This document shows positions 1 through 64,000 of a stretch of DNA of 64,000 bases, piece after piece (the first letter of the stretch is position 1; each line of letters begins with the position of its first letter). Both the position numbers and the translations under genes were made by a program. This DNA comes from Escherichia coli (GTDB lineage: Bacteria; Pseudomonadota; Gammaproteobacteria; Enterobacterales; Enterobacteriaceae). The stretch lies in the NCBI RefSeq assembly GCF_024298765.1, contig NZ_CP101210.1, one strand, 5' to 3'. The notes beneath the pieces were generated by a model that did no database searches, was not told where the DNA came from, and saw only the letters and a list, made by a program, of their open reading frames with translations.

Positions 1-1308
<1,308 letters not shown>

Positions 1309-1312
1309 CCCT

Positions 1313-1334
1313 GACGGCCTCTGCGGAGGCCGTC
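1313..1334. terminator. hairpin between convergent pntB and tqsA
   Basis: GACGGCCTC-TGCG-GAGGCCGTC, a perfect 9-bp stem. T-rich sequence follows on the + side. Overlaps the tqsA stop codon. Confidence 0.5.
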
Positions 1335-2367
1335 ACTCTTTATTGAGATCGCTTAACAGAACGGCGATGCTTTGACCTCCCGCTGTTTGTTCAAGCGCAA
1401 TTTTGACAATAATTGTCAACGGCACGGAAAGCAGCATACCCACCGGTCCTAACAACCATCCCCAAAAAATCAACGACAAAAATACCACCAATGTCGAAAG
1501 CCCCAGCCCACGTCCCATGATGCGCGGCTCCAGAATATTGCCGAAGACCAGATTAATCAGCAGATATCCCGCCAGCACCAGCAACGCTTCGTAGAAGCCA
1601 TTAAACACCAGTACCTGAGCAATAGGGGGGATTGCCGCGAGAACTGAACCAATATTCGGGATGTAATTAAGCGCAAAGGCCAGCAATCCCCAGACAAAAG
1701 CGAAGCGAACATCGAGTGCGGCGAGCATCGCCCATGCGACCAGGCCGGTGATGATGCTGATGGCTGTTTTCAGCACCAGATAATGAGACACACTGTCAAT
1801 CGCACGCTGAATCGCCGCCATCCCTTCAACCGGACGCGCCATCATTTGCTGAAATTTCCCGGGCAATTGTGGCACTTCGAGCAGCATAAACAGCACCGTC
1901 AGCAGCAATAAAAAGATTGATGACATGGCATTAGATAACTGCGTCAATAAGTTGGTGAGCAACGTCATCGCCGCGTTCGGATCAATGTAATGCGCCAGTT
2001 GGTCAACTGAGACATCAATCCCTACGCGTTGCAACAACGGTTCAATCGCTTTCAGTGGCGTCATAATAGAGTTGCGATATTGCGGTAACGTCCGCGTCAA
2101 CTCATTGAGCGCGGAACCCAGATAAGCTAACAGCAACACCATCGCCATCACGATGATGGTCATCAAAATTGACACTGCCAGTACACGCGGCACACGCCAG
2201 CGGACCATGTGTTGCACCAGCGGGTTAAGAATAACAGCAATAAATAATGCGAGAATAAACGGCACGATGATCTCGGCGGCAAAACGGATACCGCAGAGAA
2301 TAATGACCAGCATTCCCAACATAATGACGATTTTTAGGCCATTGAGCGTGATGATCGGCTTTGCCAT
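1333..2367 (-). CDS. tqsA: AI-2 exporter, AI-2E/PerM family membrane protein
   Basis: 344 aa with many TM segments. Size and position next to pntB match K-12 TqsA (YdgG). Confidence 0.9.
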
Positions 2368-2777
2368 GCTTGTCCCCGTTTTTTCTTCCTTGGCTAATAA
2401 TAATGTCTTTTTCGCTCCGTCATCATAACGAAAATCAAACCGCTCAGGTAAAGAAGTGAAAATATTTTGAGTTAATTCTTAAGCTATGATACAAATCAGG
2501 CGTGTTCAACTACCGAGGACAATTATCATCCGCGATGACGAGAAGCAACACTGCGGATAATTGTAATATTATGGACAATTTGTTCAGGACGTTATTTTCT
2601 ACATTTACCCATCTTCGTACCTCATCCACTATCTTGCTCGTAGGTGAGCAGCACTGGCGCAACGCGCTTTAGTCCTTTCTTCTGCCAAAACTTGCGCTAA
2701 GCGCGGGCTTGACCACTTTACTTTGGTTTCGCTGAATTAAGCGAAAATTAAAATAATTCTCTTGCAGGAGAAGGGCA

Positions 2778-3143
2778 ATGTATATTTATTGGATTTTATT
2801 AGGTCTGGCTATTGCTACAGAAATTACCGGTACGCTGTCCATGAAATGGGCGAGCGTCAGTGAGGGAAATGGCGGCTTTATTTTAATGCTGGTGATGATT
2901 TCTCTGTCGTATATATTTCTCTCTTTCGCCGTTAAAAAGATCGCCTTAGGCGTAGCTTATGCGCTGTGGGAAGGTATCGGTATTTTATTTATTACCTTGT
3001 TTAGCGTTTTGTTATTCGACGAAAGTTTATCTCTGATGAAAATTGCCGGGTTAACCACCCTGGTCGCCGGGATTGTGTTGATCAAATCAGGTACCCGTAA
3101 AGCGCGTAAACCTGAACTGGAGGTGAACCATGGCGCAGTTTGA
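2778..3143 (+). CDS. mdtJ: SMR-family spermidine exporter subunit
   Basis: 121 aa, 4-TM SMR-type. AGGAG RBS upstream. 14-nt overlap with mdtI. Confidence 0.92.
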
Positions 3144-3459
3144 ATGGGTTCACGCCGCCTGGCTGGCATTGGCAATCGTGCTGGAAATCGTTGCTAACGT
3201 CTTTTTGAAATTTTCTGACGGCTTTCGTCGCAAAATATTTGGCTTGCTCTCTCTGGCGGCGGTGCTGGCTGCCTTTAGTGCGCTTTCTCAGGCCGTTAAA
3301 GGGATCGACTTGTCTGTCGCTTATGCATTGTGGGGCGGATTTGGTATTGCCGCCACGTTAGCCGCAGGTTGGATCTTGTTTGGTCAACGGTTAAATCGTA
3401 AAGGCTGGATTGGCCTGGTGCTGCTGTTGGCTGGAATGATCATGGTGAAACTTGCCTGA
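3130..3459 (+). CDS. mdtI: SMR-family spermidine exporter subunit
   Basis: 109 aa, 4-TM SMR-type, translationally coupled to mdtJ. Confidence 0.92.
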
Positions 3460-3464
3460 TGAAC

Positions 3465-3490
3465 ACGCTGCCCGCGCTGTCGGGCAGCGT
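3465..3490. terminator. hairpin between convergent mdtI and ydgD
   Basis: ACGCTGCCCG-CGCTGT-CGGGCAGCGT, a 10-bp stem followed by TTT. Confidence 0.55.
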
Positions 3491-3497
3491 TTGAACA

Positions 3498-4319
3498 TTA
3501 TTTTTGCGACAGTTGATCCAGCTTGTCGCGAAAACCAGTAACAGAAATGGCCCGGTTATCGGCGCGCCAGCGATCTTTCGCGGCAGGAGCCGAACTTTGC
3601 ACCCCAATTAATTGCCAGCCGTCATCGGTATGCAACATCAGAGGCGAACCGCTGTCACCCGGCAAGGTATCGCACTGATGCGACATCACCGACGTTTGCG
3701 CCCAGCCAGTCACTTCACAGTTTTGATGACTGTACAACGTATCGAGATGATCTTCAGGGTATCCCGCCTGAGTCACTTTACGACCTGCCGCTTTTAATGC
3801 GGCGGTAAGCGTGGCTTTATCTCCCTCAAATAACGGCAATGGTGTAATGCCAGAAGGGGGATTACGTAGCACAATCAAACCGAAGTCCCACGGCGCAGCT
3901 GCGGGAGGAACAATCCAACCATCCCCATCTGCTTTTAACCGCTTTCCCAGTGTCGGATCAACGCGGCCTTCTATGTCGTGGATCTCATAGCGCCAAAGAC
4001 CTTTATTTGACACGAAACGCAGCGCTACCGCTTTATCGGCTTTACCCTTTGGCGGCGTCAATAAACAGTGTCCTGCCGTTAATGCCAGATTGGGTGCAAT
4101 CAGCGTCGCTGTACATAAATTGCCGCTGGCCGTTTCCAGTTGGCCAACCGCATCCCACGGTGATTGGGTCGTGTCATTCACTGGCACACGATCATCATGA
4201 CCAAAAAACAGGGTGCTGACCTCATCGTTTGCCGATTTGGCAACGTCTGGTTTATCTGCAAACACAAAAGCAGACGTCAAACTAATTGCACCCAACACTA
4301 CAGCAATGGTTCTACGCAT
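3498..4319 (-). CDS. ydgD: secreted trypsin-like serine peptidase
   Basis: 273 aa. Signal peptide [21 protein letters not shown]. His motif TAGHC and Ser motif GDSGSP. Confidence 0.9.
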
Positions 4320-4418
4320 ATCACACTCTGGTGGGTAATTATGATTATTAAAAGCAAACCCTCATAAATACTATAGACGGGACGGGATGAAAGTGGGAGT
4401 AAAATCAGATAACTACGA

Positions 4419-4502
4419 TCAGGAAAGATAAAAACGGGCGGCAATCAGTGCGCATAAAATAAGGATGATAAGAATGAACTCAAAGCGATAACGGCCCACC
4501 AT
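4419..4502 (-). CDS. ydgU: 27-aa small membrane protein
   Basis: Below the track cutoff. ATG 4502 gives MVGRYRFEFILIILILCALIAARFYLS then stop. Lies between ydgD and asr, as K-12 ydgU does. Confidence 0.7.
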   Translation of the reverse strand: MVGRYRFEFILIILILCALIAARFYLS

Positions 4503-4594
4503 ACTACCCTCCGCTAAAGGCGGTGCTAAACGTTACCCGTTTAGCACCGTAATTTTCAGGCGCGAGGGGGCGCGCCAGCATTACTGTTGAAAAC

Positions 4595-4903
4595 TTACGC
4601 TGCGGGTTGTGCAGCAGGTTTTGCCGGTTGCTGATGGCTGTGTTTCTTGGCGTGTTTCTTCGCTGCCTGCGCTTTTTGTTCAGGAGCTTTCTGTTCAGCT
4701 TTGGCATTTTTATGATGCTTTTTAGCCGCCTGCGCTTTCTGGGCAGGTGCTGCTTTATGCTGTTTTTTATGATGTGTGGTTTTCGCAGGCGCTGCTTTGG
4801 TGGTCGTCGCAGTCGGAGCAGGTGTGGTCGCAGTCTCTGCAGCAAAGGCAGCAGAAGACAGACCCATAGCAGCGGCAACAACCAGAGCTAATACTTTTTT
4901 CAT
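4595..4903 (-). CDS. asr: acid shock protein
   Basis: Start taken at [21 protein letters not shown] (Met10 of the track ORF), giving 102 aa. Signal peptide followed by a Lys/Ala/His/Gln-rich repeat. Confidence 0.9.
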
Positions 4904-5327
4904 TGTCATACCCTCAATTTGTTTTTTCATTTAACCCCACTGCGGGGCCGTTGAAATAACTATATCCCTGGGAATGGCAGACTTCCGTGAGTGGTTGGTT
5001 TCAGCGTGTAACGATATGTACAAACGCTGAATAAATTACAGCGTTGATAATAACGTATTGTGACTTAAGGAAAATTCATCTACCAATAATAGTAGTCTTG
5101 ATCGTGTTAACTATTTTACTACTTACAAAGCGGTAGAATAACTGCGCATCAGTAATAAATGACACACAGCAAAATGAATCCGTTTATTTGGGTACTTATA
5201 ATCCTGATGACACTAGATGCGCTGCGGGAATTGGCTGGCGCTTCGTCTATTTTAGGATGGCTATTAACGTTGGTTTGAGCAGGCAATAAGTCCGGACGGG
5301 TATTTACCTCAGTCCGGACTTATTTTT

Positions 5328-6581
5328 TCAGGCGTGCAGACGATGATGCAAACGCGTCCCGACCAGCAGAGCAATGACCAGCATCAGAGCAATAAATGCG
5401 CCGACGCCGTTCCAGCCATAGTTATGCCAGAAAACACCACCCAGCGTCCCGGCAATACTCGACCCCAGATAGTAACTGAACAGATACAGCGAGGAGGCCT
5501 GGCCTTTAGCGCGTTTTGCGCGGGGGCCGATCCAGCTGCTGGCTACTGAGTGGGCTGCGAAGAATCCGGCTGAGAAGAGTAACATTCCGGCAAAGATCAG
5601 CCACAGCGAGCTAAATAAGGTCATCAGTAAACCAAACAGCATAACCCCCGTCGAAAACAACATCACCGGACCGCGCCCATAGCGGGTGGTCATGGTTCCG
5701 GCTTTGGGTGAGCTCCATGTACCGGTCAAATAAGCCAGCGATAATAAGCCAACCACGGCCTGGCTGACATGCCAGGGGGAGAGCATCAACCGATAGCCGA
5801 CGTAATTAAACAGCGTGACGAACGACCCCATCAGCAAAAAGCCTTCTGCGAACAATAACGGTAATCCCCGGTCACGCCAGTGCAGACGAAAGTTGATGAA
5901 TAACGTCTTAGGGCGCAGTGAAGTCGGGCGAAAATGGCGTGATTCAGGGAGGATTTTCCAGAACATTAACGCCGAGGCCAGCGCGAAACAACCGATTGCC
6001 GCCAGCGCAATTCGCCAGTTGAAAAAGTCCGTGAAGACACCGCTAATTAAGCGTCCGCTCATGCCGCCAATTGAGTTGCCGCTGATATACAACCCCATCG
6101 AAAAGGCCACGAAACTGGGGTGGATTTCCTCGCTAAGATAAGTCATGCCAACAGCTGCTACGCCACTTAACGAAAGCCCAATCAAGGCGCGCATAATCAA
6201 AATGCCGTGCCAGCTGGTCATCATTGTCGAAAGTAACGTACAAATGGAGGCCAACAGTAGCGCCGTGACCATCACTGGTTTGCGACCAATGGCATCGGAT
6301 AACGGGCCAGTAAACAGCAAACCGATAGCCAACATCGCCGTGGAAATGGACAGTGAAATACTACTGTTCGCGGGCGTTAAGCCAAACTCCTGCGAAAGCA
6401 CCGGAAGGATAGGTTGCACACAATAGAGAAGTGCGAAGGTTGCCAGTCCGGCAGAGAACAGCGCCAGGGTGACGCGCATAAATTGCGGCGTACCGCGTTT
6501 AATAAATTGATTTGGCTGAGAAATGCTTTGCTTGTCAGTGTCGCTTGCCGGAGCGCCATCAACAGTTGTAGTACGGCTCAC
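5328..6581 (-). CDS. ynfM: MFS transporter
   Basis: 417 aa, 12-TM MFS pattern, divergent from the LysR gene ynfL. Confidence 0.9.
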   Translation of the reverse strand: MSRTTTVDGAPASDTDKQSISQPNQFIKRGTPQFMRVTLALFSAGLATFALLYCVQPILPVLSQEFGLTPANSSISLSISTAMLAIGLLFTGPLSDAIGRKPVMVTALLLASICTLLSTMMTSWHGILIMRALIGLSLSGVAAVGMTYLSEEIHPSFVAFSMGLYISGNSIGGMSGRLISGVFTDFFNWRIALAAIGCFALASALMFWKILPESRHFRPTSLRPKTLFINFRLHWRDRGLPLLFAEGFLLMGSFVTLFNYVGYRLMLSPWHVSQAVVGLLSLAYLTGTWSSPKAGTMTTRYGRGPVMLFSTGVMLFGLLMTLFSSLWLIFAGMLLFSAGFFAAHSVASSWIGPRAKRAKGQASSLYLFSYYLGSSIAGTLGGVFWHNYGWNGVGAFIALMLVIALLVGTRLHHRLHA

Positions 6582-6687
6582 TTGAAATCCTTGCTAAATA
6601 TGCCTGTGGATCAGGCTTATGAATAGATTAGGAAAATCGAATTGTTCTGTCTAATATATTAATAATCTCAAATAAGATGTTTTAAAT

Positions 6688-7581
6688 ATGAATATTGAAC
6701 TTCGTCATCTGCGTTACTTTGTTGCTGTTGCAGAAGAGCTGCATTTCGGGCGCGCCGCTGCCCGCCTGAATATTTCGCAACCGCCGCTAAGTCAGCAGAT
6801 TCAGGCGCTGGAGCAACAAATTGGTGCCCGACTGCTGGCACGAACTAATCGCAGTGTATTGCTGACGGAAGCAGGAAAACAGTTTCTTGTAGATAGTCGG
6901 CAAATCCTGTCTATGGTGGATGATGCTGCCGCTCGCGCTGAAAGGCTGCATCAGGGCGAAGCGGGGGAGTTGCGCATTGGTTTTACTTCGTCCGCTCCTT
7001 TTATTCGGGCGGTGTCCGATACGTTATCGCTGTTTCGCCGTGATTATCCCGATGTCCATTTACAAACCCGCGAAATGAACACTCGCGAGCAAATCGCTCC
7101 GCTCATTGAAGGAACGCTGGATATGGGATTGCTGCGTAACACAGCGTTACCGGAGACGCTTGAACACGCAGTCATCGTCCATGAACCGCTTATGGCGATG
7201 ATCCCGCACGATCATCCCCTGGCAAATAACCCGAGTGTAACGCTGGCTGAACTGGCGAAAGAACCCTTTGTCTTTTTTGATCCGCACGTAGGGACAGGGC
7301 TGTATGACGATATTCTCGGGCTGATGCGACGTTACAATTTGACGCCCGTCATCACTCAGGAGGTGGGTGAGGCAATGACCATCATCGGTCTGGTTTCCGC
7401 TGGTCTGGGTGTTTCAATTTTGCCTGCGTCATTTAAACGTGTTCAGCTCAACGAAATGCGCTGGGTGCCGATTGCTGAAGAGGATGCGGTTTCTGAAATG
7501 TGGTTGGTCTGGCCGAAACACCATGAACAAAGTCCGGCTGCGCGTAACTTTCGTATTCATCTGCTGAATGCTCTCAGGTGA
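6688..7581 (+). CDS. ynfL: LysR-type transcriptional regulator
   Basis: N-terminal HTH LRYFVAVAEELHFGRAAARLNISQPPLSQQIQALE; 297 aa. Confidence 0.9.
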   Translation: MNIELRHLRYFVAVAEELHFGRAAARLNISQPPLSQQIQALEQQIGARLLARTNRSVLLTEAGKQFLVDSRQILSMVDDAAARAERLHQGEAGELRIGFTSSAPFIRAVSDTLSLFRRDYPDVHLQTREMNTREQIAPLIEGTLDMGLLRNTALPETLEHAVIVHEPLMAMIPHDHPLANNPSVTLAELAKEPFVFFDPHVGTGLYDDILGLMRRYNLTPVITQEVGEAMTIIGLVSAGLGVSILPASFKRVQLNEMRWVPIAEEDAVSEMWLVWPKHHEQSPAARNFRIHLLNALR

Positions 7582-7715
7582 GGGAAATTTCAGCGAAAAA
7601 GCCCGAAAAATGTGCTGTTAATCACATGCCTAAGTAAAAATTTGACGACACGTATTGAAGTGCTTCACCATAGCCTACAGATTATTTCGGAGCGCGAAAA
7701 TATAGGGAGTATGCG

Positions 7716-8936
7716 GTGGTTGCTGAAAATCAGCCTGGGCACATTGATCAAATAAAGCAGACCAACGCGGGCGCGGTTTATCGCCTGATTGATCAGCTTG
7801 GTCCAGTCTCGCGTATCGATCTTTCCCGTCTGGCGCAGCTGGCTCCTGCCAGTATCACTAAAATTGTCCGTGAGATGCTCGAAGCACACCTGGTGCAAGA
7901 GCTGGAAATCAAAGAAGCGGGGAACCGTGGCCGTCCGGCAGTGGGGCTGGTGGTTGAAACTGAAGCCTGGCACTATCTTTCTCTGCGCATTAGTCGCGGG
8001 GAGATTTTCCTTGCTTTGCGCGATCTGAGCAGCAAACTGGTAGTGGAGGAGTCGCAGGAACTGGCGTTAAAAGATGACTCGCCATTGCTGGATCGTATCA
8101 TTTCCCATATCGATCAGTTTTTTATCCGCCACCAGAAAAAACTTGAGCGTCTGACTTCGATTGCCATAACCTTGCCGGGAATTATTGATACGGAAAATGG
8201 TATTGTACATCGCATGCCGTTCTACGAGGATGTAAAAGAGATGCCGCTCGGCGAGGCGCTGGAGCAGCATACCGGCGTACCGGTTTATATTCAGCATGAT
8301 ATCAGCGCATGGACGATGGCTGAGGCCTTGTTTGGTGCCTCACGCGGGGCGCGCGATGTGATTCAGGTGGTTATCGATCACAACGTGGGGGCGGGCGTCA
8401 TTACCGATGGTCATCTGCTACACGCAGGCAGCAGTAGCCTCGTGGAAATAGGTCACACGCAGGTCGACCCGTATGGGAAACGCTGTTATTGCGGGAATCA
8501 CGGCTGCCTCGAAACCATCGCCAGTGTGGACAGTATTCTTGAGCTGGCACAGCTGCGTCTCAATCAATCCATGAGCTCGATGTTACATGGACAGCCGTTA
8601 ACCGTGGATTCATTGTGTCAGGCGGCATTGCGCGGCGATCTACTGGCAAAAGACATCATTACCGGGGTGGGCGCGCATGTAGGGCGCATTCTTGCCATCA
8701 TGGTGAATTTATTTAACCCACAAAAAATACTGATTGGCTCACCGTTAAGTAAAGCGGCAGATATCCTCTTCCCGGTCATCTCGGACAGCATCCGTCAGCA
8801 GGCCCTTCCTGCGTATAGTCAGCACATTAGCGTTGAGAGTACTCAGTTTTCTAACCAGGGTTCGATGGCAGGGGCTGCGCTGGTAAAAGACGCGATGTAT
8901 AACGGTTCTTTGTTGATTCGTCTGTTGCAGGGTTAA
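7716..8936 (+). CDS. mlc: ROK-family global sugar regulator Mlc (DgsA)
   Basis: GTG start at 7716. 406 aa. ROK zinc motif CYCGNHGCLE. N-terminal wHTH. Confidence 0.93.
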   Translation: MVAENQPGHIDQIKQTNAGAVYRLIDQLGPVSRIDLSRLAQLAPASITKIVREMLEAHLVQELEIKEAGNRGRPAVGLVVETEAWHYLSLRISRGEIFLALRDLSSKLVVEESQELALKDDSPLLDRIISHIDQFFIRHQKKLERLTSIAITLPGIIDTENGIVHRMPFYEDVKEMPLGEALEQHTGVPVYIQHDISAWTMAEALFGASRGARDVIQVVIDHNVGAGVITDGHLLHAGSSSLVEIGHTQVDPYGKRCYCGNHGCLETIASVDSILELAQLRLNQSMSSMLHGQPLTVDSLCQAALRGDLLAKDIITGVGAHVGRILAIMVNLFNPQKILIGSPLSKAADILFPVISDSIRQQALPAYSQHISVESTQFSNQGSMAGAALVKDAMYNGSLLIRLLQG

Positions 8937-9060
8937 CATTTTTTAACTGTTCTACCAAAATTTGCGCTATCTCAATTTGGGCCAGGAAAGCATAACTTAG
9001 ACTTTCAAGGTTAATTATTTTCCTGGTTTATATTTGTGAAGCATAACGGTGGAGTTAGTG

Positions 9061-9756
9061 ATGCTGAAGCGTTTCTTTATTACCGGTACAGACACTTCTG
9101 TAGGGAAAACGGTGGTTTCCCGCGCATTGCTACAAGCGTTAGCCTCCCAGGGAAAAACGGTTGCGGGATATAAACCCGTAGCGAAGGGGAGCAAAGAGAC
9201 ACCCGAAGGGCTGCGTAATAAAGATGCCCTGGTGTTGCAGAGTGTTTCAACCATCGAACTGCCTTATGAAGCAGTTAATCCTATCGCGTTAAGCGAAGAA
9301 GAAAGTAGCGTGGCGCACAGTTGCCCAATCAATTACACCCTCATTTCAAACGGCCTGGCAAACCTGACCGATAAAGTCGATCATGTCGTGGTAGAAGGGA
9401 CTGGCGGCTGGCGCAGTCTGATGAATGATTTGCGTCCGCTCTCTGAATGGGTGGTGCAGGAACAACTGCCGGTATTGATGGTTGTCGGTATTCAGGAAGG
9501 TTGCATTAACCATGCACTACTAACAGCTCAGGCGATTGCCAACGACGGGCTGCCGCTCATTGGCTGGGTGGCTAACCGAATCAATCCAGGACTGGCGCAT
9601 TATGCGGAAATCATTGATGTGCTCGGTAAAAAACTTCCGGCACCGCTCATTGGTGAACTGCCTTATCTGCCGCGCGCCGAACAGCGTGAACTGGGGCAAT
9701 ACATCCGCTTAGCTATGCTTCGCAGTGTGCTGGCGGTAGATAGAGTCACGGTGTAA
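9061..9756 (+). CDS. ynfK: dethiobiotin synthetase paralogue
   Basis: Start taken at [17 protein letters not shown] (P-loop), Met5 of the track ORF, giving 231 aa. Confidence 0.88.
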
Positions 9757-10965
9757 CGTCCGCGAAATTACCGACGCAATTACGCAGGCAATCAATAAAC
9801 CGGGGAGTAGCTGATACTCCCCGGTCATTTCACATATCATCAACGTCGACATAATCGGCGCGTGCGTGGTTGCCGCCAACAGTGTCGCCATCCCGGTCAA
9901 TCCGAGTAAAAGCGTAATTTCTTCGCCATCAGGGAACCATAATCCCAGGCTACGACCATACAACATGCCAATGGCAAGACCGATAAATAGCGTCGGTGTA
10001 AAGACACCACCGGGCGCGCCAGAACCACTACTCGCCAGCACGGCAAACAGTTTACAGAGGAAGATCCCGGCAATGATCATTAACAGTGGCGGGGCGGTTA
10101 AAAAGGATTGTACGGTGCTATAGCCGTTGCCCCACACTGCAGGTGTGAACAGGGAAAGCAGACCCACGATCAACCCGCCCAGTGCCAGTTGCCAGGGCGG
10201 CGCAAGTTTGAGACTTACAAATCCACGATGACAGGCGTTCATCAACGTTAACAACAGTGGTCCGCACAGACCTGCCAGCACACCTGTACTGATAATCAGC
10301 GCATAGTCACGAGCCTGAACCGTCACTGAGAGTTGTACGCTGTAGAGTAACGCGTCGCTATGATTAATCAGATTGCTAACCAGCAACGCCACGACGGCGG
10401 AAATAATCACCGGGCCGAGAGAGGCCAACATCATAGTGCCAAACAGCACTTCGGCTATAAATAAACTGCCAGCAAGCGGGGCGCGATAGGCCGCAGCCAT
10501 TCCCGCCGCAGCTCCACAGGCGATCCATAATTTCCACTCCTGGCGTGGCGTAAAACGTTGCGCAAAACAGGAGGCGGCAAGGGCAGCTAAAAGAATCATC
10601 GCACCTTCGCGACCAATTGCACTGCCGCTGGTTACTACCAGCAGCGAGGCAAGGGATTTAACCAGGCTTGCTGCGTAATCAAACTGCCCATCGGTTTGCA
10701 ACGCTTCCATGTAATCGGTCGGCGCATGAGGGCGTTGCTGGGTAAATTTCTGCCAGCCCATCAGCAACAAACCCGCCGCCAGTCCGCCGAGCGCCGGAGT
10801 TAGCAGCCGTCGCCAGGGGGAAAGATTTGTCGCTGCATTGACCAGACTGCCGGAGTCATTATTGAGGAACAACCACTCCAGTAGCAGCATTGCATGACGA
10901 AACCCGGCAACGGCAAAGGCCGCAAGAATACCGACGACTGTTGCGATAAGCAGACGGCGGAACAT
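9709..10965 (-). CDS. clcB: CLC-type voltage-gated chloride channel
   Basis: Start at [12 protein letters not shown] (Met21 of the track ORF), giving 418 aa. CLC motifs GREGA and GAPGGVFTP. 3' end overlaps ynfK convergently. Confidence 0.88.
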
Positions 10966-11158
10966 AGTGCGCAGATCCGGATAGATGTGTAGATGATGCA
11001 TGAGCAGAAATGGGCAATGAAACACGGGCGACTATTTTGCGGCAAAAGAGGCCAGCCGCAAAAGCAGTGCGTGCTTTAAGAGATAAAAAACGTGACACTG
11101 TAACCTATTATTGCCGAATTGCGCGTAATCGCCACCATCCGGCAATATTACGGTGATC

Positions 11159-11773
11159 CTATCGAAAGAGTGGTTTAACCGCGACAGGAATCAACAGTTG
11201 TGATTGCCATTGCGCCAGCGTTAAGCGAGCCAGTTCCCCCAGTGCACGGTAGAAAGGGTGTTCTGCTTTTTCGATAAAAACGTCAAGAAATCGTGTTGAC
11301 CACGGAAAAAGGTGCCATGCCAGCAATTCTTCGCATTCTGTCTGGCGACCATTCTCCGCCAACCACGCAGCCATCAACAGCAGTGAACCAAAATGATCTT
11401 CCGGTTCGTTTTGCTTCATTTCAAACTGAATGCCTTTCTCGCGCATCCACTGACGAAGTGCCAATGTTGAATCGCCAAACAGCACAGATTCGCGATCCAG
11501 CCAGACCGATCCCCACGGCGGAGACGGCAGTGCCCACGGGCCGACAAACAAACGCTGCCAGGCCTGGGCGTGAGTCTCTTCACACTGTGTCTGAAAAGCC
11601 GTCACCAGCGGCGCTAATGACGCTTCTGGTAGAGGCCACTGAGTTTCCCAGCCGTCACGGGTGAGTACCGCAACCAGAGGTGCGGCTTCCGCACTCTCTG
11701 GAGCGTAATAAAACAGCGCGCCCAACACGCGCGCCGCGACAGAAAAATTATCTTGCTGTGAAAAATGGGTCAT
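11159..11773 (-). CDS. dmsD: Tat proofreading chaperone for DMSO/selenate reductases (TorD family)
   Basis: Start at MTHFSQQDNF (Met4 of the track ORF), giving 204 aa. Last gene of the ynfEFGH-dmsD operon. Confidence 0.9.
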   Translation of the reverse strand: MTHFSQQDNFSVAARVLGALFYYAPESAEAAPLVAVLTRDGWETQWPLPEASLAPLVTAFQTQCEETHAQAWQRLFVGPWALPSPPWGSVWLDRESVLFGDSTLALRQWMREKGIQFEMKQNEPEDHFGSLLLMAAWLAENGRQTECEELLAWHLFPWSTRFLDVFIEKAEHPFYRALGELARLTLAQWQSQLLIPVAVKPLFR

Positions 11774-11815
11774 TCCTAACATCCTGAAATGTGCGGGTTG
11801 CCCCGCACCAATTTG

Positions 11816-12670
11816 TTAACCTGCAATAGCCATTCCTACCGTCATGTGCAGGCCATAAAAGAGCACACGCCCGATCATCTCACCGCCAAGTATGAGGATT
11901 AGCCCCAGAATAAGTCCGGCAACGTGAGGTTCACGGCGACGAATGAGCGGACAAAGCCAGCATCCTAGACCTGTGCATAACAATACCACACGCCAGACCT
12001 GTAAGGAGGCGTAATCTGGTACCAGTGCGCTGGCTTGTTGTACGGATGAGTGAATAGACGCCAGAGACAAACCTTGCAGCACAATCACCCCGGCACAAGC
12101 GATCAGCGCCAGAACGCTAATGATGGCAAATGGTGTGGTATTAAATGTAACGCGGGCTGCCCGCAGAATTGTGGCAGCAAGTATTGGACCGCTCAACAAT
12201 ACTGTCAGGAAGAAAGCCAGCGTAGTGTAACCGTTATACCAGGTTGGCACTGTGTCGATTTGATACACGCAGGTCATCATCCAGACGAAAATGACGCCGA
12301 GCGCCATGCTGACAAGTAACCAGAGTTTCCCCAACGCTTGCGGCATTTTACCGATGACTGCCACCAGCCACCATAATCCGCCAACGGCAAAAAATATGGA
12401 ACCGGCAGCAATCTCGTTACTCAGACCAGAAGCTCCGATTCGATTCAGCGAGTTAAACGCTCGCAGTGGCGATCCCAGGTGCATGACAGAGGCAATAAAC
12501 CCGATGCCCATCAACAGCCAGAGGAAAAACATGCCACGGACAATACGCTGACGGTCTGCGTCATTATTGGCGGCGAACCAGCCAATTCCGCTAACAATCA
12601 GCGCGCCTACTACGCATTGACCCAATACGGTAAAGATAACCAGTGGCCATTCATGCCATCCATTTCCCAT
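11816..12670 (-). CDS. ynfH: DmsC-type membrane anchor subunit
   Basis: The 364-aa track ORF runs back over ynfG. The real start is Met81 (MGNGWHEWPLV, ATG at 12670), one nt from the ynfG stop, giving 284 aa. Polytopic. Confidence 0.88.
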   Translation of the reverse strand: MGNGWHEWPLVIFTVLGQCVVGALIVSGIGWFAANNDADRQRIVRGMFFLWLLMGIGFIASVMHLGSPLRAFNSLNRIGASGLSNEIAAGSIFFAVGGLWWLVAVIGKMPQALGKLWLLVSMALGVIFVWMMTCVYQIDTVPTWYNGYTTLAFFLTVLLSGPILAATILRAARVTFNTTPFAIISVLALIACAGVIVLQGLSLASIHSSVQQASALVPDYASLQVWRVVLLCTGLGCWLCPLIRRREPHVAGLILGLILILGGEMIGRVLFYGLHMTVGMAIAG

Positions 12671-12671
12671 T

Positions 12672-13289
12672 TTACACTTCCTCCGGATTAGCCAGATAAC
12701 CAGTGGTATCGCCGGTCGGGCGGCTGTTGGCGTTAGGTTTGATAACGATATTGGGTTTTGTGAAATGCGCGCGCGGTAGTGGCGCGACGGCAGCCAGAGT
12801 GCCGTGCTTCTGGCGCAGCTCTTCAATTGGACCGAACTCAAGTGCACGCAGCGGGCAGGATTCGACACATATGGGTTGTTTCCCCTCGGCGACGCGCGAA
12901 TAACAACCATCGCACTTCGTCATGTGTCCTTTTTCAGCATTGTACTGTGGCGCGCCGTACGGACAAGCCATGTGGCAGTAGCGGCAGCCGATACAAACAT
13001 CTTCATCAACCACCACAAAGCCATCTTCACGCTTATGCATTGCGCCGCTGGGGCAGACTTTTGTACATGCGGGGTCATCGCAATGGTTACAGGAGATGGA
13101 GAGATAATAAGCGAACACGTTCTGGTGCCAGACGCCATTATCTTCCTGCCAGTCGCCGCCAGCATATTCATAAATACGGCGGAAACTGACTTCCGGGCCA
13201 AGATCTTTAAAATCTTTGCACGCCAGTTCGCAGGTTTTACAGCCAGTACAGCGGCTGGAATCGATAAAAAATCCATATTGTGTGGTCAT
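12672..13289 (-). CDS. ynfG: 4x[4Fe-4S] electron-transfer subunit (DmsB-like)
   Basis: 205 aa with four ferredoxin Cys clusters (CTGCKTCELAC, CNHCDDPAC, CIGCRYCHMAC, CDGC). Confidence 0.93.
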   Translation of the reverse strand: MTTQYGFFIDSSRCTGCKTCELACKDFKDLGPEVSFRRIYEYAGGDWQEDNGVWHQNVFAYYLSISCNHCDDPACTKVCPSGAMHKREDGFVVVDEDVCIGCRYCHMACPYGAPQYNAEKGHMTKCDGCYSRVAEGKQPICVESCPLRALEFGPIEELRQKHGTLAAVAPLPRAHFTKPNIVIKPNANSRPTGDTTGYLANPEEV

Positions 13290-13299
13290 GGGCTACTCC

Positions 13300-15723
13300 T
13301 TAAACCTTTTCGATCTGGACAAGATTGCTGTGCGACGGGTTTCCCTTTGCCAGCGGTGAAGGGCGGTGAGAGGTCAGAATATTGATACTGCCGCCGTGAT
13401 CGACCCGGTCACCAAACATATCCGCTTTAAGCCACGCACCTTGCCCGATGGCGGTAACGCCAGGCAGAATACGCGGAGTCACTTTTGCGGCAATCAGCAT
13501 TTCTCCATTATTGTTAAATACCCGCACGGTATCGCCATGACGGATACCGCGTGCCTGAGCATCAATAGGGTTGATCCACACCTCTTGTGGGCAGGCCTGC
13601 TGTAACACATCAATATTGCCGTAGCTGGAGTGGGTACGCGCTTTGTAGTGGAAGCCCGTTAGCTGCAGTGGATAGGTTTTCCGCAGGGGATCGTCCCAGC
13701 CATCAAAACCTGGGGTATACGCAGGAAGGGGATGAATAATTTCATCTTTTTTCAATTCCCAGGTATCCGCAATCGTCGCCAGTCGTTCAGAATAAATTTC
13801 GATTTTCCCCGAAGGTGTTTTCAACGGGTTTGCCTGTGGATCTTCACGGAATGCGCGGAAAGCGACGTAGTGTTCTTCAGGGCATTTTTTCTTAAAGATC
13901 CCGGTCGTTTTCATCTCCTCGTAGTCGGGCATCTCAGGGTTACGTTCCTTCGTTTTCGCATGGAGATATTTGATCCATTCGTGCTGACTGCGGCCTTCAG
14001 TAAAGGTTTGATAAACGTCTGGTCCTAAGCGTTTGGCAACTTCGCTCAGCATCCAGTAGATGGGTTTGCGTTCAAATTTTGCTGAGGTTGCGGGTTGGGC
14101 GAGGATCACATAGCCCATATTCCCGGCAGATTCATGAGAGATAAGGTCTTCTTGCTCTGTTGGCATCAGGTCGGGCAACAGGATATCGCAATACTTAGCC
14201 GAGGCAGTAATGAAGTGGTCAATGCCAACAATCATCTCGCACTTGCTGTCATCCTGAAGCACCTCATGGGTGTGATTGATGTCGCCATGTTGATTGATCA
14301 ATGTGTTACTGGCGTAGCACCATAAAAACTTGATGGGGACATCCAGTTTTTCTTTTCCACGAACACCATCACGGGTCGCGGTCATTTCCGTACCGTGGTC
14401 GATGGCATCTGTCCATGTAAAGACGGAAATCTGCGTTTTAACAGGATTCTCAAGCATCGGGAACCATTCTACCCCCAGATCCCAGCTACCTTCGCGTACA
14501 CCTGAGTTGCCGCCGTTTATGCCGACGTTACCGGTGAGAACGGAAAGCATGGCAATAGCGCGGGACGTTTGTTCGCCGTTGGAGTGTCGTTGTGGCCCCC
14601 AACCCTGACAAATATAAGCAGGTTTTGCTGAACCGATCTCTCGTGCCAACTGGATAATTTTTTCTGCCGGTATGCTGGTGATTTTTGCTGCCCATTCCGG
14701 CGTTTTAGCTATGCCGTCAGGCCCTTCGCCCAGAATATAGGCTTTATAATGCGCGTTACGTGGTGCGTTGGCGGGCAGCGTTTTTTCATCGTAACCAACA
14801 CAATATTTGTCGAGAAATGGCTGATCGACCATGTTTTCAGTAATCAGTACCCAGGCAATCGCACAGGCCAGTGCTCCATCGGTGCCAGGGCGAATGGGCA
14901 GCCATTCATCTTCACGTCCGGCAGCTGTGTCGTTATAACGTGGATCGATGACGATCATGCGTGCATTTGAACGTTCGCGGGCTTGCTCGACGTAGTAAGT
15001 GACACCACCGCCGCTCATCCGCGTTTCTGCCGGGTTATTTCCGAACATAACGACCAGTTTCGTATTGGCGATATCATCCGGGCTGTTGCCATCATTGGCA
15101 CCGAACATATAACTCATTGCGGCACTGATTTGAGCGGTACTGTAGCTGCCATAGCGACTGAGAAAACCACCGCAAGAGTTCATCAGACGGTACGGGACGT
15201 TCGAGTTGGTGATGTTTCCGCCATCTACGCCTGTTCCGTACAGGACATGTACAGCCTCATTGCCGTATTCTTTCAGGATCCGCCGAAGATTATCACTGAT
15301 GATATCCAGGGCTTCATCCCAACTTATCCGTTCAAATTTACCTTCACCGCGCTTGCCGACACGCTTCATGGGATATTTCAACCTATCAGGATGATTCATC
15401 CGTCGGCGGATAGAGCGCCCGCGTAAACACGCTCGAACCTGATGATTACCGTAGACGTCGTCACCTGTCGTATCAGACTCCACCCAGTACACGGTGTCAT
15501 CTTTCACATGCAAACGTAACAGACAGCGGCTCCCGCAGTTAACGGTGCAGGAACTCCAGACCGCTTTCTCTTCTACCGGTGCCTCTGCCGCTCGGACCAT
15601 TTGGGAAAATGGCAGAGTGAAAGCACTGCTTGCCAGCGCGAGACTGCCAAGTGCGGAGGTTTTCATCAGACTTCTACGGCTGATTTCAGCCTTCATGAGC
15701 GCCTCTGTGGTATGGATTTTCAT
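13300..15723 (-). CDS. ynfF: Tat-exported molybdopterin oxidoreductase catalytic subunit (DmsA paralogue)
   Basis: Twin-arginine signal SRRSLMKT and N-terminal Cys cluster CTVNCGSRC. Start is the second of two adjacent ATGs (15726 is also possible). About 807 aa. Confidence 0.9.
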   Translation of the reverse strand: MKIHTTEALMKAEISRRSLMKTSALGSLALASSAFTLPFSQMVRAAEAPVEEKAVWSSCTVNCGSRCLLRLHVKDDTVYWVESDTTGDDVYGNHQVRACLRGRSIRRRMNHPDRLKYPMKRVGKRGEGKFERISWDEALDIISDNLRRILKEYGNEAVHVLYGTGVDGGNITNSNVPYRLMNSCGGFLSRYGSYSTAQISAAMSYMFGANDGNSPDDIANTKLVVMFGNNPAETRMSGGGVTYYVEQARERSNARMIVIDPRYNDTAAGREDEWLPIRPGTDGALACAIAWVLITENMVDQPFLDKYCVGYDEKTLPANAPRNAHYKAYILGEGPDGIAKTPEWAAKITSIPAEKIIQLAREIGSAKPAYICQGWGPQRHSNGEQTSRAIAMLSVLTGNVGINGGNSGVREGSWDLGVEWFPMLENPVKTQISVFTWTDAIDHGTEMTATRDGVRGKEKLDVPIKFLWCYASNTLINQHGDINHTHEVLQDDSKCEMIVGIDHFITASAKYCDILLPDLMPTEQEDLISHESAGNMGYVILAQPATSAKFERKPIYWMLSEVAKRLGPDVYQTFTEGRSQHEWIKYLHAKTKERNPEMPDYEEMKTTGIFKKKCPEEHYVAFRAFREDPQANPLKTPSGKIEIYSERLATIADTWELKKDEIIHPLPAYTPGFDGWDDPLRKTYPLQLTGFHYKARTHSSYGNIDVLQQACPQEVWINPIDAQARGIRHGDTVRVFNNNGEMLIAAKVTPRILPGVTAIGQGAWLKADMFGDRVDHGGSINILTSHRPSPLAKGNPSHSNLVQIEKV

Positions 15724-15783
15724 CATTACTCACTTATTGCTTTTCAAACAAAATGTCATGCCAGAATTTATGGTTGTAGTGGG

Positions 15784-18210
15784 TTATATTTTTTCGATCT
15801 CGACCAGATTAGTGTGCTGCGGGTTTCCCTTCGCCAGTGGTGAAGGGCGCAGAGTGGTTAGCGTATTCACACAGCCGCCATGGTCGATTTTATCGCCAGA
15901 CATATTGGCCTCGTGCCAGGCTCCCTGGCCCATAGCGCTAACCCCAGGGAGAATGCGTGGTGTCACTTTGGCTGGTAGCCGAACTTCGCCACGATGGTTA
16001 TACACCCGCACCATATCGCCGTTGGCAATCCCACGTTTCTGTGCGTCAATAGGGTTGATCCACACCTCCTGACGGCAGGCAGCCTTCAGGACATCAATGT
16101 TGCCGTAGGTCGAGTGAGTACGGGATTTGTAATGGAAACCAAACAGTTGCAGTGGAAAAGTACTACGTTCAGGGGAGTCCCAGCCTTCAAAGGTTGAGGC
16201 ATAAACCGGCAGTGGGCTTATCACTTCATCTTTTTCCAGTTCCCAGGTACGGGCAATTTCCGCCAGCTTGCTGGAATAAATTTCAATCTTACCGGAAGGC
16301 GTTTTAAGTGGATTTGCCTCGGGGTCGTCACGAAATGCTTTGTAGGCGACAAAATGACCATTGGGATCTTTACGCTTATAGATACCCATTTTTTTCAGTT
16401 CGTCGTAAGACGGTAACGCCGGATCTTTGGCAAGCATTTTGGCGTACAGATGTTGTAACCATTGTTCCTGCGTGCGACCTTCTGTGAACTTTTGATAGAC
16501 GTCAGGTCCAAGACGTTTCGCGACCTCACTCAGGATCCAGTAAATCGGTTTGCGTTCGAATTTTTCGCTGGTGACTGGCTGAAGGAAAATGAGATATCCC
16601 ATGTTACCGGCGTAGTCGTTAGGAATAATATCTTCCTGCTCAACGGTCATCAGGTCTGGCAGCAGAATGTCGGCATATTTTGCCGATGAGGTCATAAAGT
16701 TTTCGATGACCACAATCATTTCGCATTTCGATTCGTCCTGCAGAATTTCATGCGTTTTGTTGATGTCAGAATGCTGATTAACCAGGGTATTTCCCGCGTA
16801 GTTCCAGATGAACTTAATGGGCACATCCAGTTTATCTTTGCCCCGGACGCCGTCGCGGATTGCCGTCATTTGCGGGCCATGATCGATAGCATCCGTCCAG
16901 CTGAAGCAGGAGATTGACGTTTTGACCGGATTATCCAGCACCGGCAGGCGTTCTATGGTAATGGTATAGGTCGATTCACGCGCGCCACTATTCCCGCCGC
17001 TGATGCCGACATTGCCCGTCAGAATAGGCAACATCGCAATAGCGCGTGCAGTCAGCTCGCCGTTTGCCTGGCGTTGCGGTCCCCAGCCCTGGCAGATATA
17101 AGCGGGTTTTGCTGTGCCAATTTCACGCGCCAGTTTGATGATACGGTCCACCGGGATACCGGTAATTTGCGAAGCCCACTGCGGCGTTTTCGCTGTTTTG
17201 TCGTCTCCTTCACCAAGAATATAGGCTTTATAGTGACCATTTTTTGGTGCATCTGCGGGTAAGGTTTTTTCGTCATAGCCGACGCAGTATTTATCGAGAA
17301 AAGGTTGATCAACGAGATTTTCGTTAATCAATACCCAGGCAATACCCGCAACCAGCGCGGCATCGGTGCCCGGGCGAATAGGAAGCCATTCGTCTTCACG
17401 ACCGGCAGCCGTATCGGTATATCGCGGATCGATAACAATCATTTTTGCGTTCGATTTCTCGCGCGCTTTTTCAAGAAGATAAGTGATGCCACCACCGCTC
17501 ATGCGGGTTTCTGCCGGGTTGTTACCAAACATCACGACCAGCTTGCTGTTTTCAATATCCGTTGTGCTGTTGCCATCATTACTGCCGTAGGTGTAGGGCA
17601 TGGCACAGGAGATTTGCGCGGTGCTGTAGGAGCCATACTGGTTGAGTGAACCGCCGTAGCAGTTCATCAGGCGTTTGACCGCCGAGGCGGATGGCGAAGA
17701 GCGGGTCATATTGCCGCCAACAATCCCCGAAGAGTACTGAATATATACAGCCTCATTGCCATATTGTTCGACGGTTTTTTTCAGGCTACTGGCGATAGTA
17801 TCCAGGGCTTCATCCCAGCTAATCCGTTCGAATTTGCCTTCGCCGCGTTTGCCCACGCGTTTCATTGGGTAATTCAAGCGGTCGGGATGATTAATACGCC
17901 GACGGATGGAGCGACCGCGCAAACAGGCGCGTACTTGATGATTGCCATACTCATCGCTGCCGGTGTTGTCAGTTTCCACCCAGGTCACTTCATTATCTTT
18001 AACATGTAGACGAAGTGCACAGCGGCTACCACAGTTGACGGAACAGGCACCCCAGACCACTTTTTCGCTGGCTTGTTGTACCGCTGCCGCTGCACTGCGC
18101 AGGGTGAACGGTAAAGAAAAACCGCCTGCAGCCAGCGCCAGAGAACCTATCGCGGTAGATTTAACGAGTGTTCTGCGGCTGATGCCCACCATTTGTTCAT
18201 TTTTGGACAT
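15784..18210 (-). CDS. ynfE: Tat-exported molybdopterin oxidoreductase (selenate reductase) catalytic subunit
   Basis: 808 aa. Twin-arginine signal SRRTLVKS and CSVNCGSRC. Tandem paralogue of ynfF. Confidence 0.92.
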   Translation of the reverse strand: MSKNEQMVGISRRTLVKSTAIGSLALAAGGFSLPFTLRSAAAAVQQASEKVVWGACSVNCGSRCALRLHVKDNEVTWVETDNTGSDEYGNHQVRACLRGRSIRRRINHPDRLNYPMKRVGKRGEGKFERISWDEALDTIASSLKKTVEQYGNEAVYIQYSSGIVGGNMTRSSPSASAVKRLMNCYGGSLNQYGSYSTAQISCAMPYTYGSNDGNSTTDIENSKLVVMFGNNPAETRMSGGGITYLLEKAREKSNAKMIVIDPRYTDTAAGREDEWLPIRPGTDAALVAGIAWVLINENLVDQPFLDKYCVGYDEKTLPADAPKNGHYKAYILGEGDDKTAKTPQWASQITGIPVDRIIKLAREIGTAKPAYICQGWGPQRQANGELTARAIAMLPILTGNVGISGGNSGARESTYTITIERLPVLDNPVKTSISCFSWTDAIDHGPQMTAIRDGVRGKDKLDVPIKFIWNYAGNTLVNQHSDINKTHEILQDESKCEMIVVIENFMTSSAKYADILLPDLMTVEQEDIIPNDYAGNMGYLIFLQPVTSEKFERKPIYWILSEVAKRLGPDVYQKFTEGRTQEQWLQHLYAKMLAKDPALPSYDELKKMGIYKRKDPNGHFVAYKAFRDDPEANPLKTPSGKIEIYSSKLAEIARTWELEKDEVISPLPVYASTFEGWDSPERSTFPLQLFGFHYKSRTHSTYGNIDVLKAACRQEVWINPIDAQKRGIANGDMVRVYNHRGEVRLPAKVTPRILPGVSAMGQGAWHEANMSGDKIDHGGCVNTLTTLRPSPLAKGNPQHTNLVEIEKI

Positions 18211-18309
18211 AACTCACTCCCTGTTCTTTATCGTTATATAAAAGTTTATATATTGAATATTTAGCGCGCTAACAATAGAGGGAGTCTACCTATTTTGGGT
18301 TAAGAATTA

Positions 18310-18323
18310 TTAATCCATATCAA
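18310..18323. promoter_or_regulatory. candidate FNR box upstream of ynfE
   Basis: TTAAT-CCAT-ATCAA matches 9 of 10 positions of TTGAT-N4-ATCAA. Centred about 106 bp upstream of the ynfE ATG. The ynfEFGH operon is known to be anaerobically induced. Confidence 0.4.
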
Positions 18324-18408
18324 TAGAAGGGTATGAGTAATAAGGTGGGATTATGTTGTATATTCAAATCGCCGGATGTGTCGTATCCGGCGTGCAGTCG
18401 ATAATGTA

Positions 18409-18714
18409 TTACTGCGGTTCGGCAGGCGCGCCATCCTGGGTAGACTGCGCGGGAGCAGAGACGTTACCGCTGGTGGTGCGGGTGTAGAGAATTTTATGCG
18501 TATCATTAGCGCAATGCCCGACGACCTGGGAATCAGGCTGATCAACCTGGTCATTGGGTACAATACTTAACGTGAAGCTGCTTTCGGGTACGCCATTATT
18601 GATAATGCGCTGTGATATATCGCTCTGTATGCGCTCACAGGATCCCGGCGCGGCGAGTACCGCGGGTGAGGCGAGGGCGAGCAGAAGCGCGGCACAGCAG
18701 GTTGAGCGTTTCAT
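18409..18714 (-). CDS. ynfD: DUF1161 periplasmic protein
   Basis: Start at MKRSTCCAALLLALASPAVLA (signal peptide), Met15 of the track ORF, giving 101 aa. Confidence 0.85.
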   Translation of the reverse strand: MKRSTCCAALLLALASPAVLAAPGSCERIQSDISQRIINNGVPESSFTLSIVPNDQVDQPDSQVVGHCANDTHKILYTRTTSGNVSAPAQSTQDGAPAEPQ

Positions 18715-18821
18715 CATAAGCTCCTTACGCGAAGATAACTTCTTTAAGCATAGCATTTAACGTGTAAAGTACTGTATTTGCTACTATGATTGAGAATCAT
18801 CTCTACTCTCTGGTGACTGTT

Positions 18822-19532
18822 GTGAAATACAAATTACTGCCATGCTTACTCGCGATATTCCTCACAGGATGTGACCGCACAGAGGTAACACTTTCATTTA
18901 CCCCTGAGATGGCCAGTTTCTCTAATGAATTCGATTTTGATCCGCTGTGTGGTCCGGTAAAAGATTTCACTCAGACATTAATGGATGAGCAAGGTGAAGT
19001 GACGAAACGTGTTTCGGGGACTTTGTCGGAAGAAGGCTGTTTTGATTCACTCGAATTACTGGATCTGGAAAATAATACCGTGGTTGCCCTGGTACTGGAC
19101 GCCAATTATTACCGTGATGCCCAGACACTGGAGAAGAGAGTTCGTTTGCAGGGAAAATGCCAGCTAGCAGAATTACCTTCTGCCGGGGTGAGCTGGGAAA
19201 CCGATGATAATGGCTTTGTGATTAAAGCCAGCAGCAAACAGATGCAGATGGAATATCGCTATGATGATCAGGGGTATCCGCTGGGTAAAACCACGAAAAG
19301 TAACGACAAAACATTATCTGTCAGCGCTACGCCATCAACGGATCCGATCAAAAAATTAGATTACACAGCGGTTACTTTACTGAATAATCAAAGGGTTGGT
19401 AATGTAAAACAGAGCTGTGAATATGACAGTCACGCCAATCCGGTGGACTGTCAGCTAATCATTGTTGATGAAGGAGTAAAACCCGCCGTCGAACGGGTTT
19501 ACACCATCAAAAATACTATCGATTATTATTAA
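18822..19532 (+). CDS. ynfC: UPF0257 lipoprotein
   Basis: GTG start at 18822 gives (M)KYKLLPCLLAIFLTGC with lipobox LTGC, 236 aa. Confidence 0.85.
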   Translation: MKYKLLPCLLAIFLTGCDRTEVTLSFTPEMASFSNEFDFDPLCGPVKDFTQTLMDEQGEVTKRVSGTLSEEGCFDSLELLDLENNTVVALVLDANYYRDAQTLEKRVRLQGKCQLAELPSAGVSWETDDNGFVIKASSKQMQMEYRYDDQGYPLGKTTKSNDKTLSVSATPSTDPIKKLDYTAVTLLNNQRVGNVKQSCEYDSHANPVDCQLIIVDEGVKPAVERVYTIKNTIDYY

Positions 19533-19534
19533 TG

Positions 19535-20095
19535 CTATTGTGCGGTCGGCTTCAGGAGAGTCTGACCCGGTGTTTTGTGCTCTGCCAGATACTGATGCTG
19601 GAATATGCACATGCGAATGGCATTACGATATTGACCATTAATAAAGAACTCATGCATCAATTCACCTTCAACCGTAAAGCCAAGCTTGCGGTAAATGTGA
19701 ATCGCTTTTTCATTCTCTTTATCGACGATCAGATACAGCTTATAGAGATTGAGAACGGTGAAGCCATAGTCCATTGCTAATTTTGCGGCACGCGTTGCCA
19801 GACCTTTCCCCTGATATTCCGGGGAGATAATTATCTGAAATTCTGCGCGGCGATGAACATGGTTAATTTCCACCAGCTCCACCAGACCGGCTTTTTCGCC
19901 GTCACATTCCACCACAAAGCGCCGTTCGCTCTGATCGTGAATATGCTTATCGTACAGATCAGAGAGTTCAACAAAGGCTTCGTAGGGTTCCTCAAACCAG
20001 TAACGCATCACACTGGCGTTATTGTCGAGTTGATGTACATAGCGTAAATCTTCACGCTCCAGCGGGCGTAGCTTAACACTGTGGGCGCTTGGCAT
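19535..20095 (-). CDS. speG: spermidine N1-acetyltransferase (GNAT)
   Basis: 186 aa; GNAT fold motifs; conserved position. Confidence 0.93.
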
Positions 20096-20129
20096 AACGT
20101 GTCCTTACATTCCTTAAATCAATAACAGG

Positions 20130-20471
20130 TTAGGGGGTAATAACGCGGCCAGTTCGACGGTCCAGGCAGCGCAAAGTATTTGGCTCCCAGTAGGCATTGA
20201 TGTTGGCGCTTTGCTCACATTTATCGCGGTTATCAAAAGCAGCGTCGGCTTTATCCCACTCTTTTTCAGTGCGTTTATTCACTTTCTGGCGCAGATTACG
20301 CGTGTCATTCCATTGCTCTTTTTCCATAGCGGCGCGCTGGCGGCTTTGTGCACTGTCGCCAGACTCAATCACCAGTTTGTTATTTTCGGCATGAACAGTT
20401 GTGCTCAATGCCAGTGCGCAAGGCAGCAGAAAAGCGAGCAGGCCGATTCGTTTGCTGAGAGTGATTTTCAT
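20130..20471 (-). CDS. ynfB: UPF0482 secreted protein
   Basis: 113 aa; signal peptide [28 protein letters not shown]. Confidence 0.88.
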
Positions 20472-20605
20472 AATTCATTCCCTGTATGAATGATTAAAGC
20501 TGATTCTACACCATCCACTGCGAACGCAAAACGTTCAAGGAGGGTGTTTATATTGATGATATTATGTCGCCCTATAACTATACGTGATGTCAATAAGTGA
20601 CAAAG

Positions 20606-20932
20606 ATGATTAAAACAACGTTACTATTTTTTGCTACTGCGCTGTGTGAAATTATTGGATGCTTTCTGCCCTGGTTGTGGTTAAAACGAAACGCCAGTAT
20701 CTGGCTGTTGCTTCCGGCGGGGATTTCACTGGCGCTGTTTGTCTGGTTGTTAACGTTGCATCCTGCGGCGAGTGGGCGTGTTTACGCCGCTTATGGTGGC
20801 GTTTATGTCTGCACGGCGTTGATGTGGCTGCGCGTTGTGGATGGCGTGAAACTGAGTCTTTATGACTGGACGGGGGCGTTGATTGCGCTTTGCGGCATGT
20901 TGATCATTGTTGCGGGCTGGGGGCGCACGTAG
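20606..20932 (+). CDS. ynfA: UPF0060 small membrane protein
   Basis: ATG at 20606 ([18 protein letters not shown]), 108 aa, 4 TM segments. Confidence 0.88.
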
Positions 20933-21137
20933 GAATATAAATCCCTTTTATCAATAAGATACGAGGATGTGTCAGCTGACAAAAGGTATTCTATTTCATC
21001 TTTTGTCAACCATTCACGGCGCAAATATACGCCTTTTTTTGTGATCACTCCGGCTTTTTTTGATCTTCATACTTGTATGGTAGTAGCTCAGTTGCGTAGA
21101 TTTCATGCATCACGACAAGCGATGCAAGGAATCGAAC

Positions 21138-22352
21138 ATGAAGATCGTAAAGGCTGAAGTTTTTGTTACCTGTCCGGGGCGTAATTTCGTCACATTAAAA
21201 ATCACCACTGAGGACGGTATTACGGGCCTTGGGGATGCCACCCTAAATGGACGTGAGCTTTCCGTGGCCTCTTATTTGCAGGATCACCTTTGTCCGCAGC
21301 TTATTGGTCGCGATGCACACCGTATCGAAGATATCTGGCAGTTTTTCTATAAAGGTGCTTACTGGCGTCGCGGCCCGGTGACGATGTCGGCCATTTCAGC
21401 GGTTGATATGGCGCTGTGGGATATTAAAGCCAAAGCTGCCAACATGCCGCTTTACCAGTTACTCGGCGGCGCGTCTCGTGAAGGGGTGATGGTTTATTGC
21501 CATACCACCGGTCACAGTATTGATGAAGCTCTGGATGATTATGCTCGTCATCAGGAGCTGGGATTCAAAGCCATCCGCGTGCAGTGCGGAATCCCTGGTA
21601 TGAAAACCACCTACGGCATGTCGAAAGGTAAAGGTCTGGCTTATGAACCCGCAACTAAAGGACAGTGGCCGGAAGAGCAGCTGTGGTCGACGGAGAAATA
21701 CCTCGATTTCATGCCGAAATTGTTTGACGCGGTACGTAACAAGTTTGGTTTTAATGAACATTTGCTGCATGACATGCACCATCGCTTAACGCCTATTGAA
21801 GCGGCGCGCTTTGGTAAAAGCATTGAAGATTATCGCATGTTCTGGATGGAAGACCCGACGCCTGCGGAAAACCAGGAATGCTTCCGTCTCATTCGCCAAC
21901 ATACCGTCACACCCATCGCGGTGGGTGAAGTCTTCAACAGCATCTGGGACTGCAAGCAACTGATTGAAGAGCAACTTATCGATTATATCCGTACCACGCT
22001 GACCCATGCAGGCGGAATTACCGGTATGCGCCGGATTGCCGATTTTGCTTCGCTGTATCAGGTACGTACTGGCTCACACGGTCCTTCCGATTTGTCACCA
22101 GTCTGCATGGCTGCGGCGCTGCACTTTGATCTGTGGGTCCCCAATTTCGGTGTCCAGGAGTACATGGGTTATTCCGAACAAATGCTTGAAGTCTTCCCGC
22201 ACAACTGGACTTTCGATAACGGCTATATGCATCCGGGAGACAAACCGGGTCTTGGCATCGAATTCGATGAAAAGCTGGCGGCGAAATATCCCTATGAACC
22301 TGCTTATCTGCCAGTCGCACGTCTGGAAGATGGCACGCTGTGGAACTGGTAA
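21138..22352 (+). CDS. rspA: enolase-superfamily starvation-sensing protein (mannonate-dehydratase-like)
   Basis: Start at [21 protein letters not shown] (Met12 of the track ORF), giving 404 aa. Confidence 0.92.
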
Positions 22353-22363
22353 GGAGTAAGATA

Positions 22364-23383
22364 ATGAAAAGCATTTTAATTGAAAAACCGAATCAACTGG
22401 CAATTATCGAACGCGAAATACCCACCCCGTCAGCGGGTGAAGTACGAGTAAAAGTGAAACTTGCCGGAATTTGTGGTTCAGATAGCCATATTTATCGTGG
22501 GCATAATCCTTTTGCGAAATATCCGCGCGTCATTGGTCATGAATTCTTTGGCGTCATTGATGCAGTGGGTGAAGGCGTGGAAAGCGCCAGAGTCGGTGAA
22601 CGCGTTGCTGTCGATCCGGTGGTCAGCTGTGGGCATTGCTATCCGTGCTCTATAGGTAAGCCGAACGTTTGTACGACACTGGCTGTATTAGGTGTGCACG
22701 CTGACGGTGGTTTCAGTGAATATGCCGTGGTTCCGGCAAAAAATGCGTGGAAAATTCCTGAAGCAGTGGCCGATCAATATGCGGTGATGATCGAACCTTT
22801 TACCATTGCGGCTAACGTTACCGGTCATGGTCAACCGACTGAAAATGATACCGTTCTGGTTTACGGTGCCGGTCCAATCGGCCTGACGATCGTTCAGGTA
22901 TTAAAAGGCGTCTATAACGTTAAAAATGTGATTGTTGCCGATCGCATTGATGAACGACTGGAAAAAGCGAAAGAGAGCGGGGCAGACTGGGCGATTAATA
23001 ACAGCCAGACACCGCTTGGCGAGAGTTTCGCTGAAAAAGGCATCAAGCCGACATTAATTATCGATGCGGCTTGTCATCCTTCTATCCTGAAAGAGGCTGT
23101 AACGCTGGCTTCTCCAGCGGCACGTATTGTATTGATGGGCTTCTCCAGTGAACCGTCTGAAGTGATTCAGCAAGGAATTACCGGAAAAGAACTCTCTATT
23201 TTCTCTTCACGCTTAAATGCAAATAAATTTCCGGTCGTTATCGACTGGTTAAGTAAAGGGTTAATTAAACCAGAAAAATTAATTACCCATACGTTTGATT
23301 TCCAGCATGTTGCTGATGCCATTAGTTTATTTGAACAGGATCAAAAACATTGCTGCAAAGTCTTACTCACTTTTTCTGAATAA
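22364..23383 (+). CDS. rspB: Zn-dependent alcohol/polyol dehydrogenase
   Basis: Start at MKSILIEKPNQL (ATG 22364, RBS AAGGAG), giving 339 aa. Motifs GICGSDSH and GHEFFG. Confidence 0.92.
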   Translation: MKSILIEKPNQLAIIEREIPTPSAGEVRVKVKLAGICGSDSHIYRGHNPFAKYPRVIGHEFFGVIDAVGEGVESARVGERVAVDPVVSCGHCYPCSIGKPNVCTTLAVLGVHADGGFSEYAVVPAKNAWKIPEAVADQYAVMIEPFTIAANVTGHGQPTENDTVLVYGAGPIGLTIVQVLKGVYNVKNVIVADRIDERLEKAKESGADWAINNSQTPLGESFAEKGIKPTLIIDAACHPSILKEAVTLASPAARIVLMGFSSEPSEVIQQGITGKELSIFSSRLNANKFPVVIDWLSKGLIKPEKLITHTFDFQHVADAISLFEQDQKHCCKVLLTFSE

Positions 23384-23440
23384 TACCAATAACGGCGAGT
23401 AAGTAGTACGCATCTTACCTCTTTTTTAGAGATAACCATT

Positions 23441-23569
23441 ATGACAATAGAAAAACACGAAAGAAGCACTAAGGATTTGGTGAAAGCAGCAGTATCGGGA
23501 TGGCTGGGCACTGCGCTTGAATTTATGGATTTCAAGAGTCATACGTGTCAACTATTTGATAAATATTAA
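23441..23569 (+). pseudogene. ydfJ: 5' fragment of MFS transporter ydfJ, disrupted by prophage insertion
   Basis: MTIEKHERSTKDLVKAAVSGWLGTALEFMDF matches the YdfJ N-terminus as I recall it. After codon 31 (about nt 23533) it continues into 11 unrelated codons (KSHTCQLFDKY) and a stop that abuts the integrase stop. Confidence 0.8.
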
Positions 23570-23570
23570 A

Positions 23571-24851
23571 TTAATTTTTCATTGCTTCGTTATGGGGCAT
23601 GGTTGGGGCAAACTCGCTTAACTGTGTATTTAACAAAGCTACCTGTGCATTATTGTTTTCAGACATCCATTTTCCGTATACCTGAAATACCATTTGCGCA
23701 TCTGCATGGCCCATCTGGTTTGCTATAAATGCCGGGTTAGCACCAGCTGTCAGCGACCAGCAGGCATAAGTATGTCTCGACTGATATGATTTTCGATGGC
23801 GGAGTCCGGCACGTTTTATCGCTGCGTCCCACATCTGCCTTATTGAGTCAACGGTAAAATGGTCACCATAATTTTTTACTCTCGCTGACACTTCAGGTTG
23901 AAAAACAAAGGTGCATTTTTGTTTTTCTGTTCTGCCATACTCTCTGAGGTGAACATCAATGATATGCTCTTTGCTCAGTCTCGTTAATGTCATCTGACTC
24001 CGGAGAGCGTCGATTGCTGGCTTAATAAGATGAATGACCCGATTGGTTCCCGCCTGTGTTTTTGGTACCGTGAAACGGTCTTTTGCTAAATTTCTCCTGA
24101 TCATCATTGTTCCATTTTTCAGATCTATGTCCTCCCATCCAAGTGCACACAGCTCACCAGGGCGAACGCCAGTATAAACAGAAACACACCATAAATTTTT
24201 TGCTTGCTGATTTCTGCACGCATCGATAAGACGGATAAATTCCTCCCGCGAAAGAGGATCCGGAATGGTTCTTGATTCCTTTAATGGCGAGATCCCCTTA
24301 AACGGATTATCTGGCAGGTAACCGTTATCAACACCAAACTGGAACACGGCGTTAAGATTTGTCATGTAATTATTTACAGTTACAGCCGATCTCCCTGGTT
24401 GTGTAACAATATAGTTACTTTTGGGGATCTGGTATCCAGTCAGTAGCTCTTTACGAACCTCCAGTAATTTTTCTTTATTAATCGATGAGGCAAGATTTTT
24501 TTCACCGATTATGCTCAGGATATTTTTGATGACGGCACGGTATGTGTTGAGTGATGTTTTGGCGACTTCAGTTTCTTTCAGTGCCAGAAATTTTTCAGCC
24601 AGTTCTTTTATGGTTAAATCTTGTCGGGCCTCACCAAATTTTTCCAGATTGCGTGAGGAGGGAAACTGTTTTGCATAGTCGAAAACACCAGTTTTTATTG
24701 CGTAACAAACAGAGGAGCGTAGTTCACCTGCAACGCGCCTGTTTTTTGCTGTGTCAGGAACCCCCAGATTTTCCCTGACTCTTACGCCTTTATAAACAAA
24801 CCAGATACGTAATTTCCCTCCATGGTTTTCCACGCCTGTCGGATATTTCAT
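23571..24851 (-). CDS. int: tyrosine integrase
   Basis: C-terminal catalytic signature (RHTYACWSL, GHADAQMVFQVYGKW). Adjacent to the att junction. Start taken at MKYPTGVENHGGKL (24851); the upstream ATG at 24866 is possible. Confidence 0.9.
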   Translation of the reverse strand: MKYPTGVENHGGKLRIWFVYKGVRVRENLGVPDTAKNRRVAGELRSSVCYAIKTGVFDYAKQFPSSRNLEKFGEARQDLTIKELAEKFLALKETEVAKTSLNTYRAVIKNILSIIGEKNLASSINKEKLLEVRKELLTGYQIPKSNYIVTQPGRSAVTVNNYMTNLNAVFQFGVDNGYLPDNPFKGISPLKESRTIPDPLSREEFIRLIDACRNQQAKNLWCVSVYTGVRPGELCALGWEDIDLKNGTMMIRRNLAKDRFTVPKTQAGTNRVIHLIKPAIDALRSQMTLTRLSKEHIIDVHLREYGRTEKQKCTFVFQPEVSARVKNYGDHFTVDSIRQMWDAAIKRAGLRHRKSYQSRHTYACWSLTAGANPAFIANQMGHADAQMVFQVYGKWMSENNNAQVALLNTQLSEFAPTMPHNEAMKN

Positions 24852-24885
24852 TTCAACTTCTCTCATTAGTTAGTGTGGCTTTTAG

Positions 24886-25137
24886 TCAAGTAAGATGACG
24901 TCTTGGTCTCGCTGATGCCTGGCGCTCAATCCAGCGATCAATTTCTTCCAGGTTGTAAAAGCATGGACTGTTATCCCATGGCATACTGTCATGAGCGACA
25001 TGCTTATATTCCCTTCCTTCCATAAACGATTTTTCCCGGGCCTTTTTTAACGTACCTTTTTTTATTCCTTTCAGCGCAATTAACTGCTCTTCGGATACCC
25101 ATTTGCCGGGAGAGACAATCATGATTACTTCGCTCAT
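24886..25137 (-). CDS. xis: putative excisionase
   Basis: 83 aa, basic, immediately upstream of int in the same orientation. Confidence 0.6.
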   Translation of the reverse strand: MSEVIMIVSPGKWVSEEQLIALKGIKKGTLKKAREKSFMEGREYKHVAHDSMPWDNSPCFYNLEEIDRWIERQASARPRRHLT

Positions 25138-25209
25138 CGATTTCTTTATCTCTTACATCAGACGAGCGCCGGTTGCAGAATACCAGTCACAACCGGCGAC
25201 AGTTGAACA

Positions 25210-27681
25210 TTAAGAATCAGCCTGACTCGGGATCAGTTTTTGCCAGATAACTGAAACGTATTTTGCCTGGTAACGGGCGTCATCAAGTGCATTATGGCGC
25301 TCACCTTCGAATGGAATAGCCGTTCTGGCATCGAAGTCTATGGCTTTCCCCAGCTCAACGATTGTGCGTACATCGCGATCGTTGTAGTAACGCCACGGGC
25401 AGGGGATCCCCTGCCGTTCGTATGAACGGCGCAAAATCGTGTTGTCGAAGTTGGCTCCATTTCCCCAAACCTGAACAAAAAATTCACTGGAGTTTTCGTC
25501 GATAAATTCCCGCAATTGTAACAGTGCATCATCTAACGGGATTTCATCGGTCATAATGGCAGATTGCGCTTCGCGTGATTGCTTAAGCCACCATTTAATG
25601 GTGTCCCGATCAATGACTCCGCCAGCAGTTTCCAGATCGATAGTCTTACTAAATTCCGGTCCCATATCTCCGGTTTGCGGATCGAAAAATATTGCACCTA
25701 TTGAGATGATCGGGGCATCAGGATTTTTTCCCATGGTTTCAAGGTCGATCATTAGATGGTCACACGTCCTGCTGGTGGATGTGATTTCGTGATGACCGTT
25801 CACCTTAATTGAGTGATCTGCCGTCTCGCCAGTTTCATTATCGCTATTGTGATGCTGATTGCCGCCAGTGTTCTCCTTGTGTGGATGTTCAGCGCCTTCC
25901 ATTTCCTCCGGATCATCTTCCTGAACTTCAACCTGATACTCTTCATCGAATGTTTCTTGGTATGTTGCGTCGCCCATCACCGCGCCACAATCAGGGCAGT
26001 TGCCGCCGCCGGTCTGACCGCAGGCGGTGCAGACTTTTTCCACTTCCTGTTGCGCCACTGGTTCAGGCTGTTTCGTTTCTGGCTCGTTTTGTAACGCATT
26101 TGTGCTGTTTTGTTCCGCTTTTTGGTAGTTCCGTTCCGATTCATGCTGGTTCTGGTTCACAGAATCGCGGGTCTGGATCCCCTTAACCCATTTCGGATCA
26201 TTCGGGTCACTAATCCCTTCAACAAATTCACCACGTGATGCAGCAAGCAACTTATCGGCGTCAGGCTGGCTGATATTGGCTGCCTGCATAATTTTGTTTA
26301 CTTCGTCAGCGGTAACTTTTATCGGCTCTGGTTGTTCTGAATCTTCAGCGGTATCTACATTTTGCGGTAAGCCCGTGTATGTGCCATTTTTTCGGGCAAA
26401 ATATTCTTCTTTTGTGATTTCAGTGGCGCCAGCAGCCAGTGCCTTATCCAGACCAGAAAGTTTGTTTGCGCGACCGTATTTTTCTCCGTCCTTATCTGCG
26501 AAGAGGAAATAGAACGGCCCCTCACGCTCTACAGATGGTTCAGCTTCCGGCGCGGTTTCATTTTTTGGGATATCAGATACCTCAGTTTCCACTGCATCAG
26601 TTTGTGTTTCTGATGACTGGAGAACATCAACAGTGCCCAGGTCTGTTTCTTCATTCTCAAACACGCCCTTTGTCGTCAGGTATTCGCAGATATATTTGTT
26701 CAGTGCTATGGGATCTTTGTGAATGTCGATCGGACGCTCACGGACAAGGCCAAAAATAGTCTGGCGGTCGTAGCGAAGGGCATCAGGCTGTTTGCGCATT
26801 GATGCCGAGATACGCTTCCAGTCTTCGCGGTCGTTGTCGATAACTTCTTTTTTTGCCCAGCGATGGATGCTGCCGTCAATGTTTCCGGCATCCACATCAC
26901 CAGGCCAGAGAGCGTAGGCCAGTTCGTCATCCAGTGTTTTCCATGTCTGCTTGTATTCGCGATGAATGGCAGCAATGACCGGGCTGATTTTTCCTGTTGA
27001 ATTTTCAGTGTACTGTTGATTGGCTCTGGCGCGGGCGAGATCAACAACAGACGTGTATTTTCCGGTTTCCTTGCGTTCACCTTCGCGACGTTTTTTCCAG
27101 ATGCGCATCTCTGCCTGAATTTCGGGCCATTTAGCACCAGGAATACATTTATGCTTAACCCACCCAATGGCGTGCAACTTAAGCTCCGGATACATGGCGT
27201 TAACTTCTGGCATTTTCATCAACGCTTCAACGATATGTCCGTCGAATGTTGCCATGTCTTCCTGCAACAATTCCTGTGCGCTAATAACCATATCAACGGT
27301 GATGTTTTCACATGTGTCGAACTTAACCATGACAGCGTTCTGTACTTCAGGGGCCAGCTTGTCAAAAGTGACGTTCATCGGATCGGATTCAGTCTCAACC
27401 GGGACAAAAGAAGCAGACTCCTCATCCCAGCGGTTTTCCTGCATATATTCAGCATCCCATGAATCGAGGGCAGGGCGGGGTATGCCAGGTTTATCCTCGC
27501 AGACAATAAATTTATAAGCGCAGTCCTGAGCAGCCGGATAATGTTCCAGGAACTGCCAGTGAAATTTTGCTCGAGCACGGCGTTCGTCGCCAGCTTCAAT
27601 GGCTGTGGCTACAGCCACAGCGCCTTCTTCCCTTGTTGCCAGTTCGTCAGGAATAGCGGCGCAAATAAAGACTTTACTCAT
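25210..27681 (-). CDS. early-region exonuclease with an acidic N-terminal region, a Cys4 zinc ribbon and a C-terminal DEDDh (DnaQ-like) 3'-5' exonuclease domain
   Basis: 823 aa. Zinc ribbon CTACGQTGGGNCPDCG. DEDDh blocks DLETMG, NGANFDNTIL and HNALDDARYQ. Occupies the exo slot left of the dicB operon. The N-terminus resembles what I recall of the K-12 ydfE remnant. Confidence 0.75.
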   Translation of the reverse strand: MSKVFICAAIPDELATREEGAVAVATAIEAGDERRARAKFHWQFLEHYPAAQDCAYKFIVCEDKPGIPRPALDSWDAEYMQENRWDEESASFVPVETESDPMNVTFDKLAPEVQNAVMVKFDTCENITVDMVISAQELLQEDMATFDGHIVEALMKMPEVNAMYPELKLHAIGWVKHKCIPGAKWPEIQAEMRIWKKRREGERKETGKYTSVVDLARARANQQYTENSTGKISPVIAAIHREYKQTWKTLDDELAYALWPGDVDAGNIDGSIHRWAKKEVIDNDREDWKRISASMRKQPDALRYDRQTIFGLVRERPIDIHKDPIALNKYICEYLTTKGVFENEETDLGTVDVLQSSETQTDAVETEVSDIPKNETAPEAEPSVEREGPFYFLFADKDGEKYGRANKLSGLDKALAAGATEITKEEYFARKNGTYTGLPQNVDTAEDSEQPEPIKVTADEVNKIMQAANISQPDADKLLAASRGEFVEGISDPNDPKWVKGIQTRDSVNQNQHESERNYQKAEQNSTNALQNEPETKQPEPVAQQEVEKVCTACGQTGGGNCPDCGAVMGDATYQETFDEEYQVEVQEDDPEEMEGAEHPHKENTGGNQHHNSDNETGETADHSIKVNGHHEITSTSRTCDHLMIDLETMGKNPDAPIISIGAIFFDPQTGDMGPEFSKTIDLETAGGVIDRDTIKWWLKQSREAQSAIMTDEIPLDDALLQLREFIDENSSEFFVQVWGNGANFDNTILRRSYERQGIPCPWRYYNDRDVRTIVELGKAIDFDARTAIPFEGERHNALDDARYQAKYVSVIWQKLIPSQADS

Positions 27682-27774
27682 TTTGTTTTAACCTCATGAC
27701 AGATTTAAGGATGAACAAATCCCTGCCATTGCTGGCATATAAGAATGAAACCGGATATTTATTACGGAACTGTT

Positions 27775-27966
27775 TTAAAGACCTGCCGGGATTTCGATAT
27801 TATCCTGGTGAATAACTTTATCGACCGGGTAACAGTTACCGGGAATTTTCTGTTCGGTTGCTGCTGTCATACACTCCTGCATTGTCCTGTGAACACTGAC
27901 TGCAATATCAACTGGCTCTCCGGAAACAAGAAAAACTGTCAGAACAAGCGCAAATGCTGAATTCAT
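27775..27966 (-). CDS. ydfD: DUF1482 small lysis-type protein
   Basis: MNSAFALVLTVFLVSGEPVDIAVSVHRTMQECM..., 63 aa. Its ATG overlaps the dicB TGA (ATGA). Matches Qin YdfD as recalled. Confidence 0.8.
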   Translation of the reverse strand: MNSAFALVLTVFLVSGEPVDIAVSVHRTMQECMTAATEQKIPGNCYPVDKVIHQDNIEIPAGL

Positions 27967-28151
27967 TGTGCACATCCTTTTGGCATCAGACGTAAACGAG
28001 CCAGCATTGAAACAATGCATATTTTATTTAATAGCTCCCGTTCTTGTTTTCTCTTGTTAATGGCATCTTCAGTAAATACAGGGTTACTGATAGTGACACC
28101 AATTTCAAAACAACCTTCAGACGTATTAACGTTTGGTAATAACGTTTTCAT
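27963..28151 (-). CDS. dicB: cell-division inhibitor DicB
   Basis: Internal Met36 of the track ORF gives MKTLLPNVNTSEGCFEIGVTISNPVFTEDAINKRKQERELLNKICIVSMLARLRLMPKGCAQ (62 aa), which is DicB as recalled. Confidence 0.88.
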   Translation of the reverse strand: MKTLLPNVNTSEGCFEIGVTISNPVFTEDAINKRKQERELLNKICIVSMLARLRLMPKGCAQ

Positions 28152-28325
28152 TATCGCGTCCTCAACAATGAATTTTGTGATGCAGTGCCTGGTGCCTCCA
28201 GGTGACGTTAACCAGTTAACAATTAACGCCGGATACAGAGAATCCACCCATAACACTGTTTTTGGTTTTAACTGTTCCGCGTGCGCTTAGCCGCATTCAC
28301 CGCATCACAAAATTCACTTTAAAAA

Positions 28326-28378
28326 CGGCGGCAGAGCAGTCACGGAGTAAAACTGATACCGCCAAACGTCACCAGAAA
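28326..28378 (-). ncRNA. dicF: DicF antisense sRNA (targets ftsZ)
   Basis: The minus strand reads TTTCTGGTGACGTTTGGCGGTATCAGTTTTACTCCGTGACTGCTCTGCCGCCG followed by TTTTT. This matches the 53-nt DicF sequence as I recall it, and it lies directly upstream of dicB. Confidence 0.85.
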
Positions 28379-28409
28379 ATTGATAACAGAGGGCGTTGCA
28401 GCGGGGTTG

Positions 28410-28640
28410 TCACTTAAGCGTATGGTCAACCTGACAACTCGGTGTCCTCAACGGGGAAGGAATAACCCTGCCATACTTACCGCCGCGCCATTTCGCGGGT
28501 TGCCACAACCGGAAGCGCACGGTCGAATTAAATTTAACGACACCGTACAGTGAGACGAACTTCGCCGTGCGCTTTCGTGTTGTGTGCCTGCTTTTAACCA
28601 CGTCAGGCGAGGTGGTATCCTTCTTATTCCGAATAACCAA
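28410..28640 (-). CDS. ydfC-position ORF (very basic; may be only part of the DicF precursor transcript)
   Basis: 76-aa Arg/Lys-rich ORF upstream of DicF in the same operon orientation. No convincing RBS checked. Confidence 0.4.
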   Translation of the reverse strand: MVIRNKKDTTSPDVVKSRHTTRKRTAKFVSLYGVVKFNSTVRFRLWQPAKWRGGKYGRVIPSPLRTPSCQVDHTLK

Positions 28641-28653
28641 GAAGGAAATCTAT

Positions 28654-28854
28654 ATGACTAAAGAAGAATTTGTCTCTTATATTTTTGATAAAACGGTTGA
28701 AATGTATGCCGCTACTTACGGGTCCTGTAATCCTCTGAATAAACCAGAGGGGAAAGATGATTTCGACAAAATTTACCGCTTCTTGGAGGACCGCTATATC
28801 AAAAGGTTAGAGGACGCAGGGATCAAATCCCCAGTGAAGTCACCATTGTCCTGA
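28654..28854 (+). CDS. hypothetical 66-aa protein on the opposite strand inside the dicB operon
   Basis: ATG 28654 is preceded by GAAGGAA with a 6-nt spacer. Protein-like composition (MTKEEFVSYIFDKTVEMYAATYG...). 3' end overlaps the next gene convergently by 32 nt. Confidence 0.5.
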   Translation: MTKEEFVSYIFDKTVEMYAATYGSCNPLNKPEGKDDFDKIYRFLEDRYIKRLEDAGIKSPVKSPLS

Positions 28855-29188
28855 GAACTTGCAGGACGTCATGATCGTAACTTCCATCCAAACCGCGACG
28901 GCAAATTGCTTCTCGTATTACCGGAAGCAGTTCGCTGGAAATCTCGGTGCATATTTCACCTGATAATACGCCTGGCTCAAGTGAGAATATTGGTGAACTT
29001 ACGGTCTTGGTCTCGACAGTTTCAGAGTCAGTGCCAACATTATAAAGCTCAACGAAAGCGGTCTTGATTTTCCGGGCCAGATCTTTTGCTGGCTCGCTTG
29101 CAATATCTTTCCCGATTTCTCGCAGCACAGAATGCAATGTATGAGCTGCTGTTTTCTGTACATCAGACGGTAAATCTTTAAATTCCAT
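28823..29188 (-). CDS. hypothetical 121-aa acidic protein
   Basis: MEFKDLPSDVQKTAAHTLHSVLREIG... with a GAGG RBS 6 nt upstream. An alternative ATG at 29200 overlaps the ydfA stop. Occupies the ydfB position of Qin but is far larger. Confidence 0.6.
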   Translation of the reverse strand: MEFKDLPSDVQKTAAHTLHSVLREIGKDIASEPAKDLARKIKTAFVELYNVGTDSETVETKTVSSPIFSLEPGVLSGEICTEISSELLPVIREAICRRGLDGSYDHDVLQVLRTMVTSLGI

Positions 29189-29199
29189 CGTCAGCCTCA

Positions 29200-29352
29200 T
29201 CAGTCAGTGTTTCTGGCTAACCAGCAACGCGCGCCAGATTCGGTTTTAAACGTTTTGCTTTTGGTATATGTCATCGCGGTGAACGTACCGTCCTGGTTGG
29301 GGAACACGCCACATACCAGAGATTCGCTGTTGCCAAGATCGATAGTATCCAT
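29200..29352 (-). CDS. ydfA: DUF1391 small protein
   Basis: MDTIDLGNSESLVCGVFPNQDGTFTAMTYTKSKTFKTESGARCWLARNTD (50 aa) with a GAGG RBS. Resembles Qin YdfA as recalled. Confidence 0.75.
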   Translation of the reverse strand: MDTIDLGNSESLVCGVFPNQDGTFTAMTYTKSKTFKTESGARCWLARNTD

Positions 29353-29429
29353 GCTGACCTCATTTCCCCTTAACGCCGGGGTCGCGGAACTGTTTGCTGA
29401 GAACACCGTGCGGTGTCTTGATGGAAAGT

Positions 29430-29484
29430 AATTTAGAATAACCTAACATGAGAGGCAAGTGTTTTTTGTTAGATTGATCTAACA
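29430..29484 (-). promoter_or_regulatory. candidate promoter of the ydfA...dicF-dicB operon with two DicA-type operators
   Basis: Minus strand reads TTGCCT (29458-29453), 17 nt, TAAATT (29435-29430). The TTAG-N6-CTAA site at 29433-29446 sits in the spacer and -10. The palindrome TGTTAGATTGATCTAACA (29467-29484) lies just upstream of the -35. Confidence 0.55.
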
Positions 29485-29520
29485 AAAAGAGTGGGCGCAA
29501 CTAATCACTTGAAAAGAATG

Positions 29521-29928
29521 TTATTTTATTGATTTATTTTTACGCGCTTTAAGCATTTCTTCGAAGAGTTTGTTGAAGTTTTCTACTCTTGCGCGCATTT
29601 CAGACAGCAAGGCTTCCTGCTCGGAAGATGGAAGAGCATCGAATAATTCGATCAATTCTTTGTGGTTGGGAGTTAGCTCTGTTTCCACATGAAGTTCTTG
29701 TGCAGGCACTGGTGCCTTGTCTTCGTCACCAAACATTAGCCATGTAGGTGAGCACTTCAGAGCATCCGCTAAAGCAAACAATCGTTTTCCGACTGGCTGG
29801 GTTTCGTCTCTTTCCCATTGTGAAATTGTGACGTGAGCAACTCCAGCGAGGCGCGCAGCTTCTCGTTGTGTTAAGCGTAATTCTTTTCGTCGCGCCAGAA
29901 CTCGCTGGCCTAGGGTTCTTGTATCCAT
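29521..29928 (-). CDS. dicA: DicA-type (XRE/cI-like) prophage repressor
   Basis: 135 aa. HTH LTQREAARLAGVAHVTISQWERDE. The C-terminal part MRARVENFNKLFEEMLKARK is close to K-12 DicA as recalled. Divergent from dicC. Confidence 0.85.
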   Translation of the reverse strand: MDTRTLGQRVLARRKELRLTQREAARLAGVAHVTISQWERDETQPVGKRLFALADALKCSPTWLMFGDEDKAPVPAQELHVETELTPNHKELIELFDALPSSEQEALLSEMRARVENFNKLFEEMLKARKNKSIK

Positions 29929-29930
29929 AG

Positions 29931-29995
29931 TTAGGTAATTCTAATTTTTCTTGACTTAGGTATCCCGCGCACAATAATGTTAGAAAAGTCTAACA
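29931..29995. promoter_or_regulatory. dicA/dicC divergent control region with two operators
   Basis: TTAGGTAATTCTAA (29931-29944) abuts the dicA ATG. TTGACT (29951-56), 16 nt, AATAAT (29973-78) points toward dicC. The palindrome TGTTAGAAAAGTCTAACA (29978-29995) overlaps the -10 and +1. Confidence 0.6.
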
Positions 29996-30008
29996 AGAGG
30001 GGGCTTTG

Positions 30009-30236
30009 ATGCTTAAAGTTGACGCAATTACTTTTTTTGGCAGCAAAACAAAGCTTGCCAATGCCGCAGGAGTGAGACTGGCAAGTGTTGCTGCTTGGGG
30101 GATACTGGTTCCTGAAGGTCGCGCGATGCGTCTACAGGAGGCATCTGGCGGGGAGCTTCAGTATGATCCCAAAGTTTATGACGAATATCGTAAGACGAAG
30201 CGGGCGGGGCGGTTGAACAATGAAAATCACTCCTGA
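30009..30236 (+). CDS. dicC: Cro-like regulator DicC
   Basis: ATG 30009 (the track used TTG 30006) with RBS AAGAGGGGG. The C-terminal half EGRAMRLQEASGGELQYDPKVYDEYRK..RAGRLNNENHS matches DicC as recalled. Confidence 0.85.
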   Translation: MLKVDAITFFGSKTKLANAAGVRLASVAAWGILVPEGRAMRLQEASGGELQYDPKVYDEYRKTKRAGRLNNENHS

Positions 30237-30741
30237 ACAGGCTCGTGAGGCTCTGGATGCCTGGATATGTCGACCAGGAATGACACAGGAGCAGGCGACG
30301 ATATTAATCACTGAAGCATTCTGGGCTTTGAAAGAGCGCCCGAACATCGATGTTCAGCGTGTCACATATGAAGGTGGCGCGGTTGATCAGCGAGCGCTTA
30401 GCGTTAATCGAGTGAAGATATTCGAACGCTGGAAGGCTATCGACACCAGGGATAAGCGTGAAAAGTTCACAGCGCTAGTGCCTGCAATTATGGAGGCTAT
30501 CCGGATTAGTGATTTCAGGTTGTATCGTGAGATCAGTGATGGAAAAAGTATTACGTACATGATCGCCGGGTTAAATAAAGAATATGGCGATGTGGTGGAA
30601 TCCGGACTGCTTTTTGCAGATCCTGCCGTTGTAGATCGTGAAACTGACGAACTTATAGAAAAAGCAATTGCTTTCAAGCTTGCGTATCGACAGCAATACC
30701 AACAAAAAGCTGGATGGAATTATGAGTCTTCTTTTTGCTGA
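30220..30741 (+). CDS. YdaT-like (cII-position) protein
   Basis: 173 aa, overlaps the dicC end by 17 nt. Position after the cro analogue is typical of YdaT-family genes. The family call is positional only. Confidence 0.5.
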   Translation: MKITPEQAREALDAWICRPGMTQEQATILITEAFWALKERPNIDVQRVTYEGGAVDQRALSVNRVKIFERWKAIDTRDKREKFTALVPAIMEAIRISDFRLYREISDGKSITYMIAGLNKEYGDVVESGLLFADPAVVDRETDELIEKAIAFKLAYRQQYQQKAGWNYESSFC

Positions 30742-31687
30742 ACGCCCACTGGTTATAAACACGCAGCTGGCAATGAAAATCGGCTTAAACGAAGCCATTG
30801 TTTTGCAACAACTGCACTACTGGTTGAGAGATACCAACTCCGGTATGGAATGTGATGGTGTTCGCTGGATTTATAACACAACGGAACAATGGCTGGAACA
30901 GTTCCCATTCTGGTCAGAGTCAACGTTAAAGCGCGCGTTTGCAAGTCTGAAAACGCTGGGGCTTTTGCGTTGTGAAAAGCTCAATAAATCAAAGCGCGAT
31001 ATGACCAATTTCTACACGATCAACTATGGGAGCGAGCTTTTAGATGGTGGCAAATTGAACGAATCCATCGGTTCAAAATGCGCCGCTCCATCAGGTCAAA
31101 ATGACACGATGGAAGAGGTCAAAATGAAACGCTCCATTGGTTCAAAACGACCCAATGTCATCGGGTCAAAATGGCCTGATGATCTTACAGAGAATACAAC
31201 AGAGATTACTACAGAGAATAAAAACACTTTTCGTCCGGAAGCTTCGCAACCGGACCCGCAGACGACTGAACAGGATTTTTTAACCCGGAACCCCGACGCG
31301 GTTGTGTTTAGTGTGAAAAAACGCCAGTGGGGTAGCAGGGAGGATCTGGCGTGTGCGCAGTGGATTTGGGGGCGGATCGTGAACCTTTACGAACAGGCTG
31401 CCAGCGACGATGGAGAGATCATGCGACCAAAAGAGCCTAACTGGACAGCCTGGGCCAATGACGTGCGCACAATGCGGATGCTGGATGGCAGAAGCCACAG
31501 ACAAATTTGCGAAATGTTTGGTCGGGTACAGCGGGATCCATTCTGGGTAAAAAACATCATGAGCCCGTCAAAACTCCGCGAAAAATGGGACGAACTGGTC
31601 ATCCGCCTGGGACGTTCACCTGTACAGCGTTGTGTGAATCATATTTCTGAACCGGATACAGAAATTCCGCCTGGTTTCAGGGGATAA
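30722..31687 (+). CDS. replication initiator, lambda O-like
   Basis: Start at MSLLFAERPLVINTQL (ATG 30722). The C-terminal segment WGSREDLACAQWIW...NWTAWANDVRTMRMLDGRSHRQICEMF...FWVKNIMSPSKLREKWDEL parallels the lambda O C-terminus as recalled. Iterons lie inside the gene. Confidence 0.8.
   Translation: MSLLFAERPLVINTQLAMKIGLNEAIVLQQLHYWLRDTNSGMECDGVRWIYNTTEQWLEQFPFWSESTLKRAFASLKTLGLLRCEKLNKSKRDMTNFYTINYGSELLDGGKLNESIGSKCAAPSGQNDTMEEVKMKRSIGSKRPNVIGSKWPDDLTENTTEITTENKNTFRPEASQPDPQTTEQDFLTRNPDAVVFSVKKRQWGSREDLACAQWIWGRIVNLYEQAASDDGEIMRPKEPNWTAWANDVRTMRMLDGRSHRQICEMFGRVQRDPFWVKNIMSPSKLREKWDELVIRLGRSPVQRCVNHISEPDTEIPPGFRG
31064..31173 (+). repeat. origin iterons (five copies) inside the O-like gene, followed by an AT-rich ACAGAGA-repeat tract
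   Basis: GGTTCAAAATG / AGGTCAAAATG / AGGTCAAAATG / GGTTCAAAACG / GGGTCAAAATG, with the core C at 31074, 31097, 31120, 31143 and 31167 (spacing 23, 23, 23, 24). Then TACAGAGAATACAACAGAGATTACTACAGAGAATAAAAACA (31186-31226). Confidence 0.8.
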
Positions 31688-31727
31688 GTGTTGATTTCAG
31701 GTCATGAGATAATTTTAAGGGGGACTT

Positions 31728-32129
31728 GTGGCAAAAGTTTTTACACAAGAAGAGCGGGAAAAAATTAAAGGGCAGGTTGTTGAACTCGTACGCCGGAGTG
31801 GGCGTGAGACGTTACGGCAACTGGAAGTCAAGACAGGTGCGACAAGATATCTGATGAGCGTTCTCGCAAGAGAGCTGGTTGCCAGCGGCGATGTATACAA
31901 CTCTGGTTACGGGTTATTCCCGTCTGAACAGGCGCGTAAGGACTGGCAAAATGCCCGTAAAAAGCTCTCAAGGGCAAAGCTGAAGAAACCATCTGCGGTT
32001 GATCCGGACCTTATCTGGTCATTACCTGACGGAGAAATACGTCGCTACGACAGGCGTCAGAACATAATCTGCCGCGAGTGCCGGAAGAGTGAAGTTATGC
32101 AGCGCATACTGGCATTTTATCAGGGATAA
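31728..32129 (+). CDS. hypothetical 133-aa protein in the position where a P/helicase-loader gene is expected
   Basis: GTG 31728 follows AAGGGGGA. Possible N-terminal wHTH-like segment, basic centre, C-terminal ICRECRK. No resemblance to lambda P as recalled. Confidence 0.6.
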   Translation: MAKVFTQEEREKIKGQVVELVRRSGRETLRQLEVKTGATRYLMSVLARELVASGDVYNSGYGLFPSEQARKDWQNARKKLSRAKLKKPSAVDPDLIWSLPDGEIRRYDRRQNIICRECRKSEVMQRILAFYQG

Positions 32130-32190
32130 TGTTAGATATTTTAGACGTTACTAGATTAAAAAGCATTAGTTCAGGAGTGAATTGACATTC

Positions 32191-32433
32191 TCATTTTTCA
32201 TGGCACAGGGTAGATCTGGCGTGGTTGTCCGCTTTGTGCCAACAGCGGACGTTACTAACGAAACTGTGAGTTAAAAACGGGAGCTGGTCACCTCCATCCC
32301 GCGAAATGGAATTCAAAAATGCCCTCATGTACGGTACTTCTAGTCTGATGTGAGCATTTTCGTGGATTTTTTCGAGCCACTCCAACGAATGATTACATTC
32401 AGTTTCGGGCACTAAAACGTCATAAATCCGCAA
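32191..32433 (-). other. doubtful 80-codon ORF, probable gene remnant
   Basis: Only a TTG start right after an in-frame stop, with no RBS. No ORF continues upstream in any frame. Confidence 0.25.
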
Positions 32434-32662
32434 GTTGAGGAGTAGCGATCAGCCAATTGGTTAAAAAACAGCTTTAATTCCCTTTTTCAAGCAGGCTCCT
32501 TGTCGCACGTCTGGTGCATCCAATTCATTTCAGTTACCCTGATGCCATACTGGCACGGACTAGCTCTCTTAATTGGCGCTGGTTTGTTAACCTTGTCCGC
32601 TGTCGGGTCTTTGTAAGTTGTAATTCCTAAACTAGCATAATTTTATTATAAGGCCTCTTACT

Positions 32663-33688
32663 ATGCACATTTTATCTGTTTCAAAAAAGGAAGTTGGAAG
32701 AGCTGGGGATAGATTAGTTTCTCAGTTTGGTACAGGTGAAAAATATAAAGAGGAAGATGTACAAATTCTTCATGAGTGGAGGATGTTGCATTTATATCCT
32801 TTAAGTAAAATACAATTTTATATGGAAAGAGAGGCTATTTCCTTAAACAAAAATGCGTTACTATCCTCTAGAATTAAGAGGATGCCTTCCATTGTTACTA
32901 AGCTTTCTAGATTTCCTGATATGAAGTTAAATAAGATGCAGGATCTTGGTGGGTGCCGGGCTATTTTAAATAATCTGGATCAAGTGTATGATTTAGTTAA
33001 TAAAATAAAATCATCTAAATTCTCACATGAACTAGTTAGAATGGATGATTACATGATAGACGTGAAAGATTCTGGTTATAGAAGCTTTCATATGGTCTAT
33101 TCATTCCAAAATAAAAAATTTCCATCTTTAAATGGGTTGCGCATTGAAATGCAAATAAGAACAGCTATTCAACATAGCTGGGCTACAGCAGTTGAAATGG
33201 TTGGTTTGTTTCGAAAGGAATCATTGAAATCTGGTTTTGGTGATGCAAGATGGCTTAGGTTTTTTGAATTGGTATCAGAGCTTTTTTATAAACTTGAGTA
33301 TGAAAAAGAACCATCTGGGAGTTATATAAAAATATCAGAAGAATTAAGTTATTTATCCGTCGAGTTGAATGTTTTCGATATATTAGCTGCTTACAATGCC
33401 GTAGTTAGCCATATTGAGGGTAGCAAAAAATATGATAAAGGACTTTGCATAATTGTTGTTGATACCATAAAGCGGAATATAAATATAAAGAGCTTCGAAA
33501 ATCACAATCATGCGAAGGCGGCAGAAGCTTATGTCGAGTCTGAAAAATACTGCGCGGAAAATAAAGGCTGTGAAGTGGCTATGGTTTCTGTTAGTTCAAT
33601 TAGTGAATTAAAAAATGCATATCCTGCTTACTTTTTAGATACGAAAACTTTTTTAAATTATCTCAGTAGGTATGTTTTTATAAAATAA
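32663..33688 (+). CDS. RelA/SpoT-like small alarmone synthetase protein with C-terminal extension; candidate fused toxSAS (CapRel-type) toxin-antitoxin / anti-phage defence
   Basis: RSH synthetase blocks in canonical order: R70-IKRMPSIVTK80, D94-LGGCR99, G138-YRSFH143, E162-MQIRTAIQHSWA174. No HD hydrolase, TGS or ACT domains. About 140 aa of C-terminal extension with Y320-PA-Y323 near the end. Strongly AT-rich relative to its flanks. Confidence 0.8.
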   Translation: MHILSVSKKEVGRAGDRLVSQFGTGEKYKEEDVQILHEWRMLHLYPLSKIQFYMEREAISLNKNALLSSRIKRMPSIVTKLSRFPDMKLNKMQDLGGCRAILNNLDQVYDLVNKIKSSKFSHELVRMDDYMIDVKDSGYRSFHMVYSFQNKKFPSLNGLRIEMQIRTAIQHSWATAVEMVGLFRKESLKSGFGDARWLRFFELVSELFYKLEYEKEPSGSYIKISEELSYLSVELNVFDILAAYNAVVSHIEGSKKYDKGLCIIVVDTIKRNINIKSFENHNHAKAAEAYVESEKYCAENKGCEVAMVSVSSISELKNAYPAYFLDTKTFLNYLSRYVFIK

Positions 33689-34121
33689 AAAATGTTATCT
33701 GGAGTGGTCTGAATTCTACTAACTTAGTTTTTTCAGACCGCTTCTGACCACAATGGCCTGTGAGGTTCTGCTGCTAGTCAACATAAAATAACAAAGCCGG
33801 CAGGTGGTGGTTGTTGTAAAGTTATTCAATGACATTCATGGAGGCTTAAGCGAATTATTTGTCCCTGGTCGGTATGGTGGCAACAGCTTGTTGCGAGAAT
33901 TTGGCTAATTTGGACTGACTTCCGCTCCTTGCTCAAAGCGGACTAGAAGGTTAGCTTGTGTCGGACTTTGCGTATTAAAAGAAGTGCTGGTGGTGACTAG
34001 TGGTTGAGCCCCATTTCCACAGAAAAAATCAGAGAAACTATACCCAATAGTTGTATTGAATCACTGACGAGACAGCCTCATATTCATCAGGACTGGTGTA
34101 CGTCCAATACAGGAGGTTGTG

Positions 34122-34211
34122 GTGCTGGTTCTCAAATGTGCGCTGGCTATTACGGCTGTAATGGCGATTTATTGTCTTGCTATTGTTCTTATGGATCGCC
34201 TTTCTGACTGA
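34122..34211 (+). CDS. candidate 29-aa hydrophobic peptide (type-I-toxin-like)
   Basis: AGGAGG (34111-16), 5 nt, GTG 34122 gives M-LVLKCALAITAVMAIYCLAIVLMDRLSD. The SD can pair with ACAGCCTC (34072-79). Overlaps the Cys/Gly-rich track ORF in another frame. Confidence 0.4.
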   Translation: MLVLKCALAITAVMAIYCLAIVLMDRLSD

Positions 34212-34422
34212 TTTCATATTGGCGAGGTAAAGGTAGTTAAGTAGAATGGCTGCGGGTGCTTGAGGCTATCTGCCTCGGGCATGAACACCAAAGGCAGATA
34301 GAGAAAAGCCCCAGTTAACATTACGCGTCCTGCAAGACGCTTAACATTAATCTGAGGCCAATTTCATGCTAGACACATGTAGGTTAGCCTCTTACGTGCC
34401 GGAAGGCAAGGAGAAGCAGGCT

Positions 34423-34578
34423 ATGAAGCAGCAAAAGGCGATGTTAATCGCCCTGATCGTCATCTGTTTAACCGTCATAGTGACGGCACTGGTAACGAGG
34501 AAAGACCTCTGCGAGGTACGAATCCGAACCGGCCAGACGGAGGTCGCTGTCTTCACAGCTTACGAACCTGAGGAGTAA
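34423..34578 (+). CDS. hokD: Hok-family membrane toxin (RelF)
   Basis: MKQQKAMLIALIVICLTVIVTALVTRKDLCEVRIRTGQTEVAVFTAYEPEE (51 aa) with RBS AAGGAG. The track ORF start at 34366 is an in-frame upstream extension. Confidence 0.9.
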   Translation: MKQQKAMLIALIVICLTVIVTALVTRKDLCEVRIRTGQTEVAVFTAYEPEE

Positions 34579-34646
34579 GAGACCCGGCGAGGGAGAAATC
34601 CCTCGCCACCTCTGATGTGGCAGGCATCCTCAACGCACCCGCACTT

Positions 34647-34675
34647 AACCCGCTTCGGCGGGTTTTTGTTTTTAT
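34647..34675 (+). terminator. rho-independent terminator after hokD
   Basis: AACCCGC-TTCG-GCGGGTT followed by TTTGTTTTT. Confidence 0.75.
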
Positions 34676-34794
34676 TTTCAACGCGTTTGAAGTTCTGGAC
34701 GGTGCCGGAATAGAATCAAAAATACTTAAGTAGCGCGCAGGGATAAGAGGGATGGTCCCTTAAAGGGGAGAGCTAATTATCCGGAAGGATTCTG

Positions 34795-35046
34795 ATGATG
34801 AACATCGAAGAACTGCGTAAAATTTTTTGTGAAGATGGCCTCTATGCTGTGTGCGTTGAAAATGGAAATCTTGTTAGTCATTACCGCATTATGTGTTTGC
34901 GAAAGAATGGGGCTGCGTTAATTAATTTTGTGGATGGTCGAGTGACAGACGGATTTATCTTGCGCGAAGGTGAGTTTGTCACTTCATTACAGGCACTGAA
35001 AGAGATCGGAATAAAAGCAGGCTTTTCAGCTTTTGCAGAAGAATAA
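34795..35046 (+). CDS. rem: Qin Rem protein
   Basis: 83 aa, MMNIEELRKIFCEDGLYAVCVENGNLVSHYRIMCLRKNGAALINF..., matches K-12 Rem as recalled. Confidence 0.85.
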   Translation: MMNIEELRKIFCEDGLYAVCVENGNLVSHYRIMCLRKNGAALINFVDGRVTDGFILREGEFVTSLQALKEIGIKAGFSAFAEE

Positions 35047-35112
35047 ACTCATCTACAATCTTGCGCGGGGCTGAACTCCCGCTGAGTAACACCGTGCCAC
35101 CGGAGAAAACCG

Positions 35113-35391
35113 ATGGCACGCAACGTAAAATATTACAATTCTGATAATTCGCCCGTTCTTGCCTGCACGCACGGGCGGTATTCTCACGCATTCAAGTCTG
35201 AATGGTTCCAGCACCCTCCATGCACTGCAGAACAGGCCGAATGGCTGATTCATTCTTACTGCAGGCGCGGGTTCGAGGTTAAGAAAGCTCTCAGTCTCGA
35301 CTATCGGCACTGGATAATCTCTGTCAGGCTGCCTTATTCCGAACGCCCACCACGTGCGTCCCGCACTTTCCAGCAACGGATCTGGAGGTAA
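35113..35391 (+). CDS. hypothetical 92-aa protein translationally coupled to ydfU
   Basis: ATG 35113, 7 nt after GGAG. Its stop TAA (35389-91) lies inside the ydfU RBS region. Confidence 0.55.
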   Translation: MARNVKYYNSDNSPVLACTHGRYSHAFKSEWFQHPPCTAEQAEWLIHSYCRRGFEVKKALSLDYRHWIISVRLPYSERPPRASRTFQQRIWR

Positions 35392-35392
35392 C

Positions 35393-36442
35393 GTGCGGGT
35401 ATTACTTAGACCTGTTCTGGTGCCTGAGCTTGGGCTGGTGGTCCTTAAGCCGGGCCGTGAATCCATACAGATATTTCATAATCCTCGAGTGCTGGTGGAA
35501 CCGGAACCAAAAAGCATGCGTAATCTGCCATCCGGAGTCGTTCCTGCCGTTCGCCAGCCGCTGGCGGAAGACAAAACATTGCTGCCGTTTTTTAGTAACG
35601 AACGGGTGATTCGTGCTGCTGGCGGCGTTGGCGCATTGTCTGACTGGCTATTACGTCATATTACATCCTGCCAGTGGCCTAATGGCGATTACCATCACAC
35701 TGAAACAGTCATTCACCGTTATGGTACCGGCGCAATGGTGTTGTGCTGGCACTGCGACAACCAACTGCGTGACCAGACATCGGAATCACTGGAGCTGCTT
35801 GCTCAACAAAATCTGACAGCATGGGTGATTGACGTCATCCGTCACGCAATAAGCGGTACGCAGGAGCGGGAATTATCTTTGGCTGAATTATCCTGGTGGG
35901 CGGTCTGCAATCAGGTGGTGGATGCACTACCTGAGGCTGTATCGCGTCGTTCGCTGGGATTACCAGCGGAAAAAATCTGCTCGGTGTACCGCGAAAGCGA
36001 CATCGTACCGGGAGAGCAGACCGCCACCAGCATATTGAAACAACGCACAAAAAATCTTGCACCGTTGCCTTACGCCCACCAGCAACAAAAACCACCACAG
36101 GAAAAGACGGTGGTAAGCATCAACGTTGATCCAGAGTCTCCGGAATCTTTCATGAAGCTGCCTAAACGTCGCCGCTGGGTTAAGGAGAAATACACTCGTT
36201 GGGTTAAGACACAGCCGTGTGCTTGCTGCGGTATGCCAGCCGACGATCCGCATCATCTGATTGGTCACGGGCAGGGCGGAATGGGAACAAAAGCACATGA
36301 TCTCTTTGTGTTGCCTTTGTGCAGAAAGCATCACAACGAGCTGCATACGGATACAGTGGCATTTGAAGAGAAGTATGGCTCCCAACTGGAGCTGATATTT
36401 CGTTTTATCGATCGCGCGCTGGCAACTGGCGTACTGGCGTAA
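35393..36442 (+). CDS. ydfU: DUF968 protein with C-terminal HNH-like Cys/His motif
   Basis: GTG 35393 follows GGAGG, giving (M)RVLLRPVLVPELGLVVLKPGRE..., 349 aa. C-terminal CACCG...DPHHL...CRKHHNELH. Confidence 0.85.
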   Translation: MRVLLRPVLVPELGLVVLKPGRESIQIFHNPRVLVEPEPKSMRNLPSGVVPAVRQPLAEDKTLLPFFSNERVIRAAGGVGALSDWLLRHITSCQWPNGDYHHTETVIHRYGTGAMVLCWHCDNQLRDQTSESLELLAQQNLTAWVIDVIRHAISGTQERELSLAELSWWAVCNQVVDALPEAVSRRSLGLPAEKICSVYRESDIVPGEQTATSILKQRTKNLAPLPYAHQQQKPPQEKTVVSINVDPESPESFMKLPKRRRWVKEKYTRWVKTQPCACCGMPADDPHHLIGHGQGGMGTKAHDLFVLPLCRKHHNELHTDTVAFEEKYGSQLELIFRFIDRALATGVLA

Positions 36443-36455
36443 GTGGAGAACGAGC

Positions 36456-37208
36456 ATGAACCTTGAAGCCTTACCAAAATATTACTCCCCAAAATCTCCA
36501 AAATTGAGCGATGACGCTCCAGCGACAGGCACCGGTTGTTTAACAATTACGGATGTAATGGCAGCGCAGGGGATGGTGCAGTCGAAAGCACCACTTGGGT
36601 TGGCCTTATTTCTGGCAAAAGTTGGTGTTCAGGACCCTCAGTTTGCGATTGAAGGCCTGCTAAATTACGCGATGGCACTGGATAACCCGACATTGAACAA
36701 ATTGAGTGAAGAAATCCGGTTACAGATTATTCCTTACCTCGTGAATTTTGCCTTTGCTGATTACTCCAGGTCTGCGGCAAGTAAGGCTCGCTGTGAGCAT
36801 TGTTCAGGTACGGGATTTTATAATGTATTGCGCGAAGTGGTGAAACACTACAGACGCGGGGAATCTGTAATCAAGGAAGAATGGGTGAAGGAACTATGTC
36901 AGCATTGCCATGGTAAGGGCGAAGTCAGCACAGCGTGCAGAGGGTGTAAGGGTAAAGGGATTGTTCTGGATGAAAAAAGAACCCGGTTTCATGGCGTACC
37001 GGTATATAAGATTTGTGGGCGTTGTAATGGAAACCGATTTAGTCGTTTACCGACCACGCTGGCACGACGTCATGTCCAGAAGCTGGTACCAGACCTGACC
37101 GATTATCAGTGGTATAAGGGGTATGCGGACGTCATTGATAAACTGGTAACAAAGTGCTGGCAGGAAGAAGCATACGCGGAAGCGCAATTGAGGAAGGTGA
37201 CGAGATAA
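36456..37208 (+). CDS. quuQ: late-gene antiterminator Q
   Basis: 250 aa. Four DnaJ-type zinc knuckles ([31 protein letters not shown]). Followed by a PR'-like promoter and terminator. Confidence 0.88.
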
Positions 37209-37239
37209 ATGATTTTTGCTGAAGATGGCGACATGATGT

Positions 37240-37268
37240 TTGCATTTTTCAAAAAACATGGATAAGAT
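37240..37268 (+). promoter_or_regulatory. candidate late promoter PR'
   Basis: TTGCAT (37240-45), 17 nt, TAAGAT (37263-68), located 32 nt after the Q stop. Confidence 0.55.
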
Positions 37269-37314
37269 TCTCTCAACGATGGGCTTTGTGTATCCGACGT
37301 TTAGAAAAAAGTAG

Positions 37315-37339
37315 AAAACCCGCTTATAAGCGGGTTTTT
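37315..37339. terminator. tR'-like rho-independent terminator (symmetrical A-run/T-run)
   Basis: AAAACCCGC-TTATAA-GCGGGTTTTT, about 45-65 nt downstream of the putative PR' start. Confidence 0.75.
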
Positions 37340-37374
37340 GTGCTTTAAATGGGGCAATAGAGATATTGAATCTC

Positions 37375-37585
37375 ATCCCGGGATAAACATTGGCAGTTGA
37401 AGGTCCACGCGAACCATTTATCCGGCAAAATTCCACGCGTAATCCTGTGGTAATTTCTTCTGCATCTCGAAGATTGAGAGCTGAAACGTGAAGCTGGGCA
37501 TCGATACGCCATCGGATGGGAATATAAGACCTTTGCTGCTTTTGTAGTCAAAGTTTTTGACAATTCCTGTCATTTTAGGGGACAG
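37375..37585 (-). pseudogene. cspF: decayed cspF-like cold-shock gene
   Basis: AAGGAG RBS is followed by CTG where the ATG is expected (37585). [22 protein letters not shown] is followed by a 1-nt deficit near 37508. The remainder ([42 protein letters not shown]) is in another frame, and the stop is lost. Confidence 0.7.
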
Positions 37586-37883
37586 AAAAACTCCTTAATA
37601 CTGATAACCTGGTGCACCATACACACGTTCCTGGAGAAAACTACTTTTTTGATAGGGTTGAAGGTGGCTGGATGTCTAAAATAAACATTGCTTCATATGT
37701 TCAACTATGAGTTAATGACTGCGTCGGTTTGAAGAACAGACGATATACGAAGTAGTTTACTAAAGCAGTTCTCATTTCAGGTGTTATTCACTTATTCCTT
37801 CTTTGAGTCTCTCCAATTAAGTACGAAGTCGTTTCTGTTATGCAAACCATTTATGCCGAAAGGCTCAAGTTAAGGAATGTAGA

Positions 37884-38099
37884 ATGTCAAATAAAATGAC
37901 TGGTTTAGTAAAATGGTTTAACGCTGATAAAGGTTTCGGCTTTATTTCTCCTGTTGATGGTAGTAAAGATGTGTTTGTGCATTTTTCTGCGATTCAGAAT
38001 GATAATTATCGAACCTTATTTGAAGGTCAAAAGGTTACCTTCTCTATAGAGAGTGGTGCTAAAGGTCCTGCAGCAGTAAATGTCATCATTACTGATTAA
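37884..38099 (+). CDS. cspB: cold shock protein CspB
   Basis: 71 aa, [38 protein letters not shown] (RNP1/RNP2 motifs). Long AT-rich 5' leader. Confidence 0.92.
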
Positions 38100-38462
38100 A
38101 ATTCATCGCTCGTCTGTATACGATAACGAAGAAGGCTGATGCCTGAGTAGAGATACGGACAGAGTAGTGAATATTGGATCTCTTTAATAAAAAGTAAGGA
38201 GGTCCAATACATGAAACAATGGCCAGCATATTTGGCAAAATCTTAATCAGGAAAAGTATGCTAACCATTGTGGTGAAGTGCAGGTTTGCTGCATGAATAG
38301 TTTTACAGCAGAAGCTAACTGCTGGCATGGCAAAACAAAGTGCGTAAGTGGATGACTCCCACAAAAAGCACCACAATCTCAAACCCGCTCAGGCGGGTTT
38401 TTTATTATCTGCTTTAAATATATTATTAAAATATAAAAAATACTTGTTACTAATAAAATCAA

Positions 38463-38633
38463 TCAGGCTACAGCTTTAAGATTTGTCTGGAATACTTTGT
38501 TGCAATGAGGGCAGATCAAAAGGGCACCTTTTTGTACTCTTGAAAAACTGTGTTCTGACTCTTGGGTGCAGTTTGGGCAGGAACATTTAACGAGATAATT
38601 ACGGCGTGATTTTGAGTCTTTACGTTCTGACAT
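38463..38633 (-). CDS. 56-aa zinc-ribbon small protein
   Basis: Met18 of the track ORF: MSERKDSKSRRNYLVKCSCPNCTQESEHSFSRVQKGALLICPHCNKVFQTNLKAVA, with two CxxC pairs and an AGGAAAAG RBS. Confidence 0.6.
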   Translation of the reverse strand: MSERKDSKSRRNYLVKCSCPNCTQESEHSFSRVQKGALLICPHCNKVFQTNLKAVA

Positions 38634-38852
38634 AGGCTTTTCCTGTATAAATGGCCGTATACAGTACACTAAATATGAAAACATTTCTCGTATTATTATT
38701 TTATATATGACTTTCTTTCAAAATAATTACTCACATTTTTAATGTGTATGTTTCTTTAGCGCCGTTGAGAACAACGTGTGCTGTCAAAACTACCCCGTAG
38801 ACTCCGATCTTTTCAAACATATTGCACCATCCGTGTACATCGGGGTGAGGAT

Positions 38853-39068
38853 ATGAAATCAATGGATAAGTTAACAACAGGTGTTGCCTATGGCACATCG
38901 GCGGGTAATGCTGGTTTCTGGGCATTGCAGTTACTCGATAAAGTAACTCCGTCACAGTGGGCTGCAATCGGTGTGCTGGGTAGCCTGGTTTTTGGCCTGC
39001 TGACGTATCTGACAAATCTTTATTTCAAGATTAAAGAAGACAGGCGTAAGGCTGCGAGAGGAGAGTAA
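38853..39068 (+). CDS. essQ: phage-21-type class II holin (pinholin) with dual start
   Basis: [71 protein letters not shown], 71 aa. Met1/Met4 dual-start motif. Confidence 0.9.
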
Positions 39069-39072
39069 TCCA

Positions 39073-39380
39073 ATGACTCAAGACTATGAACTGGTTGTGA
39101 AAGGAGTCCGTAATTTTGAGAATAAAGTTACGGTAACTGTAGCCTTACAGGACAAAGAACGCTTTGACGGTGAAATTTTTGACCTGGATGTCGCCATGGA
39201 CCGTGTTGAAGGAGCTGCGCTGGAGTTTTATGAGGCAGCAGCCAGAAGGAGCGTCCGGCAAGTCTTCCTGGAAGTAGCAGAAAAATTGTCAGAAAAAGTT
39301 GAGTCTTATCTGCAGCATCAGTACTCCTTTAAGATTGAAAATCCTGCCAATAAGCACGAGCGTCCTCATCATAAATATCT

Positions 39381-39384
<4 letters not shown>
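39073..39384 (+). CDS. ydfR: DUF1327 protein
   Basis: 103 aa, lies between holin and endolysin as in Qin. Confidence 0.8.
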
Positions 39385-40408
<1,024 letters not shown>

Positions 40409-40771
40409 GGTAATATTAAATCGGAACATTTACATCGCGGAATGTAAAATTTAAATAAAAAGGACTCTTCCATGAGCCAAAATTCCTGAAATCTTAAGGG
40501 TAAGATAAAAGGTCTTAATCAGAATGACACGTTTTATTAATAAATAAAGCTATTCTTTCATTGCTGTGTTTTTCTTTACAAAAGTAATCCTTGCTATGGG
40601 TGGTTAATCATGCGTTAATGGTGTTCTGGTTTGTTACAAATTTATCTGAAGCAGTCATTTTTATAATTTTATTATTTGTACCTCTTGAGATTTCCTTGTT
40701 GGTTTTTCTCTCTGATATTTTTTTTTCGGACCATTCTGCCCAAGGGCTAATTTCTTCAAAAGGTAATAATT

Positions 40772-40984
40772 ATGTCTAACAAAATGACTGGTTTAGTGAA
40801 ATGGTTTAACCCTGAAAAAGGTTTTGGTTTCATCACGCCGAAAGATGGCAGCAAAGATGTGTTTGTCCATTTCTCAGCAATTCAGAGCAACGATTTCAAA
40901 ACATTAACTGAGAATCAGGAAGTTGAATTTGGTATTGAGAACGGACCTAAAGGTCCTGCCGCTGTTCATGTAGTGGCGCTTTGA
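40772..40984 (+). CDS. cspI: cold shock protein CspI
   Basis: 70 aa, [38 protein letters not shown]. Confidence 0.92.
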
Positions 40985-41018
40985 GGTAGACAATATTACA
41001 AACCATATTCACTTTAGA

Positions 41019-41183
41019 TGCCCGTGTTGTCATGGTTCCCAGTATAGAACATCATCTTTTGATGTTTCTGACATGAATCCTTTCGGGGCAAAATGTATCT
41101 TTTGTAAATCAATGATGATTACATTTGATAATATTTCACAATACTTAAATGCCAGCCGTCTGTCGTTGGATTTAAAAAAGTGA
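41019..41183 (+). other. zinc-ribbon ORF at the ynfN position, start codon unresolved
   Basis: The frame reads ...HFRCPCCHGSQYRTSSFDVSDMNPFGAKCIFCKSMMITFDNISQYLNASRLSLDLKK then stop. No ATG, GTG or TTG lies between the cspI stop and the first CxxC. Confidence 0.3.
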
Positions 41184-41188
41184 AAATG

Positions 41189-41211
41189 AAGGCTCCTTCG
41201 GGAGCTTTTTT
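41189..41211 (+). terminator. rho-independent terminator
   Basis: AAGGCTCC-TTCG-GGAGCTTTTTT. Confidence 0.7.
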
Positions 41212-41255
41212 GCTTGGTGTCTATTCGATGGATACTCACATACTACGGTAACATC

Positions 41256-41486
41256 ATGAAAAAAATCATAGTTTTTTTTAACTCTGAACCAGCAGTGGTA
41301 GTGTCAGCGATGACTGGAGTTAACACCATCATGCGTGAATATCCAAATGGCGAAAAAACACACCTTACTGTAATGGCCGCAGGGTTTCCATCTCTGACCG
41401 GAGATCATAAAGTCATTTATGTAGCCGCGGATCGACATGTTACTTCAGAAGAAATTCTGGAAGCAGCAATAAGGCTCTTGAGTTGA
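41256..41486 (+). CDS. hypothetical 76-aa protein
   Basis: MKKIIVFFNSEPAVVVSAMTGVNTIMREYPNGEKTHL...; weak RBS. Confidence 0.4.
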   Translation: MKKIIVFFNSEPAVVVSAMTGVNTIMREYPNGEKTHLTVMAAGFPSLTGDHKVIYVAADRHVTSEEILEAAIRLLS

Positions 41487-41654
41487 TTTGATGCTATTGC
41501 ATTGATAATTCAGGAAAATTCTCTTTGTCTGTTTGTGTAAAATTTAGACTATCGTATGTTGATTATTGCGATGTTTCATCTTATCTTTTACACGTTTGCA
41601 CCATATAATCGACTTACTGTGTAACTGGAAAGTCATAACAGACTAAAAGAGGAA

Positions 41655-41831
41655 ATGATGAATATTGAAGACTTAAAAACAAAAGCAGAAGCAGATATTT
41701 CTGAATATATAACAAAAAAAATTATTGAACTTAAGAAAAAGACCGGGAAAGAAGTTACCAGTATTCAGTTTACCGCACGGGAAAAAATGACGGGTCTTGA
41801 AAGCTATGATGTCAAGATTAATTTAATCTGA
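41655..41831 (+). CDS. gnsB: GnsA/GnsB-family small protein
   Basis: Below the track cutoff. AGAGGAA RBS. MMNIEDLKTKAEADISEYITKKIIELKKKTGKEVTSIQFTAREKMTGLESYDVKINLI (58 aa). The FTAREKMTGLESYDVKI block is as in GnsB. A hairpin follows at 41858-41885. Confidence 0.75.
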   Translation: MMNIEDLKTKAEADISEYITKKIIELKKKTGKEVTSIQFTAREKMTGLESYDVKINLI

Positions 41832-41982
41832 TGTATTCAATAATAAAGTTTATCCATAAACCTCGTTTTTACGGGGTTTTGTTATATTTGAATGGTTCCG
41901 AATATCTAAATCACAATTGTTGATGGTTTTTATTAAACCAATGCAGTCCGGCTCAGGAGTGAGAGAAGCCGGACGTTATGGT

Positions 41983-42393
41983 TTAGCGTGGTAAGATCTG
42001 TGTAGTTTTCTGGATGCTTTCAGTAAATAGTAATGAGTTATCAAAGGCATAGTAATATCTTTGGTGTTCCTGGATATTTGTAACCCATCGGAAAACTCCT
42101 GCTTTAGCAAGATTTTCCCTGTATTGTTGAAATGTGATTTCTTTTGATTTCAACTTATTATAGGAGGTCTCTATAAGATGTTTGTTTCTGGAGAATTTAA
42201 CATTTACAACCTTTTTGAGTCCTTTTACTAACACTATGTTGTCGTTTTCTAACACAATGTGAATATTATCTGTGGCTAAATAGTAAATATAAAGTGAGAC
42301 ATTGTGACGTTTTAGCTCAGAATAAAATAATTCACAGTTTAAATCTTTACGCACTTGATCGAATATTTCTTTAAAAATGGCAGCCTGAGCCAT
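41983..42393 (-). CDS. ydfO: DUF1398 protein
   Basis: Start at [19 protein letters not shown] (Met39 of the track ORF), giving 136 aa. [10 protein letters not shown] and AGVFRWVT blocks as in K-12 YdfO. Confidence 0.7.
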
Positions 42394-42593
42394 TGGTAAA
42401 CCTTCCATGTGATACGATGGCGCGTAGTTTGCGTAACAAAGTTGAGCCTTGCTGGCATCCAGGAGGGATATGCAACCGACAGATGTATGTAAGGTCGATG
42501 TACTCAAACTTTCATACTTTTCCTCTTTTATGCAGAAAGATTTGAAGTAATATTTTAACCGCTAGATGACGAGCAAACGCATGGAGCGACAAA

Positions 42594-42800
42594 ATGAATA
42601 AAGAACAATCTGCTGATGAACTCTCGTTGGATCTGATTCGTGTAAAAAATATGCTTAATAGCACCATTTCTATGAGTTACCCGGATGTTGTAATCGCATG
42701 TATAGAACATCAGGTGTCTCTGGAAGCATTCAGGGCAATTGAGGCAGCGTTGGTGAAGCACGATAAGAATTCGAAGGATTATTCCCTGGTGGTTGACTGA
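42594..42800 (+). CDS. hypothetical 68-aa protein (ynfO position)
   Basis: ORF with acidic helical composition between ydfO and cos. No family recognised. Confidence 0.4.
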
Positions 42801-43124
42801 GCACCATAACTGCTAATCATTCAAACTATTTAACCTGTGACAGAGTCAATGTCGCATTCTGTCACTGTCAGGCTAATACAGAGCTGCAATTCAACTACTG
42901 CAATGTCCTCGTAATTAGGTGAATTTACATATCGTCCTGTTCGGATGCCGGCTGCATTGCTGAAGATGAGGCATTTATGGTTCGCATATTTTCCCCTCAT
43001 GCTCGTCAGTCCTGTGCGTAGGAAGAAACAGGACACTCACACTAATTTGTGTGGGCATGCTGTGATGTCCTTCTGAATTATTCCTATGCCATTATGTAAA
43101 GCGCTGTATCAGATGCTCGTCACG

Positions 43125-43250
43125 GCTGTCAGGCTGTCGGGTCCTCCCGGTGGGGGCCCCTGCCACGGGGCGGGAGCGTCGCGGAAAAAGGCTAGTTTTT
43201 GAAATTTCATTCGTCATCACCACTACTGTAATAGATTGATATTACAGTGT
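43125..43250 (+). other. candidate cos region (cosN-like GC island plus downstream inverted repeat)
   Basis: ACGGGGCGGGAGCGTCGCGG aligns with lambda ACGGGGCGGCGACCTCGCGG as I recall it, giving a putative 12-nt end GGGCGGGAGCGT at 43168-43179. TTCGTCAT follows, as in lambda cosB. Perfect inverted repeat ACTGTAATA-N6-TATTACAGT at 43225-43248. About 100 bp upstream of terS. Confidence 0.5.
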
Positions 43251-43353
43251 TTTTATTTTTGTGGTGTCGATTTTGATTGTTTTTTGTTCATCACTAACAC
43301 CGTTTGCCTAAAGTTGTTCGCAAGATGCATGTTTAAAACATTCTGGAGCGGGT

Positions 43354-43848
43354 ATGGATCGAGAGTTAAAAAATCTGACGCTGAATATCAGTCAACTGGC
43401 GGCACTGTCAGGTGTACATCGCCAGACTGCTGCGGCAAGGCTGCAAAATCTACCCGTTGCAGGGGGGCATGAAAGCAACCTCAAGCTTTATCGGGTGGTT
43501 GATATTGTGTCGGCATTTCTGGCATTACCACCGCCGGTTGCAGAAAGCGAAATGGATGCGCATGAGCGCAAAGCCTGGTATCAGTCTGAACGTGAGCGTC
43601 TTAAGTTCGAACAGGAAACGGCACAACTCATTCCGGCCAGTGATGTCAGACGGGAGTTTGCCATCTGGGCAAAAGCGGTCGTGCAGGTGCTGGAGACATT
43701 ACCGGATATTCTTGAACGTGACTGCGGTCTGCAGCCTGCCGCTGTGAGCCGTGTTCAGTCCATTATTGATGATCTGCGCGATCAGATAGCCCTGCGGGTG
43801 ACTGAAGCAGGTGCGGATGATGAGGAGGAATTACAGCAGGAGGAGTAA
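43354..43848 (+). CDS. terminase small subunit
   Basis: 164 aa. N-terminal wHTH (LNISQLAALSGVHRQTAAARL), acidic C-terminus. Stop overlaps the terL ATG. Confidence 0.8.
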   Translation: MDRELKNLTLNISQLAALSGVHRQTAAARLQNLPVAGGHESNLKLYRVVDIVSAFLALPPPVAESEMDAHERKAWYQSERERLKFEQETAQLIPASDVRREFAIWAKAVVQVLETLPDILERDCGLQPAAVSRVQSIIDDLRDQIALRVTEAGADDEEELQQEE

Positions 43849-45950
43849 TGCTGAATCAGGAAACCGCAAAGGCAGCACGAACCGATTCAGGTTATATCCT
43901 TCGCGCACCGAGACGAATGCGGGTTGCTGATGCCGTTGCTCAGTATATGCGGGTGCCCCTGGGGGCAGGGAACTCAGTCCCGTGGGATCCGCTGGTGGCA
44001 CCGTATGTTATTGAGCCGATGAACTGCCTGGCCTCGCGTGAATACGACGCAGTGATATTTGTTGGCCCGGCACGAACCGGCAAGACTATCGGCCTGATTG
44101 ACGGCTGGGTGATTTACAACGTGATTTGCGATCCTGCTGATATGCTGATCATTCAGATGACGGAGGAAAAAGCCCGCGAACACTCCAAAAAACGACTCGC
44201 CAGAACGTTTCGCGTCAGCCCGGAAGTGGTCAGTCGCCTGAGTCCGAACAAAAATGACAACAACGTTTATGACAGAACATTCCTTGCTGGTAACTACCTG
44301 AAAATCGGCTGGCCGTCAGTCAATATCATGTCCTCATCAGATTATAAATGCGTCGCGCTGACGGATTATGACCGTTTTCCGGAAGATATTGATGGCGAGG
44401 GGGATGCTTTCTCTCTTGCCTCAAAACGTACCACAACATTTATGTCCAGTGGTATGACGCTGGTGGAGAGTTCCCCCGGCAGGGATGTGAAGGATGTGAA
44501 ATGGCGACGGACTTCACCGCATGAGGCTCCACCAACCACGGGGATACTGTCGCTCTATAACCGTGGTGATCGCCGTCGCTGGTACTGGCCCTGTCCATAC
44601 TGTGGTGAGTATTTTCAGCCCTGCGGCGATGTGGTTGCTGGTTTCCGTGATATTGCCGATCCCGTGCTGGCAAGTGAGGCGGCTTATATTCAGTGTCCTT
44701 CCTGTTCAGGACGGATTATGCCTGAACAAAAACGTGAGCTGAACGGACGTGGGGTCTGGTTGCGGGATGGTGAATCCATCAATGCGGATGGCAGTCGTTA
44801 TGGTGATCCCCGACGCTCACGTATTGCGTCATTCTGGATGGAGGGGCCGGCAGCTGCTTACCAGACACTCTCGCAACTCGTTTACAAACTGCTTACTGCA
44901 GAACAGGAATACGAGACAACCGGAAGTGAAGAAACACTCAAGACGGTTATCAATACCGACTGGGGATTACCTTATCTTCCCCGCGCCAGCATGGAGCAAC
45001 GAAAAAGTGAACTGCTTGAGCAGCGGGCAGAGCCAGTTCCTTCCCGCAGTGTGCCGGATGGCGTTAATTTCCTTGTGGCGACAGTGGATGTGCAGGCGGG
45101 ACGTCATCGCCGTTTTGTGGTTCAGGTAACGGGCTATGGCAGCCGTGGCGAACGCTGGATTATTGATCGTTACAACATCACGCAGTCATTGCGCGGTGAC
45201 AGCGACGGGGAGAGCCAGCGAATTGATCCGGCCAGCTATCCGGAAGACTGGGATGTCCTGCTGACGGATGTTTTTCATAAAAGCTGGCCGCTGGCCTCCG
45301 ATCCTTCTCAACAAATGCGACTGATGGCAATGGCGGTGGACTCCGGCGGTGAAGACGGGGTCACTGATAATGCCTATAAATTCTGGCGTCGTTGCCGTCG
45401 TGATGGCCTTGGTAAACGTATTTACCTGTTTAAGGGCGACAGCATCCGGCGCGCAAAACTGATCACCCGTACATTCCCTGATAACACCGGACGAACGGGC
45501 CGACGGGCGCAGGCCGCAGGTGATGTGCCGCTCTGGCTTCTTCAGACGGATGCACTGAAAGACCGGGTGAATAACGCGTTATGGCGTGACTCGCCAGGTC
45601 CCGGCTATGTGCATTTCCCTGACTGGCTGGGGAGCTGGTTTTACGACGAACTGACGTATGAAGAGCGGAGCAGTGACGGGAAATGGAGTAAGCCAGGTCG
45701 CGGTGCCAACGAAGCTTTTGACCTGATGGTGTATGCCGAGGCTCTGGTCATTCTGCATGGATACGAAAAGATCCGCTGGCCGGATGCACCGGAGTGGGCG
45801 AGCCGGGAAACCTGGCTGGAGTGTGTCCCGGACAGTACCGAACCGTCACCCACACCGGAACCGGTATCCACGCCTGTTAAAAAACAAAAACGGAAGAAAA
45901 CAGTAACTGACGATGTTAACCCCTGGCTGACTTCCGGAGGATGGTTATGA
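43848..45950 (+). CDS. terminase large subunit (GpA family)
   Basis: 700 aa. Walker A GPARTGKT. Zinc-ribbon-like CPYCGEYF...CPSCSG. Confidence 0.9.
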   Translation: MLNQETAKAARTDSGYILRAPRRMRVADAVAQYMRVPLGAGNSVPWDPLVAPYVIEPMNCLASREYDAVIFVGPARTGKTIGLIDGWVIYNVICDPADMLIIQMTEEKAREHSKKRLARTFRVSPEVVSRLSPNKNDNNVYDRTFLAGNYLKIGWPSVNIMSSSDYKCVALTDYDRFPEDIDGEGDAFSLASKRTTTFMSSGMTLVESSPGRDVKDVKWRRTSPHEAPPTTGILSLYNRGDRRRWYWPCPYCGEYFQPCGDVVAGFRDIADPVLASEAAYIQCPSCSGRIMPEQKRELNGRGVWLRDGESINADGSRYGDPRRSRIASFWMEGPAAAYQTLSQLVYKLLTAEQEYETTGSEETLKTVINTDWGLPYLPRASMEQRKSELLEQRAEPVPSRSVPDGVNFLVATVDVQAGRHRRFVVQVTGYGSRGERWIIDRYNITQSLRGDSDGESQRIDPASYPEDWDVLLTDVFHKSWPLASDPSQQMRLMAMAVDSGGEDGVTDNAYKFWRRCRRDGLGKRIYLFKGDSIRRAKLITRTFPDNTGRTGRRAQAAGDVPLWLLQTDALKDRVNNALWRDSPGPGYVHFPDWLGSWFYDELTYEERSSDGKWSKPGRGANEAFDLMVYAEALVILHGYEKIRWPDAPEWASRETWLECVPDSTEPSPTPEPVSTPVKKQKRKKTVTDDVNPWLTSGGWL

Positions 45951-46159
45951 ATCAGAATGATATTGAAGCCATGATTCAGCGTTATACGGAAGCTGAAATG
46001 GCGGTGCTGGACGGAAAATCCGTCACTTTTAATGGTCAGCAGATGACCATGGAAAACTTATCTGAGATCCGGCAGGGGCGGCAGGAGTGGGAGCGCCGCC
46101 TTGCGGCTCTGATTACACGACGACGGGGGCATCCCGGGTACCGGCTGGCGAGGTTCTGA
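45947..46159 (+). CDS. head completion / head-tail joining protein gpW-like
   Basis: ATGA overlap with terL. GGAGG lies 6 nt upstream of ATG 45947. The C-terminus RRRGHPGYRLARF resembles lambda W (RRRGPAGFYV). Confidence 0.75.
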   Translation: MNQNDIEAMIQRYTEAEMAVLDGKSVTFNGQQMTMENLSEIRQGRQEWERRLAALITRRRGHPGYRLARF

Positions 46160-47667
46160 TGGCAATTCTTGATGATGTGATTGGCGTTTTTTCACCAGGA
46201 TGGAAAGCGGCAAGGCTGCGTTCCCGAGCGGTGATCCAGGCTTATGAGGCCGTAAAAACGACGCGGACACACAAAGCCCGACGGGAGAACCGAACTGCCG
46301 ACCAGTTAAGCCAGTACGGGGCCGTGTCGTTACGTGAGCAGGCCCGTTACCTTGATAACAACCACGATCTGGTCATTGGTGTATTTGACAAGCTGGAAGA
46401 ACGGGTGGTGGGGAAAAACGGGATTATTGTCGAGCCACATCCGGTATTACGCAATGGTGCCATTGCCCGTGACTTGGCAGCGGAGATACGTACCCGATGG
46501 AGTGAATGGTCTGTCAGTCCGGAAGTCACCGGGCAGTTTACCCGTCCGATGCTGGAACGTCTGATGCTGCGTACCTGGCTGCGCGATGGTGAGGTGTTTG
46601 CCCAGATGGTTTCCGGGCGCATAAACAGCCTGACGCCTTCTGCCGGTGTTCATTTCTGGCTGGAGGCGCTCGAGCCGGACTTTATTCCCATGACCAGTGA
46701 TGAGAGCAACAGGCTGAATCAGGGCGTGTTTGTTGATGACTGGGGGCGTCCCGAAAAATATCTGGTGTATAAAAGTCGTCCTGTATCCGGACGGCAGATG
46801 GAAACCAAAGAAGTGGATGCAGAGCGAATGCTGCATCTTAAATTTGTTCGCCGTCTGCACCAGATGCGCGGGACGTCTTTATTGTCCGGTGTGCTGATCC
46901 GCCTCAGCGCCCTGAAAGAGTATGAAGATTCTGAGCTGACTGCAGCAAGGATCGCCGCTGCTCTGGGGATGTACATCCGGAAAGGCGACGGACAGAGCTA
47001 TGAAACGGATGGTAATGACAGCAAGGAGAATGAACGCGAGCTTACCATTCAGCCAGGCATTATTTACGACGATCTGAAACCCGGCGAAGAAATCGGAATG
47101 GTGAAGTCGGATCGTCCCAATCCTAACCTTGAAACTTTTCGTAATGGTCAGTTGCGTGCCGTGGCGGCGGGCAGTCGTCTGAGTTTTTCCAGTACGGCAC
47201 GCAACTATAACGGCACTTACAGCGCCCAGCGTCAGGAACTGGTTGAGTCTACTGATGGCTACCTGATCCTGCAGGACTGGTTTATTGGTGCCGTCACCCG
47301 CCCGATGTATCGTGCATGGCTGAAACAGGCTGTGGCATCCGGTGTTATCAGGCTACCCCGCGATCTTGACCGTTCTTCACTGTATACCGCGGTGTATTCC
47401 GGACCAGTGATGCCGTGGATTGACCCTGTTAAGGAGGCTGAGGCCTGGAAAATCCAGATTCGTGGTGGAGCGGCGACAGAATCAGACTGGGTACGTGCTG
47501 GTGGTCGTAATCCGGATGATGTCAAACGTCGGCGCAAGGCCGAAATTGATGAAAACCGCAAGCTGGATCTGGTATTTGATACCGATCCGGCCAGTGATAA
47601 AGGAGGCAGCAGTGCCGCAACGAAACGACAGGAGCCGCAGCACACCGACGACCAGTCCGAAGAATAA
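46159..47667 (+). CDS. portal protein (lambda B family)
   Basis: Start at MAILDDVIGVFSPGWKAARLR (ATG 46159, overlapping the gpW TGA), giving 502 aa. Confidence 0.88.
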   Translation: MAILDDVIGVFSPGWKAARLRSRAVIQAYEAVKTTRTHKARRENRTADQLSQYGAVSLREQARYLDNNHDLVIGVFDKLEERVVGKNGIIVEPHPVLRNGAIARDLAAEIRTRWSEWSVSPEVTGQFTRPMLERLMLRTWLRDGEVFAQMVSGRINSLTPSAGVHFWLEALEPDFIPMTSDESNRLNQGVFVDDWGRPEKYLVYKSRPVSGRQMETKEVDAERMLHLKFVRRLHQMRGTSLLSGVLIRLSALKEYEDSELTAARIAAALGMYIRKGDGQSYETDGNDSKENERELTIQPGIIYDDLKPGEEIGMVKSDRPNPNLETFRNGQLRAVAAGSRLSFSSTARNYNGTYSAQRQELVESTDGYLILQDWFIGAVTRPMYRAWLKQAVASGVIRLPRDLDRSSLYTAVYSGPVMPWIDPVKEAEAWKIQIRGGAATESDWVRAGGRNPDDVKRRRKAEIDENRKLDLVFDTDPASDKGGSSAATKRQEPQHTDDQSEE

Positions 47668-49639
47668 TTCCTGGTTCAGGATGCAGGCTGGTCACCAGAG
47701 TGACGCGGATATTTATATTTATGACGAGATTGGTTTCTGGGGTGTTACAGCGAAGCAGTTTATCAGTGATCTGAATGCACTGGGCGATATCACCCACATT
47801 AATCTCCATATTAATTCACCGGGTGGCGATGTCTTTGAAGGCATCGCCATTTTTAATGCGCTGAAAACACATGGAGCGTCCATTACCGTTTATGTCGACG
47901 GTGTGGCGGCGTCAATGGCGTCGGTCATTGCGATGGTGGGAAACCCGGTCATTATGCCGGAAAACACTTTCATGATGATTCATAAACCATTTGGCTTTAC
48001 GGGCGGTGATGCGGAGGACATGCGCACCTATGCCGACCTGCTCGATAAAGTTGAGGCGGTTCTGTTACCCGCTTATGCACAGAAAACCGGGAAAACCACC
48101 GATGAAATTGCTGCCATGCTGGCGGATGAGACCTGGATGTCCGGTGCCGAATGTCTGGCACATGGATTTGCTGATCAGGTAACGCCAGCCGTTAAGGCAA
48201 TGGCATGTATTCAGTCAAAACGTACAGAGGAATTTAAAAAGATGCCGGAATCCATTCGAAACATGATTACTCCGCCACGCAACAGTGCTCCACGCGTACA
48301 GGATGATGAACCTGCAGCCTCCCGGACGCCAGTGCAGGCAGCAGCACCCGTGGTGGATGAAAACAGTATCCGTGCGCAGGTACTGGCAGAGCAAAAAGCG
48401 CGTGTAAACGGTATTAATGATCTGTTTGCCATGTTTGGCGGGCGTTATCAGACGCTGCAGGCTCAGTGTCTTGCCGATCCTGAATGTTCGCTGGAGCAGG
48501 CCCGCGAAAAGCTGTTGAACGAGATGGGGCGCGAGTCCACGCCATCCAATAAAAATACCCCGGCTCATATTTATGCCGGTAACGGTAATTTTGTGGGGGA
48601 CGGGATCCGCCAGGCGCTGATGGCGCGTGCCGGATTTGAAAAAACCGAACGTGATAATGTCTACAACGGGATGACCCTGCGTGAATATGCCCGTATGTCA
48701 CTGACTGAACGGGGTATTGGGGTTTCCAGTTATAACCCGATGCAGATGGTCGGTGCGGCGTTCACACACAGTACGTCTGACTTCGGTAATATTCTGCTGG
48801 ATGTTGCGAACAAAGCCATTCTGCAGGGCTGGGAAGATGCTCCTGAAACCTATGAACAGTGGACGCGGAAAGGTCAGTTGTCTGATTTTAAAATTGCCCA
48901 TCGTGTGGGTATGGGGGGCTTCAGTGCTCTGCGTCAGGTGCGTGAAGGGGCGGAATATAAATACGTCACCACCGGAGATAAACAGGCCACTATTGCACTG
49001 GCGACCTATGGCGAGCTGTTCAGTATCACCCGTCAGGCCATTATCAATGATGATCTGAATATGCTGACCGATGTCCCGATGAAGCTGGGCCGTGCGGCGA
49101 AATCCACCATTGCCGATCTGGTTTATGCCATTCTGACGTCTAACCCGAAAATCTCCACAGATAATGTAAGTCTGTTCGATAAAGCGAAACATGCAAACGT
49201 ACTGGAGAGCGCTGCAATGGACGTGGCATCGCTGGATAAAGCCCGCCAGTTGATGCGCGTTCAGAAAGAGGGGGAGCGTCATCTGAATATTCGTCCTGCG
49301 TTCGTACTGGTACCGACGGCGATGGAGTCTGTTGCTAACCAGGTCATTCGCTCCTCAAGTGTCAAGGGGGCTGACATTAACGCCGGTATTATTAACCCGG
49401 TGAAAGATTTTGCGACCGTTATTGCAGAGCCTCGTCTTGATGATAACAGCCAGACCACCTTCTACCTGGCTGCGTCCAAAGGCTCCGATACGATTGAAGT
49501 GGCTTATCTCAACGGTGTGGATACGCCATATATTGATCAGATGGAGGGCTTCAGTGTGGATGGCGTGACAACGAAAGTGCGTATTGACGCCGGTGTCGCG
49601 CCAGTTGATCACCGCGGTCTGGTGAAATGTACGGCGTAA
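47612..49639 (+). CDS. ClpP-like prohead protease fused to scaffold-like linker and major capsid protein
   Basis: AAGGAGG, 6 nt, GTG 47612 (inside the portal 3' end). N-terminal S14-type protease (IYIYDEIGFWG, INSPGGDVFEG, VDGVAASMASV, FMMIHKP). Ala/Pro/Gln-rich linker. C-terminal roughly 330 aa is capsid-like. 675 aa in total. Confidence 0.8.
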   Translation: MPQRNDRSRSTPTTSPKNNSWFRMQAGHQSDADIYIYDEIGFWGVTAKQFISDLNALGDITHINLHINSPGGDVFEGIAIFNALKTHGASITVYVDGVAASMASVIAMVGNPVIMPENTFMMIHKPFGFTGGDAEDMRTYADLLDKVEAVLLPAYAQKTGKTTDEIAAMLADETWMSGAECLAHGFADQVTPAVKAMACIQSKRTEEFKKMPESIRNMITPPRNSAPRVQDDEPAASRTPVQAAAPVVDENSIRAQVLAEQKARVNGINDLFAMFGGRYQTLQAQCLADPECSLEQAREKLLNEMGRESTPSNKNTPAHIYAGNGNFVGDGIRQALMARAGFEKTERDNVYNGMTLREYARMSLTERGIGVSSYNPMQMVGAAFTHSTSDFGNILLDVANKAILQGWEDAPETYEQWTRKGQLSDFKIAHRVGMGGFSALRQVREGAEYKYVTTGDKQATIALATYGELFSITRQAIINDDLNMLTDVPMKLGRAAKSTIADLVYAILTSNPKISTDNVSLFDKAKHANVLESAAMDVASLDKARQLMRVQKEGERHLNIRPAFVLVPTAMESVANQVIRSSSVKGADINAGIINPVKDFATVIAEPRLDDNSQTTFYLAASKGSDTIEVAYLNGVDTPYIDQMEGFSVDGVTTKVRIDAGVAPVDHRGLVKCTA

Positions 49640-49725
49640 ACGTCGCAGACAACAACTCTGATGGCCCGTAAGGGCTTTTTTTGTACCTGAAATCAGCCTC
49701 TGAACGGGGCTGTGCGGAGACAGTT

Positions 49726-50049
49726 ATGGCAAAGAATTTTGTAGAAGAAGGAAAAACGGTGGCGATTGTTGCCAGTGCAGCCATCAGCAGCGGAGATCTG
49801 GTGCAGGTGGGTGATGTTTTTGCGGTGGCGCTGACCGATATTCCACAGGGTGAAACAGGCGACGGCATGACCGAAGGTGTGTTTATCCTGCCTAAACTGA
49901 AAACGGATGACATGAAAACGGGTAAGAAGGTTTATCTGAAGTCCGGAAAAGTTCAGCTGACTAACAGCGGCTCTGATCCGCTGGTCGGGGTTGTCTGGGC
50001 AGATGCCGGAACCAGTGCAGAAGAAGTGCCGGTAAAACTCAATGTCTGA
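49726..50049 (+). CDS. DUF2190-type small head protein (possible decoration/stabilisation)
   Basis: ATG 49726 follows GGAGA. 107 aa, beta-rich, immediately after the capsid gene. Confidence 0.65.
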   Translation: MAKNFVEEGKTVAIVASAAISSGDLVQVGDVFAVALTDIPQGETGDGMTEGVFILPKLKTDDMKTGKKVYLKSGKVQLTNSGSDPLVGVVWADAGTSAEEVPVKLNV

Positions 50050-50317
50050 TCCCTTTTCCCGGCTGGCAGCGCGTATGGATGCGATCACGGTCAGAAAGAT
50101 GGGAAAGACAGCCTCGATTAATGATGTCGATATGGCTGTGATCCCGGACGAAACACTTGCAGAGCTGAATGCTCTGTCCGGACCTGCGGTCTCTCTGGTG
50201 GTGTTTTCTTCGGGATACCGCCCACGGCGCGGGGATCGCGTTGTTTATGACGGACAACAATGGACGGTCACACGGCATGAACGTTTTAACGGTAAGCCAA
50301 TGATCTTTATTGAGTAA
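50042..50317 (+). CDS. head-tail attachment/adaptor protein
   Basis: 91 aa, 8-nt overlap with the previous gene. Lies between the head genes and gpZ. Confidence 0.6.
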   Translation: MSDPFSRLAARMDAITVRKMGKTASINDVDMAVIPDETLAELNALSGPAVSLVVFSSGYRPRRGDRVVYDGQQWTVTRHERFNGKPMIFIE

Positions 50318-50328
50318 AGAGGTGTGGG

Positions 50329-50907
50329 ATGAAGGGGCTTGAGAATGCCATCCGCAATCTGAACAGCCTTGATACCCGTATGGTGCCACAGGCCAGCGCA
50401 TGGGCGATAAACCGTGTGGCACAGAAAGCGGTCTCGGTTGCCACCCGGCAGGTTGCCGGGAATACCGTTGCGGGAGATAACCAGGTGAAAGGGATCCCCC
50501 TGAAACTGGTACGTCAGCGTGTCCGGGTGTTTAAAGCCAGTCCGTCAGGAAAAATGACGGCCAGGATCCGCGTTAACCGGGGCAATCTGCCCGCCATTAA
50601 GCTGGGGACAGCCCGGGTCAGACTGGCCCGGCGTGGTGGAAAACTGCAGTACCGTGGCAGTGTGCTGAAGGTGGGTAAATATCTTTTCCGGGATGCGTTT
50701 ATTCAGCAACTGGCGAATGGTCGCTGGCATGTGATGCGGCGTATTGATGGCAAAAATCGTTACCCCATTGATGTGGTGAAAATCCCGCTTTCCAGACCGC
50801 TGACACAGGCATTTGAAGATGCCCGCGACCGCATCATTGCTGCGGAAATGCCGAAACAGCTGGGGTATGCACTGAAACAACAACTGAGGTTATGGCTGAC
50901 CCGATGA
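50329..50907 (+). CDS. Z: tail completion protein Z
   Basis: MKGLENAIRNLNSL...AFIQQLANGRWHVMRRIDGKNRYPIDVVKIP parallels lambda Z as recalled. 192 aa. Confidence 0.88.
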   Translation: MKGLENAIRNLNSLDTRMVPQASAWAINRVAQKAVSVATRQVAGNTVAGDNQVKGIPLKLVRQRVRVFKASPSGKMTARIRVNRGNLPAIKLGTARVRLARRGGKLQYRGSVLKVGKYLFRDAFIQQLANGRWHVMRRIDGKNRYPIDVVKIPLSRPLTQAFEDARDRIIAAEMPKQLGYALKQQLRLWLTR

Positions 50908-51305
50908 ACCGACATACACAAATCCGCCAGGCCGTACTGGCACGCCTTCGGGAACAGTGTGGAGACAGCGCCACGTTTTTTGACGGGCTTCCGGCATTTA
51001 TTGATGCGCAGGAACTGCCTGCCGTGGCGGTGTGGCTGAGTGATGCTCAGTACACCGGAAAAATGACGGATGAAGATGACTGGCAGGCTGTTCTGCATAT
51101 TGCTGTCTTCATCCGGGCACAGGCACCGGATTCAGAGCTGGATATGTGGATGGAGAGCACCATTTTCCCGGCCCTGAATGATATACCGGCACTTTCCGGA
51201 CTCATCGACACCCTGATCCCTCTCGGTTTTAACTATCAACGTGATAATGAGATGGCCACCTGGGCGATGGCGGAAATCACGTACCAGATCACGTACACGA
51301 ATTAA
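50904..51305 (+). CDS. U: tail terminator protein U
   Basis: ATGA overlap with Z. ATFFDG, PAVAVWL and PDSELDMWMES blocks as in lambda U. 133 aa. Confidence 0.88.
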   Translation: MNRHTQIRQAVLARLREQCGDSATFFDGLPAFIDAQELPAVAVWLSDAQYTGKMTDEDDWQAVLHIAVFIRAQAPDSELDMWMESTIFPALNDIPALSGLIDTLIPLGFNYQRDNEMATWAMAEITYQITYTN

Positions 51306-51316
51306 AGGAGGTGGCA

Positions 51317-52060
51317 ATGACCACACCAAATCCACTGGCAAAAACGAAAGGTGCGGGAACGACGTTCTGGATGTACACCGGCAAGGGCGATGCGTTTGCG
51401 AACCCTTTATCGGACACTGACTGGCTGCGTCTTGCGATGGTGAAGGATCTGCAACCTGGCGAAATGACCGCTGATGCAGAAGATGACACTTATCTCGATG
51501 ATGAAGATGCAGACTGGAAAACGACAACCCAGGGGCAGAAATCCGTCGGTGATACTTCGGCGACGCTGGCCTGGCGTCCGGGTGACAGCGGGCAGAAAAA
51601 ACTGGTTCAGTTGTTCGACTCCGGTGAAGTCTGCGCGTTTCGTATCAAATATCCCAACGGCACTGTTGATGTTTTCCGTGGCTGGCTGAGCTCACTGGGT
51701 AAAACCATTGCCTCAAAAGACGTGATGACCCGCACAGTGAAAATCAGCGGTGTGGGGCGTCCGTATCTGGCAGAGGAAGGCACTGAAACAGTGAGCGTTA
51801 CCGGGCTGACGGTGGCACCGGCATCTGCCAGTGTAAAAGTGGGAGCAACCACCACGCTGACCTTTACAGTAAAACCTGACGGAGCCAGTGACAAAGCGAT
51901 CAGTGTGCATTCGACAGATCCACAGACTGCCACGGTGACCCTGAACGGGCTTGTGGCCACGGTGAAAGGCGTGAAGCAGGGCAGTGTCAGCATTGTGGGC
52001 ATGACTTCTGACGGCGATTTTGTGGCAGTGGCTGCGGTGGCTGTCAGCGCCGCAGGTTAA
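51317..52060 (+). CDS. V: major tail tube protein V with C-terminal Ig-like (Big_2) domain
   Basis: AAGGAGG, 6 nt, ATG 51317. KGAGTTFWMY, YLDDEDADW and FRGWLSSLGK blocks as in lambda V. 247 aa. Confidence 0.9.
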   Translation: MTTPNPLAKTKGAGTTFWMYTGKGDAFANPLSDTDWLRLAMVKDLQPGEMTADAEDDTYLDDEDADWKTTTQGQKSVGDTSATLAWRPGDSGQKKLVQLFDSGEVCAFRIKYPNGTVDVFRGWLSSLGKTIASKDVMTRTVKISGVGRPYLAEEGTETVSVTGLTVAPASASVKVGATTTLTFTVKPDGASDKAISVHSTDPQTATVTLNGLVATVKGVKQGSVSIVGMTSDGDFVAVAAVAVSAAG

Positions 52061-52080
52061 CAGGACGATACTCATCATTT

Positions 52081-52105
52081 GCCCCGGTTATCCGGGGCTT
52101 TTTTG
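52081..52105 (+). terminator. terminator-like hairpin between V and G
   Basis: GCCCCGG-TTAT-CCGGGGC followed by TTTTTT, located 20 nt after the V stop. Confidence 0.5.
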
Positions 52106-52120
52106 CAGGTGGAGAACATG

Positions 52121-52507
52121 ATGTTTCTGAAACAGGGCACGTTTAATTATGAAAAGCAGTCCGTGGTGCTCAGTGAGCTGTCCGGGCTGCAGAGAATTGA
52201 ATATCTGGCGTTTGTTCAGCAGCGAACGGCAAAGTTTGATGCCGAAGAGGGAGAACTGCCGGAGGCTGAACGACAGATTGCTTTTCTGCGGATGGGGATG
52301 GATATCAATGCCTGGCTGGTTTCCCGCTCACTGTGGAATGCGGAACAGTCTCAGGATGTTGAGACGCTTTGCGCATCCGTTATTACAACATGGTCGTATG
52401 ATGCCCTGGGAGCGGGGGCGGAGATGGTTCTGTCGCTGAGCGGTATGGGAGCCATTGAGAATGCCGGGGATTTGGAGCATGAGGTGCTGACGCCGGAAAA
52501 GTCCTGA
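52121..52507 (+). CDS. G: tail assembly chaperone G
   Basis: MFLKQGTFNYEKQSVVLSELSGLQRIEYLAF parallels lambda G. 128 aa. Confidence 0.85.
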   Translation: MFLKQGTFNYEKQSVVLSELSGLQRIEYLAFVQQRTAKFDAEEGELPEAERQIAFLRMGMDINAWLVSRSLWNAEQSQDVETLCASVITTWSYDALGAGAEMVLSLSGMGAIENAGDLEHEVLTPEKS

Positions 52508-52845
52508 CGCGGGAAATGCAGTTTGTCATGCGGCTTGCCCGGGAGTTCCGGCGGGCAGACTGGCGGCGGATGCTGTCGGAAATGTCGGCCACTGAGCTTG
52601 GTGAGTGGGGCGATTATTTCCGGATGCAGAGCTTCAGTGATGTGTGGATGGATGCGCAGTTTGCCTCGCTGAAGGCATTGATCGTGAGAATGGTGTCCGG
52701 TAGCAGTGATGCTGCGGTGGCTGATTTCAGCCTTTTACCGGAAGAGAACGGGATACCGGAGCGAACGGACGAAGAACTGATGCATCTTGGGGAAGGTATT
52801 TCCGGAGGTGTGCGTTATGGACCAGATAGCCAACCTGGTCATTGA
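52121..52845 (+). CDS. tail assembly chaperone G-T produced by a -1 programmed frameshift
   Basis: The T frame is the -1 frame relative to G and is open only from 52483. The only slip-prone run before the G stop is CCG-GAA-AAG (52493-52501). The T part (LAREFRRADWRRML...GGVRYGP) parallels lambda T. Confidence 0.7.
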
Positions 52846-55800
52846 TTTGGGGATTGATGCGGCAGAGTTTAAAAATGAAATTCCCCGTATCAAAAACCTT
52901 CTGAATGGTGCAGCCAGCGATGCAGAACGGTCTTCTGCCCGTATGCAGCGTTTTATGGAGCGTCAGACTCAGGCCGCCCGGCAGACAATGCAGGCGGCTT
53001 CTTCGGCTGCAACAGCCGCATCCGTCCATGCGCAGACGGTGGAGAAGAGCGCACAGGCTCATGAACGCATGGCCCGCGAGGTGGAGCAAACCCGCCAGCG
53101 TATGGAGGCACTGAGCCAGAAAATGCGCGAGGAACAGGCGCAGGCCATGGCTCTGGCGGAGGCTCAGGATAAAGCGGCTGCCGCGTTTTATCGTCAGATT
53201 GACAGTGTGAAACAGGCCAGTGCGGGGCTGCAGGAATTACAGCGTATTCAGCAGCAGATCCGACAGGCCAGAAACAGTGGCGGGATTGGTCAGCAGGATT
53301 ATCTGGCGCTGATTTCTGAGGTTACGGCGAAAACCCGTGTTCTTACGCAGGCTGAGGCAGAGGCTACCCGACAGAAAGTGGCGTTTATCCGTCAGCTTAA
53401 AGAGCAGGCAACCCGCCAGAATCTTTCTTCTTCTGAGTTGCTTCGTGCTAAGGCTGCCCAGCTGGGGGTAAGCAGTGCTGCAGAAGTGTATATCCGCAAA
53501 ATGGAGCAGGCAGGAAAAGCCACGCATTCGCTGGGTCTGAAAAGTGCAGCGGCCCGCCAGGAGATAGGCGTTCTGATAGGTGAACTGGCTCGCGGCAATT
53601 TAGGTGCGCTGAGGGGATCCGGGATAACGCTGGCTAACCGTGCCGGATGGATAGACACACTGATGTCACCGAAAGGCATGATGCTGGGCGGGGTTATTGG
53701 CGGTATTGCCGCGGCCGTCTATGGTCTGGGTAAAGCCTGGTATGATGGTCAGAAGGAGGGGGAAGAATTTAACCGCCAGTTGTCGCTGACGGGGCATTAT
53801 GCCGGAGTCACTGCCGGGCAGCTGTGGACGCTCAGTCGTGCTATTTCCGGGAATGGTATTACGCAACATGCTGCAGCCGGTGCGCTGGCTCAGGTGGTGG
53901 GGAGTGGTGCATTTCGTGGAAACGATATCGGTATGGTGGCGAGAGCTGCCGCACAGATGGAGCGATCGGTTGGCCAGTCGGTCAGCGATACCATAAATCA
54001 GTTTAAGCGGCTGAAGGATGATCCTGTAAATGCCGCGAAGGCTCTGGACAATGAGCTGCATTTTCTTACTGCCACTCAGCTTGAGCAGATACGCGTCCTT
54101 GGGGAACAGGGGCGGTCCAGTGATGCGGCACGGATAGCCATGTCTGCACTGGCAGAGGAAACCGGTCGGCGTACTGCGGATATTGATAATAACCTCAATG
54201 CGCTGGGCAGTACGCTGAAGTATCTGTCTGATTTATGGAGTAGTTTCTGGGATGCGGCCATGAATATTGGTCGTGAAGACTCGCTGGATGAACAGATTTC
54301 CGCTTTACAGGAGAAAGTGTCGCGGGCGAAAAGACTCCCCTGGACGGCATCATCTTCTCAGGTTGAGTACGATCAGCAGCGTCTTAACGAGCTTCAGGAG
54401 AAAAAACGCCAGAAGGATTTGCAGGATGCAAAAGAGCAGGCAGAGCGCAATTATCAGGAGCAACAGAAACGCCGTAATGCTGAAAATGCTGCACTGAACC
54501 GGATGAATGAAACGGAAGCAGCACGACATCAGCGTGAAATTGCGCGTATTAATGCCATGCAGTACGCCGATCAGGCTGTCAGGGATGCGGCGATACAACG
54601 TGAAAATGAACGTTACGAGAAAGCCCTGGCATCCGGTAAGAAAAAAACACGCGAACCCCGTAATGATGAGGCCACCCGGTTATTGCTGCAGTACAGTCAG
54701 CAACAGGCACAGGTGGAAGGACAGATTGCTGCTGCCAGACAGTCAGCAGGCATTGCCACGGAAAGGATAACAGAAGCGCATAAACAGCTTCTGGCTCTGC
54801 AGCAGCGCATCAGCGACCTGGACGGGAAAAAACTGACGGCAGATGAAAAGAGTGTGCTGGCCCGTAAAGATGAACTGATTCAGGCACTGACGCTGCTGGA
54901 TGTAAAACAGCAGGAGCTTCAGAAACAGACGGCACTCAACGAGCTGAAGAAAAAAACAATTCAGCTGACCAGTCAACTGGCTGAAGAAGAGCGCGCTCAG
55001 CGTCAGCAACATGACCTGGATATCGCCACGGTGGGTATGGGTGATCAGCAGCGGCAGCGATATCAGGTACAACTGAGTCTTCGCCAGAAATACCAGCAAC
55101 AGCTGGAGCAGTTGAGGCGGGATAGTGAGCAGAAAGGAACATATAACACGGATGACTACAGAAAGGCCGAGCAGGCGCTGACGGAGAGCCTGAACCGACA
55201 ACTGAATGAGAATCGCCGTTACTGGCAACAGCTTGAAGTTGTGCAGGGTAACTGGAAAAACGGAGTCCTGCGTGCATTTCAGGATTTTACCGTGGATGCA
55301 GATAATACGGCAGGAACAGCAGAACAGGTGTTCTCGTCAGCCTTCAGCAACATGGGAAATGGCCTGGCAACTTTTGTCACTACCGGCAAACTCAATTTCA
55401 AATCCTTCACCTCTTCTGTGCTGTCAGATATGGCGAAAATCCTGGCGCAGGCAACCATGATGAAATCGATAAAAGGGATTGGCAGTGTACTGGGATTTGA
55501 TCTCAGCAGCCTTTCCCTGAATGCCAATGGGGGGATTTATCAGTCTGCTGATTTGAGTCGTTACAGTGGCACGGTGGTTAACCGTCCGACGTTTTTTGCT
55601 TTTGCAAAAGGCGCGGGTGTGATGGGGGAAGCGGGGCCTGAAGCCATTCTGCCTCTGCGTCGTGGTGCTGACGGTAAGCTGGGGGTTGTGGCGGATATTG
55701 GCGGTTCAGGTATGGCGATGTTTGCCCCGCAGTACAACATCGAGATCAATAACGATGGCACGAACGGGCAGATAGGTCCGGCTGCCCTGAAGGTGGTTTA

Positions 55801-55882
55801 TGACCTTGGGAAAAAAGCGGCAGCGGACTTTATGCAACAGCAGGCCCGTGATGGTGGTCGGTTAAGTGGAGCATATCGGTAA
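52817..55882 (+). CDS. H: tape measure protein (H-like)
   Basis: GGAGG, 8 nt, ATG 52817. 1021 aa. Coiled-coil Gln/Ala/Arg-rich centre. Overlaps the T end. Confidence 0.88.
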   Translation: MDQIANLVIDLGIDAAEFKNEIPRIKNLLNGAASDAERSSARMQRFMERQTQAARQTMQAASSAATAASVHAQTVEKSAQAHERMAREVEQTRQRMEALSQKMREEQAQAMALAEAQDKAAAAFYRQIDSVKQASAGLQELQRIQQQIRQARNSGGIGQQDYLALISEVTAKTRVLTQAEAEATRQKVAFIRQLKEQATRQNLSSSELLRAKAAQLGVSSAAEVYIRKMEQAGKATHSLGLKSAAARQEIGVLIGELARGNLGALRGSGITLANRAGWIDTLMSPKGMMLGGVIGGIAAAVYGLGKAWYDGQKEGEEFNRQLSLTGHYAGVTAGQLWTLSRAISGNGITQHAAAGALAQVVGSGAFRGNDIGMVARAAAQMERSVGQSVSDTINQFKRLKDDPVNAAKALDNELHFLTATQLEQIRVLGEQGRSSDAARIAMSALAEETGRRTADIDNNLNALGSTLKYLSDLWSSFWDAAMNIGREDSLDEQISALQEKVSRAKRLPWTASSSQVEYDQQRLNELQEKKRQKDLQDAKEQAERNYQEQQKRRNAENAALNRMNETEAARHQREIARINAMQYADQAVRDAAIQRENERYEKALASGKKKTREPRNDEATRLLLQYSQQQAQVEGQIAAARQSAGIATERITEAHKQLLALQQRISDLDGKKLTADEKSVLARKDELIQALTLLDVKQQELQKQTALNELKKKTIQLTSQLAEEERAQRQQHDLDIATVGMGDQQRQRYQVQLSLRQKYQQQLEQLRRDSEQKGTYNTDDYRKAEQALTESLNRQLNENRRYWQQLEVVQGNWKNGVLRAFQDFTVDADNTAGTAEQVFSSAFSNMGNGLATFVTTGKLNFKSFTSSVLSDMAKILAQATMMKSIKGIGSVLGFDLSSLSLNANGGIYQSADLSRYSGTVVNRPTFFAFAKGAGVMGEAGPEAILPLRRGADGKLGVVADIGGSGMAMFAPQYNIEINNDGTNGQIGPAALKVVYDLGKKAAADFMQQQARDGGRLSGAYR

Positions 55883-56211
55883 TGGAGACGTTTCACTGGA
55901 AAGTGCGCCCGGATATGAATGTGGTATCAGAGCCGAAAGTGGTGACAGTGAAGCTGGGCGATGGTTATGAACAGCGTCGTGCGGCGGGACTGAATAACCA
56001 GTTGTCGACTTACAGCGTGACGATACGTGTTCGTAAATGTGAACACCCATCTTTAAAAGCCTTTCTGGAACGGCACGGTGGCGTCCGCGCATTTCAGTGG
56101 ACGCCACCTTATGACTGGAAACCGATTAGGGTGGTTTGTCGTAAATGGTCGGCAAGCGTGGGGGCGCTGTGGGTAACCATAACGGCAGATTTTGAACAGG
56201 TCGTGGCATAG
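55882..56211 (+). CDS. M: minor tail protein M
   Basis: METFHWKVRPDMNV...FEQVVA parallels lambda M. 109 aa. Confidence 0.9.
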   Translation: METFHWKVRPDMNVVSEPKVVTVKLGDGYEQRRAAGLNNQLSTYSVTIRVRKCEHPSLKAFLERHGGVRAFQWTPPYDWKPIRVVCRKWSASVGALWVTITADFEQVVA

Positions 56212-56220
56212 GAGGCTCTG

Positions 56221-56919
56221 ATGCAGGATATTCCACAGGAAACACATCATGAGACGACACGCCTCACTCAGTCAGCCCAGGTGGTGCTCTGGGAAATCGA
56301 TCTGACAGAGGTCGGTGGTGAACGTTATTTTTTCTGTAATGAGCAGAACGAAAAAGGTGAGCCGGTTACCTGGCAGGGGCGGCAGTATCAGGCATACCCC
56401 ATTCAGGGGACGGGATTTGAACTGAATGGCAAGGGCAGTGCTGCCCGTCCGACACTGACGGTTTCTAACCTGCACGGCATGGTCACCGGGATGGCGGAAG
56501 ACCTGCAGAGTCTGGTCGGCGGAACGGTGGTCAGGCGTAAGGTTTACGCCCGTTTTCTGGATGCGGTGAACTTCGTCAACGGAAACAGCGACGCCGATCC
56601 GGAGCAGGAGGTGATCAGCCGCTGGCGCATCGAGCAGTGCAGCGAACTGAGTGCGGTCAGTGCCTCCTTTGTACTGTCCACACCGACGGAAACGGATGGT
56701 GCCGTTTTTCCGGGGCGCATCATGCTGGCTAATACCTGCACCTGGACCTATCGCGGTGATGAGTGCGGTTATCACGGTCCGGCTGTCGCGGATGAATATG
56801 ATCAGCCGACGTCCGATATCACGAAGGATAAATGCAGCAAATGCCTGAATGGCTGTAAGTTTCGCAATAACGTCGGCAACTTTGGCGGCTTCCTTTCCAT
56901 TAACAAACTTTCGCAGTGA
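56221..56919 (+). CDS. L: minor tail protein L
   Basis: 232 aa, near-identical to lambda L as recalled (VVLWEIDLTEVGGERYFFCNEQNEKGEPVTWQGRQYQ). Confidence 0.93.
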   Translation: MQDIPQETHHETTRLTQSAQVVLWEIDLTEVGGERYFFCNEQNEKGEPVTWQGRQYQAYPIQGTGFELNGKGSAARPTLTVSNLHGMVTGMAEDLQSLVGGTVVRRKVYARFLDAVNFVNGNSDADPEQEVISRWRIEQCSELSAVSASFVLSTPTETDGAVFPGRIMLANTCTWTYRGDECGYHGPAVADEYDQPTSDITKDKCSKCLNGCKFRNNVGNFGGFLSINKLSQ

Positions 56920-56924
56920 ATCCC

Positions 56925-57668
56925 ATGACAGAGACAGAATCAGCGATTCTGGCGCACGCCCGGCGATGTGCGCCAGCGGAGTCGTGCGGCTTCGTGGTGA
57001 GAACGCCGGAAGGGGAAAGATATTTTCCCTGCGTGAATATCTCCGGTGAGCCGGAGGCGTATTTCCGGATGTCGCCGGAGGACTGGCTGCGGGCAGAGAT
57101 GCAGGGTGAGATTGTGGCGCTGGTCCACAGCCACCCCGGTGGTCTGCCCTGGCTGAGTGAGGCCGACCGGCGGCTGCAGGTGCAGAGTGATTTGCCGTGG
57201 TGGCTGGTCTGCCGTGGGGAGATTCATAAATTCCGCTGTGTGCCGTATCTCACCGGGCGGCGCTTTGAGCACGGGGTGACGGACTGTTACACGCTGTTCC
57301 GGGATGCTTACCATCTGGCGGGGATTGAGATGCCGGATTTTCATCGCGAGGATGACTGGTGGCGTCACGGTCAGAATCTCTATCTGGATAATCTGGAGGC
57401 CACAGGGCTGTATCAGGTGCCGTTGTCAGCGGCGCAGCCGGGCGATGTGCTGCTGTGCTGTTTTGGTTCATCGGTGCCGAATCATGCCGCCATTTACTGT
57501 GGTGACGGCGAGCTGCTGCACCATATTCCTGAACAACTGAGCAAACGAGAGAGGTATACCGACAAATGGCAGCGACGCACACACTCCCTCTGGCGTCACC
57601 GGGCATGGCACGCATCTGCCTTTACGGGGATTTACAACGATTTGGCTGCCGCATCGACCTTCGTGTAA
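56925..57668 (+). CDS. K: tail tip assembly protein K (JAB/MPN plus NlpC/P60 domains)
   Basis: MTETESAILAHARRCAPAESCGFVV...HSHP... as in lambda K. 247 aa. Confidence 0.9.
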   Translation: MTETESAILAHARRCAPAESCGFVVRTPEGERYFPCVNISGEPEAYFRMSPEDWLRAEMQGEIVALVHSHPGGLPWLSEADRRLQVQSDLPWWLVCRGEIHKFRCVPYLTGRRFEHGVTDCYTLFRDAYHLAGIEMPDFHREDDWWRHGQNLYLDNLEATGLYQVPLSAAQPGDVLLCCFGSSVPNHAAIYCGDGELLHHIPEQLSKRERYTDKWQRRTHSLWRHRAWHASAFTGIYNDLAAASTFV

Positions 57669-58213
57669 AAACGGGGGCTGAAGCCATCCGGGCGTTGTCC
57701 ACACAGCTCCCGGCGTTTCGTCAGAAACTGAATGACGGCTGGTATCAGGTGCGCATTGCTGGGCGTGATGCAGGTGAAACCGAATTATCTGCCCGTCTTA
57801 ATGAGCCGCTGGCAAATGGTGCCGTGATCCACATCGTGCCGCGTCTGGCGGGAGCTAAAAGTGGCGGTGTGTTTCAGGTGGTGCTGGGGGCGGCGCTGAT
57901 TGCTGTGGCATGGTGGAACCCTGTGGGCTGGCTGGGTGCCGCGGCTGTATCGGGCATGTATGCGGCAGGGGCCAGTATGATCCTGGGTGGTGTGGCCCAG
58001 ATGCTGGCACCGAAAGCCCGGACGCCCACAGCGACCAGCACGGATAACGGTAAGCAGAACACCTATTTTTCATCACTGGATAACATGGTTGCCCAGGGCA
58101 ATGTTCTGCCTGTTCTGTACGGTGAAATGCGTGTGGGGTCTCGTGTGGTTTCTCAGGAGATCAGCACGGCAGATGAAGGGGACGGTGGTCAGGTTGTGGT
58201 GATTGGCCGCTGA
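57566..58213 (+). CDS. I: tail tip assembly protein I
   Basis: MAATHTLPLASPGMARICLYGDLQRFG...EGDGGQVVVIGR as in lambda I. Overlaps the K 3' end. Confidence 0.9.
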   Translation: MAATHTLPLASPGMARICLYGDLQRFGCRIDLRVKTGAEAIRALSTQLPAFRQKLNDGWYQVRIAGRDAGETELSARLNEPLANGAVIHIVPRLAGAKSGGVFQVVLGAALIAVAWWNPVGWLGAAAVSGMYAAGASMILGGVAQMLAPKARTPTATSTDNGKQNTYFSSLDNMVAQGNVLPVLYGEMRVGSRVVSQEISTADEGDGGQVVVIGR

Positions 58214-58273
58214 TGCAAAATGTTTTATGTGAAACCGCCTCCGGGCGGTTTTGTCGTTTATGGAGCATGACGA

Positions 58274-61200
58274 ATGGGCAAAGGCAGCAGTAAGGGGCAT
58301 ACCCCGCGCGAAGCGAAGGACAACCTGAAATCCACGCAGTTACTGAGTGTGATCGATGCCATCAGCGAAGGGCCGATTGAAGGTCCGGTGGATGGATTAA
58401 AAAGCGTGCTGCTGAACAGTACACCGGTGCTGGACAGTGAGGGGAATACCAACATCGCCGGTGTCACGGTGGTGTTCCGGGCAGGTGAACAGGAGCAGAC
58501 ACCGCCGGAGGGATTTGAATCCTCCGGATCCGAGACGGTGCTGGGTACGGAAGTGAAATACGACACGCCGATCACCCGGACCATCACGTCTGCAAACATC
58601 GACCGTCTGCGCTTTACCTTCGGTGTGCAGGCACTGGTGGAAACCACCTCAAAGGGGGACCGGAATCCATCGGAAGTCCGCCTGCTGGTTCAGATACAAC
58701 GTAACGGTGGCTGGGTGACGGAAAAAGACATCACCATTAAGGGCAAAACCACCTCGCAGTATCTGGCCTCGGTGGTGGTGGGTAACCTGCCGCCGCGCCC
58801 GTTTAATATCCGGATGCGCAGGATGACGCCGGACAGCACCACAGACCAGCTGCAGAACAAAACGCTCTGGTCGTCATACACCGAAATCATCGATGTGAAA
58901 CAGTGCTACCCGAACACGGCACTGGTCGGCGTGCAGGTGGACTCGGAGCAGTTCGGCAGCCAGCAGGTGAGCCGTAATTATCATCTTCGCGGACGCATTC
59001 TGCAGGTGCCGTCGAACTATAACCCGCAGACGCGGCAATACAGCGGTATCTGGGACGGAACGTTTAAGCCAGCATACAGCAACAACATGGCCTGGTGTCT
59101 GTGGGATATGCTGACCCATCCGCGCTACGGCATGGGGAAACGTCTTGGTGCGGCGGATGTGGACAAATGGGCGCTGTATGTCATCGGCCAGCATTGCGAG
59201 CAGTCGGTGCCGGACGGTTTTGGCGGCACGGAGCCGCGCATCACCTGTAATGCGTACCTGACCACACAGCGTAAGGCGTGGGATGTTCTCAGTGATTTCT
59301 GCTCGGCGATGCGCTGTATGCCGGTATGGAACGGGCAGACGCTGACGTTCGTGCAGGACCGACCGTCGGATAAGGTGTGGACCTATAACCGCAGTAATGT
59401 GGTGATGCCGGATGATGGCGCGCCGTTCCGCTACAGCTTCAGCGCCCTCAAGGACCGCCATAATGCCGTTGAGGTGAACTGGATTGACCCGAATAACGGC
59501 TGGGAGACGGCGACAGAGCTTGTGGAGGACACGCAGGCCATTGCCCGTTACGGTCGTAACGTCACGAAGATGGATGCTTTTGGCTGTACCAGCCGGGGGC
59601 AGGCACACCGCGCCGGGCTGTGGCTGATTAAAACGGAGCTGCTGGAAACGCAGACCGTGGACTTCAGCGTGGGCGCAGAAGGGCTTCGCCATGTACCGGG
59701 CGATGTCATTGAAATCTGCGATGATGACTATGCGGGCATCAGCATCGGCGGGCGCGTGCTGGCGGTGAACAGCCAGACGCGGACACTGACGCTCGACCGT
59801 GAAATCACGCTGCCATCCTCCGGTACCACGCTGATAAGCCTGGTTGACGGAAGTGGCAATCCGGTCAGCGTGGAGGTCCAGTCCGTCACCGACGGCGTGA
59901 AGGTAAAAGTGAGCCGTGTTCCTGACGGCGTTGCCGGATACAGCGTGTGGGGGCTGAAGCTGCCGACGCTGCGCCAGCGCCTGTTCCGCTGCGTGAGTAT
60001 CCGTGAGAACGACGACGGCACGTATGCCATCACCGCCGTGCAGCATGTACCGGAAAAAGAAGCCATCGTGGATAACGGGGCGCACTTTGACGGCGACCAG
60101 AGCGGCACGGTGAACGGGGTCACGCCGCCAGCGGTGCAGCACCTGACCGCAGAAGTCACCGCAGACAGCGGGGAATATCAGGTGCTGGCGCGCTGGGACA
60201 CGCCGAAGGTGGTGAAGGGGGTGAGTTTTATGCTTCGCCTGACCGTGGCCGCGGATGACGGCAGTGAGCGGCTGGTCAGCACGGCCCGGACGACGGAAAC
60301 CACATACCGCTTCACGCAACTGGCGCTGGGGAACTACAGGCTGACAGTCCGGGCGGTAAATGCGTGGGGACAGCAGGGCGATCCGGCATCGGTATCGTTC
60401 CGGATTGCCGCACCGGCAGCGCCGTCACAGATTGAGCTGACGCCGGGCTATTTTCAGATAACTGCCACGCCGCATCTTGCGGTTTATGATCCGACGGTAC
60501 AGTTTGAGTTCTGGTTCTCGGAAACGCGGATTACCGATATCAGGCAGGTTGAAACCACAGCCCGCTACCTTGGCACGGGGCTGTACTGGATAGCCGCCAG
60601 TATCAATATCAAACCGGGCCATGATTATTACTTTTATATCCGCAGTGTGAACACCGTTGGCAAATCGGCATTCGTGGAGGCCGTCGGTCGGGCGAGCGAT
60701 GATGCGGAAGGTTACCTGGATTTTTTCAAAGGCAAGATAACCGAATCCCATCTCGGCAAGGAGCTGCTGGAAAAAGTCGAGCTGACGGAGGATAACGCCA
60801 GCAAACTGGAGGAGTTTTCGAAAGAGTGGCAGGACGCTAACGATAAGTGGAATGCCATGTGGGGCGTCAAAATTGAGCAGACCAAAGACGGCAAACATTA
60901 TGTCGCGGGTATTGGCCTCAGCATGGAGGACACGGAAGAAGGCAAGCTGAGCCAGTTTCTGGTTGCCGCTAACCGTATCGCGTTTATTGACCCGGCAAAC
61001 GGGAATGAAACGCCGATGTTTGTGGCGCAGGGCAATCAGATATTTATGAACGACGTGTTCCTGAAGCGCCTGACGGCCCCGACCATTACCAGTGGTGGAA
61101 ATCCACCGGCATTTTCCCTGACGTCAGACGGAAAGCTGACCGCTAAAAATGCGGATATCAGTGGCAGTGTGAATGCGAACGCCGGGACGCTCAACAATGT

Positions 61201-61687
61201 CACGGTAAATGAAAACTGTACGATTAAGGGCATGCTGGAGGCGACTCAGGTCAGAGGTGACTTCGTTAAAGCTGTATCCAAATCATTCCCGAAACAGGCT
61301 GGTACGTGGGGTAATACGGAAACACCAAACGGGACGGTTACAGTCACCATCAGCGATGATCATAACTTTGACCGTCAAATCATTATTCCGCCCATTATCT
61401 TTAACGGAATAGCGTATAGCGATCCGGGAAGTGGTAATAACCCGGGAGGTACAAGATACACGGGTTATGGTTTTGAAGTTCGCAAAAACGGTGTATTAAT
61501 CGCATCCAGAGAAACTAAAGGGGCCATTCCCGGTAGCTACAGTGCGGTTATTGATATGCCGAGTGGCAGGGGAAGCGTCACTCTGGAGTTTAAGGTTTTC
61601 CATAAAGGCAATCAGTGGGCAGGTAATATCACCGACTGTACGGTGATTGTGACCAAAAAAGCCGCTTCCGGCATCAGTATTCGTTGA
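58274..61687 (+). CDS. J: central tail fibre / host specificity protein J
   Basis: 1137 aa, lambda J-like over most of its length. The last ~150 aa diverge. Confidence 0.93.
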
Positions 61688-61705
61688 AATTGTTATAACC
61701 CATAT

Positions 61706-61732
61706 AAGGGCACCAGAAATGGTGCCTTTTTT
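61706..61732 (+). terminator. rho-independent terminator after J
   Basis: AAGGGCACC-AGAAAT-GGTGCCTTTTTT. Confidence 0.75.
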
Positions 61733-61756
61733 ATTGCAGAAAAGCGAGAGGTAATT

Positions 61757-62356
61757 ATGCGTAAAGTTTGTGCAGCAATTTTGTCCGCAGCCATTTGTCT
61801 GGCCGTATCCGGTGCGCCTGCATGGGCATCTGAACATCAGTCCACGCTGAGCGCGGGGTATCTTCATGCCTCGACCAACGTTCCCGGCAGCGATGATCTG
61901 AACGGGATTAACGTGAAATACCGTTATGAGTTTACGGATACGCTGGGGATGGTGACGTCATTCAGCTATGCAGGAGACAAGAATCGCCAGCTGACCCGTT
62001 ACAGCGATACCCGCTGGCATGAAGATTCTGTGCGTAACCGCTGGTTCAGCGTGATGGCGGGGCCCTCTGTGCGCGTGAATGAATGGTTCAGTGCGTATGC
62101 GATGGCGGGCGTGGCTTACAGCCGTGTGTCGACTTTTTCCGGGGATTATCTCCGCGTAACTGACAACAAGGGGAAAACGCATGATGTGCTGACCGGAAGT
62201 GATGACGGTCGCCACAGCAACACGTCTCTGGCGTGGTGGGCTGGCGTGCAGTTTAACCCGACCGAATCCGTGGCCATTGATATTGCTTATGAAGGTTCCG
62301 GCAGTGGTGACTGGCGCACTGATGGTTTCATCGTGGGTGTCGGTTATAAGTTCTGA
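61757..62356 (+). CDS. lom: Ail/Lom-family outer membrane beta-barrel protein
   Basis: 199 aa. Signal peptide MRKVCAAILSAAICLAVSGAPAWA. C-terminal ...GVGYKF. Confidence 0.9.
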   Translation: MRKVCAAILSAAICLAVSGAPAWASEHQSTLSAGYLHASTNVPGSDDLNGINVKYRYEFTDTLGMVTSFSYAGDKNRQLTRYSDTRWHEDSVRNRWFSVMAGPSVRVNEWFSAYAMAGVAYSRVSTFSGDYLRVTDNKGKTHDVLTGSDDGRHSNTSLAWWAGVQFNPTESVAIDIAYEGSGSGDWRTDGFIVGVGYKF

Positions 62357-62382
62357 TTAGCCAGGTAACACAGTGTTATGAC

Positions 62383-62409
62383 AGCCCGCCGTTTCAGGCG
62401 GGCTTTTTT
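62383..62409 (+). terminator. rho-independent terminator after lom
   Basis: AGCCCGCC-GTTTCA-GGCGGGCT followed by TTTTT. Confidence 0.75.
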
Positions 62410-62420
62410 GTGGGGTGAAT

Positions 62421-64000
62421 ATGGCAGTAAAGATTTCAGGTGTACTGAAAGACGGCACAGGAAAACCGGTACAGAACTGCACAATCCAGCTGAAAGCAAA
62501 ACGTAACAGCACCACGGTGGTGGTGAACACGCTGGCATCTGAAAATCCGGATGAAGCCGGGCGTTACAGTATGGACGTTGAGTACGGTCAGTACAGCGTT
62601 ATTCTGTTGGTGGAGGGATTCCCGCCGTCACATGCCGGGACCATCACCGTGTATGAAGATTCTCAACCCGGTACGCTGAATGATTTTCTCGGTGCCATGA
62701 CGGAGGATGATGCCCGTCCGGAGGCACTGCGCCGTTTTGAGCTGATGGTGGAAGAGGTGGCGCGTAACGCGTCCGCAGTGGCACAGAACACGGCAGCCGC
62801 AAAGAAGTCAGCCAGCGATGCCGGCACATCTGCCCGTGAGGCGGCAACCCATGCGACTGATGCTGCAGACTCAGCACGCGCAGCCAGCACGTCAGCCGGA
62901 CAGGCCGCGTCGTCGGCTCAGTCAGCGTCTTCCAGCGCAGGAACGGCATCAGCAAAGGCCACTGAAGCGGAAAAAAGTGCTGCCGCTGCAGAGTCCTCAA
63001 AAAGCGCGGCAGCTACCAGTGCCGGTGCCGCGAAAACGTCTGAAACGAATGCTTCAGCGTCACAACAATCAGCCGCCACTTCTGCATCCACCGCGACCAC
63101 GAAAGCGTCAGAAGCAGCCACTTCAGCACGGGATGCGTCGGCCTCAAAAGAGGCAGCGAAATCATCAGAAACGAACGCAGCCTCGAGCGCCAGTAGTGCC
63201 GCTTCCTCGGCAACGGCGGCAGCAAATTCTGCGAAGGTGGCAAAAACGTCCGAGACGAACGCCAGGTCTTCTGAAACGGCAGCGGGACAGAGCGCCTCAG
63301 CTGCGGCAGGCTCAAAAACAGCGGCTGCATTATCTGCCAGTGCCGCGTCAACAAGTGCCGGGCAGGCCTCAGCCAGTGCCACCGCCGCCGGAAAATCGGC
63401 AGAAAGTGCTGCATCGTCTGCTTCAACAGCCACAACGAAGGCTGGCGAAGCCACTGAACAGGCCAGCGCAGCAGCGAGTTCTGCTTCCGCAGCGAAGACA
63501 TCCGAAACGAACGCGAAAGCGTCGGAAACCAGCGCAGAATCCTCAAAAACGGCTGCCGCATCGTCAGCCAGTTCGGCGGCGTCATCGGCATCATCTGCGT
63601 CTGCTTCAAAAGATGAGGCGACCAGACAGGCGTCAGCAGCAAAGGGCAGCGCCACGACGGCATCCACGAAGGCGACAGAGGCAGCTGGCAGTGCGACGGC
63701 GGCAGCTCAGAGCAAAAGTACGGCGGAATCCGCGGCAACGCGCGCCGAGACAGCGGCAAAACGGGCAGAGGATATTGCATCCGCCGTGGCGCTTGAGGAT
63801 GCGAGCACGACGAAAAAGGGGATAGTCCAGCTAAGCAGCGCGACCAACAGCACTTCCGAGTCACAGGCGGCAACGCCAAAAGCCGTTAAGGCCGCGTATG
63901 AGCTGGCTAACGGGAAATACACCGCACAGGATGCAACGACAGCACAGAAAGGGATAGTTCAGCTTAGCAACGCGACCAACAGCACATCTGAAATGCTGGC
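62421..64000 (+). CDS. stf: side tail fibre Stf, 5' part (runs off window end)
   Basis: Absent from the track because there is no stop in the window. ATG 62421 gives MAVKISGVLKDGTGKPVQNCTIQLKAKRNSTTVVVNTLASENPDEAGRYSMDVEYGQYSV... as in lambda Stf. A long Ala/Ser/Thr-rich repeat follows, then KKGIVQLSSATNSTSE repeats. Confidence 0.9.
   Translation, partial: MAVKISGVLKDGTGKPVQNCTIQLKAKRNSTTVVVNTLASENPDEAGRYSMDVEYGQYSVILLVEGFPPSHAGTITVYEDSQPGTLNDFLGAMTEDDARPEALRRFELMVEEVARNASAVAQNTAAAKKSASDAGTSAREAATHATDAADSARAASTSAGQAASSAQSASSSAGTASAKATEAEKSAAAAESSKSAAATSAGAAKTSETNASASQQSAATSASTATTKASEAATSARDASASKEAAKSSETNAASSASSAASSATAAANSAKVAKTSETNARSSETAAGQSASAAAGSKTAAALSASAASTSAGQASASATAAGKSAESAASSASTATTKAGEATEQASAAASSASAAKTSETNAKASETSAESSKTAAASSASSAASSASSASASKDEATRQASAAKGSATTASTKATEAAGSATAAAQSKSTAESAATRAETAAKRAEDIASAVALEDASTTKKGIVQLSSATNSTSESQAATPKAVKAAYELANGKYTAQDATTAQKGIVQLSNATNSTSEML

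Follow-up and report, generated by a model that had tools for sequence, protein, structure and literature searches.

The stretch between the Ren-like gene and hok in this Qin-type prophage is very likely a cargo slot of the early-right (nin-equivalent) region that is occupied by an exchangeable CapRel-type cassette bounded by palindromes, with hok/sok belonging to the phage backbone and with the relBE arrangement of Escherichia coli K-12 as a derived state. Homology, fold, conserved catalytic residues, the limits of the cassette, the diversity and reassortment of cargos and the positions of the junctions were all directly established. The window, i.e. the whole 64-kb stretch of DNA that was analysed, was identified as a Qin-type lambdoid prophage, and it has in common with K-12 Qin the attachment site adjoining rspB. 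The following features of the window are referred to throughout:

31728–32129, plus strand: DUF977/Ren-like exclusion protein gene, the left conserved flank (Pfam DUF977, 3.8e-29; PHROG 142 'Ren-like exclusion protein', 6.5e-45)
32130–32226, no strand: backbone spacer from the Ren-like gene to the left palindrome, 91–96% shared with prophages holding other cargos
32191–32433, minus strand: junction-spanning 80-codon ORF, probably non-coding, with its last ~22 codons in backbone and palindrome
32227–32250, no strand: left (L-type) palindrome, GTCCGCTTT-GTGCCA-ACAGCGGAC, with the cargo-side break directly after GTGCCA
~32251–33920, plus strand: mobile cargo cassette made up of the CapRel-like gene with non-coding sequence upstream of it and a 3' tail, delimited by breakpoints against other loci
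32663–33688, plus strand: predicted CapRel-type fused toxSAS toxin-antitoxin gene, 341 aa, with an N-terminal tRNA-pyrophosphokinase-like toxSYNTH domain and a C-terminal pseudo-zinc-finger antitoxin/sensor domain
33693–33752, no strand: inverted repeat that directly follows the stop codon of CapRel; its 21-nt arms are 76% complementary, a T-run is lacking, and the terminator scan did not pick it up as intrinsic
33921–33943, no strand: right (R-type) palindrome, TCCGCTCC-TTGCTC-AAAGCGGAC, whose left arm varies with cargo
33944–34218, plus strand: backbone segment common to many cargos, holding the small hydrophobic ORF, 91–99% identical in genomes without the cassette
34119–34211, plus strand: small hydrophobic ORF whose length is 30 codons when read from the first GTG; the likely start is the second GTG (34122), for a 29-aa product
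34219–34247, plus strand: hok promoter TTGGCG-17-TAGAAT (promoter scan), immediately 5' of the Rfam-aligned leader
34254–34672, plus strand: full-length hok mRNA (Rfam RF01794 at 34254–34428, 117 bits against a gathering score of 59, E 2.9e-27; terminator 34647–34664)
34300–34409, minus strand: putative sok antisense gene, promoter TTGCCT (34404–34409) -17- TAACCT (34381–34386), with an RNA presumed to extend from ~34374 to 34300
34366–34578, plus strand: mok frame from the ORF list, 70 codons, overlapping hok (Pfam HOK_GEF, 3e-23, on residues 25–66)
34423–34578, plus strand: hokD CDS, 51 aa, 51/51 (100%) identical to K-12 HokD
34795–37208, plus strand: right conserved flank with rem, a 92-aa ORF, ydfU (DUF968/HNH) and the Q antiterminator, 98.7% identical to K-12 Qin (Pfam DUF968, 1.3e-76; Antiterm, 7.7e-55)

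The sequence-only reading had treated everything from 32130, the first base past the DUF977/Ren-like stop codon, up to the hok ATG at 34423 as a single accessory island. Breakpoint comparison with 10 other loci, in which the cassette is absent from prophages having both flanks, shortens this island considerably: the cargo ends at ~33920, 33921–34218 is backbone of prophages with other cargos, and 34219–34672 is hok/sok. The cassette itself is ~1.7 kb long, AT-rich (GC 0.31–0.34, the value found for the RelA_SpoT ORF region, vs. 0.45–0.53 in the flanks) and foreign in origin. It is present as a single copy with at least 99.8% identity in 43 of 5426 E. coli genomes, and an unrelated contig, with a different array and context, carries the same cassette at 96.6% identity over 32225–33917, this copy also starting at the left palindrome. 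The minus-strand ORF at 32191–32433, previously regarded as a start-less gene remnant of 80 codons, does exist, but it spans the left junction and has no match in Pfam, NCBIfam, PHROG or PADLOC; because its relatives number only 2 among 5.8 billion protein clusters, both from the same cassette region, it does not represent what is left of a recognisable gene. The lack of a credible ORF in the ~370–430 bp downstream of the toxSAS gene was confirmed for 33689–34118.

The Ren-like gene is kept beside every cargo type compared, and the conservation proposed for the hokD homologue and everything to its right is borne out by the identical HokD and by 98.7% identity to K-12 Qin over 34409–37383 (hok, rem, ydfU, Q). 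The suggestion that the left boundary of the island marks the place of a missing helicase-loader gene, however, does not hold, as the loader, in those relatives having one, lies between the O-like gene and DUF1627/DUF977, and the loader-less order from the O-like to the Ren-like gene is constant for all cargos and is also seen in the isolated phage HannyBb. On the right, the small hydrophobic ORF is found where it was first noticed, but as part of the conserved backbone rather than of the island. It is preceded by AGGAGG at 34111–34116, and its frame is open in 58 of 59 IMG/VR loci; the second GTG is retained throughout, and the first is replaced by GTC in 24 loci. Divergent alleles differ by 2–4 synonymous vs. 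2–4 conservative non-synonymous codon changes, and phages mEp460, Tritos, Evi and HannyBb have the ORF too, for the most part without annotation; no family match was obtained in PADLOC, NCBIfam or PHROG. Of the proposed row of up to three growth-arrest modules, the common plus strand stands, but the number is overstated, since family support exists for Hok and the toxSAS domain only, the mini-ORF being conserved but not assigned to any family. The small ORF and hok/sok to the right of the cassette are phage backbone, not cargo.

The only domain that Pfam sees in the 341-aa protein is RelA_SpoT (4e-18). The protein nevertheless aligns end to end with CapRel of phage SJ46 (28% identity) and matches PDB 7ZTB/9ERV with an E value of 2.6e-34 over residues 6–338; it also belongs to PHROG 4773 and matches PDC-S33 (5e-119), which PADLOC lists as a candidate family only. 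When the AF2 model (pLDDT 88.5, pTM 0.86) was compared with known structures, 7ZTB was the top fold match (TM 0.69 over 353 columns), and 7ZTB and 9ERV were the sole full-length ones. The rmsd to 7ZTB is 10 Å, the relative arrangement of the domains being unlike that in the crystal, and this gap could reflect closed vs. open states. In the model, the C-terminal region is predicted to consist of three β-strands and one helix (strands 260–267, 272–278 and 303–310, helix 283–299) followed by a helical extension (helices 313–338), which matches the plan of the pseudo-zinc-finger domain (pseudo-ZFD). R70, R99, G138-Y139, E162, Q164 and R166 are invariant in 67 homologues; the conserved arginines and the G-loop tyrosine align with R79, R116 and Y155 of the SJ46 protein, and the C-terminal AYPAYF (Y320, Y323) aligns with its AYPNYF, with Y320 nearly invariant and P321 invariant in the same 67 homologues. 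The equivalents in SJ46 CapRel are the adenine-coordinating arginines, the G-loop tyrosine and the YXXY hinge (PMC9712102). With a toxSYNTH domain, a fused antitoxin-like C-terminal domain and the YXXY hinge, the product of 32663–33688 is, by sequence and predicted structure, a CapRel-type fused toxin-antitoxin and not an orphan toxin; since toxin and antitoxin would be fused in one ORF, no separate antitoxin is expected.

Keeping in mind that the cassette has no second gene, that Pfam shows the RelA_SpoT domain alone and that NCBIfam returns weak, sub-threshold matches to GTP diphosphokinases, the protein could instead be an orphan or decaying toxSAS that has lost its antitoxin, or a small alarmone synthetase of the ordinary kind, whose (p)ppGpp or (pp)pApp would serve the physiology of the prophage or the host and not defence. 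We consider this highly improbable, as the C-terminal half of the protein (160 residues) resembles the antitoxin domain of CapRel in alignment and in predicted fold, housekeeping SAS enzymes match residues 67–177 only (E ~1e-10), the ORF is intact and 97–100% conserved in hundreds of sequences, and the single-gene architecture is conserved across Enterobacterales, Vibrio and beyond. The homologues are stand-alone genes without a conserved neighbour, although they are often found beside AbiEii or dCTP-deaminase-like genes, or inside another prophage moron slot. By homology with CapRel-SJ46, the N-terminal toxSAS domain of the fused protein would pyrophosphorylate tRNA 3' ends and so halt translation, the C-terminal pseudo-zinc-finger domain would keep the toxin inactive in cis as long as no protein of an infecting phage is bound, and the outcome would be abortive infection protecting the lysogen population. 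Considering the 28% identity and the different sequence of the C-terminal domain, the phage protein sensed is probably a different one. Enzymatic activity, anti-phage function and triggering by a phage protein are inferred; expression in the lysogen is assumed, since scanning for promoters and terminators around the gene gave neither a convincing sigma-70 promoter 5' of it nor an intrinsic terminator 3' of it.

Flanks matching this region occur in more than 3000 of the 5426 complete E. coli genomes. Alignment with related prophages revealed at least 16 cargo types in the slot between the Ren-like gene and hok/sok, which upholds the earlier proposal of cassette replacement and makes it clear that the arrangement in the window is not a universal one devoid of cargo variability. 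One pair of backbone haplotypes, at least 98.5% identical, holds at least seven cargos, and the same cargo is also found on different haplotypes; in some arrays cassettes are stacked, and an empty slot was not found in any of the 5426 genomes. Cargos that could be identified include, in addition to PDC-S33, PD-T7-1 (4e-157), AbiH (7.8e-69), PDC-S39 (8e-103) and QueH; the latter, an alpha/beta hydrolase, NUDIX/HAD-like pairs and many genes without recognised function are not recognisable as defence genes. The fixed position, the diverse cargo including known defence systems and the reassortment among related backbones are those of a prophage hotspot, but because cargos of this second kind occur, the term 'defence hotspot' fits only a part of them. 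These observations support the view that the slot, conserved in its position in the prophage, is hypervariable in its cargo, much of which is related to toxins or defence.

The comparison with K-12 bears on the proposal that the island is the direct counterpart of relBE, i.e. that toxin modules were swapped at one and the same site to leave three stacked growth-arrest modules, maybe as one operon reading into hokD. Several of its premises are correct: K-12 indeed has relBE immediately 5' of hokD, in the corresponding relative position, the cargo at this position is variable, all three ORFs are on the plus strand, and neither RelB nor RelE was found in the window (tblastn with K-12 queries in six frames; best E 2.1 and 1.0). 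However, homology with K-12 begins only at 34409, 14 bp before the hokD ATG, whereas all other cargos join ~500 bp further left, at the conserved R palindrome (~33921–33931). The K-12-type junction is a single one, invariant in 1142 of the 5426 genomes and located within a larger flxA-ydfV-relBE block, and it removes the hok promoter, the leader, the mok start and sok; hokD of K-12 has no leader because relBE abuts so closely. In the window, hok comes with a promoter of its own and with its whole leader, and the small ORF is backbone. A simple exchange for relBE is therefore improbable; relBE-hokD of K-12 arose separately, as a derived rearrangement in which the hok leader was lost.

The locus that K-12 has lost in part is complete in the window as judged by its sequence features, which comprise a Hok/Gef ORF with an overlapping mok, the conserved leader, a Sok antisense region and tac/fbi complementarity. 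The 5' tac GGGTGCTTGAGG (34254) is complementary to the 3' fbi CCTCAACGCACCC (34628) of the hok mRNA, and the putative sok region lies within the Rfam sok/hok-leader match; the sok promoter hexamers were assigned by analogy with sok of plasmid R1 and are presumably the corresponding elements.

Apart from K-12 relBE, all junctions fall within the two palindromes. The motif TCCGCT-N10-AGCGGA, 22–24 bp, lies at 32228 and 33921, and the relaxed form TCCGCT-N6-14-AGCGGA has 2 matches in 64 kb, both at the cassette borders, vs. 0.03 expected. On the left, in 6 E. coli cargo types that are independent of one another, the cargo-specific sequence begins right past the GTGCCA at the centre; on the right, GCTCAAAGCGGACT of the palindrome is constant in 18 of 18 cargo length classes, 270–287 bp 5' of the hok promoter. 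In every cargo class the constant and the variable halves part at the central 6 bp. Related prophages exchange cassettes, presumably by recombination, with junctions that always lie inside these two flanking 22–24-bp palindromes. As to how, we lean slightly towards passive palindromes, either REP/BIME-like or short 'linker' homologies, with swaps by general or phage RecET/Red-type homologous recombination between co-resident lambdoid genomes and with selection keeping the junctions at gene borders. The same palindrome family forms intergenic doublets every 1–2.5 kb around ordinary genes on many contigs of Xanthobacteraceae/Pseudolabrys MAGs and flanks AraC/LysE, LysR and autotransporter genes in Erwinia, Citrobacter and others; being common around ordinary genes outside prophages, it is not a dedicated feature of the Ren-hok slot. 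Also in keeping with passive palindromes are the thermodynamically weak hairpins, the RecE-like exonuclease carried by the prophage family and the absence from the 64-kb window of any relative of the 200-aa recombinase discussed below. On the other hand, breaks within a few bp of the 6-bp centre in every cargo class are sharper than 22 bp of homology alone predicts, and stacked cassettes retain a conserved unit of R-site, 20-bp spacer and L-site.

Alternatively, the palindromes may be core sites, with 8–11 bp arms and a 6-bp centre, of a site-specific tyrosine recombinase, and cassettes may move like those of integrons or like Acinetobacter pdif modules. The consensus (A)TGTCCGCTTT-N6-AAAGCGGACAT has an 11-6-11-like geometry and is conserved to the base across phyla, and it is exactly at the centre that the arm belonging to the backbone gives way to the arm belonging to the cargo. 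Moreover, in 5 loci a 200-aa Phage_integrase-family protein (2e-17) directly follows the hybrid half-site TCCRCTCC-TCGCTC-ATAAGGGA, with a matching R site at the far end of the unit, as expected for attL/attR with one shared overlap. We nonetheless regard this as unlikely: the central hexamers of L type (GTGCCA) and R type (TCGCTC; TTGCTC in the window) differ, which classical L-by-R excision would not tolerate, a nearby recombinase is absent from most cassettes and most genomic contexts, and neither a circular cassette intermediate nor an empty site was observed among the 5426 genomes. The broader idea that the boundary palindromes are recombination sites of an undescribed, phylum-crossing cassette system, with one arm per end of a gene unit and with insertion, stacking and swapping there by the ~200-aa tyrosine recombinase or another sequence-specific enzyme, seems to us similarly doubtful. 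If it were true, the Ren-hok slot would be one docking platform of this system, by which accessory genes would also be delimited in Erwiniaceae, Klebsiella, Citrobacter, plasmids and P4-like satellites, and which would have undergone REP-like expansion in Xanthobacteraceae.

Cumulatively, these findings turn an apparently antitoxin-less toxSAS into a single-gene candidate immunity protein located in a well-delimited slot that is occupied in every genome examined. Most cargos of the slot have no recognised function and several are validated or candidate defence systems, so that it offers a cheap source of defence-system candidates. The prophage displays an intact hokD/sokD locus, with the textbook relBEF operon of K-12 being a derived fusion without the hok leader, and the nucleotide-precise, palindrome-bounded junctions, together with the wide distribution of the palindromes, give a concrete handle on the exchange of accessory cassettes among phages.

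Among known systems, REP/BIME elements are likewise short intergenic palindromes, often in doublets ~20 bp apart and in many copies per genome in some taxa, whereas the window has two copies, both at cassette borders, of a palindrome conserved across phyla. To our knowledge, classical REPs are lineage-specific and the E. coli REP consensus is unrelated to the boundary palindrome. With integron cassettes and Acinetobacter pdif modules the slot shares directional gene cassettes, short imperfect palindromes, stacked arrays and an occasional adjacent tyrosine recombinase. The attC sites of integrons are 60–140 bp long and pdif modules are bounded by 28-bp XerC/D 11-6-11 sites; the boundary sites here are 22–28 bp and apparently unrelated in sequence to dif, their arms (GTCCGCTTT/AAAGCGGAC) showing no resemblance to the dif arms, and their geometry is 11-6-11-like. 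The slot has none of the IntI, attI and Pc expected for an integron: there is no integrase in or near it in the window, and the palindromes do not contain the GTTRRRY cores of attC sites. K-12 relBEF (relB-relE-hokD) belongs to the same prophage family, with the same rspB-side attachment site and the same hokD-rem-ydfU-Q right flank, but relBE is absent here, the K-12 junction lies within the hok leader rather than in a palindrome, and the O-like and Ren-like genes are deleted in K-12.

The hok/sok locus resembles those of plasmid R1 and of Sakai prophage Sp5 (hokW/sokW; PMC8621323) in its Hok CDS, mok, antisense sok region, tac/fbi pairing and its own promoter and terminator; it differs in being chromosomal and prophage-borne, with a Hok identical to that of K-12 and a leader that K-12 does not have. 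Defence hotspots of prophages and satellites (P2, P4, ICE; PMC9122126, bioRxiv 10.1101/2022.05.12.491691, PMC13586616) likewise occupy a fixed position between conserved phage genes and hold diverse known and candidate defence systems that reassort on near-identical backbones, but the Ren-hok slot is bounded by a specific palindrome pair and was never found empty; the Ren-like-to-hok position of Qin/lambdoid phages is not named in the literature consulted. Finally, CapRel-SJ46 of Salmonella phage SJ46 (PDB 7ZTB, 9ERV; PMC9712102, PMC11578894) likewise combines, in a single ORF, a toxSYNTH domain at the N-terminus with a pseudo-ZFD at the C-terminus, sharing with the protein described here the catalytic arginines, the G-loop tyrosine, the YXXY hinge, a prophage origin and an alignment and predicted fold over the full length. 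The two differ in sequence (28% identity), length (341 aa here vs. 373 aa), family assignment, the present protein falling into the separate PDC-S33 and PHROG 4773, and in setting, which is a lambdoid nin-region slot in one case and a P1-like phage-plasmid in the other.

The interval lies in a Qin-type lambdoid prophage integrated beside rspB, the site of the cryptic Qin prophage in K-12. In strain 104, where the region is identical, the annotation runs from int, xis, exonuclease, ydfD and dicB to a DicA-like repressor, Cro and YdaT, then through an O-like protein, DUF977, a RelA/SpoT protein, hokD, rem, ydfU and Q, followed by cspF/B, lysis genes and terminase. The features of the window relevant here are:

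29521-29928 (minus strand), repressor gene
30006-30236, cro
30220-30741, ydaT-like gene
30668-31687, O-like gene
31728-32129, DUF977 gene
32663-33688, RelA_SpoT ORF
34254-34428, sok/hok leader (Rfam match, 117 bits)
34381-34409 (minus strand), sok-type promoter
34366/34423-34578, mok/hok
34795-35046, rem
35354-36442, ydfU
36456-37208, Q

In PHROGs the DUF977 product is a 'Ren-like exclusion protein' and the 339-aa protein is 'replication initiation O-like'; the interval therefore occupies the position at which the nin region of lambda starts. The right side is conserved as the sequence-only reading had stated, with HokD identical to that of K-12 at 51 of 51 residues and 34409-37383 98.7% identical to K-12 hokD-rem-ydfU-ydfT, and it was also correct that RelB and RelE are missing, since a search of all frames of the 64 kb matched neither K-12 protein (best E-values 2.1 and 1.0). 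Further to the left, K-12 YdfX is a 93-aa N-terminal portion of the YdaT-like protein, with 97.8% identity.

To define the cargo limits, the window was aligned with prophages that have both flanks in common but carry other genes. Homology on the left stopped at 32241-32256 in six prophages and directly after the DUF977 stop codon in two STEC-type backbones. Right-hand homology restarted at 33921-33931 for five prophages, at 34175-34189 for three and at 34234 for one, with K-12 rejoining at 34409. Moreover, the cassette recurs between different flanking genes in L013, an unrelated metagenomic contig (96.6% identity over 32225-33917). Based on these breakpoints together with L013, the moving unit comprises approximately 32251-33920. 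An island reaching as far as hokD, as originally proposed, is thus too long: 33944-34218 is backbone, common to many genomes without the cassette, and a complete hok/sok locus starts at 34219. The left boundary had also been linked to a missing helicase-loader gene, an argument that does not hold, because relatives with an ATP-binding loader have it upstream of the Ren-like gene, with the O-like gene on one side and DUF1627/DUF977 on the other, and in every Qin-type prophage examined the Ren-like gene follows the O-like gene directly, whatever the cargo. The same order, with no separate loader, occurs in the isolated phage HannyBb (PP925841, 31320-32748). The C-terminus of the O-like protein has loader-like, DnaD/DnaT-like similarity, which suggests that the replication module may do without a P/DnaC-type gene.

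The cassette ends coincide with two palindromes, as the pattern TCCGCT-N6-14-AGCGGA has exactly two matches across the window, 32228-32249 and 33921-33942 (0.03 expected). The left site reads GTCCGCTTT-GTGCCA-nnAGCGGAC, and is constant through the central hexamer and cargo-specific from the very next base. At the right site the left arm varies by cargo and is sometimes degenerate, and from GCTCAAAGCGGACT onward all 18 cargo classes have the same sequence. An 80-codon minus-strand ORF, which had been read as a gene remnant, does exist at 32191-32433 and straddles the left junction; its interpretation as a remnant was rejected, as none of four HMM libraries gave it a family and the 5.8e9 clusters searched yielded just two relatives, both near-identical, and we treat it as non-coding sequence upstream in the cassette.

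In complete E. coli genomes the slot between DUF977 and hok holds a DUF7380/DUF4209 protein (PADLOC PDC-S39, 8e-103), a P-loop ATPase of the Sll1717 family, QueH, an alpha/beta hydrolase, a two-gene unit with a weak HEPN/RES N-terminal-domain match, DUF7167 with small ORFs, or several hypothetical proteins. Of 120 viral contigs retrieved via the left palindrome, the 59 that extend to hok fall into 18 length classes with about 16 cargo types of 1.3-6.1 kb, including PD-T7-1 (4e-157) and AbiH with a partner gene. A single pair of backbone haplotypes (identity of at least 98.5% across 400 bp on the left and 600 bp on the right) bears at least seven different cargos, and several cargos are found on differing haplotypes. 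This diversity and reassortment confirm the proposal of cassette replacement at a hotspot. Recognisably defensive cargo is only part of the total. An empty slot was not found in 5426 E. coli genomes with a synthetic query joining both flanks; the flanks were never within 730 bp of each other and the slot was never shorter than about 0.7 kb. The apparently 'empty' state of E. coli B turned out to be a deletion from inside DUF977 to 34099.

The cassette itself is present in 43 of the 5426 complete genomes, mostly avian isolates, as one copy each and at an identity of at least 99.8%. Decay is seen as an IS903B insertion in one copy and as 3'-terminal fragments, corresponding to window 33525-33920 and 33837-33920, which alone are left in two genomes (decay variants: NZ_CM142782, GPEC1258; NZ_CP126343, DAX4; NZ_CP073939, MB53). 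In L013 (Logan SRR4292775_169) a 1.5-kb segment at 1146-2711, encoding DUF4145 and a 106-aa ORF, lies within the 3' tail of the cassette between two copies of an 18-bp sequence corresponding to window 33900-33917; the cassette-side copy is identical to the window at 14 of 18 bases.

The RelA/SpoT gene is AT-rich, as had been noticed, with a GC content of 0.31-0.34 vs. 0.45-0.53 on both sides. Pfam RelA_SpoT matches only residues 69-175 of the 341-aa product, and the protein aligns end to end (residues 6-338, E 2.6e-34) with PDB entries 7ZTB and 9ERV, labelled 'Salmonella tRNA pyrophosphokinase CapRel' in the fold search. Identity to CapRel of phage SJ46 is 28% over the full length, and the protein scores 5e-119 against PADLOC PDC-S33, a candidate single-gene system, and 4.8e-134 against PHROG 4773. 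An AlphaFold model built from 67 homologues was confident (pLDDT 88.5, pTM 0.86) and consists of a synthetase fold, three connecting helices, a strand-strand-helix-strand unit (260-310) and a C-terminal helical extension. The topology of the last two elements is that of the CapRel pseudo-ZFD antitoxin domain according to Zhang et al. (PMC9712102). Full-length fold matches were confined to 7ZTB and 9ERV (TM 0.69 over ~350 columns), and those to housekeeping SAS enzymes were limited to the N-terminal half. Invariant across the family are R70, R99, G138-Y139 and E162/Q164/R166, and in the C-terminal AYPAYF motif P321 is invariant and Y320 nearly so; these residues align with the adenine-binding arginines, G-loop Y155 and YXXY hinge of CapRel-SJ46 (PMC9712102). 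Each homologue stands alone, with no partner gene conserved beside it, and the surroundings are varied and mobile or defence-like: a Rop/ProQ plasmid, a Pectobacterium island adjoining AbiEii, a Serratia locus adjoining three dCTP-deaminase-like genes and, at 65% identity, other E. coli prophages (L014-L018). In these prophages the paralogue lies on the opposite strand, in the classical moron slot that separates the Q antiterminator from the holin. The cassette gene thus adds a divergent new member to the CapRel family, and the missing antitoxin is explained by the fusion of toxin and antitoxin in one protein. By homology, the protein would have enzymatic activity and an anti-phage function and would respond to a trigger.

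The stretch after this gene is ORF-poor and followed by a hydrophobic 30-codon ORF, both as previously described; the latter (34119-34211) lies behind an AGGAGG, a strong Shine-Dalgarno sequence, and directly upstream of the hok promoter. Of 59 independent viral contigs, 58 keep its frame open. In 24 of them GTC replaces the first GTG and the second (34122), 5 nt past the AGGAGG, is conserved, therefore 34122 is the likelier start. Divergent alleles differ by 2-4 synonymous and 2-4 conservative replacement codons, mild evidence that the ORF may encode a real 29-aa membrane peptide. Searches with tblastn located it in four lambdoid phages (mEp460, Tritos, Evi and HannyBb), mostly unannotated and with no informative annotation among the phages searched; the overlapping 67-aa (plus-strand) and 59-aa (minus-strand) ORFs had no family match. 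The hok/sok locus comprises, besides the leader, a promoter found by promoter scan (TTGGCG-17-TAGAAT), mok and hok, a terminator, and complementarity between the 5' tac and 3' fbi elements. A single operon reading into hokD is unsupported, since hok is equipped with its own promoter and a complete leader, and to count three growth-arrest modules here is an over-reading of a predicted self-inhibited immune sensor, a peptide and Hok. Rfam searches of 31600-35200 (E <= 1) returned only the hok leader and weak terminator-like matches; the palindromes and the 33689-34218 spacer gave none. A weak isrK-like match (25.7 bits vs. a gathering score of 50) at 34587-34668, over the hok 3' UTR and terminator, most likely reflects just terminator hairpins.

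Homology to K-12 (NC_000913, 1645288) begins at 34409, 14 bp upstream of the hokD ATG, and none of the hok promoter, leader and sok region upstream of this point is common to K-12; thus the relBE-hokD fusion cost the hok locus its promoter and leader, the mok start and sok. This agrees with older descriptions of the hokD (relF) locus as devoid of these regulatory elements. The flxA-ydfV-relBE-hokD block is unchanged, with a single identical junction, in 1142 of 5426 complete genomes, and looks like one derived event rather than a routine cassette swap. One R-type-like site is retained in K-12, where it lies in inverted orientation between flxA and ydfW. The hok/sok locus that flanks the cassette in the window is intact, and relBEF of K-12 represents a derived special case.

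In multi-cassette arrays (L028, IMG/VR 2531839149_000018, and L013), units are separated by a right-type site (centre TCGCTC-like), a conserved 20-bp spacer (CCTTCAGCTCAG...) and a left-type site (centre GTGCCA). Five contigs (L028, L064, L079, L101 and L112) encode a 200-aa tyrosine recombinase of the Phage_integrase family (Pfam, 2e-17) directly after a hybrid half-site, TCCRCTCC-TCGCTC-ATAAGGGA; its unit ends with a right-type site, as would fit attL and attR sites that share one overlap. A 14-bp inverted repeat precedes the ATG of the recombinase gene, and in L109 and L064 a diverged piece of its C-terminus (50% identity) persists. The window holds no recombinase related to this protein (E <= 1). 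For the exchange itself, our slight preference is for recombination between short homologies, and we consider a site-specific enzyme unlikely. As single-stranded hairpins the palindromes are weak (-5 to -8 kcal/mol) and have no T-runs, which makes intrinsic terminators unlikely. They are absent from Rfam and were not found in the searchable literature.

The consensus, (A)TGTCCGCTTT-N6-AAAGCGGACAT, is kept to the base far beyond E. coli phages (window sites and loci L146-L265). The exact 22-bp left-type sequence (20 specified bases) occurs at no fewer than 120 loci in a one-genome-per-species collection; matches listed include Pantoea, Erwinia, Mixta, Klebsiella, Citrobacter, Enterobacter, Rahnella and Pseudomonas, many Xanthobacteraceae/Pseudolabrys/Hyphomicrobiales MAGs and a few MAGs of Acidobacteriota and Actinomycetota. 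At the listed loci the sequence extends to (A)TG...CAT, usually with a second palindrome of the same arms ~20 bp upstream. The DUF977/hok backbone accompanies none of the 120 matches listed, and a lambdoid-specific element was rejected on this ground. Palindrome-flanked genes in Enterobacterales include defence-like ones (PD-Lambda-4_A, an Mrr-like nuclease, and an ApeA-HEPN and SIR2 pair adjoining a P4-like integrase) and ordinary ones (AraC with LysE, ArsR-like with ACT, a phytase-like gene, an autotransporter, LysR with flavin reductase). The palindromes were rejected as defence-specific markers, as they also surround AraC/LysE, LysR, autotransporter and histidine-kinase genes.

Cumulatively, the accessory cassette is real and well delimited, and the prophage cargo hotspot that it occupies belongs to a known general kind. 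In the literature searched on PDC-S33, DUF977 with prophage, the palindrome sequence and lambdoid defence hotspots, no description of slot or motif was found. The interest lies in how precisely the junctions are bounded by palindromes, in how widely the palindrome is distributed and in the pool of uncharacterised cargos. We regard the boundary palindromes as REP-like joints of cassette exchange. Doublets are intergenic in Erwiniaceae, Klebsiella, Citrobacter and Pseudomonas, and the palindrome is present in very many copies in Xanthobacteraceae/Pseudolabrys MAGs; in alphaproteobacterial MAGs doublets recur every 1-2.5 kb between ordinary genes (histidine kinase, ABC binding protein, glycosyltransferase), an arrangement in which they resemble REP/BIME elements.

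Follow-up and report, generated by a model that had tools for sequence, protein, structure and literature searches.

A Qin-type lambdoid prophage of Escherichia coli carries a gene that probably encodes a stand-alone fused toxin–antitoxin protein for phage defense, a member of the CapRel family. The complete gene occupies 32663..33688 on the plus strand of the window, by which we mean the whole 64,000-nucleotide stretch of contig NZ_CP101210.1 (assembly GCF_024298765.1) that was analyzed. Its start codon is ATG, its stop codon TAA, and its product has 341 amino acids, as given in the open reading frame (ORF) list and confirmed by checking the translation and stop. Matches to protein families, sequences and folds extend over the full length of the product. 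The identification is sound, and the protein is a divergent CapRel member, not a new kind of system. By analogy with characterized relatives, it would be toxic, autoinhibited and directed against tRNA, and would act by abortive infection.

Family assignment by sequence and fold

A sequence-only reading of this DNA had proposed a single-polypeptide CapRel-type toxSAS. Several lines of evidence support that proposal: a RelA/SpoT profile match, sequence and fold matches to CapRel SJ46, an aligned YxxY motif, and the lack of a neighboring antitoxin. The Pfam RelA_SpoT profile (PF04607), which the reading had named as a check, covers residues 69–175 with clear significance (E=4e-18; score 66.2 bits, cutoff 27). 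It is the sole Pfam match at E<=1, so that, as the reading had it, the protein is without HD hydrolase, TGS or ACT domains. PADLOC PDC-S33 (E=5e-119) and PHROG 4773 (E=5e-134) each match the full-length protein, and both match CapRel SJ46 itself just as completely (8e-86 and 7e-141, respectively).

CapRel SJ46 is the top PDB sequence match by phmmer (7ZTB/9ERV; E=2.6e-34; residues 6–338 against 15–370) and the top fold match by Foldseek (9ERV/7ZTB; E ~1e-20 to 1e-21; TM 0.68–0.69 over ~353 columns). A structural comparison of the C-terminal part had also been suggested, and SJ46 aligns across it: no other solved structure aligns full length, the C-terminal ~140 residues included. The other fold matches, which beyond CapRel are RelP and RelQ, span just the ~185-residue synthetase domain. 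Long RelA aligns over residues 33–174 only (E=0.012), and NCBIfam gives a sub-threshold YjbM-like match. Within a phage collection the best full-length match is again SJ46 CapRel, while Phrann gp29 (PhRel) aligns with the toxin part only. On a tree, the protein falls in a lineage separate from SJ46, within an Enterobacterales clade that holds none of the four tested CapRels. The wider family comprises more than 1,200 clusters at 50% identity.

The expectation that ordinary annotation would overlook the protein holds in part. Its RefSeq entry, WP_000547812.1, bears the generic name “RelA/SpoT domain-containing protein”, but annotation does not miss the gene altogether, since PADLOC carries its family as candidate PDC-S33. 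A full-text literature search for “PDC-S33” or “WP_000547812”, whose scope left aside the census supplements of Jimmy et al. 2020, returned no mention. A 214-aa “partial” entry (P0016; 252 member sequences) was considered as a natural truncated free toxin and rejected, being in fact a C-terminal fragment that corresponds to residues 128–341.

Domain architecture and conservation

Conservation was counted in a 42-sequence alignment with identity down to 34%, and structural features were taken from an AlphaFold model (pLDDT 89.1, pTM 0.86). The protein begins with a helical bundle (residues 1–63; 32663..32851, plus strand) formed by helices 8–24, 30–41 and 44–61 at pLDDT 90–97. W39 and R40 of this bundle are invariant, and it aligns with SJ46 residues 15–72. 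The toxSYNTH catalytic core follows (residues 69–175; 32867..33187, plus strand). It is the region covered by PF04607, contains R70, R99 and Y139, and is the most conserved part of the protein (entropy 1.36). The RSH motif blocks read earlier from the plus strand are all where they had been placed: R70-IKRMPS-IVTK80 (RxKxxxSxxxK; nt 32870–32902), D94-LGGCR99 (nt 32942–32959), G138-YRSFH143 (nt 33074–33091) and E162-MQIRTAIQHSWA174 (nt 33146–33184). Residues invariant in 42/42 sequences are R70, R73, K80, D94, G97, R99, G138, Y139, H143, E162, Q164, R166, Q170, H171 and W173.

Linker or “anchor” helices (195–213, 221–234 and 237–249, within residues ~191–250; 33233..33412, plus strand) lead from the core to the sensor. 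This stretch is variable (entropy 2.13) and is the counterpart of SJ46 alpha7–alpha9, which join toxSYNTH to the pseudo-zinc-finger domain (pseudo-ZFD) (PMC9712102). The pseudo-ZFD itself (pZFD; residues ~251–312; 33413..33598, plus strand) is a three-stranded antiparallel sheet (260–267, 272–279 and 303–310) with a helix (283–299) between strands 2 and 3, the same beta-beta-alpha-beta topology as in SJ46. Its only cysteines, C263, C297 and C303, are scattered, with no CxxC pair. The pZFD, the presumed phage-sensor surface by analogy with SJ46, is the least conserved region (entropy 2.32); its identity to distant members is 22%, whereas the core reaches 52%.

The C-terminal helices (33599..33685, plus strand) carry a motif of the autoinhibitory type, A319-Y320-P321-A322-Y323-F324 (nt 33617–33634). 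Its Y320-P-A-Y323 element sits 18 residues before the C-terminus, in agreement with the sequence-only reading. Conservation across the motif is near complete: A319 and Y320 are each kept in 41/42 sequences, P321 in 42/42, F324 in 40/42 and Y323 in 37/42, with F in the other five. The model places a short helical turn (321–324) between helices 313–319 and 328–338. The core and the YxxY helices are the parts of the protein that vary least. CapRels have been reported to show the same pattern of a variable pZFD with a conserved core and YxxY helices (PMC9712102).

Comparison with CapRel SJ46

CapRel SJ46 (Salmonella phage SJ46 / E. coli prophages) is prophage-borne, as is the gene here, and like our protein it joins an N-terminal toxSYNTH, anchor helices, a pseudo-ZFD and C-terminal AYPxYF helices in one polypeptide. 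R79, R116 and Y155 of SJ46 correspond to R70, R99 and Y139, and A351-Y352-P-N-Y355-F corresponds to A319-Y320-P-A-Y323-F324. The YxxY motif that the sequence-only reading had pointed to thus lines up residue for residue with Y352/Y355, which have been validated by experiment. The roles of R79, R116, Y155, A351, Y352 and Y355 in SJ46 were established by mutagenesis: R79 and R116 coordinate ATP, Y155 is the G-loop tyrosine, all three are needed for activity, and Y352A, Y355A or A351K turns SJ46 constitutively toxic (PMC9712102). The N-terminal domain of SJ46 is toxic alone and is neutralized by the C-terminal domain, whereas the full-length protein is non-toxic.

Despite the shared architecture, identity to SJ46 is only 28–32%, and the protein is shorter (341 aa versus 373 aa). 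An SJ46 insertion of ~7 residues after the RxKxxxSxxxK block is absent, and the pZFD is shorter. L280 and L307 of SJ46, residues tied to capsid sensing or trigger binding (PMC9712102), fall in indels and have no counterpart. Of the interface residues at which mutation activates SJ46, three are replaced in our protein (A77 to S68, V338 to A306 and A341 to S309); the change from L339 to M307 is conservative. The S68, A306 and S309 substitutions are alternatives typical of the family in the 42-sequence alignment. Given these substitutions, the strength of autoinhibition could differ from that of SJ46. The model deviates from the open SJ46 crystal form by ~10 Å rmsd at TM 0.69, a deviation that, taken by itself, suggests a closed, autoinhibited conformation.

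A variable cargo slot in a Qin-type prophage

The lambdoid prophage that houses the gene is of the Qin type, is integrated beside rspB and has complete packaging, head and tail modules; within it, the gene forms AT-rich cargo of a slot whose content varies. On one side of the gene are replication-region genes (YdaT, a hypothetical gene and DUF977) and on the other hokD-rem-ydfU-ydfT(Q), consistent with its earlier placement in an accessory slot between replication and Q. The backbone common to SIR2- and DUF4209-carrying versions of the prophage stops at 32192–32250 and restarts at 33931–34069. In between lies a ~1.7-kb cargo cassette (32251..33930, not assigned to a strand), made up of the gene with ~410 bp of noncoding DNA upstream and ~240 bp downstream. 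The same slot holds relBE in K-12 Qin, and SIR2 genes, DUF4209 genes or other cargo in other strains. That the gene is richer in AT than its phage neighbors was already apparent to the sequence-only reading: its GC content is 0.326, against ~0.50 for prophage and host DNA of the window alike, and sliding-window values are 0.31–0.34 within the gene and 0.45–0.53 beyond it.

Composition and distribution bear on whether the gene is functional and whether its function concerns phages. It could be a decayed, non-functional remnant, as its residence in a relative of the cryptic Qin element might suggest, or a housekeeping small alarmone synthetase of the stringent response, unrelated to phages, as its generic RefSeq name would allow. 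A consensus scan of the plus strand upstream of the gene also found no sigma-70 promoter, which counts against our main explanation as well; the scan is uninformative, with 5 promoter-type sites overall against 6.9 expected from shuffled sequence. Decay is hard to reconcile with an ORF that is intact at at least 99% identity in 40 complete genomes, with catalytic and autoinhibitory residues that vary little, if at all, throughout so large a family, and with a prophage whose structural modules are complete. A housekeeping role fits poorly with a gene that is present in only 41/5426 E. coli genomes and whose homologs have 32–38% GC whatever the host and always lie in mobile or island DNA; RelP and RelQ, moreover, align to the core only, without the C-terminal domain. 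We regard both readings as very unlikely and retain that of a functional CapRel-family defense protein.

A gene without a partner antitoxin

RefSeq annotates no genes in the 533-bp gap upstream or the ~730-bp gap downstream. An 80-aa ORF lies upstream of the gene on the minus strand (32191–32433). Eight small flanking ORFs gave no significant match to Pfam or PHROGs; the best, marginal at E=0.03, was Ldr_toxin for a 38-aa hydrophobic ORF upstream (32500–32616). At a permissive threshold, Rfam returned only the hokD-associated sok, downstream.

Homologs at 45–86% identity occur in six other contexts, and all that these have in common with the window is the ORF. The contexts include a Q-holin moron slot, a Serratia island beside three DCD-family genes, a Vibrio cassette array, and a Pectobacterium island with AbiEii and an integrase, and no neighbor is shared among them. 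In blastn comparisons of the cassette with 16 homolog or variant loci, DNA similarity was limited to 32662–33683. Because the homologs share the ORF alone, we conclude that there is no partner antitoxin gene. This agrees with the earlier claim that no antitoxin flanks the gene: similarity across the six contexts ends at the ORF ends, and the small ORFs are without a family match.

A conventional two-component toxin would require an unannotated small protein or RNA antitoxin in the ~410 bp upstream or ~240 bp downstream within the cassette. Room for one exists, the gaps being unusually long on both sides, and the 80-aa and 38-aa ORFs upstream are nominal candidates. The two noncoding flanks also occur in E. 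coli only alongside the gene (40 and 42 genomes out of 5426, identity always 99% or higher), but this co-occurrence is not independent evidence because a single cassette at >=99% identity accounts for it. Set against this are an antitoxin-like C-terminal domain with YxxY that is already present in cis, the absence of any neighbor or flanking DNA common to the homologs, and the lack of a significant Pfam or PHROG match for the small ORFs. On the strength of the ORF scans, Rfam and the confinement of blastn similarity to the ORF, we reject a separate antitoxin or sRNA, and we give the two-component reading hardly any weight.

Bicistronic toxSAS (FaRel2/ATfaRel2, Phrann PhRel/ATphRel and unfused actinobacterial CapRel) have a toxSYNTH toxin homologous to this one. 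Their antitoxin, however, is a separate gene, whereas here it is fused and no neighboring gene is conserved. In these systems a small pZFD-type element with YXXY blocks the ATP donor site of a toxin that pyrophosphorylates tRNA CCA ends (PMC11782079).

Proposed mechanism and substrate

The following mechanism is inferred from the way in which the characterized homolog SJ46 works. In the uninfected lysogen, the C-terminal domain would fold back and place the YPAY turn between R70 and R99, where it would block the ATP (pyrophosphate-donor) site. Upon infection, a phage protein, acting alone or perhaps with a host factor, would bind the variable pZFD and anchor helices and keep the protein open. 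The open enzyme would then move pyrophosphate from ATP onto tRNA 3'-CCA ends, and this modification would stop translation and abort the infection.

The least direct step is the choice of tRNA as substrate, since the catalytic fold is common to alarmone synthetases and tRNA pyrophosphotransferases. A fused CapRel-family protein might instead act through a toxic alarmone, either (pp)pApp, which depletes ATP, or (p)ppGpp. RelP and RelQ as the structural matches beyond CapRel, and the sub-threshold YjbM-like match, point in that direction. The nearest characterized relative, SJ46, nonetheless pyrophosphorylates tRNA in vitro. Neutralization at the donor site by a YXXY-bearing pZFD goes with tRNA-pyrophosphorylating toxSAS, whereas the (pp)pApp makers FaRel and Tas1 have Tis1-like neutralizers and a pZFD-like domain that has lost YXXY (PMC11782079). 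Our protein has a YXXY-bearing pZFD in cis, keeps AYPAYF, and has no Tis1-like neighbor at its locus or at homolog loci. An alarmone product thus appears improbable, and we favor tRNA, an assignment that would follow from this correlation in the literature rather than from a diagnostic residue.

Triggers and other known systems

What the protein senses may differ from what SJ46 senses. Known CapRel triggers are varied: they include a major capsid protein and the small Bas11 protein Gp54, as well as T7 Gp0.4 acting with FtsZ (PMC9712102, PMC11578894, PMC13423816). The suggestion that a capsid protein is the trigger does not transfer to this protein: at 28–32% identity to SJ46, in a clade without tested CapRels and with a shorter sensor in which L280 and L307 fall in indels, the trigger need not be a capsid protein. 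The trigger and phage range of the clade probably differ from those of SJ46.

Three further tested systems, CapRel Ebc, Kp and EcHT, have the same architecture and presumably the same mechanism, and none falls inside the Enterobacterales clade of our protein. They show that the C-terminal region sets phage specificity and that triggers vary, with T7 Gp0.4 and FtsZ activating Ebc and the Bas8 capsid protein activating EcHT. Ebc is 70% identical to SJ46, and an EcHT sequence fragment resembles the SJ46/Ebc clade. Our protein is 28–38% identical to the Kp and Ebc constructs over fragments (29–37% for Kp), values that are fragment-level tblastn identities rather than clean full-length ones because the gBlock sequence text contains indel errors.

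More tentatively, the compact-pZFD Enterobacterales clade might sense a class of trigger new for CapRel, such as a non-capsid phage protein, a phage–host complex or the product of a competing lambdoid phage; we hold this to be possible, though on balance doubtful. Under this reading, the protein would have to tolerate the protease–capsid fusion of its own resident prophage, encoded at ~47612–49639 of the window. If true, Qin-type prophages would have, between DUF977 and hokD, a natural site of exchange at which translation-targeting toxin–antitoxin and defense modules (relBE, CapRel, SIR2 and DUF4209) take each other's place.

RelBE of the K-12 Qin prophage is a positional analog only. It occupies the same slot, directly upstream of hokD, and is likewise a translation-targeting toxin–antitoxin module, but its proteins and mechanism are unrelated to the protein described here. 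RelE is a ribosome-dependent mRNA endonuclease, and its antitoxin is separate and labile.

Significance

The identification leaves the current understanding of CapRel unchanged. Its value lies in a well-defined experimental candidate and in the correction of a generic annotation. Few bacterial immune proteins are understood to the point where direct, PAMP-like recognition of phage proteins is explained, and CapRel is one of them. With ~30% identity and a shorter sensor, an allele taken from a natural E. coli prophage would offer a cheap test of how far autoinhibition and the tRNA target are conserved, and could also reveal new triggers. The location of the gene, finally, illustrates concretely how a single slot in a lambdoid prophage can cycle through different defense and toxin–antitoxin cargo.

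Results

A RelA/SpoT synthetase with an intact catalytic site is encoded at 32663–33688 (+), where an ORF call on the window sequence runs from ATG to TAA over 341 aa (RefSeq WP_000547812.1). Pfam recognizes a single domain in the protein, the RelA_SpoT catalytic domain at residues 69–175 (PF04607; E=4e-18, 66.2 bits against a cutoff of 27), and HD, TGS and ACT domains are absent. The sequence-only reading had predicted both this match and these absences, and every synthetase motif it quoted lies at the residue and nucleotide it gave. Fifteen positions do not vary among 42 aligned homologues, the most distant at 34% identity: R70, R73, K80, D94, G97, R99, G138, Y139, H143, E162, Q164, R166, Q170, H171 and W173. 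The gene is, as had been noticed, far more AT-rich than its surroundings, with 32.6% GC against ~50% in the prophage and likewise in the host part of the window; the non-coding flanks of its cassette have 43%.

The protein is a further member of a known family, the fused CapRels, and would not surprise a specialist. Among all solved structures, its top match by both sequence and fold is CapRel of Salmonella phage SJ46 (PDB 7ZTB; 9ERV, in complex with Bas11 Gp54), which bears out the CapRel-type identity first proposed. Residues 6–338 align with residues 15–370 of the SJ46 chain (E=2.6e-34), and the AlphaFold2 model (pLDDT 89.1, pTM 0.86) matches the SJ46 fold with E ~1e-20 to 1e-21 and TM 0.68–0.69 over ~353 columns. 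The remaining structural matches (RelP, RelQ, Rel, RelA) cover only the synthetase core, ~185 residues. Likewise, the SJ46 gene is the sole full-length match in the phage collection, where Phrann gp29 (PhRel) aligns with the toxin part only. Two profiles match the protein over its full length, PADLOC candidate PDC-S33 (E=5e-119) and PHROG 4773 (E=5e-134). SJ46 also matches both at full length (8e-86 and 7e-141), so both models represent the fused-CapRel family and the two proteins are co-members of it. The claim that ordinary annotation would give the gene only a generic synthetase-like label thus holds for RefSeq, whose product name is 'RelA/SpoT domain-containing protein' and nothing more, but not for PADLOC, which lists the family as a candidate.

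Within this family, the protein is distant from the characterized examples. Four fused CapRels have been tested experimentally: SJ46, Ebc (70% identical to SJ46), Kp and EcHT. Our protein shares 28–32% identity with SJ46, and 28–38% with Kp and Ebc over fragments only, using the synthetic gene sequences in the paper's supplement. A neighbour-joining tree places it inside a tight Enterobacterales/Aeromonas clade with a Vibrio clade as sister, and SJ46 apart on its own long branch. We searched 1.84 billion cluster representatives exhaustively and obtained 1,248 clusters at E≤1e-30, which with few exceptions match over the full length (~340–370 aa); the whole clade counts among them as one representative. 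By sequence, the clade is a single twig of a large known family.

Mapping the alignment onto SJ46 (7ZTB numbering) shows that the residues for catalysis and autoinhibition are retained. R79 and R116 of SJ46 coordinate ATP, Y155A in its G-loop ends defence, and Y352A and Y355A in its YXXY motif cause constitutive toxicity (Zhang et al. 2022, PMC9712102). R79, R116 and Y155 correspond to R70, R99 and Y139, all invariant in the 42 homologues. The YxxY motif to which the initial reading pointed aligns exactly, with Y320 and Y323 at Y352 and Y355. A319 and Y320 are conserved in 41 of 42 homologues each and P321 in all 42; Y323 is Tyr in 37 and Phe in the other five. Of the SJ46 interface residues A77, V338, L339, A341 and A351 (PMC9712102), the last is kept as A319, and the others align with S68, A306, M307 and S309, respectively.

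The C-terminal region is predicted to adopt the published pseudo-zinc-finger domain (pZFD) topology, which in SJ46 comprises a three-stranded sheet, a helix between beta7 and beta8, and a C-terminal helical extension (PMC9712102). The AlphaFold2 model has strands at 260–267, 272–279 and 303–310, a helix at 283–299, and then helices at 313–319 and 328–338 with a short helical turn at 321–324, which would place YxxY at the hinge of the two terminal helices. The model differs from the open SJ46 crystal form by ~10 Å rmsd at TM 0.69, consistent with a closed state, as AlphaFold likewise predicts for SJ46. Sequence entropy across the 42 homologues is 1.36 in the catalytic core, 1.52 in the YxxY helices and highest, 2.32, in the pZFD, in agreement with the published CapRel conservation pattern. 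The sensor region is shorter than that of SJ46 and unalignable at its specificity residues: L280 and L307, part of the SJ46 capsid-binding surface (PMC9712102), fall in indels without a counterpart.

The gene occupies a cargo slot of Qin-type prophages. Host chromosome, from pntB to rspB, makes up the first ~23.5 kb of the window and is followed by a lambdoid prophage integrated at the Qin site, with Qin-type early and lysis genes and complete terminase, portal, protease–capsid and tail modules. DUF977 and hokD flank the gene and bound an interval (32130–34420) whose content is swapped among strains (loci L002, L003 and L004). K-12 carries relB–relE there, immediately upstream of hokD, an O55:H7 strain a SIR2-family gene, strain Esc31 a DUF4209 gene, and other strains QueH, alpha/beta hydrolase, DUF5677 or DUF7167 genes, all flanked by the same backbone. 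Genome comparison shows backbone homology stopping at 32192–32250 and restarting at 33931–34069, which defines a cassette of ~1.7 kb. Of 5426 complete E. coli genomes, about 40 carry the gene with both its non-coding flanks, always on the chromosome and at ≥99% identity, and a count by the gene gives 41; these copies are one cassette, recently spread. Many of the carriers listed come from poultry (chicken or turkey, APEC); the probiotic strain A0 34/86 is also among them. In E. coli GPEC1258 (NZ_CM142782.1), an IS903B lies ~50 bp upstream of the start codon (window ~32610) and could change expression of the gene.

Could a neighbouring gene supply an antitoxin? The sequence-only reading had seen none, and the flanks agree. 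RefSeq annotates no gene in the 533-bp upstream or ~730-bp downstream gap, and Pfam and PHROG searches with eight small ORFs in these gaps gave nothing significant. The top match among them, sub-threshold, is to Ldr_toxin (E=0.032, 14.7 bits, cutoff 27), from a hydrophobic 38-aa ORF that starts with TTG and lies in the cassette's upstream non-coding DNA (32500–32616, +). This type I toxin similarity is probably due to chance, because the ORF is not conserved beside any homologue examined. An Rfam scan around the gene found only the sok RNA of downstream hokD (34254–34428, 117 bits). Together with the hokD CDS (34423–34578), it forms a complete hok/sok type I toxin–antitoxin element ~570 bp 3' of the gene; the two are neighbouring yet independent toxin modules.

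More decisive on the single-gene question are the homologue neighbourhoods. In another lambdoid prophage, an E. coli homologue with 65% identity separates the Q antiterminator from the holin; it is encoded on the opposite strand, against the direction of the late genes. The Serratia homologue (L009) adjoins HxsD/radical-SAM genes and three DCD-family genes, the Vibrio one (L012) is a single cassette within an array of small co-oriented genes, and that of Pectobacterium versatile (L017) adjoins AbiEii on an integrase-bearing island. Across these contexts and two metagenomic contigs, no neighbour gene is shared. By blastn, similarity of the window to the homologue loci is restricted to 32662–33683, the ORF itself, and the gene has 32–38% GC in every host. 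The fused, stand-alone model holds. The 65%-identical variant (L005–L008, gene at 4001–5017), of the same clade, marks another lambdoid moron slot, and the Pectobacterium, Serratia and Vibrio homologues keep defence-island company.

Discussion

The protein carries a pZFD and YxxY motif in cis, without a partner gene, in a mobile, defence-type context. All statements on its function rest on homology. By analogy with SJ46, the YPAY turn would insert between R70 and R99 in the closed state, occupying the ATP donor site and causing autoinhibition. Binding of a phage-encoded protein to the pZFD and anchor helices would open the protein, which would then pyrophosphorylate tRNA 3' ends, stopping translation and aborting the infection. 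[quoted passage not shown] A classical plasmid-addiction role is unlikely, since a single chain gives toxin and antitoxin the same stability.

Reported CapRel triggers include a major capsid protein, the small protein Gp54, and T7 Gp0.4 complexed with host FtsZ; a capsid trigger for this protein is an assumption. For the resident capsid gene (~47612–49639, +), the annotation gives a fusion of ClpP-like prohead protease and major capsid protein. HK97-fold capsids trigger some CapRels, so at induction this fusion capsid might activate its own prophage's CapRel unless it evades recognition. The protein is a good candidate for experiments.

Follow-up and report, generated by a model that had tools for sequence, protein, structure and literature searches.

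A 29-codon open reading frame (ORF) directly upstream of the hok/sok locus in a Qin-like lambdoid prophage of Escherichia coli is probably an ordinary small gene for a single-pass inner-membrane peptide that serves the prophage as an accessory factor and is partnered with hok. The locus adds a new, so far unnamed member to a known class, the small membrane proteins carried by prophages. The gene is common yet close to invisible in annotation, and through it hok/sok, the most thoroughly studied of the type I toxin systems, gains a conserved, so far uncharacterised neighbour. Should the peptide act on the membrane or on Hok, prophage hok phenotypes would be read differently; if it does not, the locus is still a clean example for small-protein annotation. 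All positions below are those of the window, the whole stretch of 64,000 nucleotides from contig NZ_CP101210.1 that was analysed (Table 1).

In the model that we favour, the gene would be transcribed either from its own promoter or by read-through from upstream. The leader would be unstructured and would expose a strong Shine-Dalgarno sequence (SD), translation would begin at a GUG codon, and the transcripts would continue through the hok promoter into hok/sok. The peptide would insert in the inner membrane as an accessory factor of low toxicity at its native level, and would there act as a modulator of the membrane, of a membrane protein of the host, or of Hok. Such a mild modulator of the membrane or of a partner protein is more likely than a classic type I toxin checked by an antisense RNA or a folded leader, because no RNA-level restraint is visible, the SD is strong and exposed, and intact copies occur in many upstream contexts. 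The low toxicity is suggested solely by the absence of visible control elements, and a cis-antisense RNA from a weak or unusual promoter is possible.

Table 1 Features of the small ORF and the adjoining hok/sok locus (window coordinates)
Feature	Position	Strand	Basis or remark
Conserved non-coding block	33921..34055	.	Upstream of the promoter, type A alleles only
Predicted -35 TTGAAT of the gene's own sigma-70-type promoter	34056..34061	+	Comparison
Putative anti-SD segment ACAGCCTC	34072..34079	+	Inside the promoter spacer; sequestration unsupported
Predicted -10 CATATT	34079..34084	+	Comparison
Inferred short 5' leader, ~31 nt	34089..34121	+	Start at ~34089-34092 inferred from the -10 position
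Shine-Dalgarno AGGAGG	34111..34116	+	5 nt before GTG 34122
Small ORF, 29 codons + TGA	34122..34211	+	Encodes MLVLKCALAITAVMAIYCLAIVLMDRLSD, predicted single hydrophobic alpha-helix
Weak terminator-like hairpin inside the ORF	34146..34165	+	Consensus scan and alignment
hok promoter TTGGCG, 17 nt, TAGAAT	34219..34247	+	Consensus scan; conserved in most hok-linked copies
hok mRNA 5' leader, Sok target region	34254..34428	+	Rfam RF01794, 117 bits, E = 4e-27
mok frame containing hokD (34423-34578)	34366..34578	+	RefSeq annotates hokD in identical DNA
hok intrinsic terminator	34647..34664	+	First good terminator downstream of the small ORF

The reading frame and its product

Translation of the ORF gives M-LVLKCALAITAVMAIYCLAIVLMDRLSD. 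Two in-frame GTG codons, at 34119 and 34122, precede the TGA at 34209-34211, and the mechanical ORF list of the window contains a 30-codon version that opens at 34119, together with a Cys/Gly reading of 67 aa (34004-34207) and an antisense ORF of 59 aa (34038-34217). The conserved start is GTG 34122. The GTG at 34119 is replaced in strain CDF6, in XD35 and on the pINV plasmids of Shigella, and the pINV copy carries ATG at the position equivalent to 34122. The initial annotation, made from the sequence alone, had chosen this start, and its coordinates for the SD, the start and the stop proved exact. A GTG start is near-universal among the copies of the ORF. A GGAG-type SD core is kept at the same distance from the start in nearly all allele types (5-7 nt across the upstream types) while the surrounding leader has diverged; the SD is weakened to AGAAAG in the loci L091/L131.

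Two sets of copies were collected. A degenerate pattern on the C-terminal half of the ORF found 134 copies, which come from 6 species-representative contigs (all Escherichia/Shigella or MAG contigs) and from prophage contigs. A second pattern, which used the flanks only (the CATATT element and the 5' end of hok) and was blind to the ORF, found 120 loci. The frame is open in 131 of the 134 pattern-found copies, and the 29-codon ORF is intact in 117 of the 120 flank-selected loci. One of the three remaining loci has lost the stop, which adds 2 aa, and in the other two, which have a divergent allele, the ORF is lengthened to 35 aa by an 11-nt deletion.

The variation among these copies is that of a coding sequence. 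Variable columns fall 14/5/20 on codon positions 1/2/3 over the 31 nucleotide haplotypes, and 9/3/13 in the N-terminal half, which is free of the constraint imposed by the search pattern; the nucleotide diversity (pi) at the three positions is 0.053, 0.03 and 0.12. The hydrophobic frame stays open with a pairwise pN/pS of 0.34. Replacements in the peptide exchange one hydrophobic residue for another (A/T/V and V/I/L/M) or are of the D/E and R/H kind. L8-A9-I10, I16-Y17, L19 and D29 are invariant across the 26 tabulated variants, and D29 is near-invariant overall, being N or E in distant relatives. The Cys/Gly frame has a pN/pS of 1.09, and the position that would serve as its wobble position varies least. 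The antisense ORF, which is annotated in phage HannyBb, has a pN/pS of 0.58 and is interrupted by stop codons in 7 haplotypes. On the evidence of the alignments, only the hydrophobic frame is a real coding sequence; the Cys/Gly and antisense readings are rejected. The preference of the initial annotation for the hydrophobic over the Cys/Gly frame is thereby borne out. The ORF is under purifying selection and has a conserved SD and start, as is characteristic of bacterial small membrane proteins (under 50 aa, one transmembrane helix).

A profile search of 1.84 billion representative proteins returned only 17 matches. The relatives at about half identity among them include MLAALKGFVAILAVVAIYCLVVVLMDRLSD, MLVLVLKGALAIAAVAVIYCLVIVLMDRIFE and MSDDISLAMEGALAVVAVVGVYCLVVFLMDRLGN. 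The distant relatives differ by one additional codon, two additional codons or a new N-terminus, always in frame.

The 29-residue peptide is predicted to form one transmembrane-length alpha-helix, as had been proposed from the sequence. AlphaFold2 models a single helix over residues 2-29 with a pLDDT of 92, and the mean hydropathy of residues 6-24 is 2.58. The charged C-terminal tail is conserved as M-D/E-R/H-L-S-D. Since K5 varies and position 26 is either R or H, the topology of the peptide is ambiguous. A conserved single helical face, which would be a sign of specific helix-helix contact, was not significant (p = 0.17). The terminator-like hairpin inside the ORF was considered as an attenuator and rejected: 95% of the cells in the alignment are paired, but the changes are one-sided, with no compensatory change or covariation in the alignment and no excess over shuffled sequences.

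Distribution, annotation and related small proteins

The ORF is present in 1954 of 5426 complete E. coli genomes (36%), with up to 3 copies in each, and on about 135 Shigella/EIEC pINV plasmids, which include the invasion plasmids of all four Shigella species. The laboratory B strains REL606 and BL21 also carry it (NC_012967.1, complement 1619975-1620064, in REL606). All homologues found belong to Escherichia or Shigella, and one of the protein homology searches used a 42-aa database variant as the query. Identical peptides have been deposited as "hypothetical protein" or "membrane protein" (ACT39199.1 in REL606 and ACT43394.1 in BL21(DE3)), PGAP annotates WP_000960667.1 in strain CDF6, and Prokka calls the pINV copy in M90T. 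Nearly every sampled RefSeq row, REL606 included, has no feature at the ORF.

No curated family in Pfam-A, NCBIfam, PHROGs or PADLOC matched the peptide, and a Pfam search with three alleles gave no match at E <= 10. Only sub-threshold noise from hydrophobic segments was seen: CoxIIa scored 11 bits, and ATP synthase c scored 13-16 bits with a cut-off of 116. The Hok/Gef family (PF01848) was not matched, and BLASTP against the window's own Hok gave no alignment at E <= 100. An origin by duplication of Hok was rejected for this lack of similarity. Full-text literature searches with peptide strings and the accession found no matches. The small ORF is not mentioned in the work on hokW-sokW and phage release (PMC8621323), in a survey of Hok (bioRxiv 10.1101/2025.08.07.668861) or in a survey of prophage small RNAs.

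Close parallels in gene design are the small regulatory proteins of the enterobacterial inner membrane, MgtS, MgrB, AcrZ, PmrR, MgtR, KdpF and CydX, which, like the product of the small ORF, are at most 50 aa long with one transmembrane helix. Each of them works by binding to a larger protein of the membrane. The small ORF shares with them an ordinary arrangement of promoter, SD and ORF without an RNA antitoxin, and purifying selection on the helix; it differs from them in being prophage-borne and confined to Escherichia and Shigella, and it has no homology to those families. It also resembles the prophage "moron" genes, with which it has in common a place in a variable cargo slot and a mosaic pattern of presence and absence; the promoter predicted for most alleles would be a further likeness. 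Unlike a textbook moron, it has no terminator of its own and travels with hok rather than alone.

Promoter and linkage to hok

Alignment of the upstream types shows several replacements of the DNA ahead of the ORF, while two hexamers, their 17-nt spacing and the SD have remained constant. In types A-G and at locus L170, TTGAAN (TTGCTG in type D) stands exactly 17 nt before CATATT, with unrelated sequences in the spacer. No other non-coding element of the module is as conserved as the -10 hexamer, whose pi is 0.016 over all allele types; the corresponding values are 0.095 for the SD, 0.18-0.24 for the leader flanking it, 0.22 for the promoter spacer and 0.28-0.30 further upstream. Of 82 unique upstream sequences, 67 have a promoter-like pair at this point of the alignment in a lenient promoter scan. 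Apart from this pair, the scan found two widely shared sites, the hok promoter and, on the minus strand of type A alleles only, a weak site. The distant relative L170, whose upstream neighbour HigBA is divergent, keeps the predicted promoter. The promoter is not universal, since it is missing or unrecognisable in type H alleles, which have TCTCAT in place of the -35, and in the distant relatives L167 and L169, where the ORF has no own promoter and lies 35-50 nt behind a co-directional gene; about 15 of the 82 unique upstream sequences have no recognisable -35. From these comparisons we infer that a moderately weak sigma-70-type promoter drives the gene in the present allele.

The start map of Shigella M90T pWR100 (PMC7132871, Table S3) has no entry at ~91028 on the minus strand, the start predicted for the pINV copy. 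The same table places icsP starts at 90709 and 90726 and another start at 91318. The pINV copy sits in DNA that is reported to be H-NS-silenced.

Upstream of the promoter in type A alleles lies the conserved non-coding block. It contains an inverted repeat, AACTAT (34036-41) / ATAGTT (47-52), and a minus-strand promoter-like site with the -10 TATAGT at 34042 to 34037. Its pi of 0.06-0.08 is about that of synonymous sites. As a structured RNA the block was rejected: RNAalifold gave -4.2 kcal/mol with a positive covariation term and no covariation. The prophage Pas small RNAs do not account for it either, as they sit elsewhere in prophages.

The stop of the ORF lies 7 nt before the hok -35, which agrees with the position directly upstream of hok given in the initial annotation. 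The ORF thus ends before the hok promoter and is outside the hok transcript. No terminator was found between the stop at 34211 and the hok promoter at 34219, so transcripts of the gene should run across the hok promoter into hok/sok. In identical RefSeq DNA the gene order is Cro/CI, YdaT, a hypothetical protein, DUF977, a RelA/SpoT-domain gene, the unannotated small ORF, hokD, rem, ydfU and Q. The module, which is the small ORF followed by hok/sok, occupies a variable cargo slot of Qin-like lambdoid prophages of Escherichia and Shigella, with the replication genes on one side and the Q region on the other, and its neighbours in the slot change from locus to locus (RelA/SpoT PDC-S33, DUF4145, TPR, QueH, alpha/beta hydrolase, HigBA).

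hok begins within 7 nt downstream of the ORF in about 119 of the 134 copies, and it is also found downstream in 3 of the 3 distant relatives whose contigs reach far enough. As hok follows the ORF even in distant relatives, the pairing is old and not a recent accident. The small ORF and hok nevertheless each occur without the other. At least 15 loci, of the XD35 type, have the ORF with another right-hand neighbour, and homology stops at the hok -35; the pINV plasmids have the intact ATG-start copy upstream of icsP, and of hok they retain only a stump of the promoter and 5' stem-loop. Conversely, the ORF has disappeared from many hok loci: a QueH cargo in EC958 leaves only its last 7 codons beside hok, and the remnant beside hok in O157 is degenerate. 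Matches to the hok region were found in 4766 genomes, against 1954 of 5426 for the ORF. The arrangement resembles that of mok, which is likewise a small frame upstream of hok in the same orientation; mok, however, overlaps hok inside the hok mRNA, whereas the small ORF ends before the hok promoter and occurs also without hok.

Type I toxin and other readings

It is unlikely that the peptide is a type I toxin, which would depolarise or permeabilise the inner membrane and whose mRNA would be silenced either by a fold that occludes the SD or by a small RNA, antisense or encoded nearby. The initial annotation had pointed to type I toxins for both the peptide and its control. With regard to the peptide the likeness is good. 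Type I toxins of this shape include TisB (29 aa), ZorO (29 aa), ShoB (26 aa), DinQ (27 aa) and Ibs (19 aa), and the peptide resembles these and Hok in its size, single hydrophobic helix and short charged end. It also shares with type I toxins a location on a mobile element, and it adjoins another type I system, hok/sok. A near-universal GUG start would keep translation low, and in type A alleles a divergent RNA could be transcribed from the minus-strand promoter-like site in the upstream block. Against this, no toxin model of Pfam or NCBIfam was matched, the peptide has no sequence or HMM relationship to the type I toxins, and the intact ORF persists without the type A upstream block (types B-E, REL606).

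The proposed control by SD sequestration is not supported. As had been noticed, the segment ACAGCCTC can indeed pair with GAGGTTGT (34113-20) in a duplex of 8 bp, one of them G-U, whose energy is -10.6 kcal/mol. The segment, however, lies in the predicted promoter spacer; it would therefore be absent from the gene's own transcript and be transcribed only in read-through RNA. Of the dinucleotide-shuffled sequences, 8.4% have an equivalent helix (8 bp, at most one G-U pair) that joins the SD/start region to the 76 nt upstream. The minimum-free-energy fold of 34060-34211 does not contain it, and in the ensemble it is a minority conformer, whose probability is 0.2-0.3 when the construct is short and 0.04-0.06 when it is long. 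The SD is about equally accessible with or without the upstream partner, and its unpaired probability is 0.39. In types B-G the segment is replaced by unrelated sequence, and within type A the pairing is disrupted by single changes on one side or the other, with no compensating change. Excess structure was not found in the leader, in a longer mRNA or in the upstream block, the fold-energy z-scores being near 0 (-0.36 for 34060-34211, +0.20 for 34089-34253 and +1.25 for 33921-34253). The mRNA does not appear to be held translationally inert by its leader. E. coli type I toxin mRNAs have long leaders of roughly 100-300 nt that are folded or processed, whereas the leader of the small ORF would be short and unstructured with an exposed SD.

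A partner RNA was not detected either. On the minus strand, no promoter is conserved across the ORF or downstream of it, and we found no direct or inverted repeat that links the leader to the neighbouring DNA; pairs of the tisB/istR type are linked by a direct repeat. Duplex energies with the upstream block on either strand, including the block as a divergent small RNA that pairs with the ORF mRNA, were no better than those of shuffled sequences. The same was true of the complementarity with a Sok-like RNA, and an action of Sok on the small ORF was rejected on this ground. Rfam gave no match at the locus besides sok. A 10-nt stretch at 34071-80 matches the 5' end of hok (34261-70) at 90%, which we take as chance. 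Among the features that define a type I toxin, only the small hydrophobic membrane-targeting peptide is found, and this by its predicted shape alone; the toxin-like peptide shape suggested initially stands, no antisense RNA, long structured leader or match to a toxin family was found, and the toxin label is unproven.

It is quite unlikely, though compatible with the favoured model of a membrane accessory factor, that the peptide is specifically a membrane partner of Hok, either a brake or immunity factor against leaky Hok or a co-toxin that times Hok-assisted lysis. This reading is allowed because hok is deeply syntenic with the ORF, the peptide is constrained, and no RNA-level control of its own is seen. 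If it is true, prophage hok loci would be three-component systems of a small peptide, Hok and Sok, not pairs of a toxin and an antisense RNA.

We regard as improbable a third reading, in which the act of translation matters and not the peptide. A leader-type ORF of this kind would tune the expression of hok/sok or of downstream late genes; it would couple read-through from pR or from upstream cargo to ribosomes, or it would interfere with the hok or sok promoters. The 7-nt distance from the stop to the hok -35, kept in nearly all hok-linked copies with no intervening terminator, is consistent with this, as are the deep synteny with hok and the promoterless ORFs of L167 and L169 close behind a co-directional gene. 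The amino-acid sequence itself is constrained, however, with its low pN/pS, its invariant residues and its hydrophobic-for-hydrophobic replacements. Furthermore, the frame is intact in the hok-less loci and on pINV, where hok is deleted, and hok is functional at many loci where the ORF is truncated or degenerate.

It is highly improbable that the locus is no gene and that its frame is kept passively, in young DNA that recombines with hok or by overlap with DNA or RNA signals upstream of hok: most copies are 87-100% identical, the family is limited to Escherichia and Shigella, the pINV copy has no called transcription start and the ORF is often lost through cargo insertion, but among the frames that stay open only this one combines three-base periodicity with a low pN/pS, the SD and start are kept next to a leader that has diverged, and the relatives at about half identity keep the frame through in-frame indels.

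The cargo slot and the adjoining non-coding block

The small ORF, the 29-codon membrane-helix gene that precedes hok, lies just downstream of a variable prophage segment. In the window this segment carries a gene for a RelA/SpoT-domain protein, which gave a hit with E = 5e-119 to PDC-S33, one of the candidate defence families in PADLOC. Other prophages hold DUF4145, TPR, QueH, alpha/beta hydrolase or HigBA genes in the same position. The slot between DUF977 and hok looks like a hotspot for defence genes or other cargo.

Coordinates of features at the small ORF and hok, in the window and at related loci (L numbers)
Feature	Location	Strand	Remarks
RelA/SpoT-domain protein, 341 aa	window 32663-33688	+	PADLOC match PDC-S33
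Non-coding block, roughly 135 bp	window 33921-34055		shared by most (type A) alleles
Type H palindrome CTCATCAaTGATGAG	window equivalent 34056-34070		L057, L058, L037, L036 and others
Rfam isrK match, sub-threshold	window 34587-34668		25.7 bits vs gathering score 50
Small ORF copy and hok remnant	L006 1530-1800		pINV-like plasmid NZ_CP065614.1
Hydrophobic ORF, 27 aa, MTWPEAFTTVGIAIAVALVVYSICRWG	L026 7627-7710		
Perfect 22-nt palindrome CGATATGGGAATTCCCATATCG	L167 about 3000-3040		between small ORF stop codon and hok promoter
Small ORF remnant	L164 1480-1545		O157:H7
Small ORF remnant	L165 1499-1525		EC958

The non-coding block has a variable left boundary, which falls at the cargo junction, and a diversity close to that of synonymous sites. 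No conserved RNA structure was found in the block. It contains the inverted repeat AACTAT (34036-34041)/ATAGTT (34047-34052), which overlaps a promoter-like site on the minus strand with TATAGT as its -10 element.

Variation around the small ORF

Alleles of the small ORF were classed by their upstream sequence as types A to H. In type H (about 10 unique alleles), TCTCAT replaces the -35 element TTGAAT of the predicted promoter, a change that creates the perfect palindrome spanning the promoter. This palindrome could be a regulator-binding site, or it could mark an inactivated promoter. Another palindrome was found as an insertion in the distant relative L167, the sole case seen in which anything separates the small ORF from hok.

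Types C and D carry a second hydrophobic ORF directly 5' of the small ORF. In the L026 example the start codon shares bases with the stop of the gene before it (ATGA). This ORF matched no family, and its terminus ...ICRWG* recurs in L167.

Plasmid copies and remnants at hok

About 135 Shigella/EIEC plasmids of the invasion type (pINV) carry an intact copy of the small ORF with an ATG start. The copy lies 290-380 nt upstream of icsP/sopA and is adjoined by remnants of the hok promoter and of the 5' stem-loop of the hok mRNA. Because these hok remnants lie with the small ORF upstream of icsP, icsP now appears to occupy a former prophage hok slot. The M90T dRNA-seq list contains no transcription start for this copy.

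At many hok loci nothing but a few 3'-terminal codons of the small ORF is left. These codons are bordered by a QueH cargo in ST131 (EC958), and the O157 remnant is degenerate and has lost the stop codon. Two loci (L145 and L147) carry a divergent allele (MLALTCVLAIVAVLVIYCLVVAFMERFSD...) that has lost its stop codon through an 11-nt deletion, so that the reading frame enters the -35 region of hok and reaches 35 aa. At the other end of hok, the sub-threshold isrK match spans the 3' end and the terminator and is probably just the hok terminator hairpin.
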